Shown in pieces: positions 1 through 64,000 of a stretch of 64,000 nt of DNA (position 1 is the stretch's first letter; each line of letters opens with the position of its first letter). Below the pieces are notes generated by a model. The model was not told the origin of the DNA. It saw only the letters and a program-made list of their open reading frames with translations, and did no database searches. Origin of the DNA: Fonticula alba ATCC 38817 (lineage: Eukaryota > Protista > Nucleariida); assembly GCA_000388065.2 (NCBI GenBank), contig KB932201.1. One strand, given 5' to 3'. Position numbers and translations under genes: made by a program.

Positions 1-10925: not shown

Positions 10926-13900
10926 ATGGGCGCCTGCGGCAGGACGCCAGCCGGGCCGGCCGGCCGGGCAGGCGCCGCGCGCTTGGTCCTTCTCCTGCTG
11001 ACGCTGCTGGGCGTGGGCTTGCGGTCGGAGGTCCGGGCGGTGCCCCTTCGGCGCGTCGATGCCGGCGAGTCGCAATGTCACCTTCGGTGCCGGGGCTCGC
11101 CGGCGGTCGACTACGCGGCCACCCTGGCCAGCGAGGCGCAGATGATGTTCTGGTCGCCGCTGCCGGCCGTCGCGCCGTTTGTCGGCAATGCCAGCAGCCT
11201 GGCCTCCTGGCGGCGGCCGGCCTTCGCGGACCTCGGGGCCATGCTGCTTCGGCAGCAGGACCGGCTGTTCTCGGCGGAAAGCCGCCCCGCTGGCAATGGG
11301 ACCAGCGAGCCGGAGCTGCAGCCGCTCGAGGGGGGCATCCCGCGGCGTTTGATCGAGTGCCCGGTGACCATGCTGCCGCCGGAGGAGGCCCTGGCCGTGG
11401 GTCGCATCACGCACCCGACCACCGGGCAGGCCATCTTCCTGGTGCTCGGCTCGCAGGCGCTGACGGTGCTGCATGCGGCGGCCGAAATTGACGGGCCCAC
11501 GGACATCGTGGCCTTCGGGCTGGACGCCGGCTGGCTGCGGCCGCGCCTGGCCGGCTACGGCATGTCGCCCGACAGGCAGCACCTCCGCGTGTGGCTCCTG
11601 GTGGAGGCCGCCACCGGGGCCAGCCAGCGCGCGCGCCTGGACATCCGCCTGGACACCTTTGATCTGGCCAGCGCGCCGGAGGTGGCACTCCTGTCGCCGG
11701 CCGGCGGGCCTGGCATCGTCACCTGGCGACCGATGCCGGAGGGCTTCCCGCTGGTCCTGCTGGCTGATGGGCGTCTGGCCACGGGGCATCCGCAGCCGGC
11801 CGAGGTGGCATTGCCGTGTGGCCGCCCGGCATCGATGGCTCTGAGCATGGCATGGCATTCGCGCACTCCGCCGGCCGGGGGCCCGGCCGGCCCCCTCGAG
11901 GGGGCCCTCTCGGCTCCGGTGACTTTGGCCATGTCCCTGGCCGCCGAGCAGGGGGGGCACATCCTGCTCGCCGGCGGCCTGGACCAGGGCCTTTGTCCCG
12001 GCGATTCACGCTCCATCCCCCTGCCGGCCGGGGTACGCCCCGGCGGCCGGGTGCTCCTGGCACCGGTGCATTCGGCGGCCGATGGGCTGCAGGCCTTCCA
12101 CTACATTGAGCCGGCGCCGGCTCAGCCGGCCGGGCGTGTGATGGCCCGCGGCGAGCCCGGGCCCGGGTCGGGCTCGACTTCGGCACCGTCGCCCTCCGGC
12201 CCGGGATCCCACTCGACCGACGGCCCCGAGGCCGGGTCCGGCTCGAGTGGGACCTCCTCCCTGCCGGGTGGTGGCCCGACGGCCGAGCCGGGAACGGCCG
12301 ATCCCTCGGCCTCGGCGGCCTCCTCTTCGGCGGCCTCCTCCCGGGACGCGGACGCCTCATCGGGCCCGGGTTCCTCGACCGAGCCGACGGCCGAGCCGCC
12401 CGGGCCGCCCCCCACGCGGTCGGGCACCAAGCGCCGGGTCTTCGCCGTGTCGCTGGACTCCGCCCAGCGGGTGGCCCGCTTCACGGAGCTCCACATGGTC
12501 GAGTGGGACCGCCAGCCGATGGCCAATGACCGGGCCTTCGAGCCGGACCGGCTGGATGTCCTCTTCCACGCGGGCACCGGGCAGTGGCTCTTGTCCGAGG
12601 GGCGCCTGCTGCTGCCGCTTTCCGGGCTGGAGGGCGATCGCACGGTCCTCCTGAGCCCGACCACCGGGCGGCTGTCCTGTCGCCGGGGCCTGCGCATGAA
12701 CCCCTTCTTTCGCTCGGATCGGCTGTGCTACGGCTGTGCCGAAGGCAATGCCCACATTGCGGGCGATGGTGCGTCCTTCGCCGGTGTGCCTGTGCCCTGG
12801 ACCGGGGGCCGGCCGCTGCCAGGTCACGGGCCGTGGCCTGCCCTTTGCCGGGGCACATGCGCATCGACGCATGCGCGCGCAATCCGCCTCACCCCGCTGT
12901 GCCCGATCGGCGCTCGGCCTGCCTCGGGCACATGACTGACATTCGGCAAACTGGCCTCCCCCCCCCCCCCCAGCCTCATCATGCGGGTATGTCTGCCCGG
13001 TGGGCTGTGCCGCGTGCAACCACACCGGCGACTGCATTGCCTGCGCCCCGTCGCACTTCCAAAGCAGCCAGGGCCTGTGCGAGCCGGTGAGGGACCACCT
13101 GCTGGAGACCGGCGGCCCGGACTCCCCGGCCCTGGCCCTTGTCCGGGATGGCCACAGCGTCGCCCTTGCCCGGCCCTTCCCCGGGGGCATCATGTCCCGG
13201 AACATGTCGCTGATGGCTCCGGTGCCACGGCGAAGTGCCACCGGCGGCGGGGGCAATGCGGGCGCCCCGGCCCCCGGCGGGGCGGCCGGCAGCCTCGAGC
13301 ACGCGGTCTGGTGGCCGATTGCCTCGGTGACCGGAGGTGCGTCGGGGGGCCCCGGCAGCGGGGCGGCCGGGTCGCAGTCCTTCTCCACCTCGGCCTCCGG
13401 GCCCGGGCCGGAGGCCGGCTCCGGGTCCACCGGCAGCGGAGCGGGACCCGGGGCGCCGGAGACAGATTCGGCCCCCTCGTCCGACTCGAAGGCCCATCCG
13501 CCGGACTCGACACGGCGGCATGTGCTGCACCTGGACCCGGCGGCCGGGGGCGGGGTCTGCCCGGGGCGGCTGGTCCCGGCGTCGGCGGCCGGTTGCGCGG
13601 GCCCGATGGCCGGGAGGCTGGTCCCTCGGCCGGTGGCCGTGCGGCCGCCGTTGGCCGTCGGAGATCCGGCCCCCTCGGCCGGGCCCAGCCATCAGGAGGG
13701 CACCTTCAGCCCGGAAACCGGCGGCGTGCTGGCCTGGTCCCCGGAGGACGGGCATCTGTACCACGTATCCCAGGCGGCCGGGTCCGGGGGCGAGGGGCCC
13801 GCGGCGGCGGCGGCCATGGCGCAGGTGCGCCTCGGGGCCGGGTCCTGGGGCCCGGACGTGGGCGCCGTGGCCGGGCTGGCGGTGGATTTCGATCCGGCCC

Positions 13901-16900
13901 GGCAGGGGAACCCCCAAAACAGCTCCTTCCACATTGTCATTTGCGCGGCCACCGGCATGCATCTGGTCCCGGTGAGCTGCCGCTTTGGCGCGTGCGTCTG
14001 GGGCCTGGCCAGTCGCACCACGGCCGAGCCCTGCGAGCGGCTGGTGGCCTGCTCCGACCGGGGGGCCTTCTTTTCGGTGCACCGGGTGTCCGGCACGCCG
14101 ACCTCGACGGCCGTCCGCCGCGGGGTCTTCACCTTCCCGAGTCAGCAGCGGAGCTCGGCCCCGGGCGGGGCCGCCCTGCTGGGGCCGATCCTCGGGTCCG
14201 GGCCGGGGACCGGGCCGCTGGCATGCGGGACCTTCGCGGCCCCGGGCAGCGGCCTGGCCCAGACCGACACCTGGGCCGCGTACATGTCCTGGCTGGCGCC
14301 GTTCCGCTTTGGCCCGGGCGCCGAGCCGCCGGTCGGCGGCGATGTGGCCACGGTCAGCCCGCCGAGCTTGCGGCTGCTGTCGGAGGCCGATCTCGCGGCC
14401 GGCCAGCTGGGGCGCATCGCGGCCTCGCAGCCGCCGCCGCCGGCCGCCGGGCCGCATGCCCTCGCCGCCGCGCGGGACGGCCTGGTGGCCATGGTGATGG
14501 GGCGCTTCTCGGACCGGCAGGCGGACGACCTGGTGGTGCTGGCGGCGGTGCGCGGGGTGGCACCGCCCGGCGGCCGGCAGTCCGGCGCGCCGGATTCCGG
14601 CTGGCAGCTCCTGGCCACGCATTATCGCAACCGGGCTCGCTACCAGCAAACCACGAACCTGGCCTCGGGCGTGGTGCAGCTGCTGGGCAGCCTGCCAGCG
14701 AGCCCGGACTCGTGGCCCCCCCAGGCCGGGCCCTTCCTTCGGGCGCTGGTGGTCGACCTGAATGAGGACGGCCTGCCGGATGTGGTGCTCAGTGCCGGCG
14801 ACCGGCACATCGGGCTCATCATGTCCCGGGAGATGGACACCCTGCGGGTTGGAGCCACCCCCGGCGGCCTGCGGCAGGCGGTGTGGCTGGAGCTGCCGGC
14901 CGGCCCGGGGTCGGAGCCACCGGGCCCGGGGTCGGAGCCGGCCCGGGCCCGGGGGGCCCGGTGTGAGGCCGGTGCCTCGGGCTGCGGGAGCACCGGGCCC
15001 CCGGGCCGGGCCGGGGCCCCGGTGATCCTGCGCGTCCATGCCACCCGGGACTCGCACGCCGGCAATGGGTCTTTCAGCCTGGTGGCGGATCTCTTCCGGC
15101 CGGGCGGCTCGGCCGGCGATGCCCTGCACCGGGTGTCCCTGGCGGCCGGGTGTCCGGCCGGGGAATTCTGGTCGCCGGGGTCGGGCCCGGCGGCCGGGGG
15201 GGAATGCACCGCCTGCCGGGCCGGGTGCTCGGCTTGCCGCGGCCCGGCCGCGGCCGATTGCCTCCGGTGCGATCTCTATCAGGATGGCGAGTGCGTGGCC
15301 GCCTGTCGCGGGGACTCCTTCCCGCAGGATGGCGTGTGCATTGGCTGCCCGGCCGGGTGCGAGGAGTGCACCCGGCCGGGTGACAATCCGTCCGGGGCCG
15401 TGGTGTGCCCCGCCTGCCGGCGGGGATACTTCCCGGAGGCCGGGTCGTGCCACCCCTGCCCGGACCTGTGCGCCGAGTGCACCGGGCCCGGGGCCTGCGG
15501 CGCCTGCCGGCCCGGGGCCCGGGCCTACGAGGGAAGCTGCTGGGCCGAGTGCCCGGCGCGCACCTTCCTCGAGGGCGACCGGTGTGTCGATTGCCCGGGG
15601 CTGTGCCTGGAGTGCGCGCCCGGGGGAGGGGCCGCCGGGGGGCCGGGCTCCGGGGGCGGCGTCTGCACGCGCTGCCAGCCGGGGCTGCACCTGGACCCGG
15701 CGCTGGGCTGCGTGTCGGCCACGGTGCCCCAGTGCGTGCGATACACCGCGGCCGGGGGCTGCCTCGAGTGTGCCCCGGGGTTCCTGCTGCTCGGGGACCA
15801 GCAGTGTGTGGATGGCTGCCCGGTGGGGTACATGGCGGCGGAGGGGCCCTCGCCGGCCGATGGGCCGGCCATGTGCCGGGCATGCGGCGAAGGGTGCACC
15901 TCCTGCGGCCCGGGCGCCGGGGCTTCCGGCCGGTTGGTGTGTGACTCCTGCGCATCGGGGCACTATCGGACCCCGGCCGGGGGGTGCGGGCCCTGCCCGG
16001 CCGGGTGCCGGGTGTGCGCCGACGGGGGCACCTGCTTGTCCTGCCAGGCCGGGCGCTTCCTCCAGGAGGGCGCCTGCGTGGAAGCCTGCGCCGATGGCCA
16101 GTACGCCGAGCAGCAGACATGTCTGGCCTGCGCGCCCGGCTGTGCGGCCTGCCGCGGGATCGACGAGTGCACCGCCTGCCAGGCGGGCTTCGACCTGGAG
16201 GGCGGCCATTGCCGGAGCGCGGCCAATGTGTGTGACATTTCGGCCGGCCGGCCGGCGATCGCCAATTGCCAGCTGGAACATTGCGGCACCTGCCTCCAGT
16301 GCCGGGCCGCCTACCGGCTGGACGGCGGCCGGTGTGTGGCCTGCCCGGAGGGCCGGTCCTCGGATGGGTTCACCTGTTGCCATGTGAATTGCGCCTCCTG
16401 CGTGGGTCCCAACTCGTACCAGTGCAAGAGCTGCCCGGCCGGCGGGGGGGTCCTGCTGCCGACGACCAAGAGCACCGCTCTGGTGGTGGGGTCCTGCGTG
16501 CGGCAGTGTCCCACCGGGTATGTTCTGCGCCCGGCGGCCGGGCCGGACCAGCCGGCCAGCTGTGTCAGCTGCCCGGAGAGGTGTTTCCTGTGCGCGGCCC
16601 CGGCGGGCCTGCCGGGGGCCTCGCCGAATGCCGGCGAGTCCGGGCCCTGCCTCGGGTGCGAGCGGGGCTACTTCCTGCAGGAGGGCCGGTGCGAGGAGTC
16701 CTGCCAGGGCCGGACCTTCGGCTATGGGGGCGCATGTGTGCCCTGTGCGGAGGGGTGCGTCAGTTGCCCGGGCGGCGTGTGCTCCGGCTGCATGCCCGGG
16801 CGCGTGCTGCACATGGGCCGGTGCGAGGGGGCCACCTGCCCGGCGGGCTTCTACCCGGAGGCCGGGGTGTGCCGGCTGTGCGGGGCCTCCTGCTCGACAT

Positions 16901-19900
16901 GCTCCTCCGGCACCGGTGGCTGTGACACCTGTGCGGGGAATTTGCTGCTGGTCCCGACGCGTGGCGGGCCCTGCGTCGGGGCCTGCCCGTCGGGGCACTT
17001 CCCCAGCACGGCCCCCGGCGGCCGGGCCCGGGTGTGTGGCGAATGCACCGCCGATCGCACCACCCGCACCCGGGCCAACCAGCGCAATCGGTGCATCCCC
17101 GGGAGGTTCCTGGCCGTGAGCAGTCTCACCTGCTTGGACGAGTGTCCGCCGAACACGGCCGAGGACTTGCGCGACTTCACCTGCCACGCGTGCCCGGCCG
17201 GGTGTCACCGCTGCCGGGTGGACTACCGTGTCGGCGGCGGCACCCTGGCCATGATGGCGGCCGGGCTGGATGCCAGCGACCCCCGGGCCGGGCTGGTGTC
17301 GGGGCGGGACTTGCAGCTGGCCCCGCCGCGGGACATCGAATGCGAGGCGTGTGCCTCCGGGTACTTCCTGCATGAGGGGAAGTGCCAGCCATTCTGCCCG
17401 GCCGGCTGGACCGGCTCCCGGCCGGCCGCCCAGCATGCTGCTCTTCGGTCGCCGGTGCGGTCGCTGCCATCGTGGCCGCCCACTTCCCCCGATCACCATC
17501 ACCAGCACCACCACCACCAGCAGCAGCAGCAACAGCAGCAGCAGGAGGAGGAGCAGGAGCAGTCGCAGCAGCAGTCGCAGCAGCAGCAGCAGCGATCACT
17601 TACCTCAGGCGGCCTGTGCATGAAATGCCATGTGTCGTGCCTGACATGCGGGGATCGAGACTTCCGATGCACTGGATGCGCCGAGCCGGCCTACCTCTCC
17701 GGGGAGTCCTGCGTCCTGCGGTGCCCCTTCCGGACCATGACTAATGCGACCGAGCGGCGGTGCGACGAGTGCCCGGCGAACTGCGAAGCCTGCGGCGAGG
17801 AGGGCTGCTCGTCCTGCATCGCAGGGCACCTGCTGATGGACACGCCGGAGGGGGCGCGCTGCGTGGGTGCCTGCCCTTCGGGCAGCTTCGTGCAGGCCGA
17901 CCGGTGCCTCGGCTGCCATGAGAGCTGCCGGTTCGGGTGCAGTGGTCCCTCGACCGAAGATTGCTTTGCCAAGCCGCATCCCGCGTCCGAGAGACGCTTG
18001 GCCCTCAGTACGTGGTCGGGTTTTGCTGCGGCGCCTGTGCCTGATGCCCTGGACCTGGGTGGGTTTTTTTTTTTTCCCGGGGCATGTCCGGTGGTTCTCG
18101 GCTTCCGGCGAAACTTTTTCCTCCCCCTCTCTCTCGCTCTCTCTCTGTCTCGCTCTTGCTAACAACGCATGCGGGGCGAATGGACTCTCCGCCCTGGTCG
18201 GTGTCGGGCAGTTCTTGGACTGAGCATCGGTCTGGGTGCTTTGATGCTCATCTTACTGGCGGTGGCCATCTGGCTACTGGTGGTCTTTGTCTTCCGGGAC
18301 CTGCGTGCCCGGAGCAAGGCTGTCCGGGTACGATGCGTCGGCCCTGCACTTGCTCGGCCCTGTGCCAGGCTAGATGCCTGAATCGGCTTTTTTTTCCCGG
18401 CTTCACCGCCCACGCCACGGATCAACCGGCTGACTGTCTTCTCTCCCTCGCCTCCAACCCCCCCCCCCCCCCCCCACCCACCCCCCCGAAGGACGGCAAT
18501 CCGGTTGCAGATGGTGCGTAACCGGCGGCGAGGAGGCCGTCAGCCCGCTGACAATTCTGGCCTCGGCCCAGCCACTCTGACCCCGTGCCCGGAGCACCAC
18601 ACTGACCAAGCGCCCTGGCGGCCGGCCATGCCCACAGCCGCGGAGATGACCGTGCTCAACACATTCATCGAACTTTCGCTTCCTGGCTCGCTGCAGGTCA
18701 ACATCCTGGAGGATTTCGTCGCCAGCGATGAGTCCCTCGGCCAGGGGGCCCAGGCGACGGTGTACACCGTGCGCATTGTGGCGCCCAAGATCCTGGCCTC
18801 GGCCGGGGCCGAGCAGGCCGCCGTCAAGAGAATGAAGGGTATGCCCGATGTCGCCCTTCTCCCCGCCCCCGGGCGGCCCTGGCGGGTGGCCTGCATGTCG
18901 CTGTGTTGTCCCGCGCCGCAGGCAGCCAAGCCCCCTCCGCCCCTCCCCCCCCCCTGCTGACATTCACCCGACCCGGGACCCGGTAGCTCCCTCGGCATCG
19001 GCCGACGCCAAGTTGTATGCGCGCTTCGAAAATGAGGTTGCCATCATGTGGTACGTTGACCCGTGTGCCATGACGCGACATCTTGCCAAGACGCGCCCTC
19101 ACACGAAGGTGTGGCCCCCTTGCCGGCGCACCGGCTCGCCCCCCTCCGCCCGCTGGCATCCCTCGCCCCACAGGGCTCTCAACGCCGCCCCGAATGTGGT
19201 GCGACTCTATGGCTACTCCACCAACCCGCAGGCCATCGTCATGGAGCTGTTCGACAGCTGCTTGCGGACGTTGCTGCTGTCGGATGTGGAGATCCCTGCC
19301 ATGGGCATGCTCGATGTGGCCCACCAAATCGGTACGTGCTCGCCGGGCCGAGAAGCGGCATCCCCCCGCCCGCCCCCTAGGGCGTGGGATTTGCCCGGGG
19401 GTGGAGTCACCCTCGCCACCTGTTGAGCGCCCCCCCCCCCCCCCCCCCCCCGCCCCCTGCCACAGCCATACTGACATCCCGACATTGATGGCTGCCCTGT
19501 CCGGCGTCCAGCCTGCGGCCTGGAGGCCATCCACCTGGCCAATGTGGCCCACTGTGACATCAAAACCGCCAACATCTTCATGCGCATCGGCCCGAAGCCC
19601 GGCAAGTGGCAGGCAGCCATCGGCGACTTCGGCACCGCTCGGTCCATCGGCTCGAGCCGGTCCAGTGCCCTTGTCCATGAGCTGCCCCCGCTGAATGCGC
19701 TGACCGCTCGGTATGCCAGCCCCGAGGTACGCCACGCTTTTGGGCAGGCACTTGCTCGCCGGCTCGGGCCGGCTCGGCGGCCAATCTGCGAGGCGTGGCC
19801 CGGCCCCGCACGCCGCGCGACGGGGCACTTTTGTGCTGCCACCCGCGCGGGGCCCCTTTCACATGCACACATATCCCACAAAGGGGACCCTCCGCCGGGG

Positions 19901-20581
19901 AAATGCTGACACCCGCTTCCTGATCATCCCGACGTGCTCTGCGCCGACCTTGCCGCCTGGCATGCCCCCCCCCTCTCGCCTCCGGCCCATGTGCACAGCC
20001 AGTCTCATGAGCACCCGGCCACCNNNNNNNNNNNNNNNNNNNNNNNNNNNNNNNNNNNNNNNNNNNNNNNNNNNNNNNNNNNNNNNNNNNNNNNNNNNNN
20101 NNNNNNNNNNNNNNNNNNNNNNNNNNNNNNNNNNNNNNNNNNNNNNNNNNNNNNNNNNNNNNNNNNNNNNNNNNNNNNNNNNCCCCCCCCCCCCCGCGCG
20201 CGCGCGCACGCGCCGTGCCTCACGCGGCGCCAATGCACGTCTCGGCGCGGGACCGGGCAGATCTTCAACTCGCTCGCCCGACACGCGCAGCTCCCCGACG
20301 ACGAGTGCCTCCCGGCCGATGTCTTCGCCTTTTCGGTGGTCCTGTGGGAGTGCCTGACCCGGCGAGTCCCGTGGGCCGGCCAGACCTTCGAGCAGATCCG
20401 CTCGTCGGTGGCTGCCGGCCACACGCTGGACCTCCCGTCGCTGGACATGCTGGGGCTGACACCGGCCGACGACCGGCATGCCCGGCTGCGGGCCCTTTTC
20501 TCAAACTGCAGCGACGTGTCCGCCGGGCACCGGCCCACGAGCACCCACTGCAAGGTGGCCCTGGCCGGGATGCTGGACTAG
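10926..20581 (+). CDS. Very large single-pass receptor kinase: signal peptide, FG-GAP-type Ca-binding motif, many furin-like Cys-rich repeats, TM helix, TKL-family kinase
   Basis: Signal peptide RLVLLLLTLLGVGLRSEVRA. Intron 12769-12973 joins in frame to the 13000-18162 ORF, which holds VVDLNEDGLPDVVL and repeated CxxCxxxCxxC units. TM ILGLSIGLGALMLILLAVAIWLLVVFVF lies at about 18213-18295. Kinase motifs: LGQGAQATVY, AAVKRM, ENEVAIM, VVRLYGY, HCDIKTAN, DFG, RYASPE, DVFAFSVVLWE. The stop TAG is at 20579-20581. Confidence 0.9.
17494..17592 (+). repeat. CAC/CAG/GAG trinucleotide tract encoding poly-H/Q/E inside the receptor ectodomain
   Basis: Translates as HHHQHHHHQQQQQQQQQEEEQEQSQQQSQQQQQ. Confidence 0.95.
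20024..20182. other. Assembly gap within a kinase-domain intron
   Basis: N run followed by poly-C, between the RYASPE and IFNSLARH exons. Confidence 0.95.
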
Positions 20582-22371
20582 AAGAAGAGGCCCTTGGCAG
20601 GGGCAGCGCGTTGCGAGTGTCGACGAAAGGGCCCCTGGATCTGCCGCGGCTCGGGAGAGCAGCCCCATCGACCCCGGGTGCCGGCGGGTCCCGGTGCCAG
20701 GCATGTGTGGCCGCCAGTGGGTCGTCACCCACAGGACTTTCTCCTTGTGGGCTGAGGGTCCGGAATACAACATAGACCTTGGGCGTGTGTGCGCCACCGC
20801 CCACCAACACCCGGAGGTGCCAGCCGTGTTCCGGGCCGGAGCTGCCTGCATCAGCCTCTGGCGCCGGGGGGAGGGGGGGGGGAGGGAAGACCAAGCGCCA
20901 GCATGCATGTTCATGCAAGCACTCACCGGGCACGCATGCACAAAGCCAGGAGGGCGAGAGGCTGGAGTTACGTGTGGCGAGGGACGGTTAAGAGTATCCG
21001 GAAATGCTGTTCGCAAGAGGGCCCCCCGCGGTTTGGACCATGCGCCGGTTGCCCCAGGCCAGCCTTGGTTGCGATCAATGCGTCGGGGCATGCCGGCTTT
21101 GCACCCTCCGACGTAGGCGTGTCAACCGGCAGCCGTGGGGCCCAGTGCCAACGCTCGTGTCATCCGCTGGGAGCTTGTGGCGGGGACCGACCGCGTCGGG
21201 TGCGCGCGCTGTCCCGGCTCCGCCGTGTGCGGTGAGTGGCGCGCGGGGGCGGTTGTTGGGGCAGCGGGCATGCGCCGCGAGAGGAGCCGGGCCCGCCCCC
21301 CGGCCGCCGGCCGCCCCTTGTTCGATCGGCGGCGAGCCTCCTCCCGGGGGAGTGGGGCGCGGGGGGCGCGAGAAACACCGGGGGCGGCCGCGCGCAAACG
21401 GCGAGCCGCACGTGTTTAGCCTCTAGGGCATCTTGTCCTGCTCTCGGCGCGCTCTCGGACGCCGGGTCCTGCGGGCTTCCCGGTCGGGGCCCTTTGCATC
21501 TGGGGTCCTCGCATGCTGTTGGTGTGCGGAGGCGCTCTCGGGGCCGGCAGGGGGGGGAGGGGGGGGTGAGGTAGGTGGAAAACATTTCACCGAGAGGAAC
21601 GCGGAAAACGTGTTGGTGTTGGTCCGGGCGCGGGAGCCGATGCTCGAGGTCGCCCGTGCGTCGGGGCGGGCGGGTGTGCCTCGGTGTCTTGAAATGATCT
21701 GCACGTTGGGCCTGTGCCATGACTGTGGACGCGTGTGCGCTTGGTGCGCTCGGTGTGTCGGGCTTTTTCGCCGGCGGCGCGGTCCGACATGCGACATGCT
21801 CGCGTCCGGGGCCGCCGGTTTCGGATGGTGGTGAGGAGGGCCCTCCGGGAAATGCCCCTCCGCCGGGGCAGGTCCAGTTGGGCGCCGGCTGGCAGATGGG
21901 CTGCCGGCAGGGGCCCGGCTCTGCTGGGGAAGTGGCCAGTGTTTTTTTCTGGCGAGATTTCGGGATGAGCGCGGGGAGCCGGGCAGATGGCCCGGCACGC
22001 TTCCCCCTCCGGCCGGCCGGCCGGCCGCCCAAGCTGCCCGGCTTTGGGCTGGCCAAGATCTTGCTGCCGGGGTCCGCGGAGAGGGGCGAGGAGAGAGGCG
22101 GCCGCCCTCGTTGACTGGCAGGGCAGGGGGGGCGGGGGGAAAAAAGCACCACGCCTAATGCCCCCGGGGGCCGGCTCTCGGGGCCACCCCTCTCTACGGT
22201 TTGCCTTCCTCCCCCACACCCGCCCTCCCTCCCCTCCTGGCTCCCCCCCTCTCTCTCTCTGTCTCTCTCTCTCTCTCCTTCCCATCTTTTCCTCCCGCTC
22301 TCCGCCGCTTGCCGCCCGATCCTGGCCCTGCTCCCGTCCTGCTGCAAACCCCCCCCGTCGGGCTGCCGTCA

Positions 22372-25300
22372 ATGCCGCTGCCGGACGCCACCTACCATCC
22401 CAGCCGGTACCTGCTGCTGGGAGGGCTCCGGCCGCTGGGACGGCCGTCCCTCGGGTACTTGGTCCCCCGGCTGTCGGAGGGGGCCCGCTACCAGCTGGCG
22501 GTGTCGGCCTTGGCTCCGAATTCCGGCCTGGTGCTGGACAACCTGACCCCCATTTGGGCCACGGTTCGACACCGGAATGCCCCCTTCGCGCCGCCCTCCT
22601 GCGATGATGAGGCCCTGCCGGTGCGGCTGGCGGTGCAAGTTTACAGCAGCCTGGCCGCGGCCACCGGGGCCCCGTGCACGGATCCCGGCGTGCCGCAGGG
22701 GACCAAGGCGGCCAAAGCCGCGGCGGCGGCCGCCGCATCGACCGCCGCCCCGGTGGAGGTGTGCTCCGACCGGGCATTCTCCCTGCCGACGGAGTTCTCC
22801 TGCCTGAGGCCGGTGGCCGGCTTGGCGGCCGGTACCCGGCGCTTGGCGCATGCGGCCTCCAGCCCGGGGCTGCCGGCGCGCCATGTGCTGGACTCGCGCT
22901 CCGGCACGCCATTGCGTTTGGTGGTGCGCTCGGAGACCGACCTGCTCACCGCGTGCATCCATCGGCTCGGGGCCTTCACCGCGTGCTCCCTCAGCCGGCT
23001 GCTGCTGGGGGAGGATTCCCTGCAGTTGACCGGTGCCGGGAGCCCGGCCGCTCCCATGCAGGGGACCGGCCCGCCGGAGGGCACCCCTCCGCCGGTGGCC
23101 AGCACGCCGGGGCTCCGGAAGCCCCCCCGGTTGCCGGTGTCGGCCATTGCCCTGGCCCGGCCGCAGCGGGATTGCCTGATCATCCCTCGGCGCGCGCGCC
23201 CGGGGCTCGGCCGGCAGATGGGCCTGGCGCTGAAACGCTCGGCCACCGACACCTGGAACATGGCCTGGGCCACGGTGACCGGGCGCTATCGTCGGCGGCT
23301 GGTGCCCTCGGCGCGGGCCGACCCCGGGGCCAGGTGGTCGCCGCGGCTGGCCGGCCCCAGTGCCCTGGCCGCCCGGTCGGCCGACTTCCTGGCCACCTGC
23401 GTGGTGGATTCCATGCGGGCGGCCTTCCTGGCGACGGTCTTGTCGCCGGTCCTCCTGGCCGCGCCCATCTGCCTGTCAGACAACTCGCCGGTGTGGCTGC
23501 GCACCGCCTTCTGGCACCTTGTGACCGAGGCCCTGGAGCTATGCGGGCCGACATTCATCAAGCTCGGCCAGTGGGCGGCCACCCGGCCGGACATGCTGCC
23601 CCCCGAGGCGGCGAGTGCCCTTTCGCGATTGCACAGCGCGGTCAAGCCCCACTCGGCGGCCGTGGCCCGGGCCTCCCTGGCGAAGGCCGTGGCGCCGGCA
23701 CAGCTGGCCTCGGTATTCAGTCGCTTTGAGGATGTTCCCGTTGGTGCTGGCTGCATTGCTCAAGTCCACCGGGCGGTGCTGCGTCAAACCGGGCAGGTGG
23801 TCGCCGTGACGATCCAGCATCCCGGCGTGCGGAAGGTGGTCGAGCGGGACTTGAGGCTGATCCAGCGCGCGGCGGCCACCGGCGAGTGGCTCATTCCCTG
23901 GATCCAGGTGACCGGCGCGGCCAACACCTTTGCCCAGGTGATGCGCGAGCAGATGGACTTCCGTCAGGAGGCCCGGCATCTGGATCGGTTTTTGGAAAAC
24001 TTCGACGGCGTGTCCGAAGTCACCTTCCCGATGCCCGTATGGCCGTATGTATCGCGCGAGGTTGTCGTGGAGACCTTCCTCCAGGGGATACCCATCAGCC
24101 AGTGCGTGGGGCACTTTGTTCTTGCCTTGTGCTTGGCTCTTTTGCTCTTCCCTTTTTCGCCCCTTCCTTTCGCATTCGCTGCCGTGCCCCCCTTTCCCTG
24201 GGTTTGTGAGGATGCCGCCGCCGCCGCCGGGCTCGTTTCTTTTTTTTCTTTTTTTTCTTTTTTTTGCTGACAAGAGCACCTGCCGCCGGGATGGGCACAC
24301 ACAATCCTTGATCCATGCATCGGGGCTGGATGTGCCTCCCTTCCTTGTCCCTTTGTTCGTGCCTTTCTGCGTGCGTGTACATGCGCGTGGGTAGTTTCCT
24401 CGAACGTCAGGATGAATTCACGCGATCGCTGTCGGCCGTCGGGCTGTCGGCCTTCCTGAAGATGATCCTCGTGGACAATTACATTGTACGTGTGGTGGCG
24501 GCCACGGTGTGCCTTTCTTTGGCATGGTCCTGCTCTCATTGGCTTGGGCCATCCGCCAGCTGGCCGGCGCGCTCCTTTTTTGCTCGGGTTCCCCCATTTT
24601 GGATTGGGAACTTACACCCACCCGCCCACCCGCCCACCCACACACCCACACACACGCACGCAGCATGCCGATCTTCATCCTGGCAATATCATCGTCCAGC
24701 CGGGCAGTCTGGTGGAGCCACGCCCGCCAACCGGGATCCGGGGATTCTTTTCGCGGCTTTCCTCCTCGACCGGTCGGTCTGCCGGTTCGAGCGGCCCCCA
24801 GGAGGAGAATCTCTTCTCGGCCGCGCGGCTGGGCGGCCCTGCCGAGGGAGCCGCCTCGGCGGAGGGTCCGCTTGGGGTGTTGGCCTGGCTGCAATCGCTC
24901 TTCTTCGGCCAGGGCCTTGGGTCATCGGTTGCGCGCACTCAGCCGCGCCTTGGGTTTGTGGATGCCGGGATTGTGGTCCGCTTGAATCCGGCCGATCGGA
25001 CAAACTTCGTCGACCTCTTTTCGGCGGTGGTCTTCGGCCGTGGGGCCCTTGCGGCCACGTTGATGATCGAGCGCAGCTCCAAGCCCGAGAGTGTCCTCGA
25101 CCGGGAGGGCTTCGTTCGGGAGATGACTCGTGTCATTGATTTCGTCCAACGGAACTCCTTCAAGGTGCGTCAGCTACTTTGTCGCCGGGGCATGCACACC
25201 TCCATGCATCCAAAGGCACACGGCCACATTCCGGCATATGGCCGCCCTTGTTCCTTTGATCGCCCACTGACATGGGCCCCGCCTCTGTGCTCCCTTCCTT

Positions 25301-25794
25301 CGGCCGTGTCGTTGCGCATCTACCCTTTCCGCGGCGGATCGCCGATGCTCGCCCCTGGGTCTCCTTCCCGGCCCGCGCGCACACACACGCACACACGCAC
25401 ACATCCCGGCACCTCCGAGTAGCTTGGTAATGTCCATGTGTCCGAGGTCCTGAGCCACGTTCTGGATCTGGTCCGGGTGCATCGGGTCATGATAGATACA
25501 TCCTTCACATCGCTCATCATGGGCATCATCATTCTCGAGGGCCTGGGCCGGCAGCTGTACCCGAATCTAGATCTGCTTGACGTGGCGCGCCCGTGGCTGG
25601 CCCGGGCGGATGGCGAGCTTCAAGAGCTGGCCGCGCCGAGCCGCATGCTGGCCGCCGCCCTGACAGCCCGGTCGATTGCACGTCGGGTGATCGGCGATTT
25701 CACAACCCCGGAGGATCGGACTTTTGCCTCCGGCGGGCCGGACGCCGCTCAGACACCCTCTCCACCGCCTTCGCCCAAGTTCCCGACCCTTTGA
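22372..25794 (+). CDS. ADCK2: ABC1/UbiB atypical kinase, ADCK2 (Cqd1)-like, with a long N-terminal extension
   Basis: Motifs: LCGPTFIKLGQWAATRPD (KxGQ), PVGAGCIAQVHRA, EQMDFRQEARHLDRF, HADLHPGNIIV, FVDAGIV (DAG is typical of ADCK2), VMIDTSFTSLIMGIIILEGLGRQLYPNLDL. The start codon is uncertain. Confidence 0.88.
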
Positions 25795-26546
25795 GCGCGA
25801 CCGGTGGAAGGAACCGCCGAACGGCGGACGGCCAGCTCCCCTGCCTGGGCTGTCTCTCGGGGAGGGCGCCCATAGTCATACGATGTCATCTTTTTTCTTC
25901 TTTTTTTTCCTTTTCCCTTGTCGCCCTGTGTGAGCGTGGGTGTGGATGGGCGTGCGCGGCCGTTCCGCGCAATAGAGCGAACGCCCTCCTGTCTAGATGC
26001 GCACCCCTGGCCCTGCTCGCCCCTGCCGACACTCATCGCCCTCTGCCACACTCCATAGGGAGTTAGCAGGTGGATGCGCCGGTGGGCGAGCCGGCGAGGT
26101 CCCCGCACCCAGGCACACGCGCCCGCGCCCGCGCGCCCGCGCGCCCTCCCCCCCCCCCCCGTTGCTCTCCGTGGCCCTCTGACAAATGTGCCGGGGCATG
26201 TGCCCCGCGCTTGAATATACACCTAGATCCGTTGGGAGTTGGTCGTTTTTTCGTGGCGATTTTGAACTTGTCTCGGGGGCGCGCTCGCGCAGAGGCCGGG
26301 GGGGCGAGGCGGGGGGGGGGGGGGATCTCCATGCTGGCTTGTGCGTTCGGGCAAAGAAGCAGCCTGGCGGGCGCCCGGGGGTCAGATCTTGGCCACCAGC
26401 CTCCCTTGCCTCTCCTCCCCTCCAGGCACATGCGCAAGCACACGCCTGCTTTCTCTCCCCCTTCCCCCTTCTTGCTTCCTTCCCGCCTCCACGCCCTCTC
26501 CCTCGCCCACTTGGCAATCTACTCCCGGCCACACACGCGCAATACC

Positions 26547-29077
26547 ATGGCCTCCATTGGCGCCTTCCATGATGACCACTTCGGTGCCCAGTCGAAGGAG
26601 GCTTCCACGGTCACATTGGCCTATACCTGCTTCGAATATCGCCTGAGTACGTTGGGGGGCTTCCATGCGCCGCGCCGCCGAGCATGTGCCCGGGGCATGG
26701 TTGGGTGGTGGCTGTCCATTTGCCGGCCTACGGTTACCAGTGCGCCGATGCTCACCTGTCTGTCTCTGCAGTTGATGACCTCGATGTCAGTCAGTTGGAT
26801 GCGGCTGAGGCTCTCGCGCCGCCGGGTGAGTCCCAGCCTCGCACCTTCTCCCGGACAGCCGACGAGGCTGAGGCCGGTGACGATGTTGCCGGGGCCGGGG
26901 GCCCGGCCCTCGCCCCTGTGCCGGCCAAAGTCCAGGTACCTCGCCATGAGGAAGCAACTGACCAGCCGGAGTCCAAGCGCCGGCGCATTTGCCCAACCCC
27001 GGTGGACACGCTGCCCGAGCGCCCGGCCGCCATGGTCGTGCAGGATGCCGAAAGCACCGACGAGGAGGCCCCGGACGAGGAGTCCGGCAGTGATGTCGGC
27101 GAGTCCGGCAGCGATGGGTCCACCGGCGATGACAGCCACAGCGATGGGGATGACAGCGAGGAGGACGAAACCCCGGAGGGTGGCTGGTTCCTGCACCAAG
27201 TCTTCGGCGCGGATGAAACCATCATCGGGCATGTGAATCCCCGGGTGAAGGTGTATCAGGCGGCGGACACACTGCTCCCTCTGCTGGTGGCCGAAAGTGA
27301 TGCCGTCCTGGCCGGGCCATTGACCACCAACCTGGAGGGGTGCCTGCGTCCCTGGCTGCCGGCTGATTGTGCGTTTCGCCCTTGAGAGAGGGGGGGGGGG
27401 GGGGCGTCTTTCATGCGGCATGGTGACCTAGTTGCTGACACGGTCCGCTCCTTTGCCCGGTGTGCTTTTCACCTCCGCCACTGCTTGTTGCTCGGAGCAG
27501 ACGAGACAAGCCCGGAGAAGTGGGTCGAGCGCGCGCGGCAGGAGCGCGCGACCTTTCAGCCTCCGGGCGAGCGTGTGGCCGAGTTTCTGGCCCTTCCAGG
27601 GAACTTTGCCACCGGCTCGTCGGATGCCGATGACACTGCCGTCAAGTACTCGGTCTTCCGCGTGCGTTGGTCTTGGATTGTGCTCTGCCCCGCCCTTTTA
27701 CTCGCCTCTCGCCGATGGGCACGCGTGTGGCATCGTCTGACAGGGCCCTCGGGGACTTTTGACATGGGCAGTGCCACATCACGGATCCCGGCGCGCGTGC
27801 TTTCCACCACCGTGCCCATCTGTTGACTGCGCTGAATATCGAAACGGCCTCGGCCGAGCCCGGCGGCCTGGACGACAGCGACAAGTGGGTGATGTACTAT
27901 GTGTGCGTGATGGCCCCACCGGCCGAATGCCATGCGGATCTGCCTGCCTTGCTGGCGTGCCGACTGGCGCTCCTGCAATTGCCGCCACCGCCGCCGCCGC
28001 CGCCGCCCTTTCCGGTGTGTGCGCAGGTTCGAGCATGCGGGCGATCACCTTCGCTTCGCGGGCCTGGCAACAACGCATCCCTTCTACCAGCGTGCGGATC
28101 GCCTTGTCTGGCGTCTGGCTTTGCTGACGGTGTCCCCGGCACATGGGCGCCGGGGCATCGGCCGTACGTGTTGGCCCTTGGGCCCTTCCTGCCTTTTGCC
28201 CGGCCCTCTGCCCCTGTGTGCTGGGCCATCCTCGCTTGCGAGATCTCCCTCGGCCCTCTTGCTTACACACATGGGCGTCCCCATCGGCCCCACCATTCGT
28301 CCATACACACATAGAGAGGATCTATGAGGCGGTCTTCGCGGATATCTACACTCGCTTTGGCGACGTGCTGGCTGCCTTCACAAGTGCGTGCTTCGCTTCT
28401 CCTGGCGCATCCTGCCGCCCGCCATGTGGGGTCCCTCGCTGCGGTGGTACTTCCCCGGCTGACTTGTCGGGCTCTGCCCATGTATCTCCCTCAGTCGAGG
28501 ATCCGAATCCGTCGATGCAGCAGCTCCGCGATCGGGCGGATCTGGCCCTGCTGCTGGACTGCCAGCCGGCTGTGTGGCTGACCAGTGGGCAGGATGAGCG
28601 GCGACAGCTCCGCCGCGGGGACCTCCGGCCGCTGGCCTGTGCGCCGGCCACTTTGCCGATTGTTCCGCTGTCGAGCCAGCCGGCTGCCGTGGCCAGCGGG
28701 AACTTCCTTCGCCCGGGGCTCCGGCGGTCGGCCGACGTGTCGGCCGATGAGCGTCTGCTGGCCGAGCTGACCGAGGGTCAGGTTGGTGTCCCGACGGCCC
28801 AGTCTATCGGGGCCATTTGTCGCCTGCTGCGGGTGTCGCGGGTGCAGGCCGGGCGCCTGGCTCTCGGGCTTTGCTTGTGGGCGCACTTCGGTGGCCGTGG
28901 CCGCTGGGGCGCCATCGACCGGCACCAGCTCCTGACTCAGCTGCGCCTGTGGAGCAAGGGCCGCACATATGTCGAGGTGCGTGTGCGAGGAATGGCTCCT
29001 CGATGCCTGTGCTCCTGCCATTCCCCTGTCGATCGCTGACCTGCCCCATCATTCCTCCGCCGCTTCCTTGGCCGTCC

Positions 29078-29138
<61 letters not shown>

Positions 29139-29369
29139 CTCAATCTGGCTCCCCTGCTGACGGCCCGCCATCTGGAGGTCCCGGGAGTCAAGTCGGCCGA
29201 GGAGATCGCCGCCGCTCAAAAGAAGGCCCGACATGGCACGGTGGCCGCCGCCACCCGGGCCCAGGTCTTGGATGCACTGGCTGACAACTGGCAGGAGACC
29301 GAGTCCCGCTGGCGGCAGATTGTCCGGTCGGTCGAGCACCGCCTGGCCGGCGGCGAGAACCAGCCATGA
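26547..29369 (+). CDS. HAT1: Histone acetyltransferase type B catalytic subunit
   Basis: FLHQVFGADETIIGH (Hat1_N), FQPPGE, FHHRAHLLTALNIETAS..DKWVMYY, motif A LLTVSPAHGRRGIG, catalytic VEDPNPSMQQLRD, and a C-terminal helix ending ESRWRQIV..GGENQP*. GT-AG junctions are consistent, e.g. 26647-26771. Confidence 0.88.
29078..29137. repeat. Intronic (CA)n microsatellite
   Basis: About 30 CA units, directly visible. Confidence 0.95.
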
Positions 29370-29617
29370 TACAGTCGGCTTCTTGCCTCCTGTCTCCCAG
29401 CTATGAGGCCCATCCTACGACGGGGCATAAAAAGATGTTGCAAAAGAAAAATGGACACATGTAGTTCGTTTGGAGGTTGTATTCTTTCCCTCCCTTGTGC
29501 AGACACACGTACGAGAGGGGGGAGAAACATACTATGCACGAGGCAGGGAGGGGGGGGGGAGGGAGGGAGGACCAGGAGGAACTATAGGGGAGGCTATGCA
29601 CACACACACACACACCC

Positions 29618-31003
29618 TTAGAGCTTGTCGTAGCGGTGGGTGTCAGAGCCGATGGAGGACCCCTCGCCCGGGGAACCGGCGGAGCCCTCCTCACCGAGGA
29701 CCGAGCCCATGGTCATGCCGCGCTTGCGAGCATAGGACAGACCAAAGAAGCCGGCCACCACGAGGACCAGAGAGAAGATCATGCCGCCGATGAAGAGGCC
29801 GGCGGTGCTGGGGACCTTGTGGCACTTGCCACCCTCCGGGGGGCAGTAGTAGCCGCGGTTGCAGGGCTGGTCGCAGGAGCACGACAGGATGTTGCTGCAG
29901 TTGCCCTTCTCCGAGAGGGGGATGCACCCGGTCTTGGAGCAGTAGATGCAATCCGGGGAGGAGCTGCAAGACGAGCAGCTGGTGATGGCAGAGCAGTCGA
30001 CGCACTTGTCATTCGAGCCGAAGATCCAGCTGCGAGTGCCATTGCACGTGTAATCCAGCGGCCCGAGCGAGGAGCCGAAGTTGCACCGACGAGTGGTCGA
30101 GCACCAGCCGCAGTTGGGGAGCTTGGCGCAGGAGGCGCAATCGGTCTGGGCCTCGCAGAGGGGCTCCTCCTCGGAAGAGGACTCCGGGCAGGCATACGGC
30201 GACCGGGCCGACAGGGTGTAGCTGCAGGGCCGGCTGCGGTTCAGGTGGTTGGAGGCAGTCAGGTGCGTGAGGGGGACATCCAGCTGGGGGTCACACTCGA
30301 TGGTGATCAAAACCTGGTAGGTGGTCATGATGTTGAGGTCCGGGTCGAAGCAGCTGTCACCGCCGCGGTAGGAGACCAGCACGCCGCGGGTCTTGTCGGC
30401 GCTCGGGTAGCCGTGGATTTCCATGGACGACAGGCGGCCGATGGGGGTGGAAGAGGCGGTGGAGGTGCGGTACTCGCAGAAGGAGGCGGTGTTGGCCTCG
30501 ATGGAGGCCGGGGCGTCGGTGTTCTCGGTGGCGGCATCGGGCTTGGAAGCGCAGGGGAGGACCACCGGCTCGCAAATGCGGAAGTAGGCAATGTAGTCAT
30601 CATTCGACAGGTCGACAGCGATGAAGTCGGACGTCTCGTTGGTCGGGCGGATCTTGCCCAGGTGGGGGAAGTGAATGAAGCGGTTGGACCGGGGGTCGAA
30701 GGTCTGGAACCGGCAGTTCACCTCATCCGGCGGGGGGGGGAGAGAACCGGAGTCCGAGCTGCTGGAGCCCTCCTCCGGGGGAGGGAGGTCCGACCCGGGG
30801 GTCGAGTCATCCGGCATCGAGGTGGAGGCCGAGGCGGAGGCCGAGGTGGAGGCCGAGGCGGAGGCCGAGGCGGAGGCCGAGGTGGAGGCCGAGGCAGAAG
30901 CCGAAGCCGAGGAGGCGTCAATGGTCATGGCCGCGGTCGTCGTGGCCGCCATCATGACCAGCGCCAGCAGGCCCAGCAGCATGCGGAGCTTGGGGAGGCC
31001 CAT
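29618..31003 (-). CDS. Intronless type-I membrane protein: signal peptide, Ser/Ala stalk, MRH (M6PR/ATG27-like) domain, two PSI-like Cys modules, TM, YxxL tail
   Basis: Signal MGLPKLRMLLGLLALVMMAA. MRH signatures YFRICEP, VLVSYRGGDSC, LITIECD, CSYTLSARSPYACP. PSI-like CEAQTDCASCAKLPNCGWCS and CSAITSCSSCSSSPDCIYC. TM GLFIGGMIFSLVLVVAGFFGLSY. The protein ends in RYDKL*. Confidence 0.85.
   Translation of the reverse strand: MGLPKLRMLLGLLALVMMAATTTAAMTIDASSASASASASTSASASASASASTSASASASTSMPDDSTPGSDLPPPEEGSSSSDSGSLPPPPDEVNCRFQTFDPRSNRFIHFPHLGKIRPTNETSDFIAVDLSNDDYIAYFRICEPVVLPCASKPDAATENTDAPASIEANTASFCEYRTSTASSTPIGRLSSMEIHGYPSADKTRGVLVSYRGGDSCFDPDLNIMTTYQVLITIECDPQLDVPLTHLTASNHLNRSRPCSYTLSARSPYACPESSSEEEPLCEAQTDCASCAKLPNCGWCSTTRRCNFGSSLGPLDYTCNGTRSWIFGSNDKCVDCSAITSCSSCSSSPDCIYCSKTGCIPLSEKGNCSNILSCSCDQPCNRGYYCPPEGGKCHKVPSTAGLFIGGMIFSLVLVVAGFFGLSYARKRGMTMGSVLGEEGSAGSPGEGSSIGSDTHRYDKL
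30820..30916. repeat. GAGGCC/GAGGCG/GAGGTG hexamer tandem repeat encoding (SA)n
   Basis: Directly visible; encodes SASASASTSASASAS on the minus strand. Confidence 0.9.
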
Positions 31004-32124
31004 GGTGGTGCAGGGAGGGGGGGGGGGAGGCAGCAGCAAAGGTGGAGCAGCGGCAGGATTTGCGGCAGATCGTGGACCGGGCCGCCTACTGGGGCACCTG
31101 AAAAGGGGGACTCGCGTGTACTCGCACACGCCGGCCCCCCTCCCCCCGTTTCGCCCAACTCATCCCCCCCCCCCCCCTCTACAACTTGTGGGAGGCGGGG
31201 CGTGTGAGGAATGCGCCAACCTCCGTGCATGCCGGGATGCCGAAAGCTGGGGTACCGTTCGCCCCTTGTTCCCCGGCTCATCCCTCGAGGGGGTCCCGGC
31301 GGCGGGTCACTGTGTGGGGCACAAATGAGATCCCCCGCCCCCTCCCCGCCCCCCCACACACAGAGCAACAGACGAGGGGCCAGGAGCCGGCGCCCATGCG
31401 TGCCCCGCCGTACTGGGAGGCGGGGGCACCAGGTCCGGCGCCCTTGGGTACTACGCGGAGGTGAGTGCGCCTTGCCCGCGCGCGCTAAGGTCGTCCGGCT
31501 TGATTGGGGGATGTCCATCCGGGTTCCCGCGTCCCGAGGACCGGGGGGAGGGGGGGGGGGTGGGAGCGCCGGCTCGCTCGGGCATCGCACCCCCCGGCGG
31601 CGCGGGCCCAAAATCCAATAACATTGCCCCGGGTCCGTGCGCCCCCACTCCCCCGTGGGGCCGTGAATAGTGAAAGGCAGCGGACGACCTGGGCGAGAGA
31701 GTATGTGGGAGTGCCCCGATCCAGCCATGCATGACACATGGAAACGCACAGGGAGGCTGCCAGCTGGGGGTGCCCTCCTCGCGCTCGGTCGCCTCCTCGC
31801 TTGCCCTCTGGCCCTGGTTCTTTGCGCCTGCGGGGGTGCGCGCCGGTCCGCCCCCGCTCACTTTCTCTCCCTCTCCCCCCCCCTCTCCGGGGGTCGTGCT
31901 GGTGGCTGGATCGGCCGAGGCCAGGTCTGGGGCTGGCTCCGACTCGAGCATGTGATCATATCACTCTTATGGGCCGTGTGAGCTTCACCCTCGAGGCGTG
32001 ATATGGCAGCTCGCTGCCGGATTTGAGCCGCTCCTCTTCCTGGTGAGTGGGAGAAAGCCCCGGTCAAAAAAGGGTGCCCTGGGGGGGAACAAGCACACAA
32101 TTCCATGTACAAGGTGCAAGCGTC

Positions 32125-32162
<38 letters not shown>

Positions 32163-32779
32163 AAGTGCTGAGGCACGCGCCCGAGATAGCCTTGGAGGCG
32201 GGCGGCTTCCTCCCCGACACCCTCCGAAACGCACCAGGTCAATCGCTCCTGCCCAAAAGAGGGCTGGGATGTGCCGATGCACCACCACGCCCCCCCCCCC
32301 CCCCCCCCTTCGGAGGGGGTCTTCTTGGTTTGGGCGGTCCTTCCTTTGCTGGTTCCCAGGGCAGCAAGGAGCGGTCGGCGAGGGGGGGGGGGGGGGCGGG
32401 GCGCTAGGCCAAGGCCGGGGTAGATGCCAAGGCCGGCCTCCATCCCTCTTTTATGTTCCTCTGATGGTGTTCGGGGCAGGCTTTTTCCTGGTCCTCAGAG
32501 GCAGCACCTGGAGAACCGTCAGGATCTTGCCTCAGGGCAGGGCGAGAGGGGGGGGGGGGGGGAGAGAGATCTGAGCCGAGCGGGCTTCCTACGGGGGGAC
32601 AGCCGAAAGCACACCAGCTTGCGGCGGACTCCGGTTTGGCCCGGGCCCGCCACACCATCCCGTCTTCCTCCCCACGCCGCCCACCCGCCGTCCTCCTCCA
32701 CTCCTTCGCCCCCCCCCCCCTCCCCCCTCCCGCCCTCCCCTCCCCTTTTTCTTGCCCGCGGCTCATTTAGAAAGCGAAC

Positions 32780-34486
32780 ATGTCGGACGACCCCTTCTTT
32801 GCCGTGAAGGAGTATGTTTCCCTCTTCCCTCCTGCTTGGTTCCCCCTTCCCGCGGTCATTTTCGCCCCTCCCTTTGCGCTGCCTGTCAAGCCATTGGGCC
32901 TCTAACCGGCTTTTCCCCGCCCTGCCATTGCCCCGGCCACACATAGCGATGTCGAGAGGGTCACCCGCCAGGTGCTGGAGCAGCGCGCCCAGTGGAACAA
33001 GCTCCTGGGCATCACCGACCTGGCCAACCCGACGCCACACTTCACGGATTTGGTGAATGAGCTGCAGAACAACATCGAGACCATTGAGTATGACCTGCAG
33101 GATCTCGAGGAAACCATCGGTACCTTTGTAACTCGCCCGCTCGCTCGCGCGCGCCCTCCCCGGGAGCCCCCTGTCGGAGCAAAGGCCCTCCGTTTGCTTC
33201 TCGGGGGGGAGGGGGGGGGGGCGCCCTCCGCTGTCGCTCTCTCCTCGGCCGGCAGTCCCTACTGAGGCCCCTCTCGCCCTCCTTTCTGACACATGTTCCC
33301 CCTCCGTCGGGCCTCTCCCTCGCCTGGCCGGCCCTCCTTTCCGCCCTGGGGCCAGTCATCGTCGAGGCCAATCCCCACAAGTTCCGCCTTGCCCCGGGCG
33401 AGCTGGCCGCGCGCCGGTCGTTTGTGGCCAACACGCGCGCTGTCATCCAGGAAACCCGTGCCGAGCTGTCCGGCCCGAAATACCAATCCAAGTTGGCCGC
33501 CGATAAGCGTAAGGTATGGCCTTCCTCCCTGCGACTTCCCTTCCCCTTTCCTTGGCCCGTATAGCCATGGTGTTGGGACATTGCTAACCGGTCCCGATGT
33601 GTTCGCGCCCCGGCAATGCCATCGCAGGCCCTTACCCAGGCGGCCAAGAGCCCTGGGCTGTTGGCTCGCGAGGCCAACCAGCGCGCCACCAATGAGCGCG
33701 TCCTCGCCGAGGGTGGCCAGGATCTCCAGCAGGTGCGTATCTCAAGTGCAACGGCCCTGCCTCGGCATCCTGGCAAGGTTCACCAACACATTCCCCCCCC
33801 CCCCCCCCCTCCTGTTCCCTCTCCTCCTGCGGACACAACTGTACCTGGTCATGTGTTGGGGGGCGCTGTGAATTCCATCGCAGATTGTCAAGACCCAGGA
33901 CTTGACCCTGGAGAAGATTTCTTCGACGGTTCAGAACCTGCGCATTGTGGCCGAGGCCATCGGCGAGGAGGTGGACCTTCACAACCGGTGCGCCCACTGT
34001 TTGCTCTTCCTCGGCCTCTCTCTCTCTCTCTCTCCTTTACTCTCTTTGGGCCCGTCCCTTGCCTTGCTTTCCTTTTTCCTCGCTTTGTCTTGGGGCTCGT
34101 GTCTTGGTGCTTGTGCTTTTCCCCTCGTGTCCAGATACTCTCCCGCTGAATCCCATGCGGTGCCTGGGCCCCTCCTCTGACCCTTTCCATGTCCGACATA
34201 TGCACAGTATGCTTGACGATCTTGAGGCCGACGTTGAGAACACCACCAACCGCATCAACCACACAATGTCCTCAATGACCAAGGTTTTCAAGGACGCGAA
34301 GTGTGCGTGCCCATTTGCACTCTTCCCTCCATGCATGTGTCCGGCCCGTGCTCACCTTCTCCCTCCTCTTCCCCCTCTTCCCTCTGCCCCCTTTGCTCCC
34401 TATCTCCAGCCAATAAGTCCATGCTGGTCATTGCCTGCCTTATCATCACCATCATCATTCTTGCTATCCTTGCGGTTGCTCTCTGA
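32780..34486 (+). CDS. STX6: Qc-SNARE syntaxin-6/10 (Tlg1-like)
   Basis: MSDDPFFAVK, YDLQDLEETI, VEANPHKFRL..ELAARRRFV (syntaxin-6 N-terminal domain), SNARE motif QDLTLEKIS..MLDDLEADV, and a C-terminal TM anchor VIACLIITIIILAILAVAL*. Confidence 0.9.
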
Positions 34487-34669
34487 TGTGGCTGTGCGGT
34501 TGCCAGACCGTCTGTATAAAAAAAACCTCTTCACATTTTCCCCCCCCCCTTTTGCCTTTGCTGCAGCAGCGAAAGCAGCTGGCCCCGTTTTCCCGCCCTC
34601 CCGCCCTCCCGCCTTCCCCCTCTTTGGTGTATTCGTGCGCATGCACACCTGCCCACACACATACACACA

Positions 34670-34700
34670 CACGTACATACATACATACATACATACATAC
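34670..34700. repeat. (ATAC)n tetranucleotide repeat downstream of STX6
   Basis: Directly visible. Confidence 0.9.
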
Positions 34701-35251
34701 TGCTGTCCTTGATGCCACCACACGTGCTTGTCTGCGGAGTGATGCTCTTCCTCCGCAAACAAGTGACTGTGCCTCACAACGTTCGAGAATATACCGTACG
34801 CTGTGACCATCATCACCCGGTCGGTGCTCGGGGCCTGTGTAAGCGCACGATGCCTTCCAAAGGCCAATGGAATGGCGCCGAGCGCCTCCAAGCCCCGGTC
34901 AGGGAGAACCCCGGGAAGGGTCTCTCTATCGGGCGAGGACACATGAGCGAGCAACAAACAGGTCCTTGGGAGGCATGCCCTTTGCCGAGAATGCCCTGCA
35001 ACAGGTGGCAGCACCGGCACAAGGGCTCCACTGTAATGGGCTGTGCTCGGAGGAAGAGGAGCGAGGAGAGGGACATGCAGATACAAAAATGGATGGTATA
35101 TTACAACAGGACGATGAAGACCTGGGTAAGAAGAGCGGGGACAGGGGGAGACGCGTGTCTGCCTCTCCTCGCGGCGGCCATCAAACTGCAATGGAGCTCA
35201 CGCGAGGACACGGCAGGACACAAGGCCCCATGGTGCGCGGAGGGGAACATC

Positions 35252-37520
35252 TTAGTGGATCAACGCCTCCGGGTCATCCTCAAAGGTGCCAGTATGCGCG
35301 GGCGGCGTGGGGCTCATCGGCCGGGCATATGACACCCGAGAGGCCTGGGAAACCTGGGAAGCATGGGAGGCATGGGAGGCATGGGAGGCATGCGACGCCT
35401 GGGAGGCATGGGAGGCATGGGAGGCATGCGACACATGCGACATGTGAGAAGAGTGCGACCGGTAGGAGGCCGGCGACACGGGGGGCGAGCGGGTGGCTGC
35501 CGCGGCGGCCGCGGCGGGCGAATGGTCAGCCAGGCTGATTCGGATGCCAGAAGCGGGAGACCGCCTCCCGGAGGCGAAGCTCTGGCCGTCATGGTACATC
35601 TCATGGTCGGAATAGTCGCTGGCGCTGGAGTTGGAATTGGAGAGGCCCCCGGCGTGGGCATCATCGCCCTGGCGGTCGCCGAACAGGGAACCTTGGTCCG
35701 AGTCACTGGCGAAGTGGGAGTCCGAGTGACGGACCCCGAAGGAATCCTCGAAGACTGAGCAGCCCCCGGGGCCGGCCGGCTCCCGCGGGTCATTGTTGAG
35801 GTCGTCCTCGGCGATGGTGGTCACCACGATGGAGATGTCGGCCGCCTCGGCACCGACCTTGTCCGAACCACTGTCCGAGGATGAGCCGCTCTTCGGATCA
35901 TGGTGGTGGTGCTTGGTTGGGTGGAGATCCGGCGACAGCTGGCTGTCCTCGGAGTGCGACAGCCCCGGCGAGCTGGCCATCGAGGGGGAACTCAGAGAGT
36001 AGGTTGAGGGCCGGTGATGGTGGGGGTGGTGGGGGTGATGCGGCGCGAGGGTGGAAGCGCTCGGAGTGGGCGGCTGCGATTGGGGATCACTGCCGCGGCG
36101 CTGGCTCAGCTCGAAGTCCGACTCGTGGCAGCCCGGGGCACTGCTGGTATCGGTGGCTCGGAGGGGCGTGAGCGTCGGCGAGGAGAAGCTCTCCTTGCGC
36201 GAGGAAGAGGACGACCCGTCGGTGTAGTCCAATTCGAAACTCTTATGGAACTCGATTTCATATTCCTTCCGATGGAAGGTGCTGCGTGGGTGAGCGGGGA
36301 GTACGGGAGGAGAGGGGAGAGAGGAGGGGGGGGGGGGGGGGCGCCATCCGGCAAGTTAGTGCGAATATTTCCCCGAGGCGGAAAGGACGCGGGCGAGGGG
36401 GGGAGCGCCGATCGATGGAGAACGCACTGGTGGTACAGCGGCACGACCAGGGTCATGAGAATGATGACATGCAGGGCCACGGTCGAGGGCAGGACCGTCA
36501 GGTAGCCCATGGCCCGGTGGAACCAGCGGAACATGTACGACAGCAGGGTGATCGACGAGGAGAAAGAGTAGAAGGTCATCTGAATGAGGGTGAACTTGTA
36601 CTCATTGAAGTAGCGCTGGCGCACATTGCGGTTGGCAATGCAAATGGGCTGCAGCCGGTGGAGCAGCATGGGCGACAAGTGCAGATCGTGTGAGCCATTC
36701 GACACAGGAGAGGGGGCGAGAGGGGGACATTTGCTGCTGGGAGGGGGCCTCTCCCCGGGCCCAGAGCAGGGTGATGAACGCACAATCAGGAAGAGCAGGT
36801 GAATCGCGATGACCCCGGTGTAGGCAAACTTAAGGTAGTTGGAGCGCTCGAAGCAGCCCTCGGTGCCGTTCTGGGCAGCGAGGGGAATACGTGATCGAGA
36901 GGGAGGCATGACAGCAGGGGCGGGGCAGAGGGGGGGGAGGGGGGGGGGGCAGCGAAAAACACGAGGGAATAGCCCAGACACAGGGTGAGCATGAGCAGAC
37001 AGCAGGGTCGATGGGGGGGCATGTCGATCGTGGCAGGGGCAGCAACCAAAAGATCCGCCAATAGGAAGAATGTGGCCATGGCCGGCGGGAAGACCACGCA
37101 CCAGCACAATAGGGCCTTGAGTCTCGAGGGCCGTCAGGACGATGGTGATGAGGAGCGTCGGCAGCCAGAAGATGATGGACACGCCATAGAGCACAAAGGG
37201 ATCCTGCTTTTTGAATTGGAAGATGAGGAATAGGCGCCACATGCGGAAGAAAAAGGAGAAGGCGAAGATCCCATAGCCGAAAGGGATCGATAGCCAGTCT
37301 TCGGGGTGTGAAGGGCGGGCGGAGAGGGGGGGGGGCAGCAGCAGCAGCAGAAACAATGAATGGTGTCAGAGTCGCCGATCAGGAGCGAGGGGCGTGCCAG
37401 GGAGGGGCGGGACGTTGCAAAAGGCGATGGTCCACACGCACACGTGAAGGAGCACCACCACCCGCCGAAATAGGGGGTCATTTTGAAAGCGGCCTTTGGG
37501 AGGGGAGAGAAAGAGGGGGG

Positions 37521-37554
<34 letters not shown>

Positions 37555-37597
37555 GAGTGAGAACCACGAGCATTGCAGCATGTGAGGCAAGACTGCT

Positions 37598-37643
<46 letters not shown>

Positions 37644-37976
37644 CGGAACGGAGGCCGGGCGGTGGGAAGCAGGACGCCCGCTTGACCGAGGCCGAGGCTT
37701 GAAGGAGTGCGCGCGAGGCGGATGACGCACCATGGTGCCGAATTGGAAAAAGATGGCACCAAACCACATGAACCAGATGATGGGAAGTTGCTTGGCCTTG
37801 AAGGGGAGATATCTCCGGTGGAACCAAATATACAGGAGAACTAACCCGGTGAGGAAGAAGGAAAACATGACAGCCCCCAGGGTGATGTATCGGCCGGGGG
37901 TGACATTATGGAGGAACTCCACATCGAACGAGGGGTTGTAGAAAGTGCCATCTGGCAGCTGCTCGTGGAGGCCCAT
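35252..37976 (-). CDS. Class C (family 3)-like 7TM receptor with a short N-terminus and a long low-complexity C-tail
   Basis: Seven hydrophobic segments across the exons. ICL1 HRRYLPFKAK, Cys at the top of TM3 (WWCSF), TM3 end RMWRLFLIF, ECL2 Cys (EGCFE) and ICL3 RYFNEYKF resemble the class C consensus (RxxPxxKA, KxWRxxxIF, FNExK). Confidence 0.75.
35356..35445. repeat. 9-bp tandem repeat (GCATGGGAG) encoding (SHA)n in the receptor tail
   Basis: Directly visible; translates as SHMSHVSHASHASHASQASHASHASHASHASQVSQ. Confidence 0.92.
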
Positions 37977-38303
37977 TGGAAGGGGAGAAAAGGGGAAGAG
38001 TGGAGGTCCGAGAAGTCGGCAGGGGGGGAAGCACTGACCGAGCAGAGGAGGCGGAGTCGATCCAGGGAGATGGCGAGAATTCGGTCGATAGGGGATCGAG
38101 CGCTTGCCTTGGGCTCTGGGTCAAGTGTTGAGAAAGAGGCGGGCAGGGGAAGCGGCGCGGAGGCAGAGGGGGGGGGGGGACCTCCGAAGGGGAAGCTGGC
38201 AGGAGGGCAGGCGGGGTTCCGTGCTGGAGGGGGCGGCGAGGGATGCTGCGATGGGGCAAAAGGATATCTGCTCCTGGGGTGCGGAGAGTGCCCAGTGCCG
38301 GTC

Positions 38304-38311
38304 TATTTATA
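38304..38311 (-). promoter_or_regulatory. Candidate TATA box (TATAAATA) for the 7TM receptor gene
   Basis: Perfect TATAAATA on the minus strand, about 330 nt upstream of the ATG, in otherwise very GC-rich DNA. Function is inferred only. Confidence 0.35.
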
Positions 38312-39077
38312 GAACGGTAGTAATCTTGGCGAGGGCATGCAAAGGAAGGGAGGAGCGCGGACGAGAACAAACACGAGGCATGAGCGACCAAGACCAAGCG
38401 AGAGAGGGAGAGCATGAGGGACACGAGGGCGACGCGACTGACCGAGACACCTGGAGAGAAGGGCGGGCAGAACGCCACGGCGCCAGGAAGGGAAGAAGAG
38501 CACCGCCAAACAACCGAGAGAAGTGCCGGGGGTGTGGTTCCGGGCACACGGGGCATGACCGTGTCCGGCCCAGGAAGCGTGCCTGGGCGGGGGCGACGCC
38601 GGTGGCGGTGGCGCGGCCGATGGCATATTGCCAAGGAGGGGGGGCGGGCCGGGGCGGGGGATGGGGCATGCGAGGCCGAAGGCGGGGGGTCGGCGGGTGA
38701 GATCCCGCAAGAGGAAGCCTGCCAAGAGGGCAAACCTGCAAGAGGCTAATTTGCTGCCCGCATGCCTGACCGTCTGCCCGGGCTGGTGCCGGCGTCGGAG
38801 TGGAATGGCCAATTGTCTCACACACCCATGGTCTGGTCGCCACCACGCCATGCCAGCCGCCGGGCACCACGCCTGCCCCAACCACGCGATGCAGGCCTCA
38901 ACCGCTCGTGCTCTCGCGCGGCCGGCGGCCTTAGCCGCGAGGGTCGTGCACTCGACCCCACGACCAAACAAAAAACTGTGCATCTAACCCAAGCAGGCTC
39001 TTCCTTGGCACGGTGCCTGTCTGATACCGGGGCCGACACCGGGGCCCCCTACTGCAGGGGTACACTCGCGGGGGCCT

Positions 39078-39109
<32 letters not shown>

Positions 39110-40727
39110 ACACACACGTCGGTGCCCCGCCACCGATCGTGCTTCGGCTGCCTGGCCCGGAAGTCGGGGGGCGCCCAAGGGCAAGTCGCTCGTTCCTAGC
39201 CCGCCCTCCCCCCTCCCCTCTCTCCTCCCCGGCAGATCGATCATCTGGCATTCCCCGCCTTTTCCCCTCCTCGAGGCTTGTTCCTCTCCCAATCTGGCGC
39301 CCTCCCTCCCGCAGACCCCTTACTGCGGAACTTCGTCCGAGCCCCTTCCCCTCCCCGCCCCCCATCAGACCGCACGCGGTGATCGGCTCGCCCTTTTTTC
39401 CCGCATCCTGCCCCGCCGGCGCTGCTCCGAGATGTGGCTACTGCAGGCACATCGTCCTGGAGCGGAGGCTTCATCGAAAGCACATCCATCCCGCGGGGAG
39501 GGGGAAAGGGGGTAGCAGAGCCGAATCCCATCTCAGGCGGTCTAGGCAAACATCGCTGGGGCCCGGATGCTCGATGCTCGTTCTTGGTGGTCGGGCCCCT
39601 GCAGGCTCTCCTGGCAGCTGCACCCCCAGGAAGCAACTTCCCTCGGGAAATCCGGGAGTCGTCCCTCACACCGGAGCGTCTGGCCCTTGCTCGGTGGCGA
39701 TCTGCCTCACGTGTAGGAGAGTACAAGCGTCCTCGGACGCGCGGGGTCCTTTTCTTCACCCCGACCAAACCGGCTCTCGCTTGTTCCTGTGGCTTGCGGG
39801 CGCCGGTGGTCATTTGGGCCGCCTCTTGGCCTCCTCTACACGAACATCGCCCCCCCCCCCCCCCCCCCCCCAGACACACCTCCATGGTTGGGTTCTGCCA
39901 CTTCCTCAGCCCACAGTAGCCTCGGCACCTGGATTCCCCCCCCCCCTCCTCCCCGACAAAGCAGCAGAAAGGATTCGGCGAGTAGTGCAACGCGACGCCT
40001 CCATGCGTGGATGCGCAGACAGTTGGCAGGGCTCATACCCAAACGCGAGAGGGAGCTTTCCGTCGCACAAAAAGAGGCCCCCTCGCGCGCCCATCTCGGC
40101 CATTCGGCCGGCTGTGAACCACGCACATGCGCAGAGCAGAACCCCGCAGGCCCTGGAACCAGGGTGCAGGGACCTCTGGCCCGGGGCAACGGAGCCCCGC
40201 TGTTGCCTTGGGACAACGGCACCGAGCGTACGAGGCCCATGGGCATGGCGGGGGAAGGCAGGGGGGGGGGGGGAGGGGGGGGGCTGAACGCGGGAAAAGC
40301 ACCCCAAAGGAAGACGACGCACTGCGTGAAGCTCGTCACGGTGTTTTCGAGCGCAGAGTTCTCCCACGATGGCGAAAGGCGCATTGCCGTGCGGGCGTGC
40401 CGCGTGCATCGGGCCTGGTCCGCCCCACGTCTGACTGGCGAGGCCCCGGGGTACAATGGCGTACGGCCGGCCGGAGCTGCCGAGCCAGCCGGCCTGCCGA
40501 GTGGGGCGATCGACCGGGCGCGATCGACCCTGTCGAGGCCGCCCTCCCGCCGGGATTCCTACCCATGGGGCTTTCTCCTTGATTTTGCCTGAGGGGCGAT
40601 GGACTTTTGCGTCAACACAGCTGAGGTCCATCGCCGTTCTAGCCTTGGGTGGGGAAATACTACGAGGCCCCTTCCCTGCTCTCAGGAACACACACTCTCT
40701 CTCACACACACACATACACACACGCAC

Positions 40728-41161
40728 ATGAAACGTAAGTAACAACTTTATAAGCCGAAGCTCGGGAGCTGGCCCCGGGCTTTGGTGACGAGGGGCCGCA
40801 TGTTCGCCCACACCTGCATATTTATTCACCCCCTGCCCCTTTCCAAATTCAGCCGGTCAGAAAAATCCCGTCCAAGACCGATGGCCTCCGGGAGAGAATT
40901 TCAGCCGGCACTGTCCTGCAAGATGGCGAAGCAAGAGCGCTACCCATGCCTCCGGTTGATTCCCCTACCTCCTCTTGCTTGCCCGGCAGAATCGTGCTTC
41001 GCTGGCACCTCCTCGCTGGATCCCAAAGTGCACCGCATTAACAGTGTTGGCAGGTATGGATATGCTTACTTGCCTGCTAGCCTGCTTGCTTGCTTGCTTG
41101 TTGTTGTTGTTGTTGTTGTTGTTTTCGCAGGAACGCCCTTGAAGCACCAATCCCAGGATGA
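40728..41161 (+). other. Possible small spliced locus (micro-protein or lncRNA)
   Basis: ATGAAAC|GTAAGT donor at 40735, TTCAG acceptor at 40852, and a CAG|GTATGG..(TTG)n..TTTTCGCAG intron at 41054-41130. No recognisable protein. Confidence 0.3.
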
Positions 41162-42097
41162 GATGTGCCTCTGCAAGGCTCAAACATCGTGATAGGACTG
41201 AAACAGGATACTGGAGAAGAGGGTCTTTCTCTTCGAACTCACTTCCCGGCGCACTACTTAAGAGGAGGAAGAGAGAGAGAGAGAGAGAAGGAAGAGGGGT
41301 GCGAGGAAAAACAGAGAGACTACAAGGAAGGTCTTGATTCAGCCCACAAGAGGCCAAGAGATTTTCCGATAGAAAGCTTGTGGAGTTGCTGGGGGTAGGG
41401 GGGGGGGGGGAGGATTGCTCGCGCTTGGCTAGGTGGGATCTGCATTAGCACCGGGTGGCACGCCGACCGACGGGGATCGGGCCCGGTGGAGGAGGAGGTA
41501 CGGCTCTGCGCCAGGCTCTGGCCCACTCCAGGGGGGAGGGAGGCGGTGGCCCAGTCGCACAAGGAGGAGCCAAGCGCCAGGGGCATCGTAGTAGGTGGTG
41601 AGCGAACCCGAACGGGGCCCCCTCACACAGGAGATCCTCACGGCGTGGGATGGTACAACAATGTTCGCTCCAGAGATGTTGCAGCTCCCGGCGGCGGTCG
41701 GCTTCCTTTTTCCGGCCGCTGGGTTGCCCCGGGGTGGGGGCGGGTGAGGAGGACGATTTGGGCGAACACCTCCAGCTTTCATGGAGGCAGAGACGTCCAG
41801 CGTGCTTGACGTGCCGTCCTCTCCGGTCGGACGGAAGAGTGCCACGCCCTTCCTACCTGGGTCCAAAGGGGGGGGGGGGGGGGGGTTCATTCGGTGATAT
41901 CGGGCCGGGCAATCCCCGCATGGGATCACCATCGCCGCGGACAGCCCGATGACCATAAAACCCTCAACCATCAACGGGTGCAGCAGTCTCTGCTCAGGCC
42001 AGTCCTCGGTTGGCGGGGCAACAGCAGACGGCCTTACGAGATCCGGAAAAAAGATCCCCCACCCAGCCCTGGTGACCAGAAATGAGCTTCTTGGGGG

Positions 42098-42142
<45 letters not shown>

Positions 42143-42990
42143 TTTCCGCACACACGGAAGCGCCAGCTATAGCGGTCTCCGTTACTTGCCCCCCCCCCCC
42201 CTCCCCCATGCCGGCGGACAGGAAAGGGAATAACACCTCGAGCAGGACAAGACCACTGGTGCCTGGAAAACGGAGGGGCAACGGGGCGAAGGAGCGTTAC
42301 ATTGAGCCGCCCTCCCAACTGCCTGTGCAGCATGTGCACCGCATCAATAGGCGCACGCCGAATTGCATGCAATTAGACACACGCACAGACACCCCGGTCC
42401 GAGCCCAGGGGATGGATCGGTAAACAGCGCGGGAACCAGACCCAGGAGGGAGGGGGGGGGGGGGGGGGGGCAGGGGCAGGGCAGGAGGACCGGGGGGGGG
42501 GATGGGTCGCCCGGCGCGAAGCCGAGCCCGCCGCGGGCCGACGCGTTCGCTCGTAGCCGCGGAGGGCCCAAAGCGATGCAAGTCCCCTGGGGCACTGGGA
42601 TCTGCCAACGAAAACGCGGGAACGGGCCTGGGCCTGGATCTTGGCGGGGCCAGTGGTTGCGCCACCGAATGTTAATCCACATACCCGGTCGCCGGGGCAT
42701 GGCCTTAACCCAAGCCGGTGGAGGGGCTCCGACTCACACCCCCGCCCCAGACAGCCGAGCGGCACAACACCAGCACGAAACATTGGACACCCTGGGGCGG
42801 GAACCAGGGGAGGGAGGGGGACCCAGGAAAAGCGCGGCCCAAACTCTGACCGATGTGCTACTCGGGCTTTTTTTTTAGTGTATGTGTGAGGGATATGCGG
42901 GGAGGGGGGGGGGGGGGGGGGGAGGGCGCCGCGGGGGTCAGGCAACCCTCTCCCCTGGTGGAAGGGTGTGTCTCCTCCTTTTCGCCCGCC

Positions 42991-43922
42991 TCACGAGTTG
43001 TGCTCGGAGAAGAGCATCTGGCTGGTGGGGGGAGACGAGGCGCTGGCGGGCGACCGACGGACCGACGGCGAGGTGTGAACACGCTCGCTGCTGCTCGGTG
43101 TCCGGGGCCCCGTGGACCGGGAGGGAGTGTAGTCGGGCGGGGCCATGAGGGCGAAGTTCAGCTGCTCCTCGGCAACCTGGGGATAACAGTGCTTCACCCA
43201 TTTGGCGAGAGCCGTCTGAACATGGACAAAGTTGTCGGGCCGCCGGGCGAAAACGCGCACGCGGCACTCTTCGAAGACCTTCGGGATCAGGGGCGACACC
43301 TGGATTTGGGGGATGTGGGCGACCTTGTTGATGTCCAGGCGGTTGTAGAACTTGATCCTCTCCACCGGGTTTTGATCCCGCATGCCATAGTGGATGGCCG
43401 AGAAGTCGACCACCACGTCATCCGCCTGTGGGCAGGGAGAGGAAGAGCGAGGGAAGATTGATGAGAGGGGGGAAAGAAGAAAAGCATGGCGAGAGAGAGA
43501 GAGAGAAAGAGAGAGAGAGGAGCAAACAAATAAAGGAGCCAGAAGCGAGGCACGCACAGCCAACGAGTTGCTGGAGCCGAAACTGGCAATCTCGCCCGCG
43601 ATGTTGGGAGTCTTCTTCTACAAACACGCATCGCCGTCAGGGCGGTCGAGGAAGGGGGCAGGGCGGGCAGGGGGCGGCGCATGTCAGAATCCGAGCCATC
43701 CGAGAAAGAGAGGGAGAGAGGGAATATGCTCTGGAGGGGGGGGGCGGGGGCGGGGGGAGACATGCGTACCTGCAGCAGGCTGCACAGGTAGGACTGGAGC
43801 TTGTGGAAGTGGTTGCGCTCCTCGGAGCTGAGGATGGCGCGTGCGGGCGAAACACAGGCCTCCAGACGAGAGATGATGGTCTCGGTGATCTGGTGCAGGA
43901 TCTGAGGGTCGCTCTGCGGGAA

Positions 43923-43964
<42 letters not shown>

Positions 43965-45597
43965 GGCGGGGGAAGGGACGAAACCATAACCGGATCCTCA
44001 CATATGGGCACACGGACCAGCTTGTTGAAGATTTCGCGGCTGAAGAACAGCTCGCCGACAAAGCGATAATGGTTGCGCTGGCGAATGTTACGGATGATGC
44101 CCCGCGCTTCGGCTAGCTGCTGCGCATGGGGAGACCCGACGCGGGCCGCCGAGCGAGCCAGCTCCTCGGGGGAGGACACCTTGGATCCATCGCACTGGGC
44201 CTCGCGAGCCCCGACATAGTTGGCCGAGCACCGGGGGGCGGACGCCGCGCGAACAATGTCATCCAGAACGCTGTCCGTCATGGACAGGTAGGTGTCGGCC
44301 CGGTCAATCGAGGAGGAGATGCCAAGGGCCTGGTCGGCGAGCAGCATCGCATCGACAACCATGTACTCAATGGAGGTGCCTGTTCCACACGGAATATGGC
44401 AAGGGGGGAGCCGAGAGTCGACCAGTCGAGGAGTCCGAGGAGGAGTCAGAGGAGGGGAAGCAATGCATGGAACCGCCGACGCATGGACGCGGCATCGGCT
44501 GGGTGTTTGGCCCGGTGCACGTACCAACCCGATGTGTGTAGATCCGCTTGAAGAGGCTGTACCGAGTGTGGAACATCTCGTACAGATTGAAAACCTCCTT
44601 TTGGGGGAAGGTGATTTCATCATTGACCACACGGGCGGAGTCCATCAGGCGGCCGAAGTCGTAGCTGGTCTTGAGGCCGACATTGTGGCAGTCGCGATTG
44701 ATGTAGTCGAACTTGTCGACATCCACGCCGCTGGACTCGTTGGCCACAATTTGATAGATGTACCGGGGGATATGCTGGAACTTGGCGCTCCGCTGGCCTT
44801 GAATCAACTCCTTGATCAGCTCCACATCGAAGCCATTCTCGCCATCGATGTCGATGTAGTTCTTGTCCACCAAATCGTCCAGCATCATCTCCGATGCATC
44901 CTCATGGGTCCAACTACACCCGGGCCTGGGGGATGGAGTACATGAAAAGAAGACATGGGTGGTAGCTTGTGAGCATGGGCCCGGGGAGAGAGGGGGGGCG
45001 GGAGCGAGAGAAGGGAGACGGACCGCGCCCGGGGGATGAATTGACCATCGAAGACATGGCTGAAGGGGCCGTGCCCGAGGTCATGGCAAAGCCCGGCAAT
45101 GGTGACGGAATTCAGCAGATGCGTGGCCTGACGCGGGTTGTCGAAGTCGAGCCTCTGCTCGCGCTGCAGGCGCCCAAGCAGGGTGTTGGCCAGGTACCCG
45201 ACGCCAAGCGAATGCTCGAAGCGATTGTGAGACGCGCTGGGGAAGACGTAATACGCGCAGCCCAGCTGCATCAGGTTGCGCAGGCGTTGGAATTGCTCGG
45301 TATCGATGATGTCGAAATATTTCTGGGGGGGGGGGGAGGGGGGTCCAGAGGATGTGAGTGTCAGATGGGACATTCGGCAGGTCGGTCGAAGTGCCATCGA
45401 CAATACTCGGGCAAGTGGCTCATGATGGGGGGGGGGGGGGAAATCAAGCAGACGAGGAGTACCTTCGGCAGGCGGTATTGTCCGTGGATGTTGTCATTCA
45501 GGGACCGGTAGGGGTTGACATTGTAGTCAGAGCCATCTGAGGCTGCATCGTCGCCGGTCAAGGAGCGGATCGGTGTCGACGGATCGGTGAAGCTCAT
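42991..45597 (-). CDS. SAMHD1: HD-domain dNTP triphosphohydrolase, SAMHD1-like, without a SAM domain
   Basis: [107 protein letters not shown]. The metal ligands (H, HD, D) are all present. Confidence 0.95.
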
Positions 45598-46293
45598 AGC
45601 GGGACAGGAGAGAAAGAGGAGAAAGGGGAAAGGGACAGAAGGGGAGAGGGGAGAAAGGGGAGAAGGGGGAGAAGGAGAGGAGGAAGTTTCTTGAGTGGGG
45701 AGAGGAAACAGGGAGGAAGGAGACGAAAGGAGAGAAGCAGGGGGGGGGGGGGAGATTAGCTGAGGTCTCAGGGGCCGAGATGTGTTTAAAAGAGTGCCAT
45801 TAAAATTAAAAGACACATATAGGCCGAGTTTCTGACAAAAAAAAAAGGATTCGCCCCAGGAAAGATGGATACCTGTGGCTGTCTTTGGTAGCCGGGCTTG
45901 ATGATTCAGCCCCTGACCAGAGCCAAGAGCCGGGCAGTGTGCCCGCCGCAGGGGGCCCGAGTGTACCCACGCCAGCTTGACGCCTGCGCACCTGAAGCAA
46001 GACGGACGCAGGGCGCCAAGCGGGGCCGGCTGCAGGGGGGCGTGCGTCGGTGGTTGGTAATCATGTGACGAGATCGGGTGTGCGGTGAGATCATGCTCTC
46101 TGTGGAGGGCCTTCGGCTTTGACCAAAAGAGCGGCCAAAGTGGGATCGAGCTCCGCGGGAGGAGGGAAGGCAAACAACTCCGACCACTCTTCTCGCGCCC
46201 CCCCCCCCTCTCCCCTGCCCTGCCCTGTCCCCTCTTTTCCTCCCCCTTCTTCGCTTTTCGCTTTCCCCGCCTCCTCCCCCTGTTCTCCTGTCC

Positions 46294-46884
46294 ATGTCAT
46301 CCGCGGAGGACTCCCCTGTCCCGGCTGGTGAGCCCTCTGGCCGCCCGGCCATCCGCTTCAAGAAGGCCCGCTCACGGTCGAACCTTCGTGTGCGCGATGT
46401 GGAGCCGACTTCTACGGCCGGCAGCACGTCCACAGCCGCTGATGATGCCAAGCCCGACGAGTCAGAGGATGACCTGGCGCATATCGAGTAAGATACCCTT
46501 GCTGAAGCTGCTCTGGGGGTGTTTTTTTTTCTGGCTCCCTTGCTTGTCCGTCACATTTCACTGACTCGCCCCCCCCCCCCCCCCCCCGATGCATGGTCTC
46601 CCAGGGAGATGTCTCGTGAAACGAAAGAACGCCAGCGCGCGCGCATGCGCGGTGCAGGCCTTGCCTCAGAGAACCTGCTGGTCGCGAATGCCGCCCAGAA
46701 GGAGGAGGTCAAGGACGATGCGTGCGTCGTGCTCAGTCTTCTCCTTTTTCTTCCCCGCCCTCTTTCCCATGCCTGCCCTGTGGAGATGCTTCCATCCTCT
46801 TTCTCTCTCTCTCTCTGTCTCGGTCTCTCCCCCCTCGACTTCTCAGATGGATCCACACTCACCCTCACACTCACACTCACACTT

Positions 46885-46915
<31 letters not shown>

Positions 46916-47977
46916 TCAGCCTCACTTCCCTGGAGTTCACCAAGCAGACCAATGCATTGGATGTCAACAAGCACCTGGCGGCCTTTGTCGAGAGAGAGAT
47001 GCGCCTGCGCCGAGGCCAGGCCGACCCGGAGGCCCTGGCACAGGAGGCGGCCCTGGCCAACCGCCCAGCGGATCCCATTACGCAGCTCTATCGGACGGTG
47101 GCCGAGGCCAATATCTCGGCCCTCGACAAGAACAACCTGATCAACGAGGCCAATGGCGCAGCCAGGGATGCTCAGGACGACGAGGAGGTCGGCATTTCTG
47201 CATCCATGTTGACGGCCGTCGCTGAGGTGGACCTGGGCATCGAGTGCGTGCCCCTTTCTCCGCGGGAGCCATGTTTTTTTTTTTTTGGGGGGGGGGCGTC
47301 CTTTTCCGGCCCTAACCATCCCTTTCTCGCCTTTTTTCCGTGCGCCTCTTCCTCCTGGTTGGGATTCCCTCCCCCCCCCCCTTGTATCGCACAGGAACAA
47401 GCTTTTGAATATCGAGCGTACCGAGGCCGCACAGCAGCGGTTGATGTCTGCTTCATCCAACTTCCGCCAACGGCCGGCTGCTGCCGTGCCGGCCAAGAGC
47501 CGTGGGAGGAAGTCCGCGTCGGCCAAGGAGGCGGCTGCCCTGGCCGAGGCCGAGGCTCTCGCCACCTCGTCTGCCGGCCGGTATGGTGTTCTGCTTTTTT
47601 TTCTTCCAGCATGTGTTCCTCGCCCGGCAACTGACTATCCTTTCTCCTTCCCCACTTCCCTTTCGGGTCTCGATGTGTGTGTGTGTGTGTGTAGCCGCCC
47701 GAATTCTGGCGGACGCTTCCTACGTACGACGGATCTGCGCTCGCCATAGTGCCTTCTTTTTTTCTTTCTTCCCTCCCTACCACCCGCACTCACTCACTTT
47801 TCCTCGCCCTTGCCCTGCCTCCTTCCTCCTGTCTCGGCTGTGCACATATCACACCCAGCCACTGAGAAGCGCACCTTCTCAGATGGGCCTGGGGCTGACA
47901 TTCGGTCGACTCAGGCCACCGACGACATGGTGGCCGAGCGCTTCCGCAAGTACAACCTCGCGCGGATGCGCCGCTAA
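46294..47977 (+). CDS. C9orf78: Splicing factor C9orf78/Tls1 (HCA59 family)
   Basis: FTKQTNALDVNKHLAAFVEREM, SMLTAVAEVDLGIE/NKLLNIERTEAAQQRL and ATDDMVAERFRK match family motifs (EVDLGI..NIxxTE; ATDD). Confidence 0.88.
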
Positions 47978-48521
47978 AAAAGGAGCAGAGGCGGCCGGCC
48001 GCTTCTGCCCGGTGAAAAAAAAAATACAAAAGAGAGACACTAACGCGAGCGACGGTGCTGGCAATCAAACTCGCCAAAAGGGGCGGGGCTGGGGGGGGGA
48101 GAGGGCCCCCCGGTTGTGTCCACCTGGGGGGGGGGGGGGGTGCAGTCGCACCGGAGCTGGGAGACTTCAGCATGAGTGTGATCCGATGGCAGCTGGCGGG
48201 TCGGCATGCGCTCCGTGATCGGGCTTCGCTCGGGCTGGAGTCCACTTTTGCGCGAGGTCCACATCTCCCCCCCCCCCTCCCGCGGCTCGCATTGAGAGGG
48301 GGGTCAGAATATCCACCTCCTTCACCAGTCCCGCACACGCCTCTGCCACTCTCGTAGCCTCCTCCCCCTCCCCACTCCCGCCTCGCCCCCCTTTCGTTAC
48401 CTCTCTCCCTCTCTGTCCTCGCCTCGATCTTTGCTCTCCCTTTCCCTCTTGTCCTGCCCACCGAGCACCGAAGTCGCCGGACATTCGGGCTTGCCGTGTC
48501 CTCTTCATTCGGCATCGACCA

Positions 48522-49036
48522 ATGAGGCCCGCTGTCAAGGCAAGCACGCTGCTGATCTTCACGCTCGGATTCCTGTCGGGCTATTTCTTTCCCTCCATCT
48601 CCTCCTGGGTCTCGGAGCTTTCGCTGGCGTCGATCTCCTGGCGCCAAACGGTGCATGCCCCCTTGCCCCACACAGCCCCGGTCTTTTGCCTGCGCCTGCC
48701 GATGCTGACTCGCGTTCGTAGCTGCCGACCTTTGCCTCGCTCGCTGGACTGTGCCTGGTGTTTGCCCTGTTAATTGTGGTGCCGCTCGTGCGCTTGGTCG
48801 AGAAAGAGCGTGACTTCTCCAACGCGCGACTGCAACAAGCCGGCGTGCGCCAGCCCTCGGGCTCCCCCTCCTGCTGCTCACTTCCCGCGGCTCGCAAGCA
48901 TGCCACCCAGCGGTGTCTAACACCTTCCCGGGGGTGGGGCCATCCGGCGCCGATGTCCCTTTGGCACCTGGTTCAGTACCCCTGTCACGTTTCGGATCCA
49001 CTTCCGGTGTCACGCTTGCCGGGCCTTTTAATTTGA
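48522..49036 (+). CDS. Small predicted two-TM membrane protein, function unknown
   Basis: ATG exon MRPAVKASTLLIFTLGFLSGYFF.. joins in phase 0 through a GT-AG intron (48651-48721, branch-like CTGAC) to LPTFASLAGLCLVFALLIVVPLVRL. The 3' end is uncertain. Confidence 0.5.
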
Positions 49037-49051
49037 CCGCCCCTCTGGAAC

Positions 49052-50757
49052 ATGGCCACGCACGATCCTCGGCCGAGCGCCGGCGACTCGGGGCCAGCCA
49101 TCATTTTCTGGCCCACCGACCTCAGGCTCCAGGACTGGTATGTATGCGTGCAAGCTGCCTGAGATGGCGTTGCCGGGCTTTCCCCGGCCAGAATGTTGAC
49201 TGACACTGGTCTTCTCCCGGTGGGGCAGCTCCCCGGGCTTGCTTCTTGGCTGGCGTCAGGCCGGGGCCACTTGCATCAGTGCAGTGCTGCCACTGGAGGG
49301 TCGGACGCCGAGCGAGGCCGAGCAGGCAGCCACTGGGGCCCTGCATGGCTGGCCGTCCCCCTGGAAGTTGGTAGCACCCATAGTTTTGCCGGGGCCGGTG
49401 TGCACGCCGGACAGCTATGAGCCCGCCATTGTGGGTGTCTGGCTTGGGGACAGTCAGGCCGGTCCCGAGCCGTTTTCCGGTGAGTTCTACCTCCTGTCGA
49501 TCGACTCATCGCCGCTTGCCTTGTTGGGGGGCCTTGCTGACGCACCTTCCTGCCCCCCTCCCCCCCCTGCTCCTCCATCTATCTAGCCCGATCCATGGCA
49601 GCCGAGTTCCCGTTGGCGCTCGGCCGGGCGACGGGTGTGCCTCCCACGTCTGATGCCGGACTACCGATTGTCATCAGCGGCATGCGGACGGCCGGGTCTC
49701 GCTCGCATGTAATCGCCTATTCGGCCCATCAGCTGCATGGTCGAATGCCCTTCATCCGCGCATGCTTGCACGAGGCCTTTGTCTCTGGTTCGACGGAGGC
49801 GCCGGAGGGCGAAGCAGCCGGCCCCCGGGCGGCCCTTGCCACTCACCTGACCGACAAGGTGTTTGAGCCCCGGCCGCCTCGGGACCCGGCTTCTGGGGCT
49901 CTGTCACCGATGTTGCCGCTTCTGGCTCTCAGCCTTTCCCTGCATCAGTACATTGCCCGGGGATCAGCGGCACAGGCCACTGCCGGGGAGGAATCCTCCC
50001 CCGGAGCTGTCGAGCGCCTGGTCTTCCAGCTGTTGCTCCTCTGGCACACCGCGTGCGAGGTACATGTGCAGTCAGCATTCTCGAACGCCTCATTCTCGTG
50101 CTGACAGCGCTGGTGGCCCTTCTCTCTGGGCCTCTGCCCTGGCATACAGTACCTTCTTCGGTTTCTATCGATGGGTCCCTCTCCGCCACTGCTCTTTCCG
50201 CGGTCGCCCTCGTATGTTCATTATCGGCCCCAGGAGGATGGCATCCACACTTGGACCGAGCCCAAGCATCCCATCCGGACGGCGGCTGCACCGTCGGGCG
50301 CAGCTCGCCCGGCATCTGGCGATCGAAGCCCGGATGACGTACACGTGCGTTCCCGGCCCTCTCCCCCGCCCCCCTGTGCTTTGCTTTGGCGACATGTGCC
50401 ACAGTGCTGACGCCCACTCAGGCTGGTGGCCCGGCTTCCGGGGCCTGGCCGTCTCCCAACAACTGGCGCGTGCCGTTGACACCGAGGTCACTGCTGACCA
50501 GTGCGCGCCTTGTGTCTCTCTGGCTGGAGCGCTCGATGTCTTGGACGGAGCAGCTTCTGTCCGACATGTCTTGCGCACGACGTCTCCTGGCCGAGCGTGG
50601 CCCCGGACAAGCTCGCATCCTCTCGATTGGTCAAGTTTTGGCCTCCTCCATGTCGATTTGGTATGTCCCCGGGTGACAATGCCACCTCTGGCTGACCATT
50701 CCCCTTGCGCTCGATATGATGCGCGCGCGCGCATACAAACACCCACACCCACACACA

Positions 50758-50811
<54 letters not shown>

Positions 50812-52437
50812 CACCCTCCGGGCGGGCAAGAGCTGACTCAGCTACATTTCCATGCCCAGCCTCATGGACGCTCTCTTGGCCTTCACGCTGGACATTGTCT
50901 TTGGTTGGCTGGCTGGCCGGTGGCTTCTAGCTCACTCTGATGCGGTGGTCCACCATCTGTACAGCTTCTTCGTGGTATGTGCCCTTCTGTGAGGTGTCTT
51001 TGCGCCCGGTCCCCGGCGGCATGCCTGACTCTCCGCTTCCCAGGAATATGGCGATCGCCGCATCGAATCGGCCATCCTCTGGCTGATGTCGGCTCGTCCC
51101 GGAGGCATTAAGGTTGATCCGTATATCTCCCATGCCATCGGGCAAATTTGTCTGGCTATTTTGGGCCTCTGGCGGCGTGCGCCTGTCCTCTTTCCCCCGC
51201 TCCCTCTCTCCCCCCCCCCCCTCCTCCCCCTCCCCTCCGCCTGTCCCACTTGTGCCGGACTCCCTGAGCACCTCTCTGACGCTTTGACCCTGGGATTGCT
51301 CGTGGATTCGCCCATCTGGTCAGCCGTCCAAATGTCCCTTCTCTCTCGGCTTCCTCAGCTCCTGGCTGGTGTTGGGGCCTTCCCCCTGCCATTGTCCCTT
51401 TTGGTGTCCTTGAGTGCGGACTTTGTGTCGCTCCTACTCACGGCGCACATCGGCCTGGTGTTTGCGGCCTTTCGCACGGCGCACGCGGCCATTTTGACCC
51501 TGGCTCCGGGGATCCTGCGCCTGGCACTGGGGCTGCCGTACTGGAATTCCCGCCGCCAGCAGTATGATCAGCTGTCTCCAGGCCCGGGACTGTCGACCTG
51601 GCTGGTGGCAATGGCCCTGTCGGCCGGGATTGTGGCCATCGGCCCGGTGGTGGCGGCCTACTACCTGGGCGCCTCCCTGGCGGCCGGGCTATTGATCCTG
51701 ATTCCGGTGCTGGTGCAGCTGGTGGTCCACTCACTATTGAGTGGCGGCACATCGACCGGTGGCTTGCGCTTTGCCAGTGGCCTGCAGCACCTTCTCGGTG
51801 GGGGCCATTGCTTTGGTGCGTTTGGTGAGGGCCGGGGCCGGGGGGGGGGGGGGGGGGGGGCCTCGTCTGTGAGCGTCCCGTGGCCACCTATGTCTAACTC
51901 CTGTTCTCGGACCCAGGCACGGTTTCTGTCGTGCCGCTGAATGGCAGCACCGGCAATTGCCGGTATTCCGGGCTGACCCTCGCCCGGCGGGGCCTGGTCG
52001 CGGGGCTCCTTTCCCATGGGTCGCCTTTCAGCCAGCGGCCGGACGCCTACCGAACATTGGTCGCACGAGAGCTGCGCCTGGTGATGGCTCTGGATGCCGG
52101 GGCGACTGCCTCCGGGGGCCCGGTGGTGGACGCAGACGGCGAGGCCGGTGCTGCTCGGCATCCGGCCCCGGGGTTTTGGGAGGCGCTCGGCAGTGTGGCG
52201 CGCAATTTGGCCCTCGGCCGTCGGACATTCATGGTCGGCCATGATCGCCTCAGCCACATCCGCCTGCGGCTATTTTCCATCCGCCAGGGGCGCCCGGTGA
52301 CGGTGACCGGGGCCCACCCTGGCAGCGAGCCGGCCTTTTCGCCGGCCAACAGCCCGGCGGCCTACCGCGCGCAAATTCGCCGGGACCTGGCGATGGCCGC
52401 CGCGCCTGTGCCCGTCACCGCCCGAAACATTCAATAG
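49052..52437 (+). CDS. PIGQ: GPI-GlcNAc transferase subunit PIG-Q/Gpi1
   Basis: N-terminal IIFWPTDL / GLLLGW..CISAV. Gpi1 core: LWLMSARPGGIKVDPYISHAIG, LSLLVSLSADFVSLLLTAH, LRLALGLPYWNSRRQQYD, VGPVVAAYYL-like segment; compare WLMxxPAGLKxN, SDLLSLLTxH, RLFRGKKWNVLRxRxD, LPTxxxYYL. Confidence 0.82.
50742..50812. repeat. Intronic (CA)n microsatellite
   Basis: Directly visible. Confidence 0.93.
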
Positions 52438-53525
52438 ACGCCCCTGCATGCGCGCCCTATCTCCTGGCTGAATGCGCGCCGCTGTGTGGGTGCGGCCATA
52501 TATGTGGGCGCCCCCGTGCGAGGGCCGATAATCCCCCGGGACTTCGGGCTGGCGGGCCTTCGCGGGGTCTGATCGACTGCCAACGATTGGGCGCTGCGGC
52601 GATTTAGGTAAGATGTTGGGTTATTCTTTTTCACCTGTCCGGGGCCCCCTGGGGCAAGAGGGCTGCGCGGGGGGGGGGGGGGCCGGGCGGGAACGGGAGC
52701 TGGGACGGGCCGCTGCCAGGGCGTGGCGAGCGCGCCGGGAGCGCGGGACACGATTGTCGCGGCGGCCCACGGGACCGTTGCGACTCCCCGAGACGGGCGG
52801 AGACCTGAATGTCGAACATGACAACGCTCCCCCTCCCGGCGCCCAAGCCGGCAGAAGACGGGGCCAGATCCGGTCTCGATGCGACGGCGGCCCACGCGAG
52901 CCTCGGGGGGGGGGCGGGGGCGGGGGCGGGGGGCACCCCGCGCGATCGGGAAAACTGCCTGGCCCGGCGGCGGCAGGGCGGGGGGACACACGCAGCCCGG
53001 CTGGCGGCGCTGGGCCCCGGCCCCCCAGAAGGGGGGCGTGTTTAACCCCGCACAGCGAGCCGGCCGAGTTGTGTGGAGCGAAAATGTTGGCTGATTGGCT
53101 TTTCCGCCGGTCGATTGGGGCTGGACTGGGCCTGGCAGCCCCGCCTGCCTCCGGTGAGGGCCGCGCCCTCTGTGCCGTGACTAACCTGGCCATAGTCGTC
53201 CACGCGCCCCTTCCCCCGGCGAGGCGCCCGCCGGCGAGTCTGAGATCTGCTCGGTCTGATCAGCCACCATGCTGCATGCTCATGGACATCCGACTAGGGC
53301 CATCCATTGCCTCGTCGCCCTTCCTCCCGTTGCCCCCCAGCGCGTTGATTGCCCTGTCGTGTATGCACATTCGGCGCATCCGCACCCGATACAGCCTTTT
53401 GCCCTTCCCCCATTCGCCGGCCGCCGTCTTCTCCTCCGATCCGGCCACCAGGGTCCCCTGACGCGGCTGCCCGCCGGCCGTTTCTCTCGCCCTCCCCCTT
53501 CTCCCTCTCCGTTGCTGGGAAAACC

Positions 53526-56500
53526 ATGAGTATCAACCTCCACGGTGCTGTCATCAGCCCGGGCACGGAGCATGCGCACCTCCAGCAGCAGCGGACCCCC
53601 TCCCCACCGGTGGATGGGTCCCCCTCGAGTGACAGCCTTTCACAGGGGTCGGCGTCTGGGTCGGATGCTCCGCGCCTGTCGACCTCCCTCCCGCCGGGCG
53701 CCCAGCTGACTGGGTCTGCCTCGACGTCCTCGGGCCAGCCGCCGGCGCAGTATGCCCATGCCGGGACGCCGCGGACCGCCGGCTTCCAAGTCAGCGAGGA
53801 GCCTCCATCCCAAGGGCCCGGGGGCGAATCTGTTGAGTACTTCTGTGAGAAGCTCCTCGCAGCAGGGTCAACCTCCAGCCTGTCGACTGATCCGTATGTT
53901 GCGGGCGAGGGGGCCGATGGGACGCATGAGATCTACCTTCCCTACCAGGTACACGGCCATGTGCCCCGGCCCGTCCCGAGCGCACACACGCACGCACGCA
54001 CGCACGCACGCACACACACGCACACACACATTTATACCTGTGAACTTTCACGCACACTTCTGCTGACGTTGCTGGCTCATGGCCTCTACCTTTCTCTCGT
54101 CCACTTGATTTCCCGGCCCTCCGATTGCCTCCTTTCCCGCCCTCGCCCCCCCCCCCTCCCCCCCCCTTATTGACTCCCTCTCCGCCTGTGACAATTCCGG
54201 CACCGTCTCCAGCACGAGGATGTTTCCCTGCTGGGCTTGGACCTTGGCGGGTCGTTGTCCAAGGTGGTGTATTTCAGCCGGCGCCGGAATCCCAATCAAC
54301 AGCCCGCCGTCGCCCCGGCGCTGCTGCCGGGAGGCGACTACCTGCCGGCCGGAGGGCGCTTGCATTTTGAGCGCTTCGCCACGCATGACATCCACCGCTT
54401 GGTGCAGTTCCTCCGGCCATTTGTGGCGGCCTGTCGCCGGGCTGCCGGACTTCCCCCCACCAGGGATCCCTCCTCCCAGGGCGACGGAGACATCATTGAG
54501 CTCCGGGCCACCGGCGGCGGGGCCCACAAGTTTAGCCAGCTTTTCTTGGCCGAACTCGGGGTCCGGCTTGTTGCCTGTGATGAGATGCTGGCCCTCATTC
54601 GGGGATTGAACTTCCTCCTCCGCGAGGTGCCGTGCGAGGTGTTTTCCCTGCGCGAGCGGGAGGCCGGCGCCGCGGCCGCCTCCGGGGCCGTGGAGGACCT
54701 GGGCTCGGACAGCGAGGAAGAGGACAACATCGACGCCCCGCCGCAAGTGCGCTACCACCCGGCTCGCGAACATCCGGCCACCATGTACCCCTATCTGCTG
54801 GTGAACATTGGCTCGGGCGTGTCATTGCTGCTGGTCACCGGTCCCGACTCCTTCCAGCGTGTGGGCGGCACCAGTCTTGGTGGTGGCACCCTCTGGGGGC
54901 TGCTCAGCCTGCTGACCGACTGTGTGGATTTCGATTCGATGCTCTCCCTGAGCATGCGCGGGGACAACCGGTATGCCTGCTTCTCTCGTCCTGCCCTTCG
55001 GGTGGATTTCCCTTGGCCTCCCTGTGGTCATCCTGCTGCCATCGTCCTGGGCCATGGGCTCTCTCACACACTTGGCTGACCTGCTGCGTCCTGTGCGGCC
55101 CCCGTCCCCCCTGCACCTCCCCCGCACCTCCCCTCTGCTTCGGCGGGCCTTGTCCTCCTTTGTCCGGGATAGCAATGTGGACATGCTTGTCGGGGATATC
55201 TATGGTGCGGATTACACGGCCGTCGGGCTGAAAGCCACAACCATCGCCTCGTCCTTTGGCAAGGTCTGGCAGCCAGACTCGCCGGGAGCCCCGGCCAGCT
55301 GCACCCACTCCGGGTCGGCTGCCCATGCTGGCCCTGGGGGCACATTCGGCGAGGATGCCGGCCATGAGGCGGGGGACGCCTCGGCGGTGGGTCCCTGCTC
55401 GCATGCGTGCGCTCGGCGCCGGCGCTTTTCGCCGGCGGATCTGGCCAAGTCGGCCCTGCTGATGGTGGCCAACAACATCGGCCAGATTGCCTACCTGACC
55501 GCACAGGCGCACAACATCAACACCATCTACTTCGGGGGGTCCTTCCTGCGTGGACATGCGGCCACTTTGCGCTCGATCTCCAGTGCCGTGGCCTATTGGT
55601 CTGGCGGGCAGGTGGGAGCGCGTTTCCTCCGGCACGATGGGTATCTGGGCGCCCTGGGGGCCTTTTTGGAGGCGGCGACCGCGGCCGACGCGGTCGAGGC
55701 CCAGGCCTTGGCGCTGGGGGGCTTGCACCAGGGCAGCTCCGGCGGAGTGTCCGGCTTCCAGGAGAACTTTTCCCCGCGCTCTGGCGGGGGCCCGGCCGTG
55801 GCGCCGGCCGCCCCGCCGACGGCCATCCGCCTGCCCCATCGCCTGCCGGCGCTCGGTGTCTTGGAGCGTGCGGCCCAGCCGCTGGTGTCCTTCCCGCTGC
55901 TGCGCAAGCGGTCTTCCTATCGGGCGGCGACGCTGGATTTGGCCGCCATCACCCCTGCGGCGGATATCCTCCGGCGGCACTGGCTGGCGGTGTTCCGGCG
56001 TCTGGTGGAGCGCGTCTCGCGCCAGACCCTGCAGGCACTGACCAACAGCCGGCTGGCAGCGGCCAATGGCGCCGGGCTGACGGCGACCCAGCAGCGCTTG
56101 GCTTCGCAATTGCCTCGGCTGCCGGTCATGGACTTGGCCTTGGTGCAAGGGCGCTGCGATGCCTTTGAGCGGTCTTTCACGTATCTTCTGGACCGGCTGG
56201 AAGCGCAGCCGGCCGCCTACGGCTGGCTAAGCATCGCAAGCTTGCTCAATCTCCAGGAGCAGGTGGGTTCGGTCTTGGCCAGTGCAGGCCCTCTTTTCTT
56301 GTTTGTCCCCAGCTCTGTGCCTGACCATTCCGGCCGACTAATCACATCTGCATGCCGGAATTGTCCCTCGCTCTTGGCTGCTTGCTCGCCGTTCGGCTGT
56401 GATCCGTGTTTGCATGGCGCAGTGTCTGCATGAGTTTGCCGCGGCCGACCCGCTGATCAATCTGAAGCTCCATCGCAATTTGCGCGCCCTGTCGCTTTTG

Positions 56501-58132
56501 CCCCAGCACATTGACCCGAAGGGCGGGCCGCCGACCCCGGCGGCCGAGTGTGCCGAATGGCTGGCCGCCGGATTGGCTGCCGCCAGCAATGTCCCGGGCA
56601 TCGGCGAAACCGAGGCCCTGGGTTTGGTCCGTGCTCACCAGCCGGCCCTGCTGGCTTGGTATGGGTGGCTGGCCTCCGGGCTGTGCCGGTTGCTTGTTTC
56701 GGATCGGGCATCCGGCTCGGTGGAACTGTCGGCCATCTATGACTTGGCCGACGATTGGACCAGCGAAACGGCCGGCGACGCCTTTTCCGCCAGCGTCCAG
56801 CGCCTTCGGGAGCAGCTGATGTTCTGCGGCACCGATGCGGAAGACCCTCCGGCGAGTGCCGATGAGCAAGTGTCTGCCCCTTTGCGATTGGCGTCGCTGG
56901 CTGGCCGGTCGCTGTTGCTCGGTCTGTCTACCGGTCGCTGGAAGCGCGTGATCATCTGCGTCAATAATGCCGGAGCATGTGCGGTCCTTGGAGCCTTGCC
57001 CTTCGCACGCCTACTCCTGTCCTATGATGGGCCGGTGCTTGGGGCGACGTCCGCCTCCGGGGCTTCGACTGATGTCCCAGCCCCGGTGGTGTACCTGGCC
57101 GCCAACTCGTATCCCGCGTCCGACGACATCACCTGCCATGAGCTTCAATCTCTGTTGCAGCTGGCCACCGAGGATGATCCCGATCGCCCGGTCGACCCGG
57201 TTCTCCGGGGGGCATTCCACTCGGAGTACGTTGTCGCGCATGATTTGGTTCTTTTTTCTTTCTCCGGCTGGTGTTTCCGTTCCATGGCGCCCAGGTTCCA
57301 GCCCTCGGGGTGGAGGGGCTGGGGATCTCCCGTGCTTTGCCGCCGCTGCCGCTGCCGTGGCCGCTGCCGTTGCCGTTTCTGCCGCTGTCTATACGACTGC
57401 CTCTCACATACCTCACCCTCTGTGTCCTCCTCTATGTCCTCCCCCCCCCCCCTCCCACCTCGCTATTTACTTCGGAAAAAAAAACACAGGCGCCTTCAGG
57501 TCATCCCAACCGGCACCGGCGGGACCTGCCTCAGTCTGGCTCGGGTCTCAAGTCTCCTCAGTGAAATCGCCACGCCGGGATTCGTGCCGGAGTCTGGGTC
57601 CACCACTCCGCGGGGCCCCCCCACGCCCCGGGCACCGGCGGCCGTCAGCTCAACAGCGAATGCCACGGCGGCATCCACGCGCGCTGACTCCCAGCCTGAC
57701 GTCGGCCCGATGCCGCCAGCCCCGCCGATCACCCTGACCGGGCCATCGCTGGCCTCGGCCACCCCACCACGGGAGACCTCGGACACGCTTCTCATCTTGC
57801 TCGGTGCTGGCCGGGCTTTGCACACCAATCTCCTGGCTAGCTTCAATTGCGATGTGCTAAAGGTGGCCGTGGTGAAGGACGCCTCGATTGCGGTGTCCTG
57901 CAGTCTGTACGCCGATGCGTGGTTCCGCTCGAATGGCGGGCCAGTCGGTGCGTCTTCGGCCACAACCGGGCCGGCTGTCGGCAATGGCGGCGAGCAGCCC
58001 GGCAACTGGGCCTTCCAAGTGGGCGATCCGTTTGTGGCCTTCGAGGACTTCGGCCTGATCGACCGCCTGGAGCCGAATCTCCAGCACCGGGCGACGCTGG
58101 TGAATCAGGCTGCTGCCAATGAAATCATGTAG
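53526..58132 (+). CDS. PANK4: Type II pantothenate kinase fused to a C-terminal DUF89/ARMT1-like domain (PANK4/plant PANK2 architecture)
   Basis: Kinase: LDLGGSLSKVVY, ATGGGAHKF, DEM, YPYLLVNIGSGVS, RVGGTSLGGGT, VDMLVGDIYG, ASSFGK, NNIGQIA, FLRHDGYLGALGAF. C-domain: LGALPFARLLL, AANSYPASDDIT, TGTGGTCLSLARV, GRALHTN, LKVAVVKD. Confidence 0.92.
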
Positions 58133-58612
58133 ACCAAGCGTTGGCACATATCCAATACAATAGCTCGTAACGTTGTCAGCAGCGCTTCCCCGCCAACCGC
58201 GGGTCCGCATGCGTGCGTACTGCCTTTTCCGGCCGAGGGGCGGCGTCCGGGCAGGGGCCGGCGATGGTTGTCTTTGCCAGACACACACACACACACACAC
58301 ACACACACTCAGCTCTTGTTCCCGGGGGGAGGGGGCGCGGGGTGGCGGAGGCCTTGCCAGCAGCCCGGGCGTTGAAAAGGCGCCCACCGTCAGAGGGGGC
58401 CCCTCGGCGAGGACGAGTCACTTCTCCCGCCCCTCCCTCCCCCCCCTCCTCCTCCACTCGCAAACATCCGCCGTCGCGCCTCTCCCCTCGACCTCTCGCT
58501 TTTCTCCTAGTCACCCCGGCCTGCCTTTCCTCCACCGCGCTTCCGTCTCTCTCTCTCTCCTCCCCTTCCTCTCTCTCCGCCCATCTCGGCCTTTCGCCCC
58601 TTTTTCTTGGCC

Positions 58613-59997
58613 ATGTCGCTTGCACACACGACGTCGCAGGAGCTTGAGATCCATCTGGACGCTCTGCCTTATGCCGAGGGTGATGCCCTGCAGCCGCGTA
58701 CGCCCAACTTGCTTCTCTCCTTGCCGCCCACGCCCATCCGCGCCAATGCCCTCCCCTCCATACACACACATATACATGCGTCTGGGCTCACTCTAACACC
58801 AAGAGTCCGTGCCGCCAATCAGAGGAGCGCGCTGCCGTTCGGCGTCAGATTGAGGCAGCCATGCGTCACAACCCCCCCCGGTCGGACTACCTTGCGCCGC
58901 TGGGCCTTTCGGAAGAGGGTGATTTCTTCAAGGTTCGCCCCTCGCCCTTCTGATCGCATGCCGGTCAGTCTGTGTGCTAACGAGCAGTGTTGCCTTTCTG
59001 CATGTGCTCTCTCTCTCTCTCTCTCGGGCCGACCTCTCCTGCCCCGCTCTCCCCCCCCCCCCTCAGGACCACCCGGCCTTGCAAGCCGAGATGGAACGCA
59101 TTCGCCGTGGTCTCCCGATGGAGCATGGCCTGGATCGGACCCGCTTGCAGTTGCCACAGCCCGGGTCGGGTGCGGCGGTGATTGCCGACCCCGCGGCCGA
59201 GCCCGGCACTGAGGCCGATGCTCAGAAGGAGCGCACCGACCCGGCCTGCTGGGAGCGTGCCGTCCGGAATGCCGAGGCCCAGCTCTCGCATCAGCACATC
59301 CGGTGTGTACTCGCCATAAGCCAGCCAGCCTGGTTGGGCTTTCGCCTTTCGTCGCCGTGGCTCTGCTTTCTTTTTGCCCGTCAACTGACACCCGGCCCCT
59401 CCTCCACCGACTCACCGCTCTTCTCTCTCCCTCTCTCTCCCTCCCTCCCTCCCTCTGCTTGTGTGGGTGTGGGTGTGTGCTGAAAGTATCTCCAACCTTG
59501 AGCTTCTTCAGAAGTTTGGCGCCGACGCCTGGCCCGCGCACTTGTTCAATATGCAGGCCCTGCTGGATCGACGCAATGCGGAGCTTTCTCGGTCGCGTTC
59601 CAGCATCGCGTCCACCAATCGCGCGCGTCGCTTCCTCCACATCACCTCAGCAACTCGAATCAACCGGGCTGCCCGGCGGTGGGAAGACTTGGTGGAATCG
59701 GCACATGGTGCGACTGCCGCCGCGCGAGAGCTCGAGCCGCAGGTGATCCGCATGCGTCAGGAGCTGGCCGAGCTCCAGGAGAAGCTTGCCCACTATGAAG
59801 CCACCTCGCAGGAGGCTGAGGCTCGGCGCCAGGCGATTATCCGCCAGATGGAGGAGTCGCTGGTTGGCACTGTCAAGAGCGGCGTAGCCGAGCCGGAGCC
59901 CGCCACTGCGGTCGATCGCCCGTCGACCGGTGACGCCGATGTCGGTGCCAAGGCCGACGTCGAGGTGAATGACACCAACGACACGGACGAGGAGTGA
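58613..59997 (+). CDS. BCAS2: Pre-mRNA splicing factor SPF27/BCAS2 (NineTeen complex)
   Basis: HLDALPYAE, LQAEMERI..LDRTRLQLPQP, WERAVRNAEAQLSHQHIR, NLELLQKFGADAW, NRARR..WEDLV. Confidence 0.92.
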
Positions 59998-60276
59998 TGG
60001 GCATGTGGCGCGGCGTGATATATGGCCCCCATATGAAAAGAGGCCCTCGTCGAACTGGCCAGAGAGCCCCCCACTGCGCTCTGCCAGCCAATCCCAGTGG
60101 CTGGCGCGCGCAGTTGTCCCCTCTTTTGAGTCCCAAGGGAGAAAAACCATCAAAACCCGAAATACAACATACCAACAACACCGAAGTTGCCTCGTTTCCC
60201 GAATGCAGATTGTGTACATACGCCGGCGCGCTGCCATTGTTCCGGCTAAGGACAAAGGATGCAAAGCGGAGGAGCA

Positions 60277-60277
<1 letters not shown>

Positions 60278-60329
<52 letters not shown>
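60278..60329. repeat. (CA)n microsatellite
   Basis: Directly visible. Confidence 0.95.
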
Positions 60330-60332
<3 letters not shown>

Positions 60333-60691
60333 CCAAATCAACAGGCACACTGTTTCAGACGAGCTGGTACTATTTATATCTGGAGAAAAAAGGGGGAGTA
60401 CAGAGAGGGGAAGGGAGGAAGGGTGGCAAGACGACACACAGGCGAGCATGACACCTCTCCCCCGGCCAAAGGAAGGGGGGATGGGCCAGGGGAAGAGAGG
60501 CGGGCATGAAAAGCCAGTAGGTCACACATCCGCTCCAGGGAGGTGAAGAGGGGATCGGAGGGAGGGGGCGCGCCACCGCGAACGGCCACAGACTCTCAGG
60601 ATGTCAAGACACGTGTGTACGTGCCCGCGCACAAAGGCGCGGTGGGGGGAAGGAAGGGGCAGGAGAGCAGGCAAGAGGAAGGCCTTGGGCT

Positions 60692-62514
60692 TTACTTCAG
60701 CTCCAGGAGCAGAGACTGCGGGGTCTGGAGGAGCTCGCCCCAGCGGCGAGAGAAGCGGGCCATGGTGGCGCCATCGATGACACGATGGTCCGCGGACCAG
60801 GAGACCTGCATGACATCAGCCGGGTAGAGAGACCCATCGGCGGCATAGCGGGGGAGCTTCTGAATGCGACCGACGGCGCCGATGCACACCTCCGGGTGGA
60901 CGACGATCGGCTTCATGTAGGTGCCGCCAATGGCACCGATGTTAGAAATGGTGAAGGTGCCGCCAGAAAGGTCCGCCGCGCCGAGAGCACCACGCATGGC
61001 CAGGTCATGCAGTCGCTTTAGCTCCTGGGCAATGTCGATGATGGAGAGGTCCTGGACGTTCTTGATGTTCGGGACAATCAGACCGTTGGGAGTGTCCATG
61101 GCAACGCCGATGTTGTGGGCAGCCTTAATGTGAAGGGTGGTCTCATCGGCGGAGACCGAGCTGTTGAGGGTGGGATAGTCACGCAGAGCCAGCGAGGCGG
61201 CCTTGATGAAGAAGGGCATGTAGGTGAGCTTCTCCACGCCACGAGAGGCGGCGATCGGGGAGAGGGCCTTGCGAAGAGCGGACAGGTCGTTGAGGATGAG
61301 CTGGGTGGGGGGTGGGTGGGGGGGGGAGGAGCGGGGGGACAACAGGGGGGAAAGGGACGAAGAAAGAGCAAGGACAGACAGAGAGGAGAGGAGGAAAAAC
61401 AAGGTGAAGGTCAAGTGGTTAGTGTGAATGGGAGGGGGGAGGGGGAGCGAAGCAGGAACAAAACATCAGACAAGACACATGTCGGGCGTGTGAAGGGAAA
61501 AAAGAAAAGGGGGCAGGGCTCCCACCAGCGGGATGCCCCGATGCCCGAGCGCACCTCGTCGCAGTAGCCGAAGTGAGGGACCTTGCTCCAAGACTCGTTC
61601 ATGCTCTTGACCATGGCGCGCTGGTAGCCGCGGATGGGGCGGAGCTCGTCGCCGGCAACCGGCTTGGGCGGGGCAGCCGGGGTGACCGGGGCAGCCGGAG
61701 CAGCCGGGGCAGCGGCGGCGACCGGGGCGGCGGCGGCGGCCGGGGCGCCACCAGAAACGAAGGCCAGAATATCGGACTTCAGAACGCGACCATTGTTGCC
61801 GGTGCCGGGGACCATGCGGATATCGATGTTGTGCTCGCGGGCAATGCGGCGAACAGCCGGGGTGGCCAGAGCGAAGGCGGCCACGGCACCAGGGGTGGCG
61901 GAGATGGACTGCACAGCCTCGGCGACGGAGGTGGCGGTGAAGGCGGCGGCCGGGGCAGCGGCAGCGGCGGGGGCGGCAGCAGAGGCAGCGGCACCACCAG
62001 TCTCCGGGACGTCGATCTCCACGAGCGGGTGGCCGACACGAGCCATGTCGCCGGTGTTGTACATCAGACGCTTGACGGTACCGGTGTAGCGGCTGGTGAT
62101 CTCGACAGCGGCCTTGTCAGACTGGACCTCGCAGATGGGGTCGAACTCGTTGACGAAGTCGCCCTCCTTGATGTGCCTGGGAAGGGGCGGGGGAGGGAGG
62201 GGGATGCATTAGTATGCAGAGATGCAGAGTCAGCAAAAGGGAAGGAGAGCGTAGGGGATGGGGGGGGGCAGGAGGGACGGGAGGGACGGGAGGAACGGGG
62301 AAAAATACAGGTGGTGGATTGAGCGCGGAGGAGTGATGACCACGCACCAGTTGAGGACCTCGCACTCGACGATACCCTCGCCGACATCGGTCAGCAGGTA
62401 GGGCACAATGGCGGCCGGGGTCTGGGAAGTGTGGAACTGGGCGGCCGACAGGGCGGCGCGACGACCAGTCGAGGCAACGATGCCCTGGGCGACGGACAGA
62501 GAGCGGGACAGCAT
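60692..62514 (-). CDS. DBT: Branched-chain alpha-keto acid dehydrogenase E2 (dihydrolipoamide branched-chain transacylase), mitochondrial
   Basis: Presequence-like N-terminus. Lipoyl domain [26 protein letters not shown]1/E3-binding [27 protein letters not shown], catalytic [46 protein letters not shown]. Confidence 0.96.
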
Positions 62515-62672
62515 GGTGACCTGCGCGACGTGCGTTGGCCGGGAGGGGGACGGCGTCAGCAAGACGGAAGACGGGGGGTGGGGGGGGGAGAGGAGGAAAC
62601 AGGGTGCCTCGCGGGGAGGCGGGAGGGGGGAGGCATCAACGAACGCCAAGCAAAGGCCTCAGGGCCCCACAG

Positions 62673-63128
62673 NNNNNNNNNNNNNNNNNNNNNNNNNNNN
62701 NNNNNNNNNNNNNNNNNNNNNNNNNNNNNNNNNNNNNNNNNNNNNNNNNNNNNNNNNNNNNNNNNNNNNNNNNNNNNNNNNNNNNNNNNNNNNNNNNNNN
62801 NNNNNNNNNNNNNNNNNNNNNNNNNNNNNNNNNNNNNNNNNNNNNNNNNNNNNNNNNNNNNNNNNNNNNNNNNNNNNNNNNNNNNNNNNNNNNNNNNNNN
62901 NNNNNNNNNNNNNNNNNNNNNNNNNNNNNNNNNNNNNNNNNNNNNNNNNNNNNNNNNNNNNNNNNNNNNNNNNNNNNNNNNNNNNNNNNNNNNNNNNNNN
63001 NNNNNNNNNNNNNNNNNNNNNNNNNNNNNNNNNNNNNNNNNNNNNNNNNNNNNNNNNNNNNNNNNNNNNNNNNNNNNNNNNNNNNNNNNNNNNNNNNNNN
63101 NNNNNNNNNNNNNNNNNNNNNNNNNNNN
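62673..63128. other. Assembly gap followed by about 60 nt of poly-G
   Basis: N run; G homopolymer at 63129-63191. Confidence 1.
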
Positions 63129-63192
<64 letters not shown>

Positions 63193-63345
63193 GGGCACAG
63201 CTCGAGGCAAAGGTGAAGGGAGGACGGTTTTCTATTGGAGCAAGAGGAAGGGAGGAGGGGAAGGGAGCAGACGAAGCGGGGCACATGACAATGCTCTGTC
63301 CCTCTCCGCGCCCTAATCCTCAAGAGGAGACGAGAGGGGGAGAAA

Positions 63346-63398
<53 letters not shown>

Positions 63399-63972
63399 GA
63401 CAATTAGCGCGCCTCCCTCCCCACTGGCACGCCAGGGAATCGAAACAGGGGGGAGGGGAAAGGACAGACGAGGAGAGGGGCGGCAGGGGGGAAGGAAGGG
63501 CGAGCGACCACCAGAAGGGGGAGCCTGCCCTTCGTGCTCCTTTTTGGTGCGGACAAGATGAACATAGGCGCATGCCCGACATCATACCCCACATGCATAG
63601 GAGGGGGGAGGAGGAGGGGAGGGAGTTGTCCAAGCGCGTATGAACACGCTGGGCTGAATTGAGAAGAACTCAGGCTCAATTCATCCCTCGGGGGAAGAGA
63701 CGAGATATGGGGAAAGGGATGGGGGGATATACTGCGCCAAGGAGCACATGTTGCTGATGGAGTTGTGAGGAGAAGGGGACGGAGAGGGCGCCGGCCAACG
63801 TTGCGCGGGGAGGGAATCGCGTGTGTGTGTGTGCGCGCACGCGCGCCCAATAAAGTACACTGGGGAGGAAGGAGAGGAGGGGGGGGGGGGAGTGCACACA
63901 GTGACGCAATGACGCCGGGGGAGGGGGGAGGGGGGGGGGATGGAGGGGAGGGGAGGGGCATCTCAAGCCCCA

Positions 63973-64000
63973 TCACTCGTCGACAGGCAGTTTCTCGATC
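63973..64000 (-). CDS. Possible 3' end of a gene entering from beyond the window (..IEKLPVDE*)
   Basis: Eight coding-like codons and TGA, followed on the minus strand by the C-rich sequence typical of 3' flanks here. Too short to be sure. Confidence 0.3.

Follow-up and report, generated by a model that had tools for sequence, protein, structure and literature searches.

The window, a 64,000-nucleotide stretch of the genome of the amoeba Fonticula alba, contains a five-exon gene on its + strand at positions 53526-58132. Its predicted product of about 1238 aa joins a pantothenate kinase (PanK) of type II, the enzyme that opens coenzyme A (CoA) synthesis, to a C-terminal DUF89 domain. Searches were run exon by exon, not with the full spliced protein as query, and included a fusion profile that we built from 34 PanK-DUF89 fusions. 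The gene is laid out as follows:

53526-53948, + strand: exon 1, ATG and a 141-aa Ser/Pro-rich N-terminal extension, placed from sequence and reading frames (donor GTACAC at 53949)
54213-54970, + strand: exon 2, N-terminal two thirds of the PanK (Fumble) domain, with DLGGSLSK, the catalytic DEM Glu, VNIGSGVS and RVGGTSLGGGT
55173-56262, + strand: exon 3, C-terminal third of PanK (to about 55671), linker, and N-terminal helical part of DUF89 (from about 55740)
56423-57225, + strand: exon 4, largely unalignable DUF89 cap region, KLHRN, and the core strand with NNAGAC and SDDIT
57226-57489, + strand: intron 4, 264 nt, GTACGT...CACAG, placed from its splice sites
57490-58132, + strand: exon 5, DUF89 core strands, an insertion, LGAGRALHTN, the CDVLKVAVVKD block, C-terminal extension and TAG, placed from the fusion profile and the 1XFI alignment

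Exons 2-5 were collinear with the fusion profile, matching positions 29-748 in order (exon 2, 29-240; exon 3, 242-507; exon 4, 508-539 and 609-669; exon 5, 682-707 and 712-748). The introns were canonical GT-AG, exon junctions fell at consecutive profile positions, and the exon 3 match stopped exactly at the exon boundary. Within exon 3 the two domains are joined without a stop, and thus share one reading frame. The genome has a GC content of 65-68%, where an open frame is weak evidence. Intron 4 is in frame and stop-free, and its retention would add 88 residues. A 33-aa loop is inserted in the exon 3 part of PanK, and exon 5 carries an approximately 70-aa insertion rich in Pro, Ser, Thr and Ala at about 57569-57784. 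The exon 1 extension had no match in a Pfam scan and no recognisable domain.

Among named relatives, the PanK-DUF89 fusion of Nuclearia is the closest, and the best matches were Nuclearia and chytrid fusions. These relatives are annotated as "pantothenate kinase 4" or "fumble-domain-containing protein". In a quick tree from exon 3 only, the gene, Nuclearia and P0001, a sequence of environmental origin, formed one clade (SH-aLRT 96); its terminal branch was 1.76, compared to 0.86 and 0.67 for these clade partners. The initial annotation had read the locus as a PANK4-type fusion, and both the collinearity and this clade bear it out, with one detail corrected: the fused DUF89 domain is of subfamily II.

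The fusions of Nuclearia, chytrids and Glomeromycota and plant PANK2 are orthologous and have the same layout. The kinase half is 59% identical to that of Nuclearia, and both proteins have a lineage-typical junction motif, CLHE(F/Y)xxADPL. These fusions are about 730-900 aa long and keep DNxGxD, ND(I/V)T and GMGR, whereas the longer protein described here has insertions, NNAGAC and an unalignable cap region. The gene was probably inherited as a PANK4/AtPANK2-type fusion from an ancestor that its lineage had in common with Nuclearia and early-diverging fungi. A word search with the DUF89 half of Nuclearia did not return the annotated protein of this locus among its matches, and our literature search found no paper that mentions Fonticula together with pantothenate kinase.

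The kinase half and the genomic PanK complement

We observed that the kinase half belongs to the type II pantothenate kinase family, exceeding the Pfam Fumble (PF03630) cutoff of 28.5 bits across the whole domain (191.5 bits for exon 2, positions 2-207; 163.5 bits for exon 3, positions 209-334). Exon 2 also aligned to structures of yeast Cab1 and human PANK1-3. The motifs DLGGSLSK, ACDEM, VNIGSGVS, RVGGTSLGGGT and RHDGYLG were all found in exons 2-3 (54213-55671). The initial annotation had named the kinase motifs correctly but placed them at 56400-58132, which spans exons 4-5 only; they lie upstream. The kinase half kept 59 of 60 family-invariant columns and 97 of the 105 columns with at least 90% conservation.

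Human PANK4 is a pseudokinase in which the changed residues are Glu138Val and Arg207Trp in PanK3 numbering (PMC8861153). Equivalents of both PanK3 residues were present in our protein, as ACDEM and QRVGGTSLGGGT align to EDEME and ERISGTSLGGGT. Because the Fumble scores are high, nearly all invariant columns are kept and the catalytic Glu and Arg remain, the kinase half looks intact and is probably active, in line with the live kinase that had been proposed.

We also assessed how many PanK genes the genome holds, a count that the initial annotation had suggested. A genome-wide search of the 31.3 Mb found one Fumble locus and neither a type I nor a type III PanK. The fusion gene is thus the single PanK of any type found in this genome. 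Besides PANK4, amniotes have three further PanKs, whereas the Fonticula genome has no other. PF01937 had no match in a genome-wide search of the same 31.3 Mb, and genes for PPCS and PPCDC were not detectable in the genome. If active, the kinase half, which appears to be under normal constraint, would supply all phosphorylation of pantothenate, and probably also of pantetheine, for CoA synthesis.

Fold and motifs of the DUF89 half

The DUF89 half was poorly recognised by Pfam. PF01937 scored 13.1 bits on exon 4, below its cutoff of 25, and gave nothing on exon 5; the read-through open reading frame at 56399-58132 had no Pfam match. We therefore established homology with phmmer searches against the PDB and with the fusion profile. 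Exons 4 and 5 aligned to Arabidopsis At2g17340 (1XFI) with E = 2e-6 and 7e-4, and the alignable DUF89 blocks were 39% identical to relatives, the level seen between functional orthologues. By the PDB alignments and the collinear profile matches, the C-terminal half is a genuine DUF89 homologue.

A stop-free read-through of exon 4, intron 4 and exon 5, without the exon 3 part, served as query both for an AF2 model and for a search of 1.84 billion protein representatives. The model had a pTM of 0.69 and core pLDDT > 90, and its top Foldseek match was 1XFI (E = 3.9e-7, TM 0.58 by target), with further DUF89 structures next in rank. It suggests a retained DUF89 fold, a partly circular result since the model was guided by the family alignment. 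The long low-complexity insertions had low pLDDT, and the intron 4 stretch, which is without a counterpart in homologues, had pLDDT < 50. At2g17340 (1XFI/2Q40) is the top match of the C-terminal half in both sequence and fold; unlike that half, it is a stand-alone subfamily II protein with canonical DNSGAD, NDIT and EGMGR. The search of the 1.84 billion representatives returned no close relative of the degenerate DUF89 domain and no self-like match (best match, 58.9 bits). A profile search of the PDB (profile A2) did not reach subfamily III structures, and we assigned equivalents of Duf8901 Asp195, Asp363 and Lys401 by motif resemblance alone.

The following motif states were read in exons 4 and 5:

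56464-56478, + strand: KLHRN, KxxEN in the family (Glu to Arg), exon 4
56963-56980, + strand: NNAGAC, within CVNNAGAC, DNxGxD in the family; second Asn at 56966-56968
56963-56965, + strand: AAT, coding for Asn where DUF89 has its Asp nucleophile and metal ligand (position of human PANK4 D623 and S. pombe Duf89 D252)
56978-56980, + strand: Cys replacing the last Asp of DNxGxD, from the motif alignment
57119-57133, + strand: SDDIT, with a retained Asp at 57125-57127 (PANK4 D659 equivalent) and Asn to Asp at 57122-57124
57800-57829, + strand: LGAGRALHTN, exon 5
57800-57814, + strand: LGAGR, EGMGR in the family, exon 5

CVNNAGAC, LGAGR and KLHRN thus stand where the initial annotation had read them. 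Aligning the protein with PANK4-type homologues, as had also been proposed, confirmed the motif losses against both the fusion profile and 250 DUF89 homologues. DN was present in all 250 homologues and the last Asp of DNxGxD in 249; ND(I/V/M/L/F)T was present in 96 of 96 representatives with a locatable motif. The substitutions therefore lie outside family variation. DN reads NN here, and the second metal-binding Asp, that of ND(I/V)T, is retained behind an Asn that is now Asp. Nuclearia and all other relatives examined keep DN, so that the loss of Asp to Asn is, in this comparison, lineage-specific.

The change of EGMGR to LGAGR, correctly read in the initial annotation, carries less weight than it had been given. 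It is weakly diagnostic of lost activity because the Glu varies naturally: about 20% of the nearest homologues have V, I, H, L or D there, and Nuclearia reads HGMGR. GAGR occurs twice among homologues, and both the Glu and the Met vary in homologues that keep DN.

Across the DUF89 half, 24 of 37 invariant positions were kept (N, G, LG, PF, N, P, D, T, E, G-G-R-A-H-T-N, K, K), a count from hmmalign that somewhat overestimates the lost columns, as neither the exon 4 cap nor the beginning of exon 5 was aligned. K737 and K742, downstream of the LGAGRALHTN block, were among the retained residues. About 44% of the DUF89 profile columns were unalignable, with cap gaps at profile positions 540-608 and 670-711. 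Global MAFFT alignment with exon fragments scattered the exon parts, and from it we used the motif blocks alone.

GAT to AAT is one base change, and the Asn codon could in principle reflect a sequencing or assembly error or a defective allele of this strain. Against this stand many independent changes at invariant positions, including Asp to Cys (two base changes), Ser to Ala, Asn to Asp and Glu to Arg, and the divergence of the cap region as well. An error or strain-specific allele is scarcely plausible given these accompanying substitutions, and the pattern across the motifs is one of deep divergence, not of a single error.

Catalytic state and possible role of the DUF89 domain

The Asp to Asn change has direct precedents. 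D252N in S. pombe Duf89 and D248N in Duf8901 abolish activity (PMC9062747), as does D623A in the human PANK4 phosphatase (PMC9352595), an active enzyme for which D623 and D659 are essential (PMC9352595, PMC8861153). The S. pombe mutants, like our protein, carry Asn where the Asp nucleophile and metal ligand would be, and their remaining ligands are present. They differ in being laboratory mutants of stand-alone subfamily III proteins, whereas the present Asn is natural and lies in a subfamily II domain fused to PanK. Because the Asp carboxylate is the covalent nucleophile, its replacement by Asn disables both of these DUF89 enzymes. Since this change alone abolished activity in two S. pombe enzymes, we infer that the DUF89 half is an inactive phosphatase, which agrees with the dead phosphatase of the initial annotation.

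We considered whether the domain could still be an active phosphatase with a rearranged site, such as one where the Asp gained in DDIT substitutes for the lost one. Asn can still ligate metal, the Asn to Asp change adjoins the retained metal-binding Asp, and the phosphate-binding region still has its R, K and HTN. However, the isosteric Asp to Asn change suffices to remove activity in the precedents, and here the other acidic residue of DNxGxD and the Glu of KxxEN are lost too. A homologue, L003, has the same DD variant yet keeps DN, and the DD variant is thus not tied to loss of the nucleophile. On these grounds, we judge a rearranged active site highly improbable.

Human PANK4 is the textbook pseudokinase with an active phosphatase. 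PANK4 of humans and other amniotes resembles the present protein in having an N-terminal type II PanK and a C-terminal DUF89 domain of subfamily II, collinear over the whole profile, and in that one of the two domains appears to be a pseudoenzyme. The two would be opposite in state: the PANK4 kinase is dead and its phosphatase active, whereas our protein keeps the kinase residues and has Asn at the position of D623. The initial annotation had proposed such a reversal, and the retention of DN in Nuclearia and other relatives supports placing it in this lineage.

The DUF89 half has apparently lost the metal-binding Asp that attacks phosphate, the last Asp of DNxGxD, the KxxEN Glu and the greater part of the cap, and hence would be unable to act as a 4'-phosphopantetheine or damage-control phosphatase. 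Such a tail might be functionless, in neutral decay and tolerated only through its attachment to an essential kinase. Its position under the Pfam threshold, the unalignable cap and the low-confidence insertions fit this reading, as does the long terminal branch. Yet about 560 codons and two introns are intact with correct phases, the core blocks are as similar to relatives as functional orthologues are to each other, and the surviving invariant positions include those around the former active site. The tail could easily have been lost through a premature stop past the kinase domain, and none is present. We regard neutral decay as unlikely, while granting it some weight.

A non-catalytic role of the DUF89 domain is likely, as its core blocks, frame and splice sites are kept and a DUF89 fold is still modelled. 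The domain is apparently folded, in frame and correctly spliced, and it keeps most of the positions that contact phosphate or metal. It would therefore most likely serve as a pseudoenzyme module, either structural or binding a phosphorylated CoA intermediate; a ligand-sensing or regulatory role is conceivable. Overall, our data make it quite probable that this single type II PanK is an active kinase whose fused DUF89 domain is catalytically dead and kept as a pseudoenzyme module. Such a protein, opposite to PANK4 and not backed up by another PanK or DUF89 gene, would suggest that either half of the fusion can turn non-catalytic.

PANK4-type fusions are now regarded as a brake on CoA synthesis. 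A tentative extension, which we consider rather improbable as a whole, starts from the lack of detectable PPCS and PPCDC. The sole PanK may act as a pantetheine kinase in a salvage-only CoA route fed by bacterial prey. Its product, 4'-phosphopantetheine, would be the preferred substrate of the ancestral fused phosphatase, and a kinase fused to a live phosphatase would run a futile cycle, which could select against the phosphatase chemistry. The pocket may have been kept as an Asn-for-Asp "trap" (R, K, HTN and the second Asp retained), sensing product and regulating the kinase. If the absence of PPCS and PPCDC is real, loss of the phosphatase would be connected with CoA supply by salvage alone in this free-living bacterivore. 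As a putative natural "substrate-trap" DUF89, the domain could be used to test communication between the two halves, such as product sensing or dimer stabilisation.

A PanK-DUF89 fusion gene with five predicted exons

Our analysis supports a natural PanK-DUF89 fusion that joins an apparently active sole kinase to a putative nucleophile-less DUF89 pseudophosphatase, a combination specific to this lineage. We found no prior description of it in the searchable literature. The DNA of the window is eukaryotic and rich in GC (60-76%), and its introns are short and of the GT-AG type. From reading frames and splice sites we derived a five-exon gene with a product of ~1238 aa:

E1, 53526-53948, + strand, exon beginning with ATG
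E2, 54213-54970, + strand, exon
E3, 55173-56262, + strand, exon
E4, 56423-57225, + strand, exon
E5, 57490-58132, + strand, exon with TAG at its end

We compared the exons with a profile of 34 full-length PanK-DUF89 fusions. This predicted model is strongly supported because the exons matched the profile in order (E2, 29-240; E3, 242-507; E4, 508-669; E5, 682-748) and the junctions fell on consecutive profile positions. Searches were run with single exons or with 56399-58132, a read-through free of stops that spans E4, the in-frame intron 4 and E5. Intron 4 (57226-57489) is 264 nt long, a multiple of three without an in-frame stop, and its retention would insert 88 residues with no truncation. 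The N-terminal extension (53526-53948; 141 aa) is Ser/Pro-rich and without a domain, and the kinase loops (55279-55410) carry Gly/Ala/Ser-rich insertions. Both are low-complexity expansions typical of this GC-rich genome.

The kinase half

All motifs quoted in the initial annotation were present where it gave coordinates for them; the PanK motifs lie upstream of the range assigned there (56400-58132). The Pfam Fumble model scored 191 and 164 bits. Relative to the fusion family, the PanK half kept 59/60 invariant columns and 97/105 columns conserved at ≥90%, and the eight differing columns were conservative changes remote from catalytic residues. Alignments showed that the DEM Glu and the Arg of (Q/E)R(V/I)xGTSLGGGT, equivalents of PanK3 Glu138 and Arg207, were both retained. 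Replacement of the equivalents of these two residues makes human PANK4 a pseudokinase (PMC8861153). A six-frame search of the whole 31.3 Mb genome found the PanK-DUF89 gene as its sole Fumble locus; genome-wide six-frame searches for type I and type III PanK found none. As the only PanK found, and a well-conserved one, the protein is, judged from sequence, very likely an active kinase. The Fumble scores, invariant columns, retained Glu and Arg and single locus bear out the earlier reading of an apparently live kinase.

Catalytic residues of the DUF89 half

E4 and E5 aligned to At2g17340 (PDB 1XFI), pairing VIICVNNAGACAVLGALPFARLLL with VIFVDNSGADIILGILPFARELL, NSYPASDDITCHEL with NELPSINDITCTEL and LLGAGRALHTN with VEGMGRGIETN. 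These alignments identify the C-terminal half as a true DUF89 homologue by sequence. Pfam's own DUF89 model gave E4 only 13 bits (cutoff, 25). The half retained 24/37 invariant columns and 39 of the 74 columns conserved at ≥90%; the ~44% of profile columns that could not be aligned correspond to the cap region and a loop.

The decisive residue lies in the DNxGxD motif, which reads NNAGAC. Among the DUF89 proteins fetched, fused and stand-alone, DN was present in 250/250 and the final D in 249/250. In fission-yeast Duf89 and Duf8901, crystallography and mutagenesis identified the motif Asp as a metal ligand and as the nucleophile forming the aspartyl-phosphate, and isosteric D252N (Duf89) and D248N (Duf8901) abolished activity (PMC9062747). 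Phosphatase activity of human PANK4 was abolished by D623A and also by D659A (PMC9352595). KxxEN has also lost its Glu (to Arg) and ND(I/V)T its Asn (to Asp), and a Ser has become Ala. The Asn at the nucleophile position and the yeast precedent argue, by analogy, for the dead phosphatase proposed in the initial annotation. The change of EGMGR to LGAGR, also cited there, is present but is a weak sign of inactivity: E is replaced in ~20% of the nearest homologues, including HGMGR in Nuclearia, and GAGR occurs in proteins with DN intact.

Many DN-keeping DUF89 subfamily II proteins, including the Nuclearia fusion and an environmental relative (P0001), carry H, V, I, L or D at this Glu, which is therefore not a universal catalytic residue of the subfamily.

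Origin and fate of the DUF89 tail

The best named match of the fusion gene was a Nuclearia transcript. In a quick-search tree of E3 only, which carried a compositional bias warning, Nuclearia, an environmental sequence and this gene formed one group (SH-aLRT 96). Since PanK-DUF89 fusions occur widely across chytrids, Glomeromycota, Mucoromycota-grade fungi, animals and plants, the fusion is ancestral and this gene its local orthologue. DN, NDIT and GMGR were intact in Nuclearia and P0001. With the E4-intron-E5 read-through as query, HMMER was run exhaustively against 1.84 billion representatives and found no close relative of the degenerate domain (nothing above 58.9 bits); all motifs located among the matches were canonical DN. 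Since relatives and matches keep DN, the sequences place the degeneration on the branch leading to F. alba, in agreement with the lineage path first suggested. No other DUF89 (PF01937) or ARMT1-like gene was detectable genome-wide; the organism therefore seems to be without any active DUF89 enzyme, the tail being its only DUF89 remnant.

Another eukaryotic contig carries a PanK-DUF89 fusion with DN kept (L003:5908-8248; ENA ERZ25073694 ctg113832; P0005 plus ORF 7556-8248). It reads LDDMT, EGTCQ for EGMGR (Arg lost) and LANLGG for AGNMFDWG, which makes it a different, partial degeneration of this same domain.

The alignable DUF89 blocks shared 39% identity with relatives, equal to that between Nuclearia and chytrids or animals. 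Surviving invariant positions (N, G, LG, PF, N, P, D, T, E, G-G-R-A-H-T-N and two Lys) gather around the former active site, and the two introns of this half are in correct phase. The alignment-driven AF2 model (pTM 0.69) reached pLDDT >90 across the strands and helices of the core, with low confidence at intron 4 and the insertions; its best PDB match was 1XFI, followed by other DUF89 structures. At this GC content an open frame is weak evidence. The tail is probably not entirely junk, and pure decay is less likely than a retained non-catalytic role, either structural or as a domain in a "substrate-trap" state that binds a phosphorylated intermediate.

Six-frame, exon-wise searches of the genome for PPCS (PF04127), PPCDC (PF02441), coaBC (TIGR00521) and the HFCD signature PxMNxxMW gave zero candidates; the same kind of search caught exon-sized matches down to ~20 bits (CoaE, cytidylyltransferase-like genes). 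The apparent absence of PPCS and PPCDC beside PanK, dephospho-CoA kinase (DPCK) and a cytidylyltransferase-like gene may reflect a salvage-only CoA pathway. Were both genes truly missing, the kinase would work on salvaged pantetheine and its product would be the preferred substrate of the ancestral phosphatase. This rationale for killing the phosphatase is speculative, because such searches cannot prove gene absence. The stand-alone DPCK lies on C8 of this genome (G000:C8:180038-180579; L004:1516-3033), and the small cytidylyltransferase-like gene lies on the minus strand (L005:1525-1845).
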